A DNA stretch of 64,000 nucleotides, from contig NW_020846169.1 of NCBI RefSeq assembly GCF_003704095.1, forward strand, positions 186,001 through 250,000. Reading direction: 5' to 3'. Shown one piece after another: positions 1-64,000 of the stretch (the stretch's first letter is position 1; each line of letters starts with the position of its first letter). The notes under the pieces were generated by a model. That model had not been told where the DNA came from, did not search any database, and was given only the letters and a program-made list of their open reading frames with translations. Origin of the DNA: Pocillopora damicornis. Its lineage: Eukaryota. Made by a program: the position numbers and the translations under genes.

Positions 1-3
1 TAC

Positions 4-1795
4 CAGTATTTATTCCAATCCGCACTGAGAGTTTTCCTGTAGAGAACTGTGGCAGCTCCATTTCATCCACTGCCGTAAGCAAATCAAGCGCCATGCGAGC
101 TATTTGGTCAACGTGTTGAATGCCATTCCGTTCGGGAAGCCCAGATGCAACCATGTATGCATCACCAATGGTCTCCACTTTATATACGTCATAAGTATTG
201 ATGCGCTCATCAAAAACACCATACACGGCGTCTAGCATGCCTGTTACCTAAATCGATATATAATTTTTCGTCAGTATGGACCCTCGTCAGTACTCGGTTC
301 TAGCAAGCTAAGCATTGTATCTAGATTTGCTTTATCCTTAGAGAAATAAGAGACTTTCATCTCGTAGTTTTTTTGAGGTATTGTAGCCATACAGAAGTAG
401 CTTCCCTCCTTACAAAGTCTTTTCTGCCCATTCAGTAATGGTAGCACCCTTTCTTAGAAGGAGAAAAATCTCCCAAATTCTATTGAGCGTTAAAATGATT
501 ATTTAAACTCGTACCTGTAAAGGAGTCATGACAGAACACATCTCTGTAAAGCCGACGATGTCACTAAAAAATATTGTGACACTTTTAAAGTACTCGGCTG
601 GAACTTGCTGCTTTTTCTTAAGCATCTCAGCGACAGAATGAGGAAACATTTGGTAAAGGAGTGTATCTGCTCGCCTCTTCTCTTCTTGTAGCTCCAAGGT
701 CTTTTGTGCCAGCTTGAATGTGTAATTTTGAATCGTCCCGGTCATTCGGTAAACGGAAATTACCAGGAAGGGAATCAAAAGGAACGCAAAAATGAGAAAC
801 GACAATCGCATGGCCAAGTCTGACTTTTTAGATTTCTTTGTGTCTTCCAGGCGTTTTCTGAGGATGTCACCTGCATTATTTTGTACCTTGAACAACTTGT
901 TAAGGTACTTCGTCATGAGATCGAACCAATCTTCGCCTTTTTGTGATGACCCATTGCTGGCTTTGTTTGTGAAAATTACACTTCGGTTTTTCTCAATCGA
1001 AGCTAACAGGTCGTCGTTTACATTTTGATCTAACTCCATACTAATCTCGGGCATTAACATTCCACTCGACTTCAAGTATTCTCCTCCGAGTATACTGTGG
1101 TTTGCATAATACACAAGGTTTGTGTTGTTGAATTGTCCCTTTGCGAAAAAGGATCCACCAAGCGCTCGTTCTATGCCAATTTTATCCTTCCCGGTAAGGA
1201 ACATGTAGTATCCAATCATATCCACGTTGATCTCCTGGGAGGTATTTTTGATCGTGTCAAAGAACCAATCAAGCATCAAGTTGATTGGATGAGTATAGAA
1301 CTTAATTTGACCGTTCGGTTCGCCGCTTGTACAGTTCTCCCCAACATAATTCCTGTGAACCTTCAAATGTTCGTGAAAACGGTCGGCACTGGCAAGGAAA
1401 GGTGCAATGGATAGGTGCAAGAATGGCCACTCCGTTTCTTCCAGAGCCTTGTCCGTTTCTTTTCGGGCATTGTTCATTTTGTCGTAAACGCTTTGCGTTA
1501 TTTTTCCTGAACTTCGGGAACTGAGGCACAATACAGTAAGGCCACGCTCTATTTGCAAGCGATGAATAAGATATGCCACCTGAAGGCTTGATTGCAACTT
1601 ATCTTCCATTTCGCTTGCTAAATTAATACTCTTGTGTGCCTGGCGGACATCCTCAGCGACGAAGATGAGAAGGCCGAGCACGGCTATCATCGCCACACCG
1701 ATGATCTTCAGCGACTGCACGCGACGGCCAGCCGATGTGGTAACGTCGTATCGCCAGCATGAACGAAATAAGCCAGCCGCTTTATTGACTGCCAT
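4..1795 (-). CDS. NIT-domain transmembrane guanylyl cyclase (NIT-GC), 3'-partial; exons 1795-515 and 247-4
   Basis: Architecture is TM1 (IIGVAMIAVLGLLIFV), NIT motifs LIHRLQIERG and GKDKIGIERALG, TM2 (LSFLIFAFLLIPFLVI), signalling coil LQEEKRRADTLLYQMFP, then cyclase VTIFFSDIVGFT. A GT donor at 514-513 and AG acceptor at 249-248 lead into VTGMLDAVY...YKVETIGDAYMVASGLP...VRIGINTG, with the next donor at 3-2. An in-frame TGA just upstream supports ATG 1795; an acceptor at 1814-1813 suggests a 5'UTR intron. Confidence 0.93.
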
Positions 1796-4172
1796 TTGTG
1801 TAATTATTCAAACTAAAATATGAAAGAGAGAAAATTGAGTGACCTAGCTACTGACAGTCTATCTCCTTCCACCTGCTTTCGATTGAATTGCACTTCTATA
1901 ATCAACCCGTTGATTTGAAAATCGGTTCAGTAGATCGATATTTGTCAAAAAGATGGAGTATTTAATAACTAACAGTGCATGCACGAAGTCATTCAGACAA
2001 GAAAATTAAGATGTACAGTTTTTGATTAAAAAGAACGCTAAACTGAGTGGGAAGGCAGAATGAGTGTTACATTCACTCGAAGGAAAACAATTTTTTAAAA
2101 TTGAAATCATATACCATGAACAGATGATGTCAAATCTAGAATAGGAATGTTACGAGAGCAACAGATTAAAGGGGAAGCAGTAGCCCTAGAAGCTTGATGC
2201 CCCTCTTTTCGAACTTGAATAGCTTGCCATGAAAAAATGACAAAATAGAGAGAAAAAAGCACACTTCTTAGCCTGCGATCTTTCCACGTAAGTGTTAAGA
2301 CTACCTATTTCTAAAGTTTAACACATTTCTTTTTAACATGGAAATATTGACGATTGTTCACGACACACTCAGGAAAGTGTGAGACTAATCGGTAACGAGT
2401 GTTTTAATTTTAAGACTCAAAGCGCTAAAATACCGTATTAGTTTTTGCCCTACTCGGCAATAAACAAAGAGCTACGCGTACTGATAGTGACCAGATGCCT
2501 TTCTTCTTGAGTGTTCAGAAACGATTCTTTAACGTGCATTTTGCCAAACTAACTACTGCGCACGATGATTCTCGCGTTTAAGGATGCCTTAAAAATATCT
2601 CCTCGGAGCGAAAGCTATTTTTAAGAAACGAAACCATAGAATAATCCTTCACTTTGTAAACAAACCTCCGGCGAGATTTTTAAACTGCGGGGAATTTTCT
2701 CTCACTAATTAAAAAATGCGACTGAAATTTTGTACTTATCAATAGAGCATGACTCTATAAATCCAGATTTCGTCAAAGGTTTTTCATGTCAGGGTATCAA
2801 GAAAACTTTACATTTAAAAAATTCAGAATAAAAAGGAAATTACCTTCAAATCAATCCGATACCAAATTTTACAGAGTAAACTGCGTAGCTTCCGACTGTC
2901 ATCTCAATTTCCAAAAATTACACACTCCGACAAAAATGCTCAGTTTGAATTTCCAGCCTGTTTCTACATAACTACTCAGATTAGATTTGCAGTCAAACTT
3001 ACTGGTTCGTTAAAGTTGCTCAGATATGTTAACAATTGAAAATTTCGTTGTGTCACACTTGGTGATGTACTTGGCGCCTTCAGCATTTACAGAAAAAAGT
3101 GAAGGACGTTAATCGTAATTTTTGCACAAATTCAGCATGGGGCTTAGGCTATGAAAGTTCCCTTCTATAGCCTGTATTTTTGGATTGTTTTTTACCAGTC
3201 TCCTTACAGAATGCAGAGGAAGCTATGGTTTAAAATTCTAAATTTACATTTTCATATTTATGAATTACGGAGGAATCACAAATGTAATTGTAAGGATCGA
3301 TGTCTTAGCTAAAACAGGCAATTTTCAAACTTAAAAACAGCAGAAATCACTCACAAACACATCCATGCAATATAAGAACGTGTTTTGCGCGGTTAGTGCT
3401 GCTCCCTCCTGAGTACAAAGGGACCGCTAAACACCCTGAGCTAAAAACTCTAAACTTACCACTTTAAACCCTTCCTCCATTTTACCTTCAAACGTTTTAC
3501 GGTCGCTGAAGAAATTTTTTAGTAGGGTCTGTTTTTGTGAACTGCGTTTTCGCATCTTTCATAATAAGTGGAACTGCGAACACCTGTTTCGCCTTAATTG
3601 TCAAAGGTAAAGGCAATGAAACCTATGCAAATGAGTCCAAGAGAAATTGATATTAAAATATAGCTGCATGTCTTTGACTGAGCCAATTTGTTTCCACATA
3701 ATACCTGCGATTATAAAACTGATAGTAACGTCAGATGGGGCATATAACTAAAAACAATTACTTTCTTTCAGTTGTGAGACTCTTTTGTGCTCAAGAAGCT
3801 TTAGAAATTGTTAATGAATGTGATGTCCGTCCGCTTATCAGCCTTAAATGCCGAAATATTTAGTACTGGCAAATTAACATTCAGTTTCTCTTTAGAAAGC
3901 AGTGATCAGCAATTAACCAACTGTCTAAAGATAACCTAAAAATGCAACTTGTGTTTCTTGCGCTTCAAGCGACTGGGCTTTTGAAACCAAAGATTCAATA
4001 ACAACTTTTGTCATATCCAGAAAAGATTTCATCAATGAAGAGCAGTCTTAGCAAAAAACAGAATAATCCTTGCTTTGTATCAGGCCTTTCCTGTGAGTTC
4101 TTATCTGCGTCATTCGGTGACTAAACGCATTGAAACATCCTTATCAAGTAAAGGAAGCAAGCTTGCAGGGAA

Positions 4173-4365
4173 CTCTTTAACTCTTAGAGGTAAATAGTGT
4201 GTAAGTTCTACTTGCCCTCAGGAAAAAGAAAGTAAAGAACAATCCTCATCCGCTGAACAGATAGTAGCTCGATACATGGACAAAGTTGTGGAACTGACCA
4301 ACAAAGAAAGAATGTTATCAGTTTGGAGAGTGCACTTTCAGATCATGGAATTAAACATATTCAAA
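4173..4365. repeat. Degenerate MITE-like repeat (ttaaccctttaactc-type ends)
   Basis: The ends ctctttaactcttaga and agatcatggaattaaacatattcaa resemble eroded inverted termini. A similar start occurs at about 44205. Confidence 0.35.
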
Positions 4366-5180
4366 GAATTCTTCGTGCTTCACATGAAAAACTTGACAAA
4401 CTATTTAGGCAAAAAAGCTTTTGAAAGACAAGCAGCTTTCTTCCGATAGCCTTTAAGCACTAAATTCCTGACCACTGTGGGAACATTAAAACGACTGTGT
4501 GAAGTAGGAAAGAAGCTTTCTTTTTTTTACATTTTAGACAGACTGCGTTTTTCCCAGCGGTTTCAGCCTGAATTGCTCTGAAGCATTAGCAACTTCATTG
4601 TACTCCCGACACGTTTAAATTTACCAACTGAAAGACGACTCGTGAACCTGATGGTTGGGATCCGCTGGGCTGACAGCTAAATAGTTATCATTTTAAGAGG
4701 TTCCGTCTCTTTAAAGAAAAAACATTTTTCAATTTTTATTGTGGCTTTTTTTTTTAATTTTATCAATCTTATCTTTTTCATCTTCAAAAGACATGGCCAA
4801 TTTGGTTCCCTTAGAATCCATCGTTAAATAGCCCCACCAGGAGCAATGACAATTAATTTTACTTGCTGTTACAAGAACATGTTATCCGGTTTATTGACAG
4901 GTTTCAAGGGAATGGAACCGTAGTAAAATAGAATTGATAATGGCGTCTTGTGTCTTGGTCTCTGGCTCAAAATGACGTGTATTGCGAACATTAGAATAAA
5001 TCAGGAAACAAAGAGAAAAGAAATAAATTATAAATTTGCCGGCGCTATTTCTTTTAATGTATTTTACTTGGGTTTTCTTTTGCAAAATCCCATATTATCA
5101 TCTATAATACTTAAACTGCTCCGAATAACTAAAAGAAATAAAATGAAATCCTCAGCAGTGAAGCCATTTCTGGTCGATTT

Positions 5181-6371
5181 CTATTGGGATGCTACAGAGG
5201 GAAAGAAAACAAACGAAAAAAATAACCGTCAGTTAGTTTCAATCACGAAAAAACGTTGCCGTTCATCGTTAAAACTTGTAGCCAATGTATCCTAAACAAC
5301 TTCCGATTTTAAACTTACTGTAAAGCTCTGGAATAATGCTTTATTAAAGGAAATAGGTTATTTTTAATAGTGAGAGGTGATGTTATTCGGTTTACTGACT
5401 GGTTTCAAGGGAATGGAACCAGGCATACTCGAATAAAAAACTCCGAGTGCTCCCAAAAGGAGCAGAACCTTCAAGTTTCCCATCATTACTTTGGACGCTC
5501 TATCACTTAGCTTTAGGACGCTAGTGGCAACACGTTGTTTTAAAAACGTTTATTGAGATTGTCACGCGTCAGAAGTATTTTGAGGCTAGCTTCGCACAAA
5601 AAGACATAATTTATTGACCAACTTCTATAATGTCATCTGTACACCAGTCTGATGAAACCATGAGGAAGCAAAGTGATCAGCATCATGTATTCATTATAAA
5701 TCATCTCCATCATCGCATTTCTTTCTTTGTTTTGTTTTGTTTTGTGCCCTAACACCATCAAGTCGGTAAAGCAACGATTCAATACTGCGACTCCAATATT
5801 TGTGTAAAATTATACTAACCCAATACACAGTCGGCCCAAGGAAATTTCATTCCTTCTGGGTGCGTTTTCCACTTGCCCTCGCGCCTGATATAAGAGTTAG
5901 CATGGGGTCTTTCAGGATCAGAAACGTAGCCATCATTACATTTCACTTGGCACAGAACGTCAGACCCAAAACGTATGCAGTGCAGCTTTGCGTGAGCTGG
6001 AGGCGCTACAGTCACCAAGTTATCAACTGTTAAAAACCGGCAAAGAATTGGAGTCGAAAGTTCCTCAATAAACCTCGAAAAAAATTTAAATTGCATGCGT
6101 ATAAACTCTAAAACTTCTTTGCTAAGAACCACTAACACAACAACTACATGGCAGTGGAAAAATTGTTTTATAACGCCTCTCATACTTACGCATTTAATTT
6201 GACTGTAATTTTCCCCTTGTAAAATTGCATCCTTATAACAGCATCGGGTGACATCAGTGTCTCTACATATTTTTCAGCGTTTAAACCAGAGAAAGTCAAA
6301 AGTGAAAAAATCTTACCGGCTATAACAGTCCAGCAGAACAGAGCAACACAGGCGAAAGCGAATTTCTTCAT
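5181..6371 (-). CDS. Small secreted protein (~90 aa) with one degenerate sushi/CCP-like module; exons 6371-6317, 6026-5820, 5191-5181
   Basis: The signal-peptide exon MKKFAFACVALFCWTVIA ends G|GTAAGA. A 207-nt phase 1-1 exon encodes HC...LCQVKCNDGY...YIRREGKW...PWADC and ends G|GTTAGT. A strong polypyrimidine acceptor at 5193-5192 gives ASQ-stop. Total 273 nt, in frame. Confidence 0.72.
5435..5530 (-). mobile_element. Decayed tRNA-derived SINE fragment
   Basis: aaaaaactccgagtgctccc...gaacct...gacgctctatcacttagct is the reverse of a tRNA-like head with eroded A/B boxes. It resembles 10495-10590 and 29885-29950. Confidence 0.45.
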
Positions 6372-9300
6372 AACTGAGCTCTCAACAGTGAAAAATAGGT
6401 GAAACCCTCGGTAGCGTAGAGCAGAGATTTTCAAACACCACACTGATGTGCCGCACGATGAATGTCGATTAATTTTGACCCCAAAATAATAAATATCAGA
6501 CAATTAAGGAAGACGTCAGCCAACAATGTACACTTTTTACTAAAGCAGTAATGTACAAGTGAAAAAGGTTACCTAGCTGTCATTAGTCATTGGACGGCAG
6601 CGAAAGCTGAGAAAACTCAAAAGTACTTTGTTTGAACAATGATAAAATAGTTAGTTTGGAGTCGGCATCTTTATTCGTTGCGGCAAAGTTGTCCCTGTTT
6701 TTTGGCTCGACTCACGGGCTGAAAAATCTGCCCTCTGGAAATAGATAGCTTTATTGAGGTACATTTTCTTCAGTGACCTTCTAAATACGATTCTAAAGAA
6801 ATAAGTTATGTTTGATCTTCGGATGAATATCAAATAGAGTACTGAATATTATGATCCTCGCAGGTGAAGAAAATATTTTTTCCATACTTCTTTTCTGCAA
6901 TTACTTAAATCGCAGATCAGCTGGGAGGAACATTGCTTTTCGTGAACCCTCCTTATAAGTGATCCCTCACACCCTTTATTTTCGGCCAAAACCTTCAAGC
7001 AACCGAATTTCAAAAGGATTAGTGTGAGGTTTTCAGCTGTCTTGGGTCCTGCCTTTGCTGACAGGTTAGTTCAAAACAAATAACAATGTAGTATTGAATG
7101 TATGGGTGTTTCGTATATTTTTTCTTCGTTCTATTTTGAAATCAAGAAATCAACGCAGCGTACATAAGAAAACTCCCTTTATCTTTGTAGTGTCAGTCAT
7201 TAAACAAGCTCTCCCATCGTAAATCAATTAGTTCTGCAACTTTCTCAATAATTGCAAACTTAAGATCTATAACATAAACTGCAGTATTTTATAACGATTG
7301 CTAATGCTGAGAAATTATTTTTACACAATTATTTTGTGTAAACGCACGATAAATGAGCGTATAAAGATTTGTCCACTCAGGTGTCGCGGCGTCACTCAAT
7401 TTCATTTGAGCCAATTCGATTGAATTCATAAATAAATTGGAATACTTTGTCCGTTAAGGTTGCCTTACATAAAAACATACATGATACACATGCACCCGAA
7501 GAAATGAAGAGAAAATTTTGTCTTTTCACAATTAAAAAATACCTTGAGAAGAATTATACTCCCCCAAACGCCCACAAGAAATTCTAATAAATAAATTTAA
7601 AAAAAAATCAATCAAGGTGAAATCCTTGGCGAAAGTTCTTCATGCTAATTAAGCAAGTTGCTTTTTTAATTTTTTGTTTTCCTTTTGCGCTGAATTTAAC
7701 TATTCAAAGCGCATGATATTATTTCCATCAACCCCCGGTATCCGTGAAAATGAGAAAAACAACCTCCTAGAACTAATTTAAGGAAAACCGACTAACCATC
7801 GATATAAAATAAATACAGATAGGACACTTGATTTTCAGATGATAAACAATCAAAATGATGAGAGAGATTAGTTTTGTAGAAATCCGTGACGAGGGAGAAT
7901 GCAAGAGAAATTGAAGGATGCAAAGGTGAGGAATATTGTGTAAGACGTGGTAAGGGAGGTTCCAGGATCAAAATAATTTGCTTTCAAAGCTCACTGCCAC
8001 GTAGAATTTCTGTGGTGATAATTGTATTCAGGACAACTACGCTTTTCGTTAACTGTGTTGAATGTTAGAATTAATTGACTCATCGGAATTCTCTGAATAG
8101 TAGTGACCTTATACGAGAGGAATCTTCAAAATGAATTTTGCAGCCTTTAAAACAATTTTGAATTCGCGTGCAATCCAACATATTATGTAGGAAAATAATG
8201 TAAACGTACCATAACTTCAGCGACTAGGGCACTATGATCTTCTCATAACAGACAGGTGTTCTGATGCAGATCTCAAGAAGTTTCTGCGAGTAGTTTGGTC
8301 AAGAGAGAAACAGCGTGAACGCTGCGTGGTTAAAAATGTGCGTATGAATAGCTTTCATTTTGTCGGTGAAGGAGATAAACATGAAACAAATCACGGTCAA
8401 TAGACTTGCCGCAGATTACCCCATTACATAAATCAAAAGGACTTTTTTCCATACATCGTTTATGTGCGTTTGTCTTCAGAGATTTGAAAGTGAAAATGCC
8501 TGAAAACATTGCAAAATGACCGTCAGACTGGCTAAGTCCTGCAGGCACTTTTAATTATTTAGGCCAAATGTTTTCTTCAAATCTCCTCGGGTACAAACGC
8601 AAAAATTAGGCTTTACATTCATAATACATTGGAAATGCAAAACTATCGCAATATATTAATTTTAATGAGAAAAATTTGCTGCAAAAGACTTTTTAGTAAT
8701 ATTTTAGAAAGCGCCGCTAATACAGCAATTATGTGTCACTCTTGTTTTAGCTTAGTGGGCTCCCTTTAGGAGTTGGACGCCCTGTGCCCATCAAAGCGAG
8801 CGGTTTCAGTATCTACGCGCGCTTCCAGAACACATTCAGGATAATTTGAAAACACTAATATACCTTTCAGGTGATGTTCACTCAGATCCGATGCATTGAG
8901 AGGAAAAATCACTTTATTGTCCTCATTCAAGGGTGAAATTCGTGCTTAATTTATGGGAGACGTAAAAATCAATTGCTATTACCATGAAAACGACAAACTA
9001 ATAATCCCATCATAGCGTTTCTATTTCCAGCCCAGGCGATGTAAAACTTAAACCCACTCTTGAGCTTTATTTCTTGATTGTAAAATTTTGAAAGCTAACG
9101 GTCAGCTAGAGAGAGGGTGAGGTTAAAATTACTAAGTTTGTATTCGTGCAGAATAGAGAAGCACGAACGATTTTATCAACAAACATCGTAATTCTAGCTT
9201 AGATGCAGAACAATAGAACATCTGGTCTTCTGAGTGACGAATGTTATCATCATTAAGGACTGCCAACTGCTCTATTTTTCGATATGTTCTCACAATACCA

Positions 9301-10494
9301 AATCTTTGATGCAAACAACTTTTTAACCAAATTAATGAATAAGCGATAACTACCCATTAGTGGCTTTTTATTCTGTCAAACAGTGTACTCTTACTTCAAA
9401 AGTGTTGTAGCATTTTGAAAGTATTTACTTTGCGCTATTCCTTGCTTCTATTTTGGCAAAGAGTGGAAAGTTTTAAGGATGGAAAGGCATTTCAGAAATC
9501 AATTTTTTTCTTAAAAATTATTAGAGAGGATTATGCAGTCTGATCATCCGAGTTCGAGTAGCAGTTCGACGTCGGTGTATTTTAGACCTGGAAGTTCTTG
9601 TACCTCAAAGTCTTCCACTGTTACATCTGGCAATGGACATCATTTCTCAGGAAGCTACTTTAAAATTTAACCTAAAAACTAGAAATAAGTGACACACTTT
9701 CTCGACCTTCCAGCCAAAACTTCAAGAAAAAGAGCTTAGAAATAAAAAATCTACCTCTCAAAGCTACAAGAAATTTGATGGACTATTCCCTTTGACCAAC
9801 CCGAAATGCGAGATTTTGTTTGCGAAAGAATTATCACTCACGTTTCCTTCGATCAAATTCAGATTAGTGTTAAACGCTAAAGGATCTGCTGAGAAATCCT
9901 TACCTATTTCCTGCCTTTGAGTTATTGTGCCTTTGAGATGATAGCGTTCCCAAACGAGTATTCAAACATCCACTTTTCAACTACCTCACATTCCTTAGGA
10001 GTAGTTTGGCTCCTAAAAAAAAGTCACTTTTACTCAACGCTATTTGTGAGACGTCTGACGCCCTTGAGTTGCGAACCGCCCGTGGAGATTGCGTCAAGAT
10101 GTCAGATGTTGTTAATGAGCTATTGTGAGTAAAACTTTCGAACGACAATCAAGAAGCGGTTGCCAGGAGGTAACCAAGTTGGGGTCTAAGATCTCAAAAA
10201 AGCTAGTCTATTATTCTTACACCTGCTACGAAATGACTTCCATGGCAAAGTAAAATTGGAAAACTAGTTCAGAAGATGCATTCCCCTTTATTCGCCTTTA
10301 TGAACTATTTCGCCATTAATTTATTCTTGACGAACGTGCCACCAGAGATAAGTTTGTGACAGAGATAATTTGTGCTATGGAGCAAAAGTTTATCATGAGA
10401 GCCTCACAAACATGAAAAAAGTAAATCGTAGGCGTGGTGATGAAAGTGAAAAAGGGCTGTTATGTTTCAGCCAGGGATTCGAGGTGTATCAAAA

Positions 10495-10590
10495 GAGAAA
10501 TATCGAGTTCCACTAACAGAAGTCCGGCGAACGACTTTGAGGTTGATACCTCGAAAGCGCCACCGCTGAGTTAAAGAAGACTGGCATCGA
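10495..10590 (-). mobile_element. Decayed tRNA-derived SINE fragment
   Basis: gaaatatcgagttccactaacagaagtc...cgccaccgctgagttaaagaagact has the same layout as the 5.4 kb copy. Confidence 0.35.
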
Positions 10591-10789
10591 CATTTCCATC
10601 TTTGCAAAGAGACGCGTGGTTTAAGTTTAAATTCTCGCGGAATAAAAAGTTTATTTCACACATGAACCTGGTTTGATTTCATTAAGGCGAATCTCCCCCC
10701 AAAGTCAAGGATAGTTCGGTGATGTTTGATGCACTACTGACAGAAACAGACGAACAAGAAAGGTGCAAGGACTCTTAGAGCTGGAACCG

Positions 10790-11720
10790 CATCTGCGAAA
10801 TGCATGAACCCTGGTCACAGATAGCTAAGTAACTGAAATTCTCAAAGGCGCAATGATGTACCAGAAACATTCCAAGTTTAAAACACGAACATGTGCACCT
10901 GGAGCTCTACCAGGGATGGTGTGTACCTGGTGATGGAGACGAAAAGTACGGCCTCCACTATTCAAGCCTAAAAGAAGGAGAAGTCTTCTCGTAAAGTAAA
11001 CATGATGCTTACACATATCTAGGCTACGTTAAGAACGTCGAACCAAAGGAATTGACCAAAACTTATTGTAGCAAACCTACAAACCGCCAATGCTGTGATA
11101 GAGAGGAAGGAAGACATCTGGTTCAGGGACCTGCAAAGCACCTTGGAGACAGCATGGAAAGAAAAATAATCGCCCTGAAGTTGACTGTCATACATAGATT
11201 AGCAATGCAAACAGCCACTCTGGAATCATAAGGAAGCACGCCACTGACGCCAGATAAGAAAACGCACATAGTTTGCAGAATGATGTCCTGGAAATAGCGT
11301 GGTTGACGAGGGCACTGTCTTCGACACAAGGAAACACACAAGATAATTTAGTTACATCCTGATTAAAAAACTTGCAATTACATAGATCACATATGCATCC
11401 AAAGGCACTTCAAAAAGAACTCTTCGTGTAAAAAATAAAAATAAACCGAGGAGCAGATGTTAGGTCTGATCACCATTTAGTCTTCGCGAGGCTATAACTG
11501 AAGTTAAGATGGAAGACGTAAGAGGATACATGGTAAACTGCGATACAACCGAACAAATTGGAAGAAAGGATTCCCCGGTAAGTTTTGGTTCTGAGTAATG
11601 GGAGAATGAAGATGAAGGACTAACAAAAGTCCTGTAAAGATAAATGAAATCAGAGAATCTGCGAGAAATACGTGGTCAAAGGACAAAGGGAAACAAGAAA
11701 GGGGGTTAGAGAGGCCTTAC
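10790..11720 (+). mobile_element. Degenerate RTE-type LINE, apurinic endonuclease region
   Basis: Frameshifted reading around 11310-11510 gives GTVF-HKETHK...HPD...NYIDHICIQRHFK...RGADVRSDHHLVFARL, the IDH and SDH motifs of LINE endonucleases. Confidence 0.7.
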
Positions 11721-14700
11721 AAGTAAGCACTTTGCGAGAGAGAATTACAAACAACTCAACGAGTATAAAATACTTCAAGGGAAGAATTGTAAAGGTGTTA
11801 GACAGGTAGAGGATTCCACTGATTGTTATCACTTTGCCAATTAGACACCTTTGTGGCAGTTACTATTTCTTATGACATATATTAACACACTGGCTCTGAA
11901 TTACAGTTCACTTAAAAGAAAACATGCAACATTCATCTGCTTTAAAGCTGACAAAACAGCTTTCAAATTGCCATTAAACTGGTGGATTTCATTTTTTCGA
12001 AGTCAGTATACTAAACGTTTAGCTAAAGATGTTTCGGAAGGAAGCATAATGTAAATTAAACTATCCATTTTTAATATCGTTAAAAATCTTTCAATTATTC
12101 AGTTTTGCTTTGTTTTCATGGACTGATTCCTATCGTAACTTTGCTTGTTTCGACGGAAAATTAGCACTGAATGACAGCATCTTTCCTTTACTCGACGATC
12201 GATTCTTCGCCATCAGACCCCGATCTGTTTCCATCAACAATCAATTTGAGACTCCCTCTCCTTATAATAACAACATGGATTCGATAATAAATGAAATCGT
12301 TATCAAAAGTTATCATATGCAATATTTTCTCACCGTAATTTCCCAGCTCGCACTCTATAGAGGTCTATACATGACAATGGAAAAAGCTGCGTATAAAAAA
12401 CTTAAAAGAGTCACTCTCTCAGTAAAATGTCTTTTTATTTCCCAAACATCTCGCGGCACAGGGTCTCTACAATAATACATACTGTATCTGGTTTATGGAT
12501 ACCTTCCTTTTTTTATAAAAAATAAATATTTGACGTTTGTTTGCTTTGACTCAAGGCAATTTCATTTTCGCCGTTTTAAATTATCAACAATGATTATCAT
12601 AGATCGAGGATCGAAAAAAACTTTGATGAATCTAAATACCGTTGTGAAACCACTGTAATCATTCCTTTGGGTTTTTTTTTTTTTCAATCACCCAAACAAT
12701 TCAAATGCCAACTACTCTGGGTAAAAGCGAACAACTCATTCAGTGCATGGCATAACTCTTAATTCTGTTACAGCTAATAAATTTTGACAGACTACTCGGC
12801 TATCGCCTGTCGGTCATAATGCAGTCAAAATAGAAATATTTGGTTCAAAATTTGTGTTTATATAGATCACACCAAAAAATACACTTTCACCTCAATGCCT
12901 CTTGTGTTTTATCTGACAGTATTCATGCTTCTCACTGTTAATAAAGTTCTGATTTTTGTTGAAATCGCCAAAAAAGTTGTATTACTTTAAGTTCTTTACG
13001 AGGAATATGTAAAACAAGTTCTTCAAGCATGACCCTTTTAAAAATTTACTGTTAGTCAATGGTGAACTGCTCGTTAATCTTCTCTCTAATCGATGGAGAT
13101 GCAGAAGATGATTGAACCATCTTCACTGCTAAAGCACATAGTTACATTTTATAGCAATATAACTGAACGAATGAATATCGTGTTATGTTTCCGCCAATAT
13201 TTTTAATTTACGCACCTTTCGTAGATCGAATGTACCGTTCTGTGTGTTGTCTGTTTTTTCGTTAAAATGTAACCCAATTCGGAGCTCCTGAAATATATAA
13301 CATGATCATATTGGTGAATAGGTAGCTCTATGGAAGACATTCGTTATCATACCGATTAAAAATTAACATTTCACAGTACCTTCAAAAGCGACAGGCACCA
13401 GTATATACATGGGTATTGTATCGGCTGCAATAACATTCGGTGTCACAAATAGAAACCAATATACGGCCTTAAACAGCTGCTTATACAACCCTGAATCATT
13501 AATGACGGACTCCAGCGACGATGAAACCTGTGCCAGGTCTACAATAAGTTTTTATAGACTTTTAACTTGTGAGTTTGTATCAAATGATATCGATCTTGAT
13601 TTTGTACTGAGTCAATATTTTTTACTTTTGAAACAGGACTGTTTAACTTGAATGGATTAGCTTTCTTTGCCCTTGTGACAGATAGGCGTAACATTCTCGA
13701 AATTACTTCTAAATGTTATATGCTACAGCAATGGTGTGCTGATTAATCCCGATCACCGTCGATTGAAACAGCCTCAAATTGTATTATTTCACTTCAGTGA
13801 CCTTAAGCCATAATTTGACTAATTTGCATTAAGCGTCTTCGTAAGCTGACGAGAGACAATGTTCTAAAGTGACTATGATTTGACAGAATTCAGCTGGCTT
13901 ATTGAACAATTTAACAGAACTAGATGGCTATTAAAATTAAAATTGTTCCATTCCATAAAAAGTGAAAATAAAGTTTGAATTTAAGTAAAAAAAATTTACA
14001 GCTTTGACAGTTAAAACAATCGAAAGTTCATATTAGAGAACAGGCTCTTTTAAAGCAGCTATAATTACCATAATGAGTCATGCAAAGTCTTTTGGTAAGT
14101 TTACAATTTAAAAAACTCCCTTGGAGGAGGCTTTTCACTTTTAAGATACAAATCCTTAAATTCACAACACAAAATCTTACGTTCTGTAAGTTCTATCGAA
14201 TAATAATTACCATTAGAGATTTGACATATATTTCCTATCAAATGCCTTTGAAATTCTTAACCTTGGGCCTCTTTTCACCAAAAAAGAATTTCTTTCAGTT
14301 GCTAACAAAACACTGTTTCCATTAAAAAGGCTCTCTGTCTGATCCTTCTCGAGGGTTTTAAAATTTTTCCTGTCGACCGAGGTTAACTGAAACAGTTAAT
14401 TGCTTTCATAGTGCGACCGCTATAAAAGCGTTTCGATTGTCTTCTCAGACGACCCTGCCACACAAATAGTTAATCAACGTTGAAGTTGAGGGGTTTGAAA
14501 TTTGGATTTCAAATTATTCCTTTTCACTTTATCAGGGAAGTGATTTTAAAATTCTCTATCCAGCTTCTTGGAAGAAGAAAAGTTATACCCTTGGACTTTC
14601 CCCAATGATTATGAAAGATCTATGGCTAGATTCCTGGGTTTAAGCATGGTAACGAACTCATCAGCCTCAAACTATACATGTGTGATTCTGAAAAGAGAAT

Positions 14701-15981
14701 TCACTGATGAACCTGGTAAATGTACCTTGATGTAGGAAAATAGAAGACGCGGCCTATGAACGAGCATAATTCATTTTCCGAGACTAACAACTGTTTCACA
14801 TTGATTGTCACAATAACAGTTCTTCAATGAAACCGGTTTTTCAACATAATTTTGACAAATCAATGCGTAGAAAGCTATTTTGAGTTTTCATTGTGTCAAA
14901 TAACAAGCTGTTTCATCGAAAACATGAATTGATTATTGTTGTAAACAAAGAGTTCTGTCTCACTTTGCTTAAGCTTAAATGCCGTAGGTTTTAAGCTTGA
15001 TAAAGGCGATCTATTTGGATTTATCTACCGAAGGGAAACCATTTGAGATTTCGCCACATTCCGGAAACTTAAGCTTTTCAAAAACGCCGTGCTCACTTCC
15101 AATTAGAGGACATATAAAACTATCTATAGAATAAGCATTGGAATACGCAAATTTTTTTTTTCAGTTGTAAGCCTCGTGACAAAGTTAACCCTTCAAGAGT
15201 AAACTCGCTAAAAGAACGGGAACACAGGATTTATGAAGCCAAGTCTAGAACTGAAATAAAAATTAGAAATCCATCGCAAATGCATGTAGTCAGCGCTACA
15301 ATAAATAGCTTTTTTCTACGAAAATGGGATGAATCTGACAACAAAACATAGGTCTTTGGACGCGTTATAAAGTGCCAAAGAGTTCTTAATACTGTCAAGT
15401 AGGATGGAATCACCCAACTTTCATTTCCTGAAGATCTTTCGTTGAAAAATTGACTGATATCCTTGGTATTGTCAATTTGCAACTGTTTTGTCAAAGAAAT
15501 TAGTGAAATTTGGCATCTATTGTGGACGATATATACAACTTAGCCCGTATTTAAAAAATTACGCCGACAGGAGCGCGATGAACCAAACAGCTCGATTTAT
15601 TGTTGCAATTGATGTTCCTTTGTGTTTCACAAAGATCACTTTTAAGGCTTTGAAGTTGTTTAGGATGATTCTGGGCAAAAATACATAAATTTCACCGAAT
15701 TTGAGATACGGACGGAAAAGTCAAGGATGGTCAATTATACAAGAAGTTCTGAATGCCTTAAAATAGACTGAACTTTGATGGATTAACATTTTTGACAGCT
15801 TTTGTCTTGTTGAACCAATCAGATTATTTGAGCCATTCTAACAAGGATTCTGACAGGCTTATTACATCTTGCTTTATGAGAGTATAGAGCATGCTGACCA
15901 CACTGTAGTTCGTTTTGAAAATAAAATTTCTTTTGAAAATGAAAGTGGTGCGTGGGGAATTTTACGGATACTTTTTCATCA

Positions 15982-16148
15982 AACAAATAGAGAAGCCTTG
16001 AGTGTGTTCTGTTCTGTTGTAAAGCACTTAGCAAGCGGCTAGAGCGCTCAAGAAGTGGGGAGAAACACTCGACTACGTCGTTGTGCCCCAGTCGCTTCCT
16101 GCGTGCTCTCCAACAGAACAGAGCACAGTCAAGGCTTCTCTATTTGTT
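15982..16148. mobile_element. MITE / foldback element with ~38-bp terminal inverted repeats
   Basis: Left arm aacaaatagagaagccttgagtgtgttctgttctgttg pairs with right arm caacagaacagagcacagtcaaggcttctctatttgtt. There is a central gactacgtc mini-hairpin. Confidence 0.8.
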
Positions 16149-18364
16149 GAGTCTCGTTTCCTTTTAGGTCGGACTGTGCTATAACTTGTCGTGGGACGTT
16201 TATCGTTTATACGTGCCTCCTTAGGCAATACAATATTCTTCATGGCCGAGCATCAGCAACCCGAATGAACGAGAGATAATGTCAACAAGAGAGGAACTGA
16301 AATCAAAGAAAATTGCTTTTACAAATATTTCAAAAGCACAAAGCGCAGAGATCAATTTCGAGTACACACGGGAAAAATATAATCTATCAAGCTCTTTCCG
16401 TGAACAGTATCATTTCGCGGTCGTTGAATCAACTGTAAACTTAGTGATATCATAATTTCGAAACGGCTGCATATGACATGTTTGAATTCACTCAGCCCCG
16501 TCGCCTTGTTTCAAAAAAGAAAATCCTAAAGTTTTGGGAAAATCTATCGAGCAAGTTTGGAGACCGTCCCCAAAAACTGTTTAACGGGACTTCCCCATCA
16601 TATTAGCATAACAGTAGCCATGCCGCTATTTCAAACTTCAATCCTATGGTCAACACATGTGAGAAATTGGTTTGACTAAGAAGAGGGAAAGTTGGTTTTT
16701 GAGCGCTTTGAAAATAGTCGGAAAACTTCTTCCAACCACCCGAAACATCAGCATATCAAAACCCGTTTTCGTGAAAATGTCTCAAAATAATATTTGACTC
16801 GCAGCGTTGGTAATGCGCTAATGTCATATTTATATGTCAAGTTACCATGACAGGTTATCTTCATTTTCATTGCGGAACGCGATTAACACATCGAGACTTA
16901 AATTAGAATTCGACAAAATCTACACAACGAAATGCTATGAAATCTTATCTGAAGGTTTGATCACATTTTCTATGGTATACCGATGCAAAAAGCCCCGAAA
17001 AAATAGTACAATAAAACTCACTCTCTTAAAACGTGTCCCTGTTTTCTAAACATCTAACGGGATAGTCGTCATAATGGTAATCGATTTAATTTCGAGTTCC
17101 TTTGTTTGTTGACAAACCTACGACATTTGCCGTTTCTTTGCGTTGCTTTAGGGAGATTTTATTAGCACTGAATTTCATGGATCGGAAGTACAAGTCTACG
17201 ACAAAGTCTATTTTCCCTGACCTCAAACGACCCGATGACTTTCCTTTTTAGAGTTGATGAGACAAAAATAAGATAAATGTATTAATAATCAATTGTGATA
17301 TTCTGTACCTCTCCCCGATGGTATTTTCGCCTTCTTGCTGTCTTTTAGGTTAACACACTCTAAATGCCTGTAATATGTAAAATGAAGATATTGTCATAAA
17401 ATGAATGGTATGGAAGATCATTATTTTATCATTTTTAGATGCAGAAACCAGCATTTCCCAGTACTTACCAAAGCAAAGGCCTCGACACTATATGGATTTT
17501 GAATCAGTTGCAGTTACAAACAATTCCATGGTCAGAAAACATTAGATAGCTTGAACCATCTGCCATATATGTAGGTTTTCATTCACGACAATATTTTACA
17601 ATCTACATCCATCTGCTTTGAGAAAGCCTATGCAGAAATACTAAGTCTGCATTCATTCATCGTGTAATTCATCACTTTCTTCTAGTTTTCGTTAGAAAAG
17701 TTTCACGACTGTTCATTTAAAAAAAAATTTAGCGATTTATCTCAATTTGTCCACTTCGAATATAATACGTGAGGCAATGCAGAAAGTTTCGTATCAATAG
17801 AGTTTATTACCGATGTTATCCAATCAGGCAAACTCTGGGCCAGAAAGCAGCCCTCCCTCCCTCCCCTCCCCGCTTGCAAGTTAACTACGTTATCAACAAT
17901 CCCTTTTTATACTTTCTACAATTACGCGCGCTGTAGTTGTAAGCTAAGCTCTTTCTTAAATGAATTTGTAATTATCTAGTACTTCAAACACAAGAAATAA
18001 ACCAAACCGTTTTGGTTGCCATCGAGTTTTTCAAAATAAGTTTAATTATAGAGACAAACAGCTGGAACAAAAAGAGTCGTATATATAATTAATAAGGTTC
18101 AAGTGATAAGATTTGCATACGCTTTTTGACACGAAAAGTTATGTGATTAAAAAAAGAACTCAAATGCGATGCCAGCATACCGGGGGCTCGTTAAAAAATT
18201 TATTTTATGTGAGGCTAGAAATGAGTGGTATGATTAAAATCACAAGCTAGAATAGGTCACGGAGTATGCCGTACTAGACATTGAAAAGTATTGGGGAACC
18301 GAATTGTAGAGCGATATTGTAAACAAGACGCTGCTATGATAGTAGGAAACTTATAACGATAACG

Positions 18365-18470
18365 AGTTATTTTTGACGAATGAGTATGCAAATAAGGCTG
18401 AATTGCATATTTTGCCAGCGCGAGATGCAACAGGGCCTGAGAACCAGGCCAGAGGTACCACAGTCGAACA
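18365..18470 (+). repeat. Dispersed repeat copy; inverted partner at ~25370-25480
   Basis: ttgacgaatgagtatgcaaataaggctgaattgcatattttgccagcgcgagat aligns to the reverse complement of 25415-25475. Confidence 0.6.
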
Positions 18471-19194
18471 AACCCATATAAAAGCATCCTTCCAGTCCGT
18501 CCATGGCTTCCTTGGTTTAGTTTTCCAGGTTTTAATCCTCCCTAATGTTTTTTTAATCGTTTATTCTATCTATTATTTTTGTTCCTCTATTATTTTCTCT
18601 GGGGAAAAAGGAAGACCTTAATGGAAACTTTTTACACAAAATAGAAAAAAAAAAGATAAAACGATGATAATAAGAGAAAGTATAGCAAAAACGAAAGCCG
18701 AATTCTCGGGGAGGAATTACTCAGCCCCCAGGCCAGTTCGAAAGTCACTCCTCGTCCGCCAGCTCCAAATTGCATTCGGGGAGTGGTTTTTCGAGGGGTC
18801 TTGATGAGGGGCAACTTTGAAGGTTGACGGTTGTTTTTTGATTGTTACAGTTCATGGTGGACCGTTCAATTTCAGGGCCTTTGACGGTTGGCATCCATTA
18901 AAAAGATAGATATCTATGAGTTGATATTGAATTTATCTGTTTTATCAATGTTGTGGTAACATGCATCTTCACGCTTTTAAGATACTCATTCGGTTCTTAC
19001 CATAGTATCTCAAATACCTTTAGGATACTCCTTCCTTTGAAAGAAACCTTATCATCTCGTACATCTTAGGGTTGACTTACTTTTGATTGCTTCGAGCAGC
19101 TGAAAGGGACCCTTCAGATCATTTTCATGCAAATTATTATTTCTTTAAACCCTGATAGAATTAACATTTATTCTATTGTGTTTGATCGAGTGAT

Positions 19195-19888
19195 GGGCAA
19201 ATCAAGGGTATCCATCCCCAACCCAGCGGGTCACAGGTGGCGGATAGTGAAAGGCCTTCAGTGAAGGTTAGCTCCGAATTAGAATTCCAGACTCCAAAAC
19301 AAATTGACCAAAAACACTTGCCCCAACACAGAAGATCCTGTAAAGAAATCGCAAGAAGTTAAAGACACCCTACAAGAAACTACAGCAGAGGTAGCTTCAC
19401 TACGCGAAGAAACCAAGATTAGTTTGCTGAGAATGATACCGAAATCTAAAGGCCACTTGATAACAAAGGACTCTGCCATGAACATCTACTTGCCCACCCA
19501 AATGATCAAAAAGGCCGAGGTGGATTAAAGAGAAGCGTACAGCAAATTCCAAGCACAGTTGTGGAACATGGAAAACAACTAGTGGATAAATATTGCTGAG
19601 AAAACACTACAATTTGCTAACCAAGAAAACACAAGAGCCTTCTAGAAATGTTTTCGTGGAGTGCACGGTCCCACCTTCCAAATACAAGCTCCGTTGGGCT
19701 CGTCAGATGGTGCTATCCTGTTTACTGATAAAGAAACCACTCTACAACCCTGGGCTGAACACTAATTATGAGAACCTGTTTGGCGTAGAGAGAGTGGTAG
19801 AAGAGTCTTCAATAGAAAACATCCCACAACAAGAGCCGAAGACGGACCTTGACAATCCACCAACAAGGGAAGAAATTAACACAAACTC
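19195..19888 (+). mobile_element. Degenerate RTE/BovB-like LINE fragment (endonuclease-RT linker), cut by the gap
   Basis: The frames carry KDTLQETTAEVA and YENLFGVERVVEESSIENIPQQEPKTDLDNPPTREEI, typical of the region preceding the RTE reverse transcriptase. Confidence 0.7.
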
Positions 19889-19988
19889 NNNNNNNNNNNN
19901 NNNNNNNNNNNNNNNNNNNNNNNNNNNNNNNNNNNNNNNNNNNNNNNNNNNNNNNNNNNNNNNNNNNNNNNNNNNNNNNNNNNNNNNN
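19889..19988. other. Assembly gap (100 N)
   Basis: Run of N. Confidence 1.
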
Positions 19989-20201
19989 CTATTTTCCCCT
20001 TTTACTTCTCTTCTCAATAGCTTCTAGTCTCGTTTTTACAACGTAACCGGTGGCACCTGAAAGCGCTGCGGCTGCTACTGCTTTACCACCAGCTATCAAA
20101 GCTAGAAAAAGAGCTGCCAAGGGTAACAATCCTCCTTTCTGTGATTTATTTCTTCTCATTTTTTTCTTTGCTAGTCGTTTTCTACTTTTCAACTTTGTCA
20201 T
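19989..20201 (-). CDS. Adenovirus pX-like basic core protein of the Polinton relic
   Basis: A K/R-rich N-terminus is followed by QKGG/LLPLAALFLALIAGG, which resembles the GG-cleavage site plus hydrophobic tail of adenoviral pX. Confidence 0.65.
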   Translation of the reverse strand: MTKLKSRKRLAKKKMRRNKSQKGGLLPLAALFLALIAGGKAVAAAALSGATGYVVKTRLEAIEKRSKRGK

Positions 20202-20510
20202 CGTTTTCGTCTTCCGGGGCGATAGTAATTGACGTTGTCTTTTATACCTTCTAAGCTCTGTTTCACCAAGAGTCTACAAAAAGCATCAAAGGTGGGAGCA
20301 GGACCTGACAAAAACATGCTCATGCCTTCTGCTATTTTATCTGTGGTGGACGGTCCACCATTTAAACTCCTTTTCGTTGTTCTCATAGGTGCATCTCCTC
20401 ACTGCTTTCTCCATGATATCCATCTTCTTTTTTTAGTTCTCATGATTTTTCAGTTCTTTACTCCATTGTATTCTCGGGTAAAATATAACAGCACATGCAA
20501 CCTTCCTCTT

Positions 20511-21103
20511 TTAATAGGTGACTGGACAGTCGAAATCATCGTGATCCAGGGTTGAAGATCCGAATGGTCTTTGAGTAGTTTTCCTGTACACATTCATCAC
20601 TTCTTGCCACTTATGAGGAAAAGCTTGCGATGATACATTCCTCATCCCCAATTGATTCCTAGGATTCCTGAAGGTCACAATGTGATGGGAATTTCTTGAA
20701 ATACTCTTGAAATATTTTCCGGGTAGAAACATATCTTGGCGCAAGCACACGACAGTAATGTTCCGATGATGAGAATGTTTGGTGAACAAGTCTAAAACTT
20801 CTTTATCGTTTCCCCCTTCGACCATAAGATCGTCCAACACCAGTAAGCCACCTTTTGGGGACCACGTTTTCAATTGTTTAAGGTCTGGCACACCTTCACG
20901 AAAATTATTTTTGATTTTCTCAAAAAGGAAAACTTAGCTTCCTATCTTCCATAACAATACACCACTATTAGGGGAATGTCTACAAACAACTCATCTATAT
21001 GATCAGTCAAGACAGATTGTGTAAAACAAGTTTTACCACACCCAGAGTACCAACCGCTAGAATGCTGGAAGGTGTCTTGCCCTGAAACATTTTTGTCCTT
21101 TCC
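20511..21103 (-). pseudogene. A32/FtsK-like packaging ATPase (frameshifted)
   Basis: Walker A PSSILAVG(T)-SGCGKT spans a 1-nt frameshift near 21045. Walker B is GGLLVLDDLM, followed by LFTKHSHHRNITVV and RNPRNQ. Confidence 0.85.
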
Positions 21104-21484
21104 ATTTTTCTCCGATCAAATGTGTTTCCCCAAATATCACAGACAGTTTTATAACATAGTTTTGACCGGGCGGATGGGAATGGAACCCCGTTCTCCCAAG
21201 TGACCCTTGTACTATCGAGCCTTTTCAAATATACACGGGTAGGGGTGGAACCTACAGCCTCGATGAATGAAACACCCTACTCTAGCCGACTAAACTACCA
21301 GCTTTACCCAATGAGCGCAACACAAACATTTGAGTTTTAACAATCATGCTAATTGAAGTACAAAAATCGATACACCTAATGTCGAATGTCACGTCTTTAA
21401 GTCTATTGATGACGATTCTTTTGACTGCTGTGAAACCGTATTTCAGCCTCCATTTCAGTTTCTATAAACTGTTTGACATCTGAC

Positions 21485-21930
21485 CTACTTTAAGGTTGTT
21501 ATATACGTAATTGTGTTCCGAAACTGTTTCGATAATTCCTGCATCGTTTGACCCATGGCACTTTCTCTCAAAATCTTTATTGCATAGTCTCCACAACTCT
21601 GACTAAACAAAGATTGCAGACTGATGGCGTTCATAACAACGTATTTCCGATGTTTCTTCATCCATTCAATTAAGGGTTGAGTAGCTTGGTATACCTCGAA
21701 GGATAAGGTATAACTATCTATTACCTCACAGGTCTTGCTATATGTCCATAGGCCTGTCCAACGTCTACCAGGCATGCTATGGGAATTTGTATTCATGATA
21801 TAACCCACTTAGTGTTGTTTCTGGGGTCTGTTAGGTAATTTGTCGCAGGGAACAGTTCCTTTAAATGAGGCAACAACACAGAGTCGTGCCTTGCCCTATA
21901 TAAAAAAAACTGCACGTTGTTCATGGTAAT
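21485..21930 (-). pseudogene. Adenain-like cysteine protease (degraded)
   Basis: YIMNTNSHSMPGRRW (NTD..PG.HW), IDSY and LQSLFSQSCGDYA (Q...S..CG.Y). The catalytic His appears mutated. Confidence 0.8.
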
Positions 21931-21943
21931 GTTTTCTATTTCT

Positions 21944-22700
21944 TTAATTTCCAGTGATATCGTGCAACATGGCTCGATTAAAATCGATTTCCAACAAGTT
22001 TTCAAATTCAGCATAGACTAAGACTACCATGTTATGAGCTTGTGGAGCACTGAACACTTCTATTTGTAGTTCTCCACTTTGTCTTGGATCCATGGCAGGG
22101 CAATCCACACATCCACTAGGCACATTGGCAATGGCAAACAATGTGCAATTCTTTGCATATCCCCAGTCTTGGAATCTGATCATGTTTCCCCTTTGACTAA
22201 ACATCCTGTTGCTTGCAAAAATCGGTAATTATCTGTCATGTCTCTCTCTTAATTATTACTGTTCAATTACAAGGGTTGAAACGAATACTCTTCACCTCCA
22301 AAATATTGAAGGATGGAGTTAGTACCTTTCTTTTGGAACACAAAGGGATTAGAGGCGTAGTTATCATGAAAGGCTCTAGCATTTACTAAGCGAGTGACGA
22401 TCCTGTTTAGAATCTGTATTGGAAAGGATTGTCGATTTGTAGACGCCATAGACCAGCTTGGGATGGGTAATCCCTAATTTCAGTCCTCAAGGTGGGATAC
22501 ACAGCAATTTGATGTTTGGTGTTTATTGTGGCCATTAATCCTCTAAACACATCATCGTTGAGTCGGAGAAGGCAGAGGTACATGCGTATTTTGATATCAT
22601 CAGGCTCTATTCAACTCTTTGAGATAGTATCAGTCTTTTCAGCATCCAAGAAGAGTTCAGGATCTTTAAGATTAAACTGAATATTGAATTCAATTCGTCA
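21944..22700 (-). pseudogene. Double-jelly-roll major capsid protein, C-terminal part (frameshifted)
   Basis: LVNARAFHDNYASNPFVFQK...GEEYSFQPL and CTLFAIA...GELQIEV...VLVYAEFENLLEID match Polinton/adintovirus MCP C-terminal motifs. Confidence 0.8.
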
Positions 22701-24519
22701 CTGGGAAGTTTTAATGTTTTTCATTTTTGTGTTCTAATTTCAGGGCTTTGTCTTGATTAGATTAGTTTAATGTTTCGAGATTACGCAGGCCTTATACTAT
22801 TCATTCTCCCGAGATATTCCCGAATCGTCCAGATAATGATGCTCATTAGGTACTGTAATCCTGGAGGTGAACAATTCTTTGTTGGAGTACTGCATTCTTT
22901 GGCTAGTTGATTTCCAAACACGCATCTCGCGCATCTGTTTTTAACCGATCGAGGTATCAAAAGGCCTCCATGTGACTCAAATGGTGACATACAAGTGGTT
23001 AATTACCTCGTGCATAAGAAATAAGTTCGAGAATGGTGTGTTCTGAAGCCACCGAATTCTGAGTGCGAGCAAGCTGTATATCTCCTTCATGTTCTTTAAT
23101 CCTCTCTAATTCTTCTCACAATTGTGACAAGCTGTTAAGGAGGAAGTAAATGAGAATTATTACAATTGTCAACTTGGTGCTACTGCCTTGATGAAACTTT
23201 AGATTCTCAGGCATAACAAACAAAAGGTGTGGGCCTTTATTTGGGAGGATTACTATCAGATCTTGATTGTTCAAGAATGCGGCTCATACTAAATTGATTC
23301 ATCTGTGGCATTGCGAAAAAAACCCAAAGAACAGCCGCAGACACTGGAATTTTAATCGTAGGCCTTAGGAGTCAGTCGTTGCCTAAATAAATGCAATTTC
23401 TCTTTCATGTGTAACACAAGCATACAAAAAACTAATTTATTGTTTTCCAAATGTGTTGCTTAAAATTTTCATTATCCTCGATATGTGTGCTGATTCTAAA
23501 AACACGAATTCAATGAAGGAAAATTTCATGAAGTAAATACTTACAGTTCACTAAAGAGCCAACAGTCCCGACAAAAAAGATTTCGATGGAATTCGAATAA
23601 GACCTGATCAAGGGGGACAGTTCCTTATAGTTGACTAACAGTCAGGCTTCGCCTGTAATGTAGCTCAGGAAGGATTCCACATACTACGAGGTCTTCTACT
23701 GCGTGAGAATTACAAGTGCCACTTAGCGAACACGTGAGCACGTGTCCACTTAGTGGAGACCAACTTTGGAGTTAATGCTGAAGATAACAGTAAGGACTTA
23801 TTAAACTAACGTCCATTCAAACTGGGTGTCCGTCAAATATAAAATTCCATGAAGCGCAGATGTTAAATCAATGGCTTTGTAAAGCACATACATTGAAATA
23901 AAGGAGTGGTAATTGGCTCATAATTTCTTCGAGTCTGTATTTTTGATTGACTTTCTCTTCTACCATTTTTCTTTAGCTTTTATATCTAATAGATTAATGT
24001 TATGTAACATCACAGAGGAATCCAGAACTAGGATACCTTACATGGGATAAGCACACGTGAGGTCTACACATTATAGTAAGACTTCATTGGAGTTTCAAAT
24101 GTACACTGTAACAAAACCTTGTTTATCGCCCTGTCATCTCGTCAGTGCGATGTTATCTTGCCCCGGACCCCCCACCATTAAAGAAATGTAGCATGATAAA
24201 AAAAATTATATTAGACTTCCGACACGTCCTCATGTCTGAGTAAATGAAAAAACCCAACAAGCACAGCGGCATGCACGCAAATAGCAAAGCTTAGAGTTAG
24301 GGTTGACACATAAGATCTTTGGGGGAGGACCTAGAAAGAACCAACCCATAAAAAGTCCGTAAGAGCTTATGTGAAAAAGGTACAGTAAATTAATAAGAGT
24401 GTTCTTCGACCTTTCGTCTTAAAGAGGTATAACATGCTATCACGGCCAACTGCGTGATGGCCATGCAAAACTGGCCGTTATCTGCACAATCTTTCCGTCC
24501 GGCTGTCAGTTAAGCTGGT

Positions 24520-24945
24520 AAACCCACCTCAGAGAACTACAATCTAAAAAAGTACATGTACAATCAATCATGCCAGTAAGGGTGATAAGACTACGCATCA
24601 AACAAAATTAGCGTAAAACTACCAGTTAGGTTAAGAAGTCCACTACTTTGCGCCAAAATGTCCCATATACGCACGTGTACAAATCATGCTAGTCAGGGTA
24701 ACAAACTTACAAATCAAAACAAAATCAAGCATGCATAAATTTGCCAGTCAAGTTGGGAAGTCTACTACTTTAAACCAAAATACCTCATATGTGCACGAGT
24801 ACAAATCGTACATATCAGTTAGGCTAATAAGCTTACAATCCAACAAACCTAACATAAAACTGCCAGTAAAGCTGAGAAGTCCACTTCTCTGAACTTAAAT
24901 CTCAAATATGTACACGTGTACAAATCGTACATGCCAGTTAGGCTG
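24520..24945 (+). repeat. Diverged tandem repeat, ~120-bp unit, ~3.5 copies
   Basis: gaagtc(c/t)act recurs at about 24636, 24757 and 24876, and gtacaaatc recurs with the same period. Confidence 0.75.
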
Positions 24946-25639
24946 TCCATTTCGTTTTACTCTTTGAGAATTTTTATCTCTGCTCACGTTATAATCACGT
25001 AAATTACGGGGCTTGGCATGTTCACAAACCTTTGTTTCGTTCTTCTGGCTACAAAAGCAAGTGCAAATAACATTACGTAAGCAGTCTATAGTTAAAAGCT
25101 ATGGTACTGATCAATGAGTCACCGAAGTCGAAACACTGAAAAGCAACTTATATAAGACAGTTTAAGACACATGTAAAACACGAAAAAAGAAAAAAGAAAT
25201 GTTGGATACTCAAGCAGATGGAGCCGAGCAACCGCTAACAATAGAAGAGCGATTAGAACGGAGGCCAGAAAAAAACCTGCCAAAAAAACCCCGATGAGAA
25301 AAAAATAGTAAGGAAATCTGGGTAGGAACTGAGGCTCTAGCTCCGGAAACTATAAGCCCATCCTGACTATTCCTTGTGCCCGTGATGCACCGGTGTGGTA
25401 CCCAGGTCGTGAAGTGTCTCTTGCTGACAAAACATTTATTTCAGCCTTGTTCGCAAGCTCATTCGTCAGAAATAGCATTTTTATTTCTTGCAGATTAACC
25501 GAACCACGCGCAGGTACAATTAACCTAACCATAAAGATCGCATCCATCTGGCAAAACGGACGGCATTGTTTGCAAACAATATCCCGTGCAATTGTGGCAA
25601 TTATACACCAGAGAAACTGGGAGAGCGATGAAAAAGAGA

Positions 25640-26035
25640 ATTAAAGAAACAGGAAAGAGACATATGCCGCCACAGTGCGCCAATGAAACAGGAAACGTTA
25701 CTGTTTGGGACCAGGTCGTGACTTTCACTGGTACACGCGTAGGATTAAAGAAAGTCAAGAAGCCATCCAATAAGACTCCATCTTAATAACATCAATGGAG
25801 ATAACGGAATAAATCATGGGTGCACACTATGAAAAAAACAAAAGAGCCAATCAGTAACGAGGGTACAATATCAAATACTTGAAACGATGTAACGAGGATC
25901 CAAATGCACCAATAACAGCGCGCCACAACACATCACTAACAACAAACTAATGAGCTATAAACAGCGACAAGTAAATTTTCGACCTCGTTACCTCACGAAC
26001 ACTTGCAGTATAGCAGGCGAATCGTCACGATAAAA
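25640..26035 (+). mobile_element. Penelope-like element 3' fragment (GIY-YIG C-terminus plus decayed pLTR)
   Basis: Reads TG...WDQV...HWYTRRIKE...RLH.NNINGDNG, followed by an eroded hammerhead-like segment at about 25985-26030. Confidence 0.6.
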
Positions 26036-27128
26036 ACACGATTGAATCTTGCATGATGAGGCAAACGATGAAACTTTCATTTATCTATCAAACCTGAATG
26101 AAAAACAACATTTCCTATGACTACTTTTCACCTCTCAATAGTTTCATCTTCAGAGACATATTGCCGGTAATTATTGAATCTCCTAATTCTAATCAGTTTA
26201 AACGATCGGACTGTAACAATTTGTTAGTTAGAAGGTTACTCATTCCGTCGGTACCCTTTAAAGAATTCAATGCAGCTCAAAATTTGCCTGAGTCCGTTTT
26301 AGTCGAGGCACCTCTCCGAGTATGGTCATGACTCAAAACAACTTCACGTCTTTCAAAAATTGGTTGAATTACTGATGAAGCTCGCCAATTTCTTTTAAAC
26401 GTCATCATGATTTTGTGGGGGAAAGTGTTGCACATGGTCACCTCAAAAACGAAATCTTCCCTCACTCCTTCCTTTTTCCTATACCGATTCCCTCAATACC
26501 CTCATCAATGGTTGGTATCCTCTATTTTTTTTTTCAGTGCACGATTTTCTACTCCGCAGGCAATATCATGTACCTGAACGGTCTGGCCTGTTAAGTCTGC
26601 AATGAATTGTACCAAACTGTTTCGTTTGTGCTGGAGTTGACTATTAAGCCGGCACGGGGTATCCTTCTGTGATTCTGTTTTCTTTAATTCTTTGCGTTAA
26701 CGGGTGACAAGTTTTGGTATTCCAAAGCGTACAATAAATCCGTAGACATGGACTGAATATTAAGAAATGTTATACCAACTTATAGTTTAGTGCATACCAG
26801 ACAAGAACGAATAAAACAAAGATGGATGGTCAATATCTCATCACCAGCTAAGTGTCCCCATTTTCAACCACAGATTGAATAGCACATAGCGACTAGATGG
26901 GATTTGCTTCTGAGCAACATAATGAAAACTTTACTTGAATTTCGCCCAGACAGACCACTGTGCAACATTCAAAACTATTTATTACACACAAGAAATAAAT
27001 CGTTACAAGGTAAGTTAGTGTATGCAAGCTTCTCGAACATCTTAAACTCACAAAGGAACTCAAATATGCGTGTGAAATGTTTGACAAGGTCACTTTGAAA
27101 ATGAATAAGTACACAGACTTGGAAAACA

Positions 27129-30100
27129 CTATTCAAATGTATCAACTGAAGAACTCTTGAAAGAATTTCGAAGATCCTATGGGAAAAAAAAGATAAATAA
27201 AAAATTACTTAACATAAAACCTTTCATTTATTTCAGGCCCCAGAATTTGACTCTAACTTGTAAGTTCGTTGAAAGTCCTCGCTTATTTTGTGCTGTGTTG
27301 ATAATTTGAAATCCTAAAAATCTCAGATTAATGTAACTCATCTCAAACATTGCTCTATAAAAGAAATTATTCGAAAGTAAAATTTACCAATGTTTTAAAC
27401 CGCTGACACATATGCATGCAGTCCTGTATAATAGGATGCTGGTATAAGAGGTGGAATGGAACGGCTTCTGTTTCCTCGGCACCAAGTTCCACAAACACAC
27501 CTGCCAAACGTTCCTGTTATAAATAATAAAAATAGTAAAAATAAAAACTTCAAGATCTTCTTCTAAAGAATGTGAGAACAAACATAAATCTAAAGGTAAT
27601 TTTGGTTTTATTAGTTGAGTTGATAATGTCGATGGCCACCGTTAACAGTTTCAAAGCTAAAGTTTTGGGCGTTGGACCTTCGTCAGAGCGAATGGGGGAA
27701 TTGTAGGTTGTGTGTGTGTTTTACATGCAGGAAATGGACCTACATTATTGGTGGGAACATGATGACGAGAATTTTCAAGAATTGTGCGGCTTTCCGAACT
27801 GCAATTCCCTTTTGTCATTTTCTTAGACTTAGTTGTAGTGATGACCCTGGTTTTTTCGACGAGTCAGAGGTAATGGTCCAGTTTTCCGAAAAAAAGTGGC
27901 TATCCTGTTTCAGTCAGTCAAGTGGGCCACCACCGCGCCCAACAAATTGATCGACAGTCAGCACTACAAACGGAACAGAAGGAAAATACCGATCGCAATC
28001 CATTCACTCGCACATTTCACCCTCACAACCACGTAGGTAAATCATCATTCCTTAAAACTTTAAATTACTTTTTAATGATTCAGAGACTGGTACTGTCTTT
28101 TCGAAACCTCCACTTATTTCATTGAAACGTTACAAAAAGATAGGCACCTATGTGGTCAGAAGTTCATCACAAACTAATGACCAACCCAGAACTTTCTAAT
28201 GCGCTCGCCTACGATGCAAAACCTGTCCTTTCATTCATAAAGTTGAGAAAATATTGATCCAAAGCATCCATTAAGATTACTGATCACTTCACGTGCATCT
28301 CCATCAAAGTCATCTCTAGCATACCTTGCACTATGTGCAAAAAGATATTCTTGGTAAAACAGATAGCCGACTAGGTGACCGATTCCGAGAACACCTTTGT
28401 GACGTAGAGAGGAATAACATGGACGCATCCAAACCAGTTGCCACACACGTTAATCTTTCTGATCATTCTAAGCAGCACATGGTAGTCTGCGGCCTTTCCT
28501 TACAAATGGGCAGTTTGGAAAGCCTCAAAACTTTTGAACAACAATTTATCTATCAAATCGGCACCCTTAATGCCCACGGTATCAACGAACGCTTGACATT
28601 TAAAAAATTTACTCCTGTTCATTGGAAACATGATGACACCCTCGGTTTTTACTCTCTTACCTTCGCAAATGTATCGTCTGGGTCAGCCGTAACATTAAGG
28701 CGATATGTATCTTCCCGTTGCCCTTCACCATGATGAAAAACCTGCCAATGGAGACAAAATTAAACAAAATGATTGAAAAAAGATTGGAACAAACCTGACT
28801 CTGATTCATGAGTGAAAAAAGCAAGGGATGGTACCTTCATTAGGTTGTCCAGTGTCACAAGTGAGTTCATTTCAGGTGGTGGTGAAGTGGGTTCCTGGGA
28901 TACAAGTCAATTTCATTAATAATTGTGCTTACTGTTCACCGCCCTGGTACTCAGCACGTGGACGAGGAAAGATTGTTAACTGGAACCAAAACCTCAACTA
29001 TCGCTATAGCTTTGAATAGGAAGCTTGCGTGCAAAATCGAGAGAATGATCGAAAAAATCAACCGTAATAAGTCGTTTGGATACCGTTGATAAGTACATTT
29101 TACATCTGCGAAACAGTGAAAATGTTATAACATTTACTTTGTCTGCCTATATAATTTTCTGTAATAACTTCTTTGAATGTTATGATTGCACTTTTCAGTC
29201 CTAAAATAAGTCCTTAATAATATTTTGTTGTTATGTTGTTCTTCTTCTTTCCTGTTTAACAGAGAAGAACACAGGAAATGCCCCACGTATGAATTAAATC
29301 CCATTCGCGCTTGAGAATGATTCCGTTCATAGATCATTTATACTTAGCGATGTTTTACAGACCTGGATTTGTGGGACACTGACGTCACCGCCATATTCTT
29401 CCGTCATTGGTTGAGGGAGATGAACTAAAGACTTGCTGGACGGCATTGGTTGGTTTGCAACAAGGCTCAGTCCTCGAAGAAAACCCTCTAAGGGGTCTGG
29501 GTCAACAGCAAAGTACAACAGCTGTTTGAAAAAGACGGGAAAACATTGAAATGGTCATGTTCAGTTTCCAAGTATTGTGAGTTTCACAGTATGACATATC
29601 CTCATCAAAATTTTCCGACAGATGAAAATATAAATATCCGGCCGGAAAAGGAAACCAGAATTCATCATGTTTATCAAAAGAAAACGGGCTAATATGCAAA
29701 GCAAAGGACCCTTTTTACTCGCAAACTTTTCTTTCCTGTTTCAAACGACAGCCTTTCCAAATATTTATTAAATATCATGGGGAANNNNNNNNNNNNNNNN
29801 NNNNNNNNNNNNNNNNNNNNNNNNNNNNNNNNNNNNNNNNNNNNNNNNNNNNNNNNNNNNNNNNNNNNNNNNNNNNNNNNNNNNGGCCTGTACGGGATTT
29901 GAACCCATGACCTCTGCAATATCGGTGCAGTGCTCTACCAACTGAGCTTACAAGTAAACTGGGAGCTGGTCACTATGTTGGTCCCAAAGAAACCAATGAA
30001 GTGATGAATAAATGATCGTGAACATATCATTGAAAATCATATATGTTCATTACTGCGAAGATCTCTTTCATATTCACGTCTTTATCCGCAGTTCGCATTC

Positions 30101-33100
30101 ATGATTTTCACATATTTACAGTCAGTAGGTAACTTCGTTGCATAATTTAGTGCTCGCTTGAGTAATCCACTTACTCAACTCACCACATAAAATGGTGCAC
30201 ACTGCAATCCTATAAACCACCTTTTAAAAACAACTTTGTTAAACTTACATTCTTTAGCTTGCCTAGTCTGTCAAATGCAGGAGACTCATCCGGGTCTTGA
30301 GGATTTTCAAGCTCTTGTTGCCCTGAGAACCAAAGTCCTACCTACTCACACGTGAGAACAGAGAACATGTCAGCTGTAGATAGTAAATAACGAGTTACAT
30401 GAAAAGACCATGTGTTTGTGCGAATGCAACCTTAAAAACAGAAACTAACTTAAAAGTTTCTGAAAATCAAATTGTGTTTACGTCTGATACGTTGAACAAG
30501 AACAAAGCAAAAGTGTAACCGGAGGGCGAATGGGATCCTAAATCCGACAAAGAAAAGCTCCACCGATACACAGGAAAAATATTTCCTTTGAAATTAATTG
30601 AATAACATGCCATGCAACTATCAGAAAACAAACTTCAATGGAAAGTATCCTTTGTTATGTGCACGTACAGGACAATGCACATGCACATGACAATGCACTA
30701 ATGATATCACAAAAATCGATAGTCTTTAAATTACGTAGTCGCAAAAATAACCCTAAGGTATACCACTGCCGGACGTATACAAACCTGTTCAAATCGTTGC
30801 TGGGTTAGAGATCCTGACAGTGTAGTGTCTACCTCACGACAATGTTCCAGCGTTAACAACAAATCCATTTTTGATGCTGGAGGCCAGGGCTGCGCGGCCG
30901 CCAAAAGAAACCTCCGCCAATCAATAAACTCAGTGTCCAGAGCAAGTAATGAGCACACCTCTTGTAGCTGGTGAGTGAAAATATAAGAAGTCATTTTCCC
31001 TGGTATGCAGAAAGATTATGCGAACCTCTGAATACGTCATTCGCACTAATGAAGGGCTGCTGCTCGAGACGTCAGCCTTGAAACTCTTTACGGTGGCTAG
31101 TATGTACTTATTAACTGAGCGGGAGGGCCAGACAGGAATATATTTGGCTCGAGGTCACGTCGCATCTGGCTCGACCACACTCAGTCAATAAGCATTTTAT
31201 AATATGATCACTGACTAAGTTTGAAACATTCGAAAAGTTTGTTTTAACTTAAATAGGACGCGATAGACTTGCGCGCGGGAAACCACAAAAAAGACTACAA
31301 TAAAAACGTTTCCTTTGTTTTTTTTGAGCCTGAACAAGAAACTTACAGTTTATCGAAAACGTAAATTATTTTCTCATTCTTGTTCACTGCTTTTGATCAC
31401 TTTTTGCAACAATGCTGTACAAGTGCACTAGGGCCGAACGGCTGTTTCCGGACCGGCTCACATCAACTCGTCTGGCACTACACACTTCAGCTATCACAGT
31501 AACTATGGCTGTCTATGGGATTGCGCGGTTTGAAAAATGATTGAAATAGTATCAGGGCTATTCAACCCACCTGTTGCTGTGTTATGTTCATCCACGAGTC
31601 TGGTAGCAGCTCCATCCCGTGCTGTTGAAATAAAAACAAAAGCAACGTAAATTGGACGCTTATGTACGCTACTGCTAATATAATAAGACGAACAGACAAA
31701 ACAAGCGACAGCACAGAAACATTGGAGGGTATATTTGCAGCACTCACGGTTAAAGCTGTCATATCCATTATGGTGTCACAAAATGCTCGATTGGAAATGA
31801 CCCCACTTGGGGCTGTCTCCAACATCTGCAATGTTGCACACAAATAATACATTGTAAATTAAAAAGAGTTTCTAAAAATAAAAATAAAAAAACATGTCTG
31901 TCAGCGTGACTTTCTGGCTTTATGTCTATCTGTATATTTGTTGGTCTATCAATTTCTTTGTCTAACTGTCTGTCTGTCCATCCGACTGTCTGTTTGTCAG
32001 TTTGGTTTTCTAACTACTTCTTTGTTTATCCGTTTGGTTGTCTAACTATTTCTTTGTCTGTCTGTCTGTCTTTCCGTTCGACTGTCTGTTTGTAATATTG
32101 GTTGTCTATCTCTTTTTTTTCTGTCTGTCTGTCTGTCCGACTATCTGTTTGACAGTTTGGTTGTCTCTGTTACGTATTTGCCAATCAATCCAAGACATTC
32201 AATCAGACAAAAGGTGCAATACCTGTCGATGTAAGTTCAACAGTTGATTCACAGTAAATGTGTCACTCTGAGGCACCTCCGTTGGGCTTGGAGGCGGCGG
32301 TGGTGTGGGTGTCTTAAACGTCTTGGTGTCCTTACAAAAGAGACAATAGTAAAGTATGGAAGTAAGAATATAAAGGCAGAGTGGACAATAAGCACATTGA
32401 CGAGGACGTCATTTAGTACCTACCACAGTAGATGGAAAAGCCATTCATAACTCAACTTCCAATCACAACTTGTTTCACTTGAACCTCAGTAGTGCAGATT
32501 GAAAGGTGACTAGGTGTAGTATCCTGTTCTCAAAGTATTTACCCCGAACGAATAAAATCAACTGGGATCAGCAAATTTCCTGTATGGAGCAGTTTCAAGT
32601 CCTCTTTAATTCCCTTAGTTTACCTTCACGACAAAGACACAATTTGGCTACATAAACATCCCACGCCTTTACCGCAGATTTTCCAAAGCGATGAGGGGGG
32701 GAGGGGTCATTTTCCTTTGACTGACATTTATGACCAAAAAATTGTTTTTGAAAAGCAACATCAGACTCTTACCAGATCGACAACAAAGTCTTTGTCCATC
32801 AGAAGACTTTCTTCTTGTAACTTTTCCTCTTTCTCCACTGCAAAACGTATATTCTCTGCCATTTCTTTGATGCTAATACCGAAAAAAAAATCCAGTTAAG
32901 AAACGTGTTATGCTGGGCTACTGTGTCATGTCTCGTCTACACCTGGCCTAACATTTTCAGGATTCATTGATATTTTCACCTACCAGTGACTAGCTTGTAA
33001 TACCTATGAACTTAGAATTTCGACAATCACCTTCCAACTTCTTGCAGGAACCTTTCTCCCAGCCAGTCATCCATGTCTTTGTAAGTTGAATCCGCCTTTC

Positions 33101-36100
33101 CCTGAAATGAAAAGAGACATAGGTTTATTTGCGTCTGAAGTCATCAGTAAGCACTTTTCATAAATCAGGTGATCTAGCAGAGCCAGCCTTGTCCTTGAGC
33201 AAGTGTTAGACAGGGACGTGCTGAAAAATAGATATAGGAACCTTTAATCAACGTCAACATCCAACACAGCAAACCCGCTGAGAAAAGATATATTCCAGTT
33301 GAGGGCATTTAGTATTCTGTTTCACAGTGAACTATCTTTTCCTCTCCAAACCAACTCTGTCGAGAGAGACATCATCACCGATAGGGAAACATTTACAAAT
33401 ACAAAGAGAGACTTCTCATGTTATGAGCGTAATATTCCAAGATACATTGGCAAAAGGGGTGATAGTTATTTTCCATGCAAAACTTGACTCTAAATACAAA
33501 TTTGTTAATATTATCTTCAATTATTCTCCAAAACGAAAGCAAGTTATTTAGCATGCCAAAGAAGTGAACGAATTCGTTAAAAACCAATTCAGAGAAGGAA
33601 TACTTCGCCCTCGCTTCCAGAAAAAAAAGACGGGGAGTCACGTGACCATAATACCCATTCAAGAGTTATGTGGAATGGTTTGGTTTGCTCTACAAGTGGT
33701 CACCCAGAAGTAAAGAAATCCACAACATCACAGAGAGCTTACATCATTACCCGGAATGTAAGAACTGCAGGTGGGATGCATTCAACTCAAAATTAGGCCA
33801 ACAGCTATAAAAAGTGTTTACAAGTACCTTAAGTTCCTGTAGAACCGCAATGGCGTGGTTTTTTATCATTTCAAGGCGGGTTTTCAATCCATTGTCTGAA
33901 AGACACAAGACTCGATGTTGTTTGTAAAATGAGGGCAAGAAATACAGAAATATATGCACGACAGATGTAAGGCAGACTTAAAAGAAGGTGAGATTGGGGG
34001 GATCTGTTCGTCTCACCTTCTGAACCAACAGCACCAAGAAATTCCTTTCTTGCTCTCTCCTTTGTTTTCTGCTTGAGCTTCTCTTCTTCAGACTGTCCTT
34101 CTTGGTCTTCTGGTGGAGCTAAAAATGATTAGACAAGTAAACAAATTCACTGTTTTCCCTTAGGCTGGAGCTATGTCAATTTACTACGGTATAACAACGT
34201 TCCTCTACTCTTCAGTAAAGTAAACTTCAAGAGCCCTGATACAGCGTATTAATACAATAGCTGATAGAGCTTAGGGGTGGGTCTCAATTTTATTCCTTAA
34301 TTTTGATGCGCTATAAGTTTTCAACAACACCAAACGGTAAACATACGCGGAGGAGGTGTCTCTGTCTTAGACGGTGATCCGCCCTTTCCAGGACTCTTCC
34401 GTCCTTTCTTGTCTTTCTTGTCTTTTGCTTTCTTCTGCAACGCTTCTTTCTCCTTTTCTTTTTCAAGCTCGGCCTGTCTTATAGCCTCAGCCTCTTGCTC
34501 TGTCTGATCTATCAAGGCCTGTGTGAAAAACAAAAGGATTAGCATAACAGAATCTTATTAACACGCCTAAACTCAGTGACAACTGCTTACCAGTGTGTCG
34601 ATGATTGTCAGAGCCATTATAAAAGCATCGAAGACGAGCTGTCAAAAACAGAGAGCATAAAAGGTTAGTAAAATCAACGGAAAATATAGCAGCAGCATCA
34701 CTGAGAAAAATTCCTCGAAGAAAGATTATGTTGATAGCCATGACTGTCATGACCGATACAAAGGCTTACGAGTTAATATATAGATTTAGCCAAGCCTAAA
34801 AGCGGANNNNNNNNNNNNNNNNNNNNNNNNNNNNNNNNNNNNNNNNNNNNNNNNNNNNNNNNNNNNNNNNNNNNNNNNNNNNNNNNNNNNNNNNNNNNNN
34901 NNNNNNTAGCAACAAATGGTTTAATTATTCGGCACCATAGCCTCTAATACTTCTCACACAGATCTCCGCTTGAAAACTGACAAACAGAAGTCGAAAGACA
35001 AGGCCATCACGGCCAGAACCAATTCTGTGGGACAACTAGAAGTCGGAACCCTTTATTATACAGCTTATTGAAATATGAGAGGAGACCAACAATGACATCA
35101 TTCCTTTCAGGGTTACAACATGTTTCAATGCAGCACCGCACTGCAAAACAAGTAATAATTATTCACTCGCAAAGTCACCCCTGATGCGTATGTTTTTTAT
35201 GCAGCATGGGAATTCTTAAACTCAAAACTCAAACCTTCAAAATAGGCCTACTACCATAACGGTGTTTTGTATCGATAAAAGTTTAACTCATAACCGTCAC
35301 ATTTAGATCACTTATAAACGGTTGCTATATTCCTTTAGTGCAGGCTTATTTCTGTTTAGATGCATTTTGTATTCATAGAGATAGAAATGCACTAAAAGTT
35401 GTTAGGATCCTTAAAATTGTGAAATCCTTATGAAATTACATATGTGCACAGAGAAGTATGATGATTGCTGCCATATCCACAGCACAGTTACCGAGGCTTT
35501 TGTTCCTCCTCCGGTGCTTCTGAAGGTTCAGGAGTTTTTGAACTCTTATCTCTGTCTTTTTTACCAGATGGACTTTTGACCTCAGTCTTTTCGGTGGCTG
35601 CTAAGTTCGTTACACTTTCACTTCCCCCAGACTTGGATGATGCAGACTGTGGTCTTACAGTCAGTGGTAGTTCGACAAGTGATAAGCGCGCGTAGTCTGT
35701 GATAACTTCTGATGGAATTTTACCTGTTGATGAAATAGGGGAAAACCATTTGTGAAAAGCAATATTATCTGAAAGAAACAGCACTCTCAAGTCGTAACGA
35801 CGAAACAAAAAATCCCCGAAGGAGAGAATTTTAACAATCAGGAAGGATGTTTGAGCACTATCCATCGAGCCAAAGGTATCGAAATCTCCGGTTAGAAATC
35901 AAAGGGAACAGGAAAAATTTTAATAACAGATTCCAAGAATGTATATTTGTGGAAATTGTCCATTACATTAGCGACAACTTTCGCCATGCAGATTAGCTTC
36001 CTTCACTTGAGACACAAAATGGCGGTTTATGCTGCACTAAACTGTATCAGTGCGTGACAATTGGCCTTATGCCATCAAATTTGTACAATTTGTTTTATAG

Positions 36101-39100
36101 ACCTTTATTGTTGAACAAACGTATTTGACCCGCACCGCCCAAGTAAGTTGATCTTAAGCAAGGTCTTAGTCCAGTCCATTTTCCTAAAAAAAAATCCGCT
36201 GGAAGGAGAACGCCCCTGTTTTCAAGTTGGATCTCCTCACCTTCCATACCAACATAATAGTCCCTCAGTAACCGCACTGTATCTTGGTATCTATCGACTT
36301 CTGCTTGCATTAGTGTGATGTAAAAGTTTGTGAGAAGACCAAGCCGATCCTCCAGCCAGCCCTCATTCATCACTGATTGACGCTCTTTCTCTGCTAGGTC
36401 TTTGCGATTGTCACAGATATCGTTCAAACGATCACAAAGGTCCTGCAGAGAAAAAAAAACAATTATTTCTTTCTACAGCAAATTAAAAACAAATTACCAA
36501 GAGCTCGCCGACGAATCATCTGCAATTTAGATGGTAAAACATTTTGGAAAGTAACACTGCAATTCAGGCTGAGGTTCAAATTCACACTGAGGACTTTATC
36601 TTTGTCCCACACCCGCGACATATTGTTTTAAATATAAATATAAATATTTCCATAAAAGTAAGGGGGAGTGGGTACAAACATCTAGCTGCTGGTGTAGCTC
36701 CGCTTTGGTATCCTCGTCTCCTCTCATGTCTTCAGTCACTTCATTGTACGACTGCAAGATCAATCGTACAAGCAACTCTGTTAATGGTTACAATATTAAA
36801 ATCGCGGTAAGGTTGAGATAATGAAAGTAGCAGTTGGCGATATTCTAAAATTCCAAAAAACAAAACTGCCGATATTTGAGCAGAAGAATCCCAAAACGTG
36901 GCAACTAATAGTGCTCCAGGCGTATTACCCATAAGTTACCAAACAAGAAAGATAATTTAGGGTTTACAGTTACGGTGCAGAATTTAAGGATTTTATCATC
37001 AAGAGGTTGACTGACTAATTCGAAAGAGTAAACAGAAAAGCTGTCTGCTTTTATTTCAGGCACAATACACAGTCCACATGAAAATTGCCTCGCACTCCAG
37101 TTAGAAGAATTTTACTGGAACAAAGGTTAAATAGCAACACATACGTTGCTAGGAAAATACATTTCAATAATGCCAAAGGCCAGCACCTCTAGGTATGGAC
37201 CTATCAGGCGTTCAGCCCTTAGTATAGTCTAAAAACGACAATTAGAGAGTAGGCCAAGAATAAAACTTCTTGAAAGTGAGACCATGTTTAAGGTGTGAAA
37301 AGCATCTTGCAAGACAAAATCCCCCTCTCACTGCTTGTAAATAGTTTTGATTGCCGTTTAAATTGTTCTTTAGAATTTACCTTTTGCCATTGAAGGACAT
37401 ATTCCTGTTTCTCATCTGGCCTCTTCAAAAACGCTACAAAATCTTTTCTGTAAAACGAACCAAATCATCTAATTAACATGGATGGTCAAAAGAACTACAA
37501 TAGATGAAATGATGAGATGTTTGAGGAACTAAATCACATAAAACGACAGCAAAAAGTCATCAAGGAAAAAATAATCAATAACCAAGCAACAAATCTCTGT
37601 TGAAACATGTTCATTTATAGTAGAAGATGTGGTAGTTGGTGATTATCATAAATAGCTAACTATTTAAGAAAGCAAAAACATTGTTGGCTTGGTTTCTTCC
37701 CCTAAATTACATAAAACATTCGAGCTTCTAAAGGGAACCTCTAACCTTACTCCGTAGAAATATCTATGGATAAGTTCTCTTTCACGTCTGATCAATCCAA
37801 AGACGTTTTTACAAGATTCAACGTAGACTTCTTCAGTACTCTCCCACTGAGAGACAAGAACTCCAGCAAAATCCTACAGAGATACAAGTGACTTAATAAA
37901 TACTGATTTCTGACACAAATTAAAAGCGCAAACAGAAACTCAATGATTTTTTTGCTGATAAAAAAACATTTGGACACACACAAAAAAGCATATATCTTAA
38001 TAAGGAACCTCTTTGAAGGGAAAGTATAAACTTTATTTAAATTGTCAGAGAAACGGGGAATCATTTAATCCTGTTTAGGAAGAGCCGATATACGTGATGT
38101 CTGCACCAACCCTCTTGTAATTCGGGTTTTCTAACTCGAAACTTTCCAAAATAGAGTAAACAATCATATATGAAAATTATGAAGCTCTCTAAAAAAATTA
38201 CAAACATGTACCTGAAAACGTTTGGTACTAAAGAAGAAAATACATATACCATATATGATTCGTTCTCTGTTCTTCTTCAATATATATTTAGAGTGCCATA
38301 AACTTTGACTGGCCCATCGATTAGCTTGCCTATTTGCGGGCCAGTCCAATGTGCGAAGCAAATGATAACTGTTATACTCCTAAAAAGTCATATTTAACAG
38401 GCAACACAGTAAGCATTGAATGATATGGAATTTAAAAAAAACATACCACATCAATAGCTTGATCAACATATTCCCAGTCCTCGGAACCAGGCTCTGGCTC
38501 GGGTGGCCCCTGGGGTTCAGGTGGTATCTCCTCCTCTGGCTCTTCAGCGCCTTTCTCTGAGATATCAGGGTTATTTTGACTTATTATTGTTAGTTTATAA
38601 CGTAAAGTGAACCTTTGCTACTTCAAAACTCACATCTACCCGAATAAGAAAATATTTTCCTTGGGTTTGAGTCACCTATTATACTGTTATTTTGCACATG
38701 GTAACTCAAACACTTGCTAGCTCGAACAACAGGTACGTCGAAGCAATCTTTTGTTTCCATTTAAATTATTTCAATGCAATTTCACCCTTGAAAACTAGTG
38801 CTTTTAGGCGCTCATTTTAGCATCTCTGGAGTCCGGTTAGGCTTTCACTGGTTTAAGGTAAAGCTAACTAAAATGACTTTTATTTCCATCAAGCTGCGCT
38901 GCTAAACTCCATCTTCAAACGCTCTATCACCACTTAACTTTTCTTTTCCATGATACAATGGATTAAAAGGTATTCTATGTACAAACGCAATATTTTCCAT
39001 CTTTCCAGTCTTTTTCTCTCCACTTCTGATCACGCAAACTCACGACAACCTGAATCTTTCTATATTTCTCAGGCTCTGAGTGTTTATGTATTTTGCTGTT

Positions 39101-42100
39101 CTTGTGGATTCAAAACAAAGTTAAGCTCATATTAGGAAAATTTCCTCAAAAATCCCTGATGCTGCAGTAATGAAACAGAATGAGCAGTATTTGAAGTATC
39201 ACATTTAAATAACTTTCCTTTTCCTCCTAAGTAGGACAGGGCGTAGACTCTGACTCCAAAATATTGCAAAGGAAAATATATTTATATGGAAAAATAAAAC
39301 ATTAACGTCGAAACCGCCCCTCTAGTCAAAAATAAAATAAACACATACTGGCAGATTTAGCTCTCTTTGATCCGGGTCTTGATCCCTTGGAACCAGGTCT
39401 AGAGCCCTTTTTTGACGCTGATGGTGACTTGGATCCTGATCTTGAGCCTTTCTTAGAACTGGGAGGGGATGGGGTACGGCTTTTAGTTCCTTTCTTCGAT
39501 GTGGGTGGGGAGGGTGAGCGATCCTTCTTGCTTTTCCTGGACTTTGGAGAGCCTTAAGATAAGGACAACAACAAGTGATGTTTAGCCCAACTTGTTAAAT
39601 GTTTCTCAGAATATGAACCAAAAAGAGAAGCTCCGAATGTCTTACTAATTCAATTTCCGGAACAGATCAGCTGCTGACACAAAAGTATTACATGTACACT
39701 TCCAAATGTTGAAGCCAAAAGAGACTAAATGGTCAGCTAGAAAATAATTTGTCTGATTATCTTTAAAATGTCTGTGAAAGTGTAAATTTTAAAAATGCTC
39801 TTTTATCATCATTGCTGTTCAACTATGAAAAGTAACGTAAGCAGAATGACTGAAAATACCAAAACCTAGTTGGTCCACAACCAGGGTTAGAAAAAATAAT
39901 CAAAGAGTAATTAAGACAAAGCTGGAAGTTGAAAGTTATACTCCCATAGCAACGTGAGGTAAATATCATAGCACACTGCAACTTTCGCATCGCATCCAGT
40001 TATTGTATGACAGTTTCTGTAATTAGGCTAACTAGAGTCAAACAAACCTGGTTTAGAGTCTGCTTTATTCTTTGAGGTACCCTTCTCTGACTTGCCATCA
40101 GATTTGGCCCCTACCTCAGATGGAGCCTCAGATGGCGGAGCAACACTTTCTGGAGGAGCTGTAACGCCTTCACTTCCCAAGCCTTCACCTGAAGGCCCAT
40201 CACCAGCAGGCACCTGAGCCCCTGATGGCGTCTCAGCTAAAGAAAAATCCACCTGATGAGTATTGCATTGTAATAGAAGTCAATCTCTCTCATAAGTTGT
40301 CAAATCATTAATTTTGAGAAATTCTATGATTTGAGAGAATGTTAAAGATGATTGCATTTAAAAGAAAATAAGACTGTGTCTCGTAGTTTGGGTTATGGAT
40401 GATTGAGTTACCATGCACTCGCACAGCTAACTAACATCAGAGGGTACATGTATGAAAATCACATGGAAAAAGCTGAAGTGAAAGCTACCATTTTAACATG
40501 GTTGTCACAAAGATGATATGTCAAATAGGCATGTATTTGTACTGCCAAGTTATTAATCTTAATAGAAATCCCTTTAAAGACATTTCAACTGCAGGTCCTA
40601 AATGTTACAATAATAATGGTGACTTAGGTATGTAAATGTTACCTTCAGCTGCCTGTCCTTGGTGAACAGAGGGTTCCTAATTCCAGAGAAAATTACAGTA
40701 TAAGGTTTAAGGACATACACAATGTTAACTCCCGGACATCATGACTTCAACACGATATTTTTGTCCAATTATTGGATATCATCGAACCTGCATTGTATGA
40801 CAGATTCAGTTTTGAATTACACGAGTTGATCACCCCACGTGCTTAGAAAAAAGTTCCTGGCTTTGTCTCGCTCCCCAGATATATAAACAGAAGACGATAG
40901 TACAACTGTAGGGAAAGAACCAAACCTGGTAGGGAAGGGAGGGGATAATGCGTTTACTCCACGTCCAATGCATAAATCAATTGTCTAACAGATAAGAATA
41001 GAGTGAGTGATCTTGACCGAGTAAGAAATCTTAAGTGGGCGAGTGAATTTTAGGTCTATACCTACCCATAACTAACATCATACCATGAGGTAAAAAGGAA
41101 TTGAAATATGTTGATCATGAATGCTCATATGACTCTCGAACAATAACCCAAACTAATCACAAATCTGGCATCGATGCTTGAAAACTTGAAACTAAAACTT
41201 CCATTTGTTTATTGATAGTGACACTAGGATCGCTTTAAATGTTGTAGTTTACTTTTGCTATTTATCACCGGTTATTGTGTCTACTGAAAAATTGTCCTCT
41301 TACTAGAACTTAGTACACTTAAAGTCAATGAAGACTACTCACAGAAGGAAGCTCCTCAGGTGGTGCAATTAATTTCTGATAAGTTTCATTCAGTAAGGCT
41401 GATACTTCGTCATACAGTTCATCTAAACACGAAAACAGAAAAATATTAGGTGACATATTAGTTAAGTGCCATGGCGCTTATCTTCTAAAAACCCATCATT
41501 TTCCAACCTTTAAAGGATATGACATTAAACTGATCAATATAAATCAGAAAGCACTTAACTAATGCAATACAATGAAAATTCCAGAGCAGATAAAAGTTTA
41601 AGTACATGTATAAATGTCATTTACCTTGACTGCTGTTTGCATCAACGCGTTGAAGAACACCAAACTTAGCAAACCATTTTTCTAGCTTTGGCCAGCCATC
41701 ACCAAAACCTACAATCCTGTAAGAGAAGAAAAGACATCTCACGACAAGACAAGCCAAAAATTCTTCTTCCTGCTTGCACCCATCTTATTACTTTTCAAAC
41801 CATAATTTTAGATTACTCTGGCACACAAAACATATTGAACAAATCCAAATACTGTTAACTAAAAAATATGTCTAAGAATTCTTGAGTTAAGCTTCCACTA
41901 TATCATATTTCATCTCTCTTAAATTTCACAACACAATCCCATTCATTTCATTAAAGTAACTTTGCTTGATTATAGAGTAAACAAGAATAAAGAGGAAGGC
42001 TAACCTCTGCTGGACTTGCTCACGGTCATTTGAAGGATCAGTTATGGGGATAACTTTTTCATGTTTATTAATGCCTGTATAACTGCCTTCTACTGGTGGA

Positions 42101-45100
42101 TTATACTCTTGATGGTACTGCTGGGAAGACATGGGATCATCTGAAAACAAACACATTAGAATGTGCTCCTTAATAGCCTAATATTGAAAGAGAAAAAATT
42201 CTACCAATGCATACTTATGTACAATGGAGTTCTCCCGTTAAGCATTTTTAAATGGTTACATAGAGCTTCCATTCTTCAGCATGATAAGAAAAAACAGAAA
42301 TTTGAAAAAAATAAACAAACAAACAAAAAATAGGGAAAGAAAGTTTGTTGGTACTCAAGTGTAAATGGTGTGAATTTAGTGAAATAAAAGGTATTTCTAC
42401 TTGACATATGGCAATGAATTTGAAGGTCTGGATATCAATGCCTTTTGCCAAAAGTGAGGCTGGAAAATTGTGGAACTTCAGGAGTCTATGCATTAAAGAT
42501 AATAAACCAGATTCAGTTCTCATTTGTCAAGTTCATTAATTTAGATTGGTCATAAAGCCCTTACACATTCTTCCTTCAGCTCTCTTTAGTGAAACTTCAT
42601 CAGGCAGGTCAAACAACAATACCAAGTCAATACCACTCTTGGGTGCAGGAGCCTGATCATGAGAAAAGATATTCCAATGGAGTAACTTAAGTCATACATA
42701 GTCTGACTGCAATTAGATAGCAACTCAGGATGGGTAAAGCTCATTGCCTGCCTTTAAAGAACGAAAATGGTGAACAATTTAATACCTTGGCATGTGCCAA
42801 CTAATTAAATCAGAAAGAAAAGAGAATCAATTTCAAATTTGTTAATATCCATATTTCCCACCTTTTCAAATTACAGAATGGGCACTTAAAATATTTGATT
42901 TCATAGATAATTTTGAAATCAAACCAGGTGTATTCTTGGACAAAAAAGTCGTGAATCAGTAGACCCATCAAGCCAATGATTAGTTGCTTCAGTCAGCCTG
43001 TAACTTATTTTTTTCATGCTAACACATACCTCAGGTGAAGGGTGGGGGTCTGGTGCCAGTCTGGATTTCCTGGTCTTGCTAACTTTGCTAGGTTCTTTGG
43101 CAGCTTTAGCATCCTTAGCTTCCTTCTGTGCATCATATCCACTGAGTGATTTTTCCAACAACTAAAATAATTGGAGAGAAAACATTAAGTGAAACCCTTA
43201 TCTTCCTGATTAAGCACCTCTGGGTGTTGATTTTAAACTTTGCTAAGAAGACAAGATTTTCATTCCACTCTTAGACTTTCTCTGAAATAGTATTTTTTTC
43301 CAATAAAGCAGGGTTTTTGCCAAAGTTAATTTACCTTTAAACCTTATGTACCCCCTATAAACTAAGTGTAGCATCAAGTTCAAGTGCATAACCATTCATA
43401 ATGTTTATAGGCTGCTTGAAAAAGGAAATATATGTTGATATATTTCAAGGATTGGGATAATGCTGCTGAAATTGGGATGCAATATATGAAATGTGTTATT
43501 GGCATTCTGTTTAAGAATAATGGTATTAAGGGAATACTTTTCTCTGGGTTCAAGGGACTGGTATCACAGGCTTTTCAATTTGAGAGTCTTGAGATGCCCT
43601 TTAGTCATACCATAACAAAACTGATATGGGTAAGAGGAGTAACAGGAGTTTAGCCATTCATGGTCCTCCTTTTTAGGGAGAGAATAGCCTCAGATAATTT
43701 CCAGGCATATATTAACTAGGAACTGTGTTGGTTCCAATAATCACAACATACCTTGGCTTGGTTAATTGTACTAGGAAACCCATCCATGATCCAACCACTA
43801 CCCTCCGGGACTTGCCTATCAAATTGAACACACTCCTGTTAGTGGTTGATTCTCATTGTTGACACTGAGTCAATGACAAAATGTGAAAAAAGAACTTACA
43901 ACAAATAGGTCACCTGGAATGGGCATGTGGTTTCAAAAGAGTTACTAGCACACTTACCTGACAGCTTCTACCATGATATCAACCAATAATTGGTCTGGTG
44001 TGGTTTTCCCCTTTTTTAGAAAGCTATAGGCCTTTGAACCCAATTTAGCACGGACTGTGAGCTGCCAATATATATCAAATCACAAGTTTATCATTAATAG
44101 CTAACCCTTTGCTAACAACAGCAAATGTTGAATTAAACCATCAATCAATCAGTGACAAAGTAGAGAGAATCACAAACACTGTTAAGGTAGATAACAGACA
44201 TTGAAACCCTTTTGACCTTAATACTTGAATCGCCAATTAAAAACAAGTTCATATTCTGGTCAGAGGTCAATCTTAATGAGATCAATTTCATAGAAAACAT
44301 TATTAATTGAAAGAGTTACAATCTCGAAGGACACATTTGAAACATATACTTACTCATGACAAGGAAATACCTCCTCACAGCCCACAATGATGTTTATTTT
44401 TCCTCAGTGAAGTATAAGGTCATATGTGCTTTAACATTGTTATGGATAGGGAAGAGAGAAGAGCCCATGCAAGTCCAAGAAAAGGTTCCCAAAGGGAATG
44501 ACTCTGAAAGAGGACTTTATTTACTTCCAGACATCACATCTCATTACTTTTTATCTGTTCATAAATTTAAAAGAAACTGTACTAATATTTGCAGTATTGA
44601 TATTTATCTTTCAACAAAGAATAAAAGAAATCTGTAGTTCAGTTTCAGAACCACCTTACATCATTGAAAAGGGACTCTATTACCCATATCTACCCAATAT
44701 ACCTGTATTAAATTAATGTACAAGAGGAGACAGTCAAATAACACTCACAGTGGGCCCCTTAGTTCTTGATAAAACAGGCTCCAGCACTTTAGACTTAGAT
44801 GGTGATTTCTGGTCATCGTCTTTTATGTCAGTCATTTCTTTCTCAAGTTCTTCTTTAGTCTTATCTCTTTTTTCTTCCACATCTACAGCTTCACTGACTT
44901 GTTTTTCTTCCACTTTGTTAGGATCTTCATTTTCTATTTTTACACAAACAATAGGTGAGAATGTTTGCTCCAGTGACCTGTTTCATGAATGGTGAGCCAA
45001 ATGTTTGTAGAGGTCATTTCAAATATTTCTCCATATTTCACACCAATCTTGCTAAAAACAACCCCATGTGAATATGGCTTCTTTTAAAATTGCTGCCTGC

Positions 45101-48100
45101 TCCAGTTAGCACAGTTTTTGGGTCCCTAAAAGATGAGCTTTTTACACAAACTCAGCTGTCAATCAGGTTTGACTCCATTGCATTCCGTCTGTACGTTAAT
45201 CAACCACACTAAAGAGAATATGAAACCAAGACTTCCAACTTAAGGACTTCAGGACTTTGTTCAGTTTTCAATCTAATTATTTCCTCTTATTTTGGCTAGA
45301 GAACAAACTCACTTTCTCAACAGGGAAGGCAATGGAAAAGGAAACATTTTAAGGGCTCTGCATTGAAGGTATTTAAGTGTCTGTCTGAATACAAACCTCT
45401 ACCCTCTCCCATTGTTTCTTCTGGTGCACCTGACTGTGGTGTCACAGCCCTAGACTCCTCAGATGCTTGGTCTTTACTCTTACCAGTCTCTTCATGGATG
45501 CTCACTTTCTTAGTGGAGGTTCCTTCATCCTGAAAAAAAAAACTCATGCTAAGTCTTTAAGCTCTTCAGGTTACCAAGTATTTGTGTACTTGCACTCTTA
45601 ATGGCTATGAATCTTAAGATAACCACCATACCAGTATTGCTGTCTCCTCTGAAGGTTCCTCTATACATTCATTGTTTTTAAAAGCATTAATGGCCTCTGC
45701 AACAAGATCATCCACAGAGAGTCTAACCATTCGATGACCTGAAATGAAAGAATGATCCAAAGAATGGAATACATTTTAATCACATGAAGAAAAAGAGAAA
45801 AGCTTTTTCTTTGAAATTGAAAGAACCCCTGTTTTTATATACCTCAATTTTTTCATGTATATAATAAAGTAGAAGCCTAGGTTGCATATCATCAACAGGT
45901 AAGGGATCCTACTCACCTTTTCACAAATGTTAGCAAGTCTTTAATTACAAATTTGGTAATCACTTGCCAAAACTGGCTAGCAAAATTTCAAGATATGAAT
46001 TAATTACAAGTCATCTAGCTTTTAGGTACATTTTAAAAGAAAGTTTTTAAAAGCATTAACAATATTATATCGATTCAATAAAGCACAGTAAAACACTGCA
46101 TATTTGGCACAAAAATTGTTCATAAAAGAGACAGATACCCCCCCCCACACACACACACACACACACAGTTTAAACAATACACTGGTTCCAAAGTAGCAAC
46201 CCCAAGGCATTTTGCTTACATTCATCTATGACTTGCAATCAGCACCAAAAAAAAAAAAACTTGTGTGAATTCTAATTGTCCTGTTCATCAAAATAAAGTC
46301 AAACATCAACGAACAATTATATAATAAACAAAGCATCACTCACCTTCAAGAATTTTATTAATTGTTGTGGTTTTCCCGCTAAAAAACTTTCCAAGAAAAC
46401 AGACCTTGATTGGAAAAGGTGGAAACTCAGGAGGAGGTGGAGGTGCCTACATAATAAACAAAACCCTTAACAATCTGTTGACAGTAAAAGTACCTATTTG
46501 CTCCAACCTATTATTGAAATATAAATTGAAATTTTCTTCCAAAAGTTTGGTTACACCATGAAGTCCTTATGAGCATTTACAAAGTATTCTAGAACATTCT
46601 GGAAGCTTAAAACACAACTACTTTGGTAGTGTTACTTCATGACTACATGACCTAATCAAGTGTTCCAGAAAGTTCCATGGTATGTAAGTCAGCATGACTA
46701 AGCACTCTAGAAATTTCTAGATATTTCCCCTACAGTTTAATATCCATAACAGTTGTAGACATAGCTATGAGGTTAACCTCAAGTTTAAGAACTTGAGATA
46801 ACAATACATAATCACTCTACCTCTGGTGGAGAGACAATGTTAAAGAGCCTGTGAATGATATGACCTAGGACTGCATTATCCTTTGCAGGTCCCTGTATTT
46901 CTGATCCTTCAACAGGAGTCCATTCACCAATTAAATTCTATGTGAAAACAGAAAAAAATAACTTGATGCATAAGACAGTTGTCCACACACTTAGGACTTT
47001 GGTGATAAGTGCAGAAAAAAATTGAAACCAGTATAAAATCATTTCAATCTAAACTTAACCTTAAAATACAAAAAAGAGGCTATTTAAAAGTTAACATGGT
47101 TGACAAGATGAAAGCATTTGATACAAGTCTGTGCAGAGATCAACACTCAAACAACAAGAAAAAAACAGAACTTTTAGGTTTCTTTGTCCTTTGAAACTAG
47201 TCTATAATTCAAGGTGGACTTCATTCCAACCAAATTTGAAATTGCATATTAGCTTTGGTTGCTACCCACCTTGTACTCTAAAAAATCTCCCTCATCCATC
47301 AAATCCTCTTTTTCTTTCTCAATTTCTTTCTGTTTGGAAAGTTCAGTACTGGACTCTTCAGTTGGCTGAAAAAAAGAACAAAGAATGCCATATTTATATT
47401 AGGTGTTTCAACTACGCTGTCCTGTAGTGCAGTTTAAGTAAAATACAACACATCTAGAGTGAAAAAAATGGCTTAACCTGATCCTCATAAATGGGAAGTC
47501 CTTCAAAGAACAGTGCTTTCCATTCTCTGAACATCTTGGGTGGAATGAGTCTGTGTCGGAAGATACACAATTTAATTACATCATTCTAATTGTGCATAAT
47601 GATGGAAATAAAAATGAACAGCAGATTATGGTATATTAAAACAATCATAAACTTTGTGTCAAATGAAACAGAGATTGTTGTGCTAAGTGCACACATTCAA
47701 TAATAAACCAGTCACAGTCAATCACAATTCACTCTAAGCACAAATAATGGTTTGTCCACTGTCTGGTAATTTTTGTTGAGAGAATGAAAATATTACTGTA
47801 ATTTCTAAAACACTTAGACACTCCAATTTTGTACATATCTTATCCTTGCATTTCTGCACCTTACAGCAAATGTATAGCAAGATCTCCAAAGGAGGTCACT
47901 ATCTTTTGTAATAAAATTTATTGTCATATTACAGCAATATGACATGAATAAAAATTCTTCTCCAATTACGTTTCATCAACATGAGAACAAATCAAATCAA
48001 CATTATATAAACATGTACCACACCTTGCACATTTTCAACCCCCTAAATACTATTTCCCTGTTTCATGCCAACAACAGTAACCATTTCATCTAAATTTTAA

Positions 48101-51100
48101 AAACACTTTAAAACTGTACAAATTTATTAAGACCTTGAAGGCTTATTAATTGGCAAAAAGAAAATTTCTATGCTTTCCTTTCAAGAGCATACAATGCATT
48201 CAAACTTACTTTTCAGTGAGTTCTCTGTATTCTCCTATTTTACAAGAGAAGTCCACAATCTGTGACAAAACCTATCAGAGAAAAACAGCCAAAAAACAAG
48301 GAAAGAAGAAATCAGAGGATTAAATAAAATATCAACTTACAGAGGTACCAGATAAGTAACTAATTTAAACAAAACAATTAAGTCTCCTCTTCATCAGCAA
48401 AAGAAATGTTTTTCTTTCAGTCTCTCCATTTCTTGTATTGAATGTCAGTGTCACTGGCCAATTAACTTACATAAATTTGAATAGTGATAAAACAAGAAAA
48501 CAAACCTTCTGGGTATACTAAATTACCAAACTGGTGAAGCACTATGAAGGGGACTTACCTCCCTGCAAATATTATAGTGCTTTTGATACTTTGCCTCTGC
48601 AATTTCTGCTTTTACTTTATCATTCAATTCCTGAGCTTTCCTTGTCTCCTCTGCATATTCTATTCTGGCCTGACGACATAATTCCTGTTGAAAAGTTTAC
48701 TGTGATGTTACTTTAAAATCACAGAGTTTATGATCTCAACTTTTCTGCATTACCTGGGAATATAACTTCAACATAAGTACAATCAGAGCAGCATAAGGGA
48801 AGATACTGCATGTATATCACAATACTCAACAAGCACAATTTGTGACAGCTTGCCATAAAATTTTCCAAAACTTAAGGAGCGGTTATTTACGTGGGGTGTA
48901 AACCAAACTGCCATTTAATGCAAACAGTGGGCCTCAGGTATTGTGTATAAGAGGATTTATTTTAAAAAAAAGGTATTTCCATTGTTAGGTTTTGGTTCTC
49001 TTAATACTGTTCACAAAAATAAATATTCAGATGAAAGGTTTGGCTAAAGTGGAGATACTTTCAGTTGGTATGTAGTGTTGTTAAACAATGGCTAAATTGT
49101 TTGTAAATAACCAGCTCTTAAAGTTAAATATGTTTAATCTGACATTGATATTAGTTATAAACATAAGACTATTATGTACATAAGCTCTTACCGCTTCTCT
49201 TGTTAATGCATCATCAAAGTCTTTCAGTCTTCTCTCTGCATACTGTTTCTCTCTAAATATCCTTTTTTAGAAAAAAATACTTCCATCAAATATCTTTGAT
49301 CATTGTGGGTCCAAATTTTAAAATAGCTGGATTCAATTTCAACTCAACAATAATTTGGACCAATCATTACCTACTATCACCAAGAATATTAACCAAAGGA
49401 TAAATGTTTACCACCAAGAGCATTATTCAAAGACAGGTTACAACTTATTCCACGTGTACCCAACATACCTGTTTTGACGAATGACTTCTTTTTCATGGCG
49501 AATCTGTGGGTGGTTGAAGCAATTAAGTTAATAAAGTTTGATTTGATGGCATTCACACAAAAGTTTTTTAATCTTGCTAATCTCATATTTTACAGCAAAA
49601 TATTGAGAAGTTGTTGTAGCCAGTAAAGCATTACTGTAAGTTGAAATCTAAACCGTTATAATGCAGCATTTTGGAAAACAACAAAATACACCAATTGAAG
49701 AAAAGAAGTCCAATCAGTTATACCTGATCCAAAGAATCCATAGGTTCTCCTTATCAGAAGGAAAGTTAGACAGGACTTTTTGTATAAAAATTGCTCGTTG
49801 TGAAAGAGTATTTCATGGCCCAGCAACATATAATGATTTCTATTATCCAATACATGCTGTTATTTCAAAACAGTCCATTTTGTGTTACAGTTAGGGGAGA
49901 AAGAATGTTACCCAAGATTTAATTAGTTCCAACAAAATCCAAGTTTCATGTTATGACAATCACAGGAACTAGATTGCATTTTTAATAAGTCCATCACCTG
50001 CCAATTGCATTTACCAGAAATCCTGTTAATGTTATGTCAGCAGTTTTTACCACAGATTTTAAACTTTAATGCTGTTATGACCAACCCTTCACAGTCTAAT
50101 GGAGCCTACATTGTAGGGTACATTGAAAATGAATTTACAAAACCATCAAATCAAATTTGCCATTCTAAACCAGGTCTTAAATGGCACTTGTCTTGGGATG
50201 AAAAAACGTACACTTATGACACTCATACACAAGTTGTGACAAATGTTTTTGGTTTGAATAAGTCACTGTTATTAAGTATTGATAAAGATTGATACCAACA
50301 ATTGAGAAATGTAGGCCTTAGTTAAAGTAACACCAATGCATAAGACTCAACCTGCATAAGTTGGACAGCAATCCTTCTCTCCTGCTGCGATTGTCTCATG
50401 AGTCTGTTCACAAGCATCTCTTCACGATGTGCTTCCTGAAAAATTGGCATAAGACTCACTGATGAACTACTACAAATCATTCTACAATTTTTTGGTTATT
50501 GTCTAATCCACATTTCCATGTGATAGAGATAAAATCCTAAATTTCTCTAAATATAATTATTACAATGTATCAATGAAATGTTTGGTGTTTGTTCAGCAAT
50601 GAATCTTTCCAAAAAAAAAAGTTATTTAAGTATTAAGTGTTATATAAATGCTGCCTGAAAAAGGGGCACTGAGAAGTATTTTCTTATTTCAAAGCAAGAA
50701 TTATATGAAACAACTCATCAATTACATATACTTTTGAATACTTCAATCAGATTTTTCCAGGGATGTTTAGCTACACTGTAACTGGACCACATTCTCTAAA
50801 CATCAAACAATTAAGTTAAAGTAACAATGACATCAATTTAAAGCATTTAGAAGATATTTAGCTTCCTTTTTAATCTTACTTCTTGAGCCTCATGCGCCTT
50901 CATCTGTTCAATCAAGACTCTCCTTCTTCTCTTCTCTCTTTCCTAGAAAAGAGGATATGCTGGTTATTTTCTGGAACCCTGTAGTTATTGTGACTTCTTG
51001 TCACTTAACATGCAAGTTAAAAAAACAACAACAAGGAAACAGCTACACAACTGGTAACAACATGAAAAGGTCTTCCTGAGCTTCAGGCAAATTTCTTCTG

Positions 51101-54100
51101 GCTCTTTTGGACAGTTACTTATAAAATAAATTAAAGTTCACATGGCAACCAAGTGGACAATCAGACATGGTTTGATGCTACTCTAGTTTACACATTTAAC
51201 AAATGTAACCGAAGAAGTTACAATTCATAGACCCAATGTTTCAACACTCCTGTCTAGTATCTTCATCAGGGGTGATCTAAACGCTGCAACAAGAGGTCCT
51301 TTTATACAATCACTAATTAGCTGCCTTTTTTCTGACAAATTGTAAATAGGCATCAGGAAGTAAACCACCATCATCACAATTTAAAGGAGCGTGGGCAGAG
51401 TTAAAGCTTCCAAACAAAGGCACTGGTGGTAATGCCGATTAGTGGTGATAATTTTAGATTTATCCCACCCAATTGTGTGGTTAGTTAGGCATGTGTGCTC
51501 CAATAAAGCTAAATTTCTTTTTTGCAAAAGAAAACTGCTTTTTGATGCTCTTTCAAATATGTACAAAACTGATGTTTGGTCTGTCCAATGTATTCATTGT
51601 CACAGTCATTACAAGGAATAGAATAAATGGCGTCAGTTCGTTGTTCTTTTGTGACCGGATCTTTAGGTTTGGCAAAAATATGCCCCAAAGTCTGAAAAGG
51701 TTTTTGAGCTACTTTAACGTCATGGCTATTCAAAATTCTCTTGATGGGTTCTGTAACACCCTGAATATAAGGAATAATGGCAAAACCAGTCACTGGTTCC
51801 CTTTCATCAGGAGTGCTACTAATTGTTACTGGTTTTTGGCAGTTACAGAGAAAAGGTTTTGTATAGCCATTTGCCTTTAAGACATCAGAGTCATATTTCC
51901 TCTCCTCACCCTTGAATTAAGAGAACATGGTAGACAGTCAGCCCTCCTAAGTAAAGTTTTGGCCACAGACTTAGATAACATGTCGATGATGTTATTTATG
52001 CAGTATGCGGAAATGTAAACAGTAAAGCTGTTTATCAAATTCACCCTTGAGCATGAAAATGATAGACATTTGCCATTTCTTGATTTAAATATATATGTCC
52101 TGAGGGGTTCAGGGGAATTTAGAGAAAAGTGTCTATCATAAACCTACCCACACCAACAAATACCTCACTTTTGATTCTCACCACCCTATGCCATAAAAAG
52201 TCTGTAGGCAAAACTTTACTCAGGCTTACTTCCTGACGCCTATTTACACCTCATCAGAAAAAAGGCAGCTAATTAGTGATTGTATAAAAGGACCTCTTGT
52301 TGCAGCATTTAGATCACCCCTGATGAAGGCACTAGACAGGAGTGTCGAAACACTGGGTCTGAGTTGTAACTTCTCTAGTTACATTCATTAAATCTGTAAA
52401 CCAGAGTAACGTTAAATCATGTCCAGTTACTTATAATATACCATATAGCTACTATAATAATGATAATAACATCTTTTCACCTACAACATTATATGGCTTT
52501 AGAAATGCAATACCTTTCTAGCAACTGAGTTTTCCTCCAGTCTTGTCCTGATTTTATTGATGTAATCATCATTCGATCTGGGCTGAGTAGAAAAGAAATA
52601 GAAATGCAATCTATGAGATGGCCACAAGCAACAATTTATCAATTATTATTCCTTTAACCTGCATTTATTTTGTTAAAAGTTGACAAATAGACAATAGGGT
52701 AGGTAGAAAATGTTAAACTCATAAAATCAATTTGGGAAGAAGACCCCACTTTATACAAACACACTCTATTGAGTGGACACTAGCTGAGCCTGCAGGTAAC
52801 AAATCTTTCCATCCATATTTACAGTAAAATAAATGTACATTCAGCAAAAGGAATACACCAACACTAAGTGCTTTGGTCACACAAAATAGTCCCTAAAAAC
52901 ATTAAGCTTCAAATTACAGATAAAGTCTACAATTTTTTTCTTTAAAAACATTTATTGGACAACATAATTGTGGGTCTCTTAATGGAAACAGCTGGATTTG
53001 AAAGTTTGTTAATTTATATAATCACTCACCCTGTTCTTCATCTATTCAGGGGTTAACAGTTTACTCTGCAGTTCAATTTGTAAATCTGTTGTCTTATAAT
53101 GGACATTGGCAATATTACTTTGGAAGTCTGTAGCTTAATAGAGGTTTCATTGCCCTCTTAAACCTAACTGAGGTTAAATATTCAATCATAATCTTGGCTA
53201 CCCTTATAATCAGTAACTTTACCCGTCTGTCTTAAGTGTTATTTACTTACTTTAATGTATGACAGCGGATCCACAGGCTTCTTGGGAGATTGGGTACCAA
53301 GGAAGGTGTCAATTTCAGTGTCAATCTCTCGGTTAGATTCTCTGGATACAAAACAGCTCACAAGTTAACAAACTTTCAATGAACAGAATGTTTATAAAAA
53401 CTATAACATTTTGATTCATTTTCAGGGGCTAATGACTGAACAAGCCATTTATAATGGTTCAAGCTTATTTAATGTCAGTCATCTATTTTTCCACACATCA
53501 TGTACATTAGCACTACCATATAAAAGTAGTTAGAGGTTGACTTCTTCTTGTCCTTCAAAAGTTTGAAAAAGTGGGCAAAAGACACACCTAGATATCTCAC
53601 TTAAAACTGACAGATAAATTGAGACTATAGCTTAACACAGTATTGACCTACCCCTCAAATCCTATTGGACTAGCTGGTGGAATAACAGCCCTCATACTTG
53701 CTTCAAATGCATCAATGCTTTCCTTTACCTCCTGAAAATTGTAACCATACAATTGTGCTTTTTATTTAATTTGAATTTCAGCATTCAACACAAGCACTCA
53801 ATTCAAAGGAGTATTTGAATTACACCTTTTTCAGTTCAAGGTGACAGCTCACTTAAATGAATTATTACTCCTAAACCAGAAGAAGGTAAACAAATACAAT
53901 GCAGGTTAAAGGAAGGGTTGGAGGGCTGATCAGAGAATCTATATCTAAGAGCAAATATCATGCAGTCAAACATGAAAGCAAGTCCTGAAGTGTCACCTTT
54001 AAACACAGATTTTTAATTGACAAATCAATTTTTGTTTTGATCTTCCATTTATTCATTTTTGCAACTCAAGCTTTAACACACTAGGATGCAAAATATTAAA

Positions 54101-57100
54101 GCAGGAAAGAAAAAGCATGTGTCATGGTTTCATTCAACAGGATCTGCATCAATATTGTATCTTCTTATGAAGAAGTTGTGGTGTGCCTTGATTTGTTCTT
54201 CCGTCATAAGAATGTCTTTGTAAATGAGCAAAGTATGACAGTCAGAGTTTAAACCTTCATGAAAATTATCTTCATCTTGTTTTGAAAATTTCCCACATAC
54301 ATAATTATTATAACTAATTCTTCTTGCACTAAAGTTGAGAAGCCTTCTCCCATTACACTAGAAGGAGAATTTATTACAGCATCTCCATTACTATCCATAT
54401 TCCAGTGACAGCTGACAATTTTCCACTTTCCTCCTTCTGTTGGGTTTGCTTTTCTCTTAAATCCTGCTGAAGGTTTAACATCAATAGAAACAAACTTAAA
54501 ATCAGGTTTTTTTGTAAATTGAATAATTTTGTGTTTTCTCCAACAACAGTGAATGGTACATCCGGTCCTGATCAAGCAGTTTCTTGTATGTATTGATGTT
54601 CCATTTAAACTTCTCTTACATATCTTGATAACACTGAAGACATTTAAGATTTTAAGATCATTGATCAAATGAAGGTCAAAATGCCTATTTTCATCAAAAA
54701 AGAAAAAGTTTCTTGAATTGTTTTTTGAAGTTGACATTTTTGGTGTGAGTGAAATTTTATTTCAGTGGTCATTTGGATTGGCAAGATTGATGATCTTTTC
54801 ACTGTTCATATCTTTATCAGTTTCTTGAATTGATTCAACAGGATTGCTTGGGTCTGTGGAGAAACTAATTCTTTTTTATTCAAATGAATGAATTCCTTTA
54901 GGAGGTCACTCATTTCCAAGAGGAACACACTGTAGCTCTTCTCTGACAAAACAACTCTTTGGTCAATCCTTCGTGTAGTAAAAAACAGACTCGCCCTCAG
55001 AGACCAGATTGGATCTGTTGCTCTTCTTTGACCACCTTTCAGCTCACCAGCAGCATAGAGATATCTCACATTCTTTGAAGAGTCAAGTTTCTTTTTCTTT
55101 AGGCTAACTGGCCTTGAATAAGTTGTTGAACTCTTTGCATCAACCAACTTGTCTTTGATTGCATCAACAGGTTTCTTTCTAGTCAACCTGGTTATTCACT
55201 ATTCAACTTTACTGTATTGGAAAGTGAAGAGACATTCACCCAAAGTTCAATTAAATTGCCCAACAATTCCCTGATCTCTGTGAAAGGTCATATTCCCTCT
55301 TCTTATCTTCACATCATGCTTTGTCAGCTCTCTTGACATCACCCATGAATTCATGCCCAAGATCAACCTGAAGAACTTTGGGCCATCTCAGTGGTCCACG
55401 CTCACAGATTGTCTGAAAAGCCTTTGAGACCTCAGAAAATTCTTTTGAGGTGATTAATAAGGTTCAGCAGCCTTGAATCTGCTTGCAACATCAACAACAG
55501 TCAATGCATACCTGTAGAATTTCCACAACCTTGCAGTCACTTTGTCATGAGGGAGGAAAAGAAATTCAGCTTGGCAAGTTGCATTTGGAGATTTGACATC
55601 AAAAGTTTGTCTCAGGATATGCTTCAGGGCTGGCGAATAAATCTGCCAGATGGCTTGCTTCATCAGCCAAAGCTTTGCAACCTCCTCAGACACTCTGGCT
55701 TCATTAGCCAGCTTCTCACAGCTGGCAATCCCTTCCAGAAGCCTTAACTCTTAAAAGTTTTCTTTCCATTTTATCATAGTTTACAAGAAATGACTCGTAA
55801 CCAATCAATGCCATTCCTCAGCATAGATTATTTCACCTTGCTTTTGTTGAACACTTGGCTGGTAGAAGTCAGAAAGTTGTGGTTCTCTCAGATCAAGCTC
55901 TTGATTATACCCCTTGTTGTACAGCATCAAAGCATAATCTGTGTCCACCAAACTCTGTTTTGCCTGCTCCTTGACTCTGTCATTAGTTGCAATCCAATCA
56001 AGGAGCTTGTTTAATTTTATTGATACTTTTCATAAGCTGCTTGGTACTTCTCCACTGCAAGATCGTGTCTCTTCTTTTCTTAAACACTGTTCTAGTCTCC
56101 ACTCAAATACTTTGCAAGATAGCTTCCACAAACAAATGCAGTTGCATTGATGGGCACTCCTCCAATCATTATTGCTATGCTTGCCATTTTATTTATCTTC
56201 AACATTATTTTTTGAAAATTGACAACAAGTATTCATCATGAAACTTTGGACAAAGTTCTGCCTCTGCCTTGTTGATATAGAATATTAAGGCAGTCTCAAT
56301 GATTGTGTAGACTGCTGCTAACTTAATTGCATTCATTCAAATTGGCTGAACATTTTTAAGATGGCAAAATCTTTTGTTCTTCAAGATACCATTTTGCCGC
56401 GATTGATGCAGTGATTATGATGGTGACCCTAACATTGTTCATGAGATTTTAACTTGGATCAGAGGTCATTAGTTCTTCTCTTTGCAACTCATCTGATTCC
56501 AGTAGCAAATCCAGTCAAAGTGGCTGAATTGGTCAATGTCTTCATAAGCTTATTATCAGACATTTTATTTGGTAATCAGAAAAAAATCAATCCATCGACT
56601 TTACTCTCACAGGAATTTGACTTTGTGTGTTTTGCTATGTTTTACTTTGCTGTGCTTGAGCCTGTGGCTGTGGTTCATTAACGAGAGCCATCAACTCTTT
56701 TCTTTTTATAGTACAGTCCAGCCAGTGAGAGAATGACACTTGCCACTGAAAGAATTTGAGTGAGTGAGAATGATGATGTTTCTGGATCTGGTTCTGGTTA
56801 TAATCCTGCCCCTCTGGCATCTGGATCCTTTGGATCTTTGGATTGCTTTAAACCTCCTCTCTTCCTCATTTTCTCTCTCACTCTTTGGTTATGTTCAGCA
56901 TTTTTTGCCAACTGTGACACGCCCCGGGTCTTTATTTGGTCTCCTCTTATTTTTGTCAGTTTAAGTCACCTGTTAAGCCACTACGAGGCCTGGCGGAAAG
57001 TATTTACAAAGTATAAAGTATAAAATTATAAATTAATAAGAACTTGATCAGTTTCTTCAAAAGTACAATCTATTTCCTTATTATTGACCAAAGGTACTTC

Positions 57101-60100
57101 AACATTTTTGACAGTGGGAAAGCACTTGTGACTCCCTTTCATACTTCAGACTCAATCCACTGGCAATCATTCTAAGTTCTCTCTTTAGCATGAAGTTATC
57201 AGTCAAGTCCTTCAGAAGTTTTCCTTCATCAACAAGGAAAAAATGAGCTGATGTTTAACATGAGAGAGAGAGAAATGTATCAATCATTGCATCACAAGTC
57301 TTTGAAGACAAAGAAGCTTCATATCTCTTGAAGTATTTCTCAACATCTTGTTGAGTAAGCTTCTTGACTTGATCCTAGGTGAGAGATACACCAATCATTT
57401 TCTTTGCTTTACCACTTGCAACAAGAACGGCAAGTTGCTCTTGATGTTCTGAATCATTGGAGAGTTCAACCTTGAGAATGTTCAGAACATCATTAACAGT
57501 ATCTTTTTCATTATCAGACATCTCCATTTTATTTAAGAAATATTTTCATGAAAGTTCAAGATCAATGCAATAAGGATGGTGAAGTGAGGATATGAGATGT
57601 GAATACTTACCACTTTTTAGCATCGCTATTAATTACCTAATCCTTGAAAATGATCTTCCTATCCTTGGCAGATGGTGTGTAGAAGAGAACTAGTGCAGCA
57701 GTGGTCTCTCTGAATGGTTTTGCAATGCTTGTTATCTGTTGTGTGAGAACCTACACAGTGATTTCTTTATGTCTTGTGCAGAATGCTAAATTCATGAGTT
57801 CATTCGTCCTCTGCTTCTCTCCTCTGCATCTCTCAAAGCAGCACAATCATCAAGAATGATCATTTTCCTCATTTGCGTGTTTCCACTGAATAAGGAATCC
57901 TTTTGGTCTTCATGAATTACATTCTTCTATATTACAGCCTTCTTAGTCCCTCGACACTTTTTCTCCTCTTTTCCCTCAAACAAGTGCCTAATTTTCAGTG
58001 CTTTCTTGCATTGTTGACTAATCTCACACCCACACCATTCCTGATGTTTTCCATAGTTTTTCCAAAGACCACATTGTTCATCAACTTGAAAAACTCAAGT
58101 TAAGGGATGTATTTTGTTGGTTTTGTTTCCTCACAAGCTTCACCCATATATTTGTTGTTTGCCTGTGCAAAATAATTTGAGATCATGGAGATTCCTCCAC
58201 AAATTCCTATTTCAATCAGCAGCAGCATGTCAGGGTCACTCAATAGCTCAAGCTCAACATTTGTCACCTTTAATCTAGCATCCCAAGCCATTCCAGGAGC
58301 CATGTAATACCAGGCAGGGTCGAGCCCATAATTCTTATGACAGACATTTCTGAACTCTTCAAACACATCTGCAAGCAGGAGTAGGTCTGTCTTAAGATAA
58401 AGGTCATGGTAATCACCCATCATCTTCATTTTTAACTCTTTCCAGGCCTTCTGTGCATGCTCATAGTCTTCAGAGATATCACAGTCATTCAGCTTAGAGT
58501 AGAGCTTATCTTTAGGTGGTAGTTCCTCAAAGTTTTTGATACTATCCATGTAGTTATATGGATAAACCCCCTTTCTTGATATCAACTCAATTGCAGCTAT
58601 GTTGTCTGACCCTCCAGGGCTTTTGTCCTGCCGTGCAACAGCATGGCTGACTGCTTACCCCTACAGACCCTGGCTAAAGGCTTACCCCTGCAAGCCCTGG
58701 CTGAAGGCTTTTAAGACCTTCTTGGTTTGTCTTGGATTACCTTGACTAAAATTACTAATTTTTCAAGGAATGAAGGCATGCACCTGAAGCTGTTGATAAA
58801 GCAAAGCTCAATCTCGACTTCAGCTTCTTTATCTTCTTTGTTGATGTACGGGCCAGCAACGACTTCTTTACTAAAGCTGATGTACTTTTCTTTGTTCTTG
58901 GGAATGCATTTGATGTTTCCCTTGCTTTTACAGCCTGCCCAAAGGGTTGCTCAGATTCTTAATGAATAGATGAGAGTCATAACCAGTCAATTTGTTAATA
59001 ATGACAGGAATGAGCTTCAGCTTCTTGAATTGTAGGTTGCATTTGTAGTAAGCTGCTCTGCGACACTTCCCTGTGAAATGGCAGTGGTCTCTCAGTTTGC
59101 CTTCATTAAGTGCAGATCCAGCTGTGTGTTGCATCATTGAACTCACACCTTTCTTCATCTGTGAAGTTCATCTTCTTGGCAAAGTCGAATTCGTTATAAA
59201 TCTTCTTGATTTTCTCCTCAAGCATTTCAACAAAGATCTGACCAACATCTTCATCCTTGCTCTTTACCCTATAGATAACTGGCGCTTGTGAATAAAGCTT
59301 ACTATCAAAGAAAACAATGTGATAGCTGATCCCACCTGGTTTCTGCTTTTGATACTGATTAGTGAAGTTCTTATCACTGCTTAGCTCACAATTACTCATT
59401 TACTTAGTAGAAGAATCAAACTCAACATAAACCACAAAGTTTACTCCTACTGAGCGGTTATGATTCTTTAATTTGATTACACTACCCTCATCTGGCATCT
59501 CAATCCTGTCTGCCTCCTTCCTTGAGAAATACTCTTTATGGAGTGCATGCTTTTCTTTGCTTGAGAAGTGATTCAGACACCTGAGACAATATTGTTGTGC
59601 TTTGAGGTTTGACACGATAGTCTGCTCATGTTGTTTATCAGGCAGTAGTGTTTCTTTTCATCATCTGCTATCAGAAGGTTGGTGACATGCTTCTTTTTAT
59701 TCTGCCACTCTACAGCCTTGCCAAAGGCTTGCCCCATTGAGGCCCAGCCAAAGGCTTACTTCATTATCCTCATTGGATAAAAATCAAGCCTTCAGCCAGG
59801 CGTCAAAGAAGCTTGTTCATTACCAAGCACGTTTACTGCAATGTTTTCTTCTTTCATTGTGCAGCTTGCTAGGGAAGTTAATGCCACTCCAGTCAAGCTT
59901 CTCAGATTATGCTTTGAGAATCTTTGTGATCCTTTGAAGGTTTTTTTCAACTGTAAGCACTCTTGTTATCAACCACTTGAAACAATGATTATCTGCATTT
60001 TTAATATTTACAACTGCTTTCTTACTTTTAATGAATTCTAGGAGTTCACCGTAAGAGCTGCTGTATAATGGTCTGTATCATGTTCCAAGGAGGTAAATGA

Positions 60101-63100
60101 AGGAACTTCTTCTTATTTTAAAGAGCCATATGTCACTCTTGCTAGAAACAGTCAGAGGATATTTAATCCTGACATCAAGAGTATGAGAGACAGTGAGCTT
60201 CATGGAAGTGGATTGAAATTGGTGAATATGAAAGAAGGAGTTCAGCTTGCAATCAACAGGAAAGTATCAGGTTTAGGGAATGTTAAATGTCATATCTTCA
60301 TCCCCTTAGATGCTCAGCTCAACATCATCAACCCTGAGCTTGAAAGTGTGACTTATTGATGAAACTGTCAATACTCTTCTCATTTACAAAGGCACTCTTT
60401 TGACAGAAGAACAAATCAAGGCACACCACAACTTCTTTGTGAGAAGATACAACATTCATTGAAAATCTTCACACAAAAATCAACACCCTGATCGATGGCA
60501 TGACAGGAGAATCATTCAAGAGAATTGTTCAAGATGATAATATTTACACTCTCATCAGAAATCATGAGTGAGACACTGTGAATATCATTCACCTGTGAAA
60601 AATTCAAGTTTTCTTGAAATCAAGGTTGTCTCCAAAATGTGGAAAGCTGTTTTTCAAAATCAAGGTTGATTTCAAGGTTGATTGAAATTAAGGTTAAATT
60701 CATGAGTTGACTTAAAATCAAGGTTGTTTTCAAAACACACCAGAATCCCCCTTTCATTCAACTATCTATAAAATACAATTCAAAGAACAAATGAGCTGAA
60801 AAGAAATTTTTTTTTCCCTATGTGGCCTTGCTTCAGTACAAAAGTCAATCCAAACCTATCACCTCTGCTTCCCTTTGACGTCTGATTTCAGTCCGAGATT
60901 TTGCCGTTTTCTGCAATGGTAAGGTAAAACATTCAGTTTATGACAAACTTGAGTACTCACTTAATAAACAGGTATAGAAGGATACAGGAAGTTCAACTGC
61001 GTGTACTTGCAGCTTCTATTCCATATCTATTGTTTACACTGAAAGAATCCTCAAACAATGTAAGACAATGGAACAAAAGATATTAAGTGACACAATATAT
61101 TAACTTATAATACAGGTGTTGACAAGGATCATGAGTAATCATCTACCAAGCATCCTTAATGCCTATTATATCAATAAGGATTTCAATTTGTGCACAATTC
61201 AGCTAATCACTGAGTCAGGGTGCAACAGTATCTGGCAGTTTCCCCTAAACTTAAAACACTTATCTCCTTACTGTTAGTGATAGTTTCTTCAAAAAATAAA
61301 TCATCTCCATTCTATAGCCCTATATTTTCAACACTCAGGAAAGGATTGACAATCTTTTTTCTTTAGGTACCTCAATGCAACACCTATATTAACAAAGTCC
61401 ACTGAACAATAACAGGGATCAACTTGAACATTTGAAACATTATCTAATTTGTAAGTTATAACAGCTCTGTAAACTTCACCTTGGAATCAGGAGGTTTGGG
61501 AATCCTCACTGTTGCATCCCTGAAGAAAAAAAAAAGAACAACACATCAACACACACAAGTGAATAGTGCTTTTCACGTGCACCAATTGGCTAGTGTGGGA
61601 GTAAATAGGAAGTACTATATCCTCTCTGAGTAGCTGATGAGACCAAATTGTGTGACAAGAGTTTGATTTCTGACCATTTTTTGGTATGTTGAGAGAAATA
61701 AACTATTTTTGGTGTTATTATTCAGGTCAGTGTCATCAAAAGTGGTGGATATTTACTGAGCTGCAAAGCAGCAAGGTAAATGTCCACCACTACTCACCTC
61801 CACTTTGGTTAATAATTGTTAATCAATGATGACATAGTAATTGTTAATTAATGGATGACATATAACAATTATTGATTGTTGAGTTTTTGGTGGAAAGCCC
61901 ATAGTCTTGGCTTTTTACCATTACAGGTAACCAGAGAGCATGAAAAACGTTTTGCTTATTTGGTTATAAATTGTTTCCTGTGCCAGGTGGGTATTGGTGA
62001 AGACTGCTGATTGTGACATACAGATGTAGAGGATTTTTGGGCTACCACTTTTTCCACCTTAATTTTGATAATAATACCTCTAAATCAAGTTACAAATTGA
62101 AAAAAGATATTAGGCAAATCCTTTGTCAAGAAAAGGAAAAAAATTGGTTTGTGCTCTCTGGCAACCATAGATTTAAAATCATCAAGTGAAGAAAGTTAGC
62201 TTGCTAAAACCTGAGATCAACTTCCAAGATATTGAATCTTTATAGTGGCACAAAACTGTCCCAATCCCTATGCAGCCACAATATGATAAATGGCTTGAGT
62301 TCTTATCTTTGTGTTGAAATCCAGCAGTTACAGGTTAGTTCTAAAGTGGCTGGGTTTGCTTCTGATTACCTTATTTTACCCATCATCTCCAACTGCTTTT
62401 GTTTGGCTTGTTTTGACTAAAAGAAATCAATCAGAAAGTAAAATAAAACTTACTCTCCTAGCAGCTTGTAGCACTTTTAACAAAATAGACAGCACTTCTA
62501 AAAAGGGTGACTCACCCCCAGGCCATGGACTACTCAGTTTGTGCTCTTAAGTTCACTTTCTTTTCATATAATAACTTCTGATGTTGCTGCTTTTCCAAAC
62601 TTAACAGTTCCAAACTTAACATCAACATCACATAGATAAGTAGAAATTATAACTACTTCTCACTTTCATTTCCTAAGCTACTCTAACACAACTACAATAA
62701 GTGTTTTTAATATCAAAGCTCTGAAAGTTGACTGAAGTTTGCTCTTTTTAATGGCCTAGAGTCTATTGTATCTCTTAGTTTTTAAATTCTTTCCAAACAG
62801 ATGGAATATTAAGTAGAATTGCTTAACTACAAAGAGACACCCTTTTATAACCTTATTCAAATATCAAAATTTGTGTAATAATAGTCTTTCACTTAAGCAA
62901 GTACATTGTGAAGCTTTTTCCATTACGAAGTTGAGTATGCTAGTTGAGTTCATGTTGGTTGTTGACATGAACTAAAAAAAAGTTACTGTGGAACCAAACT
63001 CTGTCTAATCCTTGATGTCTGTAGCAAGTTTGCTTGAAGCAGGTCTGTATGTGCCAGGAAACTGTGACAAGTTTCCATTCCTGCTGCAAGTGGTCTCCAC

Positions 63101-63668
63101 CAAGCTATTTTCCCCCATTATTGTTGCATTCCTCCCAAAAGTTGAATTAGTGTGAAAAACCTTTTGTCACAGTTATCTTAAGAAGGTTAATTACAGTAAT
63201 AGCAGCCTTCCATGTTACCTTGTCCAAACCTTGTCGTCTTTGTCCTTGTAGGTACTTTCTCATTCTTTCTTCTTCCTCAAACCTAAAAGTTGAAATTTTA
63301 TCTTAAACAATGAATATCAATGAACAAAAGTTAATGTGGGGATACTACAAAAGTATTTGAATGATGCAGTAGCCTCCATTTCACTATAAAATATGCTAAA
63401 ATATTTTACTTTAGACCTTATCTGTTTCTTAAAGCTTGCAGTTTTCCTTGAGTTTCAAACTTAGAACAGCTGTCTGTTGCCTATTATCCAAGCATACTTT
63501 TGCATCAAATGGTTACTGTGTGTCTAATTTTATACAATTGGTTATCAGTGTCACAACATACTTTGCTTTAAATGCCAAATCCTCCTGCTGTTTCTGTTTG
63601 GCTTGGTATCTCTGAACTAGTTGCTCAAAATTCAAATCCACTTGACGTTTGGTTAGCTGCTTCAGTCG
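27129..63668 (-). CDS. SPEF2: Sperm flagellar protein 2 (SPEF2/KPL2), 5'-partial, ~52 exons traced
   Basis: GT-AG exons, phase-consistent except across the 34807 gap: 63668-63562, 63282-63219, 62416-62370, 61519-61480, 60910-60863, 53731-53652, 53341-53251, 52582-52514, 50942-50880, 50435-50352, 49503-49469, 49261-49192, 48684-48559, 48271-48210, 47550-47478, 47365-47270, 46937-46821, 46446-46344, 45738-45632, 45529-45403, 44933-44749, 44061-43958, 43815-43752, 43161-43030, 42652-42565, 42140-42005, 41716-41625, 41422-41343, 40676-40643, 40236-40048, 39552-39349, 38556-38447, 37873-37746, 37447-37381, 36751-36680, 36442-36241, 35723-35492, 34518-34347, 34118-34017, 33895-33828, 33101-33031, 32872-32773, 32330-32223, 31825-31748, 31621-31571, 30967-30785, 30341-30249, 29521-29363, 28894-28835, 28741-28661, 27513-27388, 27176-27129 (stop). 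Motifs: LMRQSQQERRIAVQLMQIRHEKEVIRQNR, adenylate-kinase-like LGKFFSGKTT and GWIMDGFP, and IDWRRFLLAAAQPWP. Confidence 0.92.
27630..28610 (+). mobile_element. Penelope-like element fragment (GIY-YIG) with inverted pLTR/hammerhead remnant, in a SPEF2 intron
   Basis: Reads CTLCK...GKTDSRLGDRFREHL...ASKPVATHVNL...EQQFIYQIGTLNAHGINER. The reverse complement of 27655-27693 is attcgctctgacgaaggtccaacgcccaaaactttagc, a CUGACGA hammerhead core. Confidence 0.85.
29785..29884. other. Assembly gap (100 N) inside SPEF2
   Basis: Run of N. Confidence 1.
29885..30123 (-). mobile_element. tRNA-derived SINE-like repeat
   Basis: The reverse strand reads AGCTCAGTTGGTAGAGCACTGCACCGATATTGCAGAGGTCATGGGTTCAAATCCC, with A and B boxes, embedded in a longer repeat body. 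Confidence 0.75.
31039..31097 (+). repeat. Isolated Penelope-type pLTR/hammerhead remnant
   Basis: attcgcactaatgaagggctgctgctcgagacgtcagccttgaaactctttacggtggc is homologous to the inverted copy at 27634-27693. Confidence 0.65.
31100..31470. repeat. Non-autonomous DNA-element-like repeat
   Basis: tacttattaactgagcgggagggccagacagg...actcagtcaataagca forms a partial inverted pair and is GC-richer than the flanking intron. Confidence 0.35.
31895..32170 (+). repeat. Degenerate (TCTG/TGTC)n simple repeat
   Basis: Repeated tgtc/tctg/tatc tetramers. Confidence 0.8.
34807..34906. other. Assembly gap (100 N) inside SPEF2
   Basis: Run of N; the exon phase breaks (2 to 0) across it. Confidence 1.
46146..46167 (+). 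repeat. (CA)n microsatellite after a poly-C run
   Basis: Direct reading. Confidence 0.9.
46476..46803. mobile_element. Putative solo-LTR-like insertion carrying clustered heat-shock elements
   Basis: Begins TGTT and ends AACA, with nGAAn arrays at 46587-46604, 46663-46675 and 46705-46727. No clean TSD was found. Confidence 0.5.
51125..52423. mobile_element. Penelope-like element with inverted pLTRs, hammerhead cores and a 13-bp TSD
   Basis: The TSD cagttacttataa is at 51112-51124 and 52424-52436. Inverted ~200-bp arms lie at 51164-51367 and 52224-52423. GIY-YIG (AIYSIPCNDCDNEYIGQT) is on the minus strand and the RT tail (KFTLEHE..LPFLD..YHKPTHTNKYL) on the plus strand. Confidence 0.92.
52317..52358 (+). 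ncRNA. Minimal type I hammerhead ribozyme remnant (probably inactive); inverted twin at ~51231-51272
   Basis: ccc-CTGATGA-a-ggcact-agacagg-agtgtc-GAAA-cact-ggg: the core and stem II are intact, but stem III looks eroded. Confidence 0.6.
52750..53155. repeat. Decayed MITE-like repeat
   Basis: ctctattgagtggacac near the left end and gcttaatagaggtttcattg near the right end form an imperfect inverted pair. Confidence 0.35.
54950..55768 (-). pseudogene. Retroviral-like (rve/DDE) integrase of the Polinton
   Basis: WQIYSPA...CQAEFLFLPHD...YRYALTVVDVASRFKAAEP, WPKVLQVDLGHEFMG, HRDQGIV and RRATDPIWS, broken by frameshifts. Confidence 0.85.
57630..57900 (-). pseudogene. Packaging ATPase C-terminal fragment
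   Basis: MIILDDCA (Walker B), LAFCTRHKEITV.VLTQQITSIAKPFRE. Confidence 0.7.
57950..60050 (-). pseudogene. Protein-primed family B DNA polymerase (frameshifted, catalytic palm deleted)
   Basis: INIKN.DNHCFKW, HYCLI, YCLRCLNHF, VVYVEFD, RDHCHFTGK, GYDSHLFI, RKGVYPYNYMDS, DYHDLYLKTDLLLLADVFE and FFKLMNNVVFGKTMEN. The YxDxNxLY motif is missing between KYI and FFKL. Confidence 0.9.
60603..60730 (+). repeat. Array of TCAAGGTTG-like nonamers at the Polinton end
   Basis: tcaaggttg occurs at about 60620, 60660, 60672 and 60718, with additional variants. Confidence 0.75.
61556..61822. repeat. Palindromic non-autonomous element with a 51-bp hairpin
   Basis: agtggtggatatttac-tgagctgcaaagcagcaag-gtaaatgtccaccact at 61741-61791. 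Confidence 0.7.
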
Positions 63669-64000
63669 CTAAAGTGAAGAACAACAGTCAAAACTCCTTA
63701 AGGATAACATTCTTAATTCTGATGGCATACTGCAAACTCAATGGCCCAATGTTATAACTACTCAGTTGCCTGTACCATCATTACTTTCAAAATAATGACA
63801 AGTGCAAAACCTCTCTTAAGAAAATGAGTTTAATTTCCATAAGTGACCCTTTTTTCTCTCATAGCAAGGCTTTGCTTGTTTTCATAAAGAGGCCTCGGTT
63901 CTCTCTGAAATACATAGCCCTTTTCTTATAGCTAATATTTTACAACATTAATAACTAGAAAGTCACAAATTAGGAACATTAATATAGTCTAACTAAAGAA

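Follow-up and report, generated by a model that had tools for sequence, protein, structure and literature searches.

The NIT domain is mainly a bacterial one, and the guanylyl cyclases that carry it in animals (NIT-GCs) are a recently recognized alternative to haem-based soluble guanylyl cyclases in animal nitrogen-oxide signalling. Animal NIT-GCs with a two-transmembrane (TM) topology and a conserved arginine pair, corals included, were published in 2020 (Moroz et al., Sci Rep 10:13020, PMC7400543), and the supplementary list of that survey contains Acropora millepora XP_029189452 as well as Exaiptasia entries. The only family member with functional data is Platynereis dumerilii NIT-GC1 (bioRxiv 10.1101/2023.08.02.551600), in which an NO donor leads to cGMP and the NIT domain is required (Jokura et al., 2023; bioRxiv 10.1101/2023.08.02.551600; eLife RP91258), in an assay that could not tell NO apart from nitrite or nitrate (bioRxiv 10.1101/2023.08.02.551600). 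Our literature search for studies of coral or cnidarian NIT-GCs found only the 2020 survey (PMC7400543), and no characterized cnidarian member. The first-pass annotation of the DNA considered here, which had such proteins as reported in some marine invertebrates, was right that the family is known and understated how much is known of it, as the survey already has the corals, the topology and the arginine pair, and the annelid protein has cGMP data. Because the family had been published with its coral members, the locus described below is not a discovery of a new system.

In the window, by which we mean the whole 64,000-nucleotide stretch of Pocillopora damicornis DNA that was analysed, lies the start of a minus-strand gene whose 591-aa product (P0001) is in all probability a NIT-domain receptor guanylyl cyclase working as a nitrogen-oxide-responsive homodimer. 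The protein begins with a basic N-terminal tail, followed in order by TM1, NIT, TM2, a coiled coil and a complete class III cyclase. Exons were searched singly, and P0001 stood for the whole protein; on it, Pfam found both of the domains that the first-pass annotation had put forward for checking, NIT (E 1.2e-24) and Guanylate_cyc (aa 399–583, E 4.2e-65), together with the HNOBA coil, and no other domain. Kinase-homology and ANF-receptor domains had no match on P0001 (PF01094, PF07714, PF00069), and the coil begins only 4 residues past TM2, in agreement with the earlier view that the sensor joins the cyclase with no kinase-homology domain in between. The HNOB haem domain (PF07700) likewise had no match on P0001, where only the last 39 HNOBA positions, those of the coil, were matched.

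Database matches spanning most of the query were animal proteins with NIT and Guanylate_cyc, and the named homologs include those of Oculina (68% identity), Porites (61%) and Montipora (57%), with Haliotis and Trichoplax at about 30%. In a quick maximum-likelihood tree (IQ-TREE, with SH-aLRT support only and bacterial NIT proteins left out), read with the long-branch rows P0099, P0102, P0090, P0080 and P0094 set aside in its interpretation, the gene falls in a coral clade with 100% support, which is sister (99%) to a second cnidarian clade. The N-terminus of the Acropora millepora entry of the 2020 list matches P0036, a member of the same clade as the present gene. Judged by sequence comparison, then, the coral protein is a well-supported member of the published animal NIT-GC family and groups with metazoan NIT-GCs. 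Like the NIT-GCs of Trichoplax and Hoilungia (PMC7400543), it has NIT (PF08376) between two TM helices, a C-terminal PF00211 and the arginine pair, at 28–31% identity to the Trichoplax proteins, and like the NIT-GCs of that survey in general its cyclase is of the membrane-receptor (ANPR) type. It comes from another species, its place is in one of two sister paralog clades that are specific to cnidarians, and cnidarian members carry a glutamine, Q537 (SRMQ), at a position that is a glutamate (SRME) in GC-A, GC-C and most members from bilaterians. With Platynereis NIT-GC1 it shares membership of one family, by that protein's authors' own phylogeny (cnidarians included), and the combination of NIT and cyclase with no haem domain. 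That likeness is drawn from the published description, in whose domain figure NIT-GC1, unlike the coral protein, has only one predicted TM region. NIT-GC1 serves neurons of a UV-avoidance circuit, a role that a coral protein need not share.

The sensor itself is readily recognized. The NIT domain (aa 76–310; 866..1570, minus strand) scores 88.6 bits against a gathering cut-off of 24.9 (Pfam PF08376, E 1.1e-24) and covers profile positions 2–236 of 239; a six-frame scan of the genome gave a NIT match of 90.4 bits at C2804:186866-187570. An AF2 model (mean pLDDT 84.7) has as its sole significant fold match in the PDB the NasR protein of Klebsiella oxytoca (4AKK; Foldseek E 1.9e-6, probability 1.00, TM 0.53–0.60; next match E 0.06), which is also matched in sequence (E 1e-4), so that the comparison with bacterial NIT structures suggested on first pass came out as expected, and on this model the fold is a double four-helix-bundle NIT sensor of the NasR type. 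Both arginine motifs that had been called intact are present, QIERG at aa 81–85 (R84 at 1544–1546, minus strand) and GIERA at aa 207–211 (R210, with E209, at 1166–1168, minus strand). Among 27 family members from six phyla these two ER motifs are the most conserved positions of the ectodomain, with Q81, E83 and R84 invariant and G207, E209 and R210 kept in at least 90%. They also align with the pocket arginines of NasR: R84 with the arginine of ‘LQCERG’, and E209/R210 with ‘QERALG’, whose E175/R176 (native numbering) belong to the nitrate pocket that has been proposed (PMC7496416; PMC9581486). R84 and R210 may thus line a putative anion pocket between the two bundles.

The bacterial relatives differ in what the sensor is attached to. 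While NasR has the same fold and the two ER motifs of its proposed nitrate/nitrite pocket, it is a one-component regulator, soluble in the cytoplasm, that acts through an RNA-binding ANTAR output, and is about 19% identical to the coral protein, which is membrane-embedded and has a cyclase output. In overall design, as compared through the literature, the coral protein resembles NarX/NarQ and the NIT chemoreceptors, where a TM helix, a four-helix-bundle anion sensor and a second TM helix lead by a continuous helix to a dimeric output (PMC8199190, PMC7247690). In those proteins, however, a histidine kinase or MCP output is reached through a HAMP domain, whereas the coral protein has no HAMP and its helix runs straight into the coil.

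The placement of NIT between two TM helices, as read on first pass, held up. Only two segments rise above threshold on the Kyte-Doolittle scale (19-residue, threshold 1.6), and they flank the NIT domain: TM1, or a signal anchor, at about aa 29–47 (core about aa 31–47; 1655..1711, minus strand; maximum 2.69), and TM2 at about aa 331–349 (749..805, minus strand; maximum 2.6). The AF2 model places TM1 within one continuous helix (aa 21–95) and TM2 within another (aa 284–383). Since the cyclase must be cytosolic and the two TM segments flank NIT, we infer that the NIT domain lies outside the cell or in an organelle lumen, with the tail and the cyclase in the cytosol. This orientation draws further on the basic tail (6 K/R vs 1 D/E in the 30 N-terminal residues before TM1) and on the sequon at N281, kept in 10 of 13 aligned cnidarian sequences. 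The several N-x-S/T sequons remarked on earlier come to six in the stretch from TM1 to TM2, where shuffles that preserve composition give 2.8 ± 1.5 (P about 0.04), and the cytoplasmic part has one. The segment directly before TM2 is strongly basic, and its 7 K/R in 18 residues sit poorly with the positive-inside rule in its simple form; it is also conceivable that TM1 is a signal peptide that is cleaved off and not an anchor.

Beyond TM2, the coiled coil or signalling helix (aa 354–392; 620..736, minus strand; C-terminal part of Pfam HNOBA, E 6e-7) aligns to the coil of GC-A (E 1.4e-15) and leads into a cyclase that is complete, as it covers PF00211 profile positions 2–182 of 183. Its start (aa 399–427; 515..601, minus strand; PF00211 positions 2–31) contains D412 in FSDIVGFT, and the profile is also found on single exons (exon 2, E 1.9e-20; exon 3, E 6.2e-13). 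The two metal-binding aspartates and the guanine-specifying glutamate noted on first pass are where they were said to be, in SDIVG (aa 411–415), GDAY (aa 455–458) and KVETIG (aa 450–455). D412, the first metal-binding Asp, is invariant in the family alignment (A1), and exon 2 carries E452 for guanine specificity, D456 as the second metal Asp, and R503. The specificity Glu/Arg/Cys correspond to E452/R522/C524 and the transition-state Asn/Arg to N531/R535, an assignment of roles that reportedly follows mutagenesis of RetGC-1 and sGC, said to be that of Tucker in 1998 and Sunahara in 1998. D412, D456, E452, R522, C524, N531 and R535 all lie in blocks identical to the active GC-C and GC-A, and by these alignments the catalytic and guanine-specificity residues are all in one chain. 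We rejected an adenylyl cyclase, as the residue blocks match GC-A/GC-C and the guanine-specificity residues are present.

Among solved structures, GC-A (NPR1) and GC-C come nearest to the coil and catalytic domain (E 1.4e-15, 2.7e-18 and 1.5e-13 on separate exons). They share identical catalytic and specificity motifs with the coral protein, and they are homodimeric, with single-chain active sites. On the other hand, GC-A and GC-C have an ANF-receptor ectodomain, a single TM segment and a kinase-homology domain, none of which occurs in the coral protein.

Taken as a mechanism, the reading that we favour would run as follows. The protein would act as a parallel homodimer, with a small nitrogen-oxide ligand (nitrite, nitrate, NO or an NO-derived species) bound at the Arg84/Arg210 pocket between the bundles. 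Binding would shift a long helix that takes in the last helix of NIT and TM2 and passes without a break into the coiled coil, and this shift would realign the two catalytic domains and so change cGMP synthesis. By analogy, the closest tested precedent for such a mechanism is Platynereis NIT-GC1, which gave cGMP on an NO donor only with its NIT domain.

Would the coral use such a receptor to monitor nitrogen? The protein could sit at the cell surface or face the symbiosome and there sense inorganic nitrogen (nitrate or nitrite, taken from seawater or passed between host and alga) or nitrosative stress, tying host cGMP to the state of the symbiosis. Its pocket residues are those implicated in nitrate/nitrite binding by NasR, its topology places NIT outside the cytosol, its closest named homologs are from corals, and poly-A libraries of adult type, made in several studies, contain its transcripts. 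However, the family is also found in non-symbiotic molluscs, annelids, echinoderms, insects and placozoans, and so did not arise for the sake of symbiosis; such functional data as exist point only to neuronal NO signalling, and the literature that we searched links no NIT-GC to coral physiology. We therefore consider this role unlikely.

A contrary possibility is that NIT has lost nitrogen-oxide sensing, binds some other small anion or none at all, and serves chiefly as a dimerization scaffold in a cyclase controlled from the cytosol, perhaps by Ca2+-sensor proteins, by phosphorylation or through the conserved N-terminal tail. Retinal guanylyl cyclases, among other receptor guanylyl cyclases, are regulated from inside, and in the NIT-GCs a cytosolic motif directly before TM1 (T..G-R/K-R.Q) is kept across phyla and hints at intracellular regulation. 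Yet ectodomain conservation is strongest precisely at the pair of ER motifs proposed to form the anion pocket, which makes a mere scaffold hard to argue, and deletion of NIT abolished the NO-donor response of Platynereis NIT-GC1, so that this reading too seems doubtful to us beside that of a ligand-responsive homodimer.

The homodimer finds some backing in modelling. A model of two copies of aa 325–591 reached an ipSAE of 0.56, against 0.00 for the best control; the runs share at least 90% of contacts, with a partner pLDDT of at least 81, and the coil contacts are parallel and in register. The mark used for ipSAE was reached by 21 of 30 one-chain-pair structures and by 0 of 23 single-chain structures when applied to microbes, and by 7 of 16 when applied to animals, and the pass may reflect the modelling's memory of solved GC dimers and is also compatible with heterodimers formed with the paralog described next. 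The genome scan found exactly two NIT loci, the second being a NIT-GC paralog on contig C1602; the two paralogs fall in the sister cnidarian clades, and both clades are retained in other corals. Such a pair would suit a protein active only as a heterodimer with its paralog, as sGC alpha/beta are. In obligate heterodimers one half of the active site is lost per subunit, whereas here both halves (the metal Asp, and the E/R/C with the N/R) are in this one chain and the homodimer model passes its controls, which makes an obligate heterodimer improbable.

As for this receptor and its paralog together, it would be quite a long shot to take the reef-coral pair as the host's extracellular or symbiosome-lumen sensor that turns nitrite, nitrate or NO-derived species into cGMP, but if true this would offer an entry point to nitrogen-dependent symbiont control and NO-linked bleaching. 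Platynereis has 15 such genes and Trichoplax 12, which makes the coral, with only two paralogs, the simpler system to study.

The gene model extends well beyond what was first drawn. The first-pass annotation placed the feature at 4–1795; NIT-GC coding sequence is indeed there, but it is not the whole gene, as this interval holds coding exons 1 and 2 only, with a 267-nt intron between them, and three further coding exons past the window's left edge finish the cyclase domain. All of the named motifs and domains read on the minus strand, and we rejected both the plus strand of the interval, where stops occur throughout the frame read, and a single continuous reading frame, since the 430-aa ORF runs into the intron (tail ‘...QVRV*’). 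Altogether the gene has at least six exons and a CDS of 1776 nt, in frame for 591 aa, and the introns of the exon model are all GT..AG. Coding exon 1 (515..1814, minus strand), placed by its ORF, the alignment of transcript contig L006 and an RNA joint (3244->3512, cut +3), has 19 nt of 5'UTR, an ATG at 1795, 427 codons ending in phase 0, and a GT donor at 514–513. The intron that follows (248..514, minus strand) is joined in RNA runs X1, X5 and X18 and not in the DNA-like run X19, and P0001 is continuous across it, from residue 427 to 428. Coding exon 2 (4..247, minus strand; RNA joint 1600->3003) encodes aa 428–508, 100% identical to P0001, and the first base of codon 509, and its donor G/GTAAGT sits across the window edge. 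Outside the window, coding exons 3 (L002 8601..8503), 4 (L002 7778..7687) and 5 (L002 7454..7395, with the stop) are exact matches in P0001; the codons for G509 and P542 are split, and the 3'UTR reaches at least L002 7223. In the other direction, a 5' non-coding exon of at least 74 nt (13216..13289, minus strand) matches nt 1–74 of L006 (98.6%), has a GT donor (‘aaag/gtgcgt’) and is spliced to 1814 over an 11.4-kb intron; it is backed by RNA contigs of X1, X5 and X18 that have loose ends at L005 4814. A single RNA run also suggests where another 5' exon might end (3461..3490, minus strand): an X1 contig has 30 loose nucleotides at L005 4813, which match the window once where 0 matches are expected by chance.

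Poly-A RNA contigs of three studies are joined across each of the four coding introns, while the DNA-like run X19 covers the locus along its length and has no spliced joints. The RNA runs are contigs, which show transcription and not its strength or cell type. L006 and P0001 agree with the gene model, apart from 6 allelic substitutions. The NIT-GC locus is an intact, transcribed coral gene. A non-working locus (a pseudogene, a chimeric assembly or a bacterial contaminant with a NIT sensor), which the mainly bacterial distribution of NIT and the cutting of the gene by the window edge might bring to mind, is scarcely credible in view of five coding exons that are spliced at GT..AG introns and keep a frame of 591 codons open, the poly-A transcripts of three studies set against an unspliced DNA-like run, and orthologs in other corals at 57–86% identity. 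The locus supplies a fully validated gene model from a coral, in which the exon boundaries, the 5'UTR exon and allelic variants are known, together with a confident sensor model and its pocket residues, and it is directly clonable for ligand and cGMP assays.

Elsewhere in the window, three other long ORFs (58100–58585, 28326–28733 and 54249–54737) matched no Pfam family, and a run of N lies near 19.9 kb.

The first-pass annotation placed a TM-NIT-TM-coil-GC receptor at positions 4-1795 of the window, which corresponds to G000:C2804:186001-250000; our analysis confirmed this observation, far beyond chance. Its left limit is the true end of coding exon 2, where a consensus donor (G|GTAAGT) spans position 4; the interval is not a single ORF, however, and holds two exons of a minus-strand gene, split by an intron. 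On the plus strand, the frame read across 4-1795 has stops throughout. On the minus strand, an ORF that starts with ATG spans window 1795..503; its coding part stops with codon 427 (window 515), where there is a GT donor, and coding picks up at window 247, past a 267-nt intron, so the interval consists of the first two coding exons and the intron between them. Three short minus-strand exons in the flanking DNA (exon 3, L002 8601..8503; exon 4, L002 7778..7687; exon 5, ending in the stop, L002 7454..7395) supply the rest of the cyclase domain. Together the five coding exons total 1776 nt (591 codons plus stop); every intron is GT..AG, and G509 and P542 are split codons. Alignment of L006, a transcript contig, to the genome placed a non-coding 5' exon on the minus strand (window 13289..13216), joining window 1814 across an 11.4-kb intron, and one RNA run gave a possible alternative 5' exon with its end at window 3461. 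Inside the intron that separates coding exon 2 from coding exon 3, the depth of X19, a DNA-like sequencing run, climbs from ~6 to a maximum of ~890 and loose ends are numerous (L005 2340-2880, C2804:185340-185880), suggesting a high-copy repeat there.

The gene is intact and expressed. A word-based protein search found P0001, a 591-aa protein called on L006, itself a 2039-nt intron-less Logan contig from an RNA run. P0001 contains the translations of exons 2-5 without a mismatch, and exon 1 shows allelic differences at six of 427 residues: five are conservative, and the other makes the N154 sequon polymorphic (codon 154, window 1334-1336), the P0001 allele having Asp and losing the sequon. Parts of the locus are present in 23 public runs. 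Onto L005, which includes flanking DNA of the locus, we mapped contigs from X19 and from three poly-A RNA runs, each of a different study. In all three RNA runs, joints fell precisely where the four coding introns are predicted, with CT..AC ends (GT..AG on the minus strand); X19, which covers the locus along its length, had none of them. As the RNA data are contigs, they establish that a spliced mRNA exists rather than its abundance or tissue.

The Pfam search that the annotation had proposed matched both NIT and Guanylate_cyc; exons went into searches one at a time, and P0001 stood in for the complete protein. Exon 1 contains the NIT domain (aa 76-310, E 1.1e-24), an HNOBA C-terminal coil (aa 354-392) and a match to the first 30 positions of the Guanylate_cyc profile; exons 2 and 3 each match that profile alone, and P0001 carries the complete cyclase domain (aa 399-583, E 4.2e-65). 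The same search of P0001 found no ANF receptor, kinase-homology domain, HNOB haem domain or any further domain, in agreement with the direct joining of NIT to cyclase first described. The two flanking TM helices were also recovered, as the only segments exceeding a Kyte-Doolittle value of 1.6 over 19 residues (cores ~aa 31-47 and ~aa 331-349, read from the sequence). The several N-x-S/T sequons number six over the 281 residues of the ectodomain, where shuffles gave 2.8 ± 1.5 (P ~0.04); that at N281 is kept in 10 of 13 cnidarian sequences, and six of the eight members of the studied gene's clade keep that at N223. The 30-residue N-terminal tail holds six K/R against one D/E. An N-in, NIT-out, cyclase-in topology would fit this basic tail, the access of the cyclase to cytosolic GTP and the two TMs between cyclase and NIT, with the caveat that the 18 residues preceding TM2 are likewise basic (7 K/R). 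Immediately N-terminal to TM1 is a cytosolic motif, C-W-R-Y-D..T..G-R-R-x-Q (aa 13-30, window 1706-1759, minus strand), near-invariant in the coral clade; NIT-GCs of molluscs and placozoans share a shortened version of it, T..G-[RK]-R-x-Q. The NIT-GC literature that we found makes no mention of the motif, which may serve in regulation or trafficking.

An AlphaFold2 model of the exon 1 product, built on a 27-sequence alignment, is all-helical (mean pLDDT 84.7); aa 21-95 and aa 284-383 each form one very long helix that extends without a break from the sensor through TM1 or TM2, respectively. The proposed comparison with bacterial NIT structures gave one significant PDB match by Foldseek, Klebsiella oxytoca NasR (4AKK; E 1.9e-6, probability 1.00, TM 0.53-0.60; next E 0.06), which to our knowledge is the only NIT domain solved; 4AKK was also the sole match in a sequence search with the ectodomain (E 1e-4). 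Both Arg motifs called intact at first reading align with NasR pocket residues: R84 with the 'LQCERG' Arg, E209/R210 with the E/R of 'QERALG' at 4AKK chain index 202/203. The latter would be native E175/R176 if the deposited chain has a 27-residue tag (numbering in PMC7496416), and by the same offset the first Arg would be native R50. These are the NasR residues proposed for nitrate binding (PMC7496416; PMC9581486). The alignment of 27 members shows no variation at Q81, E83 and R84, and at least 90% of its sequences retain G207, E209 and R210.

In the cyclase, the FFSDIVGFT, DVYKVETIGDAYM, RIGIxTGP and KMPRYCLFGDTVNTASRM blocks equal human GC-A and GC-C at every functionally assigned position, and the two metal-binding Asp and the guanine-specifying Glu are kept, as annotated. 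The positions are D412 and D456 (metal binding), E452, R522 and C524 (guanine specificity) and N531 and R535 (transition state), roles that rest on established mutagenesis. All of these residues lie in one chain, so that two complete sites can arise in a homodimer. Modelled as a homodimer, aa 325-591 reached an ipSAE of 0.56 (best control 0.00), passing a mark that, among microbes, 21 of 30 proteins with structures of one-chain pairs attained and 0 of 23 solved as single chains, and that 7 of 16 attained among animals; because GC dimers have already been solved, this pass is a likeness and not independent proof. Runs agreed in at least 90% of contacts (partner pLDDT at least 81), and the modelled contacts are those of a parallel, in-register coiled coil (aa 352-383), with the specificity loop located at the catalytic interface. 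Both cnidarian NIT-GC clades have SRMQTTG (Q537, L002 8510-8512, outside the window), versus SRME in GC-A, GC-C and most bilaterian NIT-GCs aligned.

The mechanism we favour combines parts found in this analysis, and its workings we infer: a ligand would bind the R84/R210 pocket, and the signal would travel along the continuous helix, via TM2 and the coiled coil, to the homodimeric guanylyl cyclase. NIT-GCs are better documented than the annotation's mention of some marine invertebrates suggests. Placozoan NIT-GCs share exactly the architecture of the coral protein, and their conserved Arg pair was noted and their NIT modelled on 4AKK; the same survey reported NIT-GCs in many phyla and in related anthozoans, including corals, and none in Nematostella (Moroz et al., 2020; PMC7400543). 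An Acropora millepora protein in its supplement matches at its N-terminus P0036, a database protein of the studied gene's clade. Platynereis NIT-GC1 mediates retrograde NO signalling to photoreceptors, and in COS-7 cells an NO donor led to cGMP production only with NIT present; the authors could not rule out that nitrite or nitrate is what the protein actually binds (Jokura et al., eLife RP91258; bioRxiv). As this type of system is already known, the coral gene is a further, well-documented NIT-GC member. Our literature search found no functional study of any cnidarian NIT-GC; the role in symbiosis or nitrogen sensing that the annotation suggested for this one is a hypothesis.

The proteins matched along most of the query's length come from animals and combine NIT with cyclase, among them scleractinian relatives (Oculina 68%, Porites 61%, Montipora 57% identity) and, at 23-33%, proteins of molluscs, echinoderms, annelids, an insect and Trichoplax. 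The genome holds two NIT loci, the studied gene and C1602:28683-29378. The second paralog (ORF 853-2439 of L003, G000:C1602:27183-30878, minus strand) is 40% identical and has the same architecture; it lacks the 267-nt first coding intron, its first coding exon being uninterrupted, and the following cyclase exon is visible at L003 428-760. In a quick ML tree the paralogs fall in sister cnidarian clades (support 100% for each clade, 99% for their union), indicating duplication within cnidarians.

Elsewhere in the window, three isolated ORFs of 135-162 aa (58100-58585, minus; 28326-28733, plus; 54249-54737, minus) had no Pfam match, and the first two look like mobile-element fragments. Another ORF, near window 19890-19995, is broken by a run of N.
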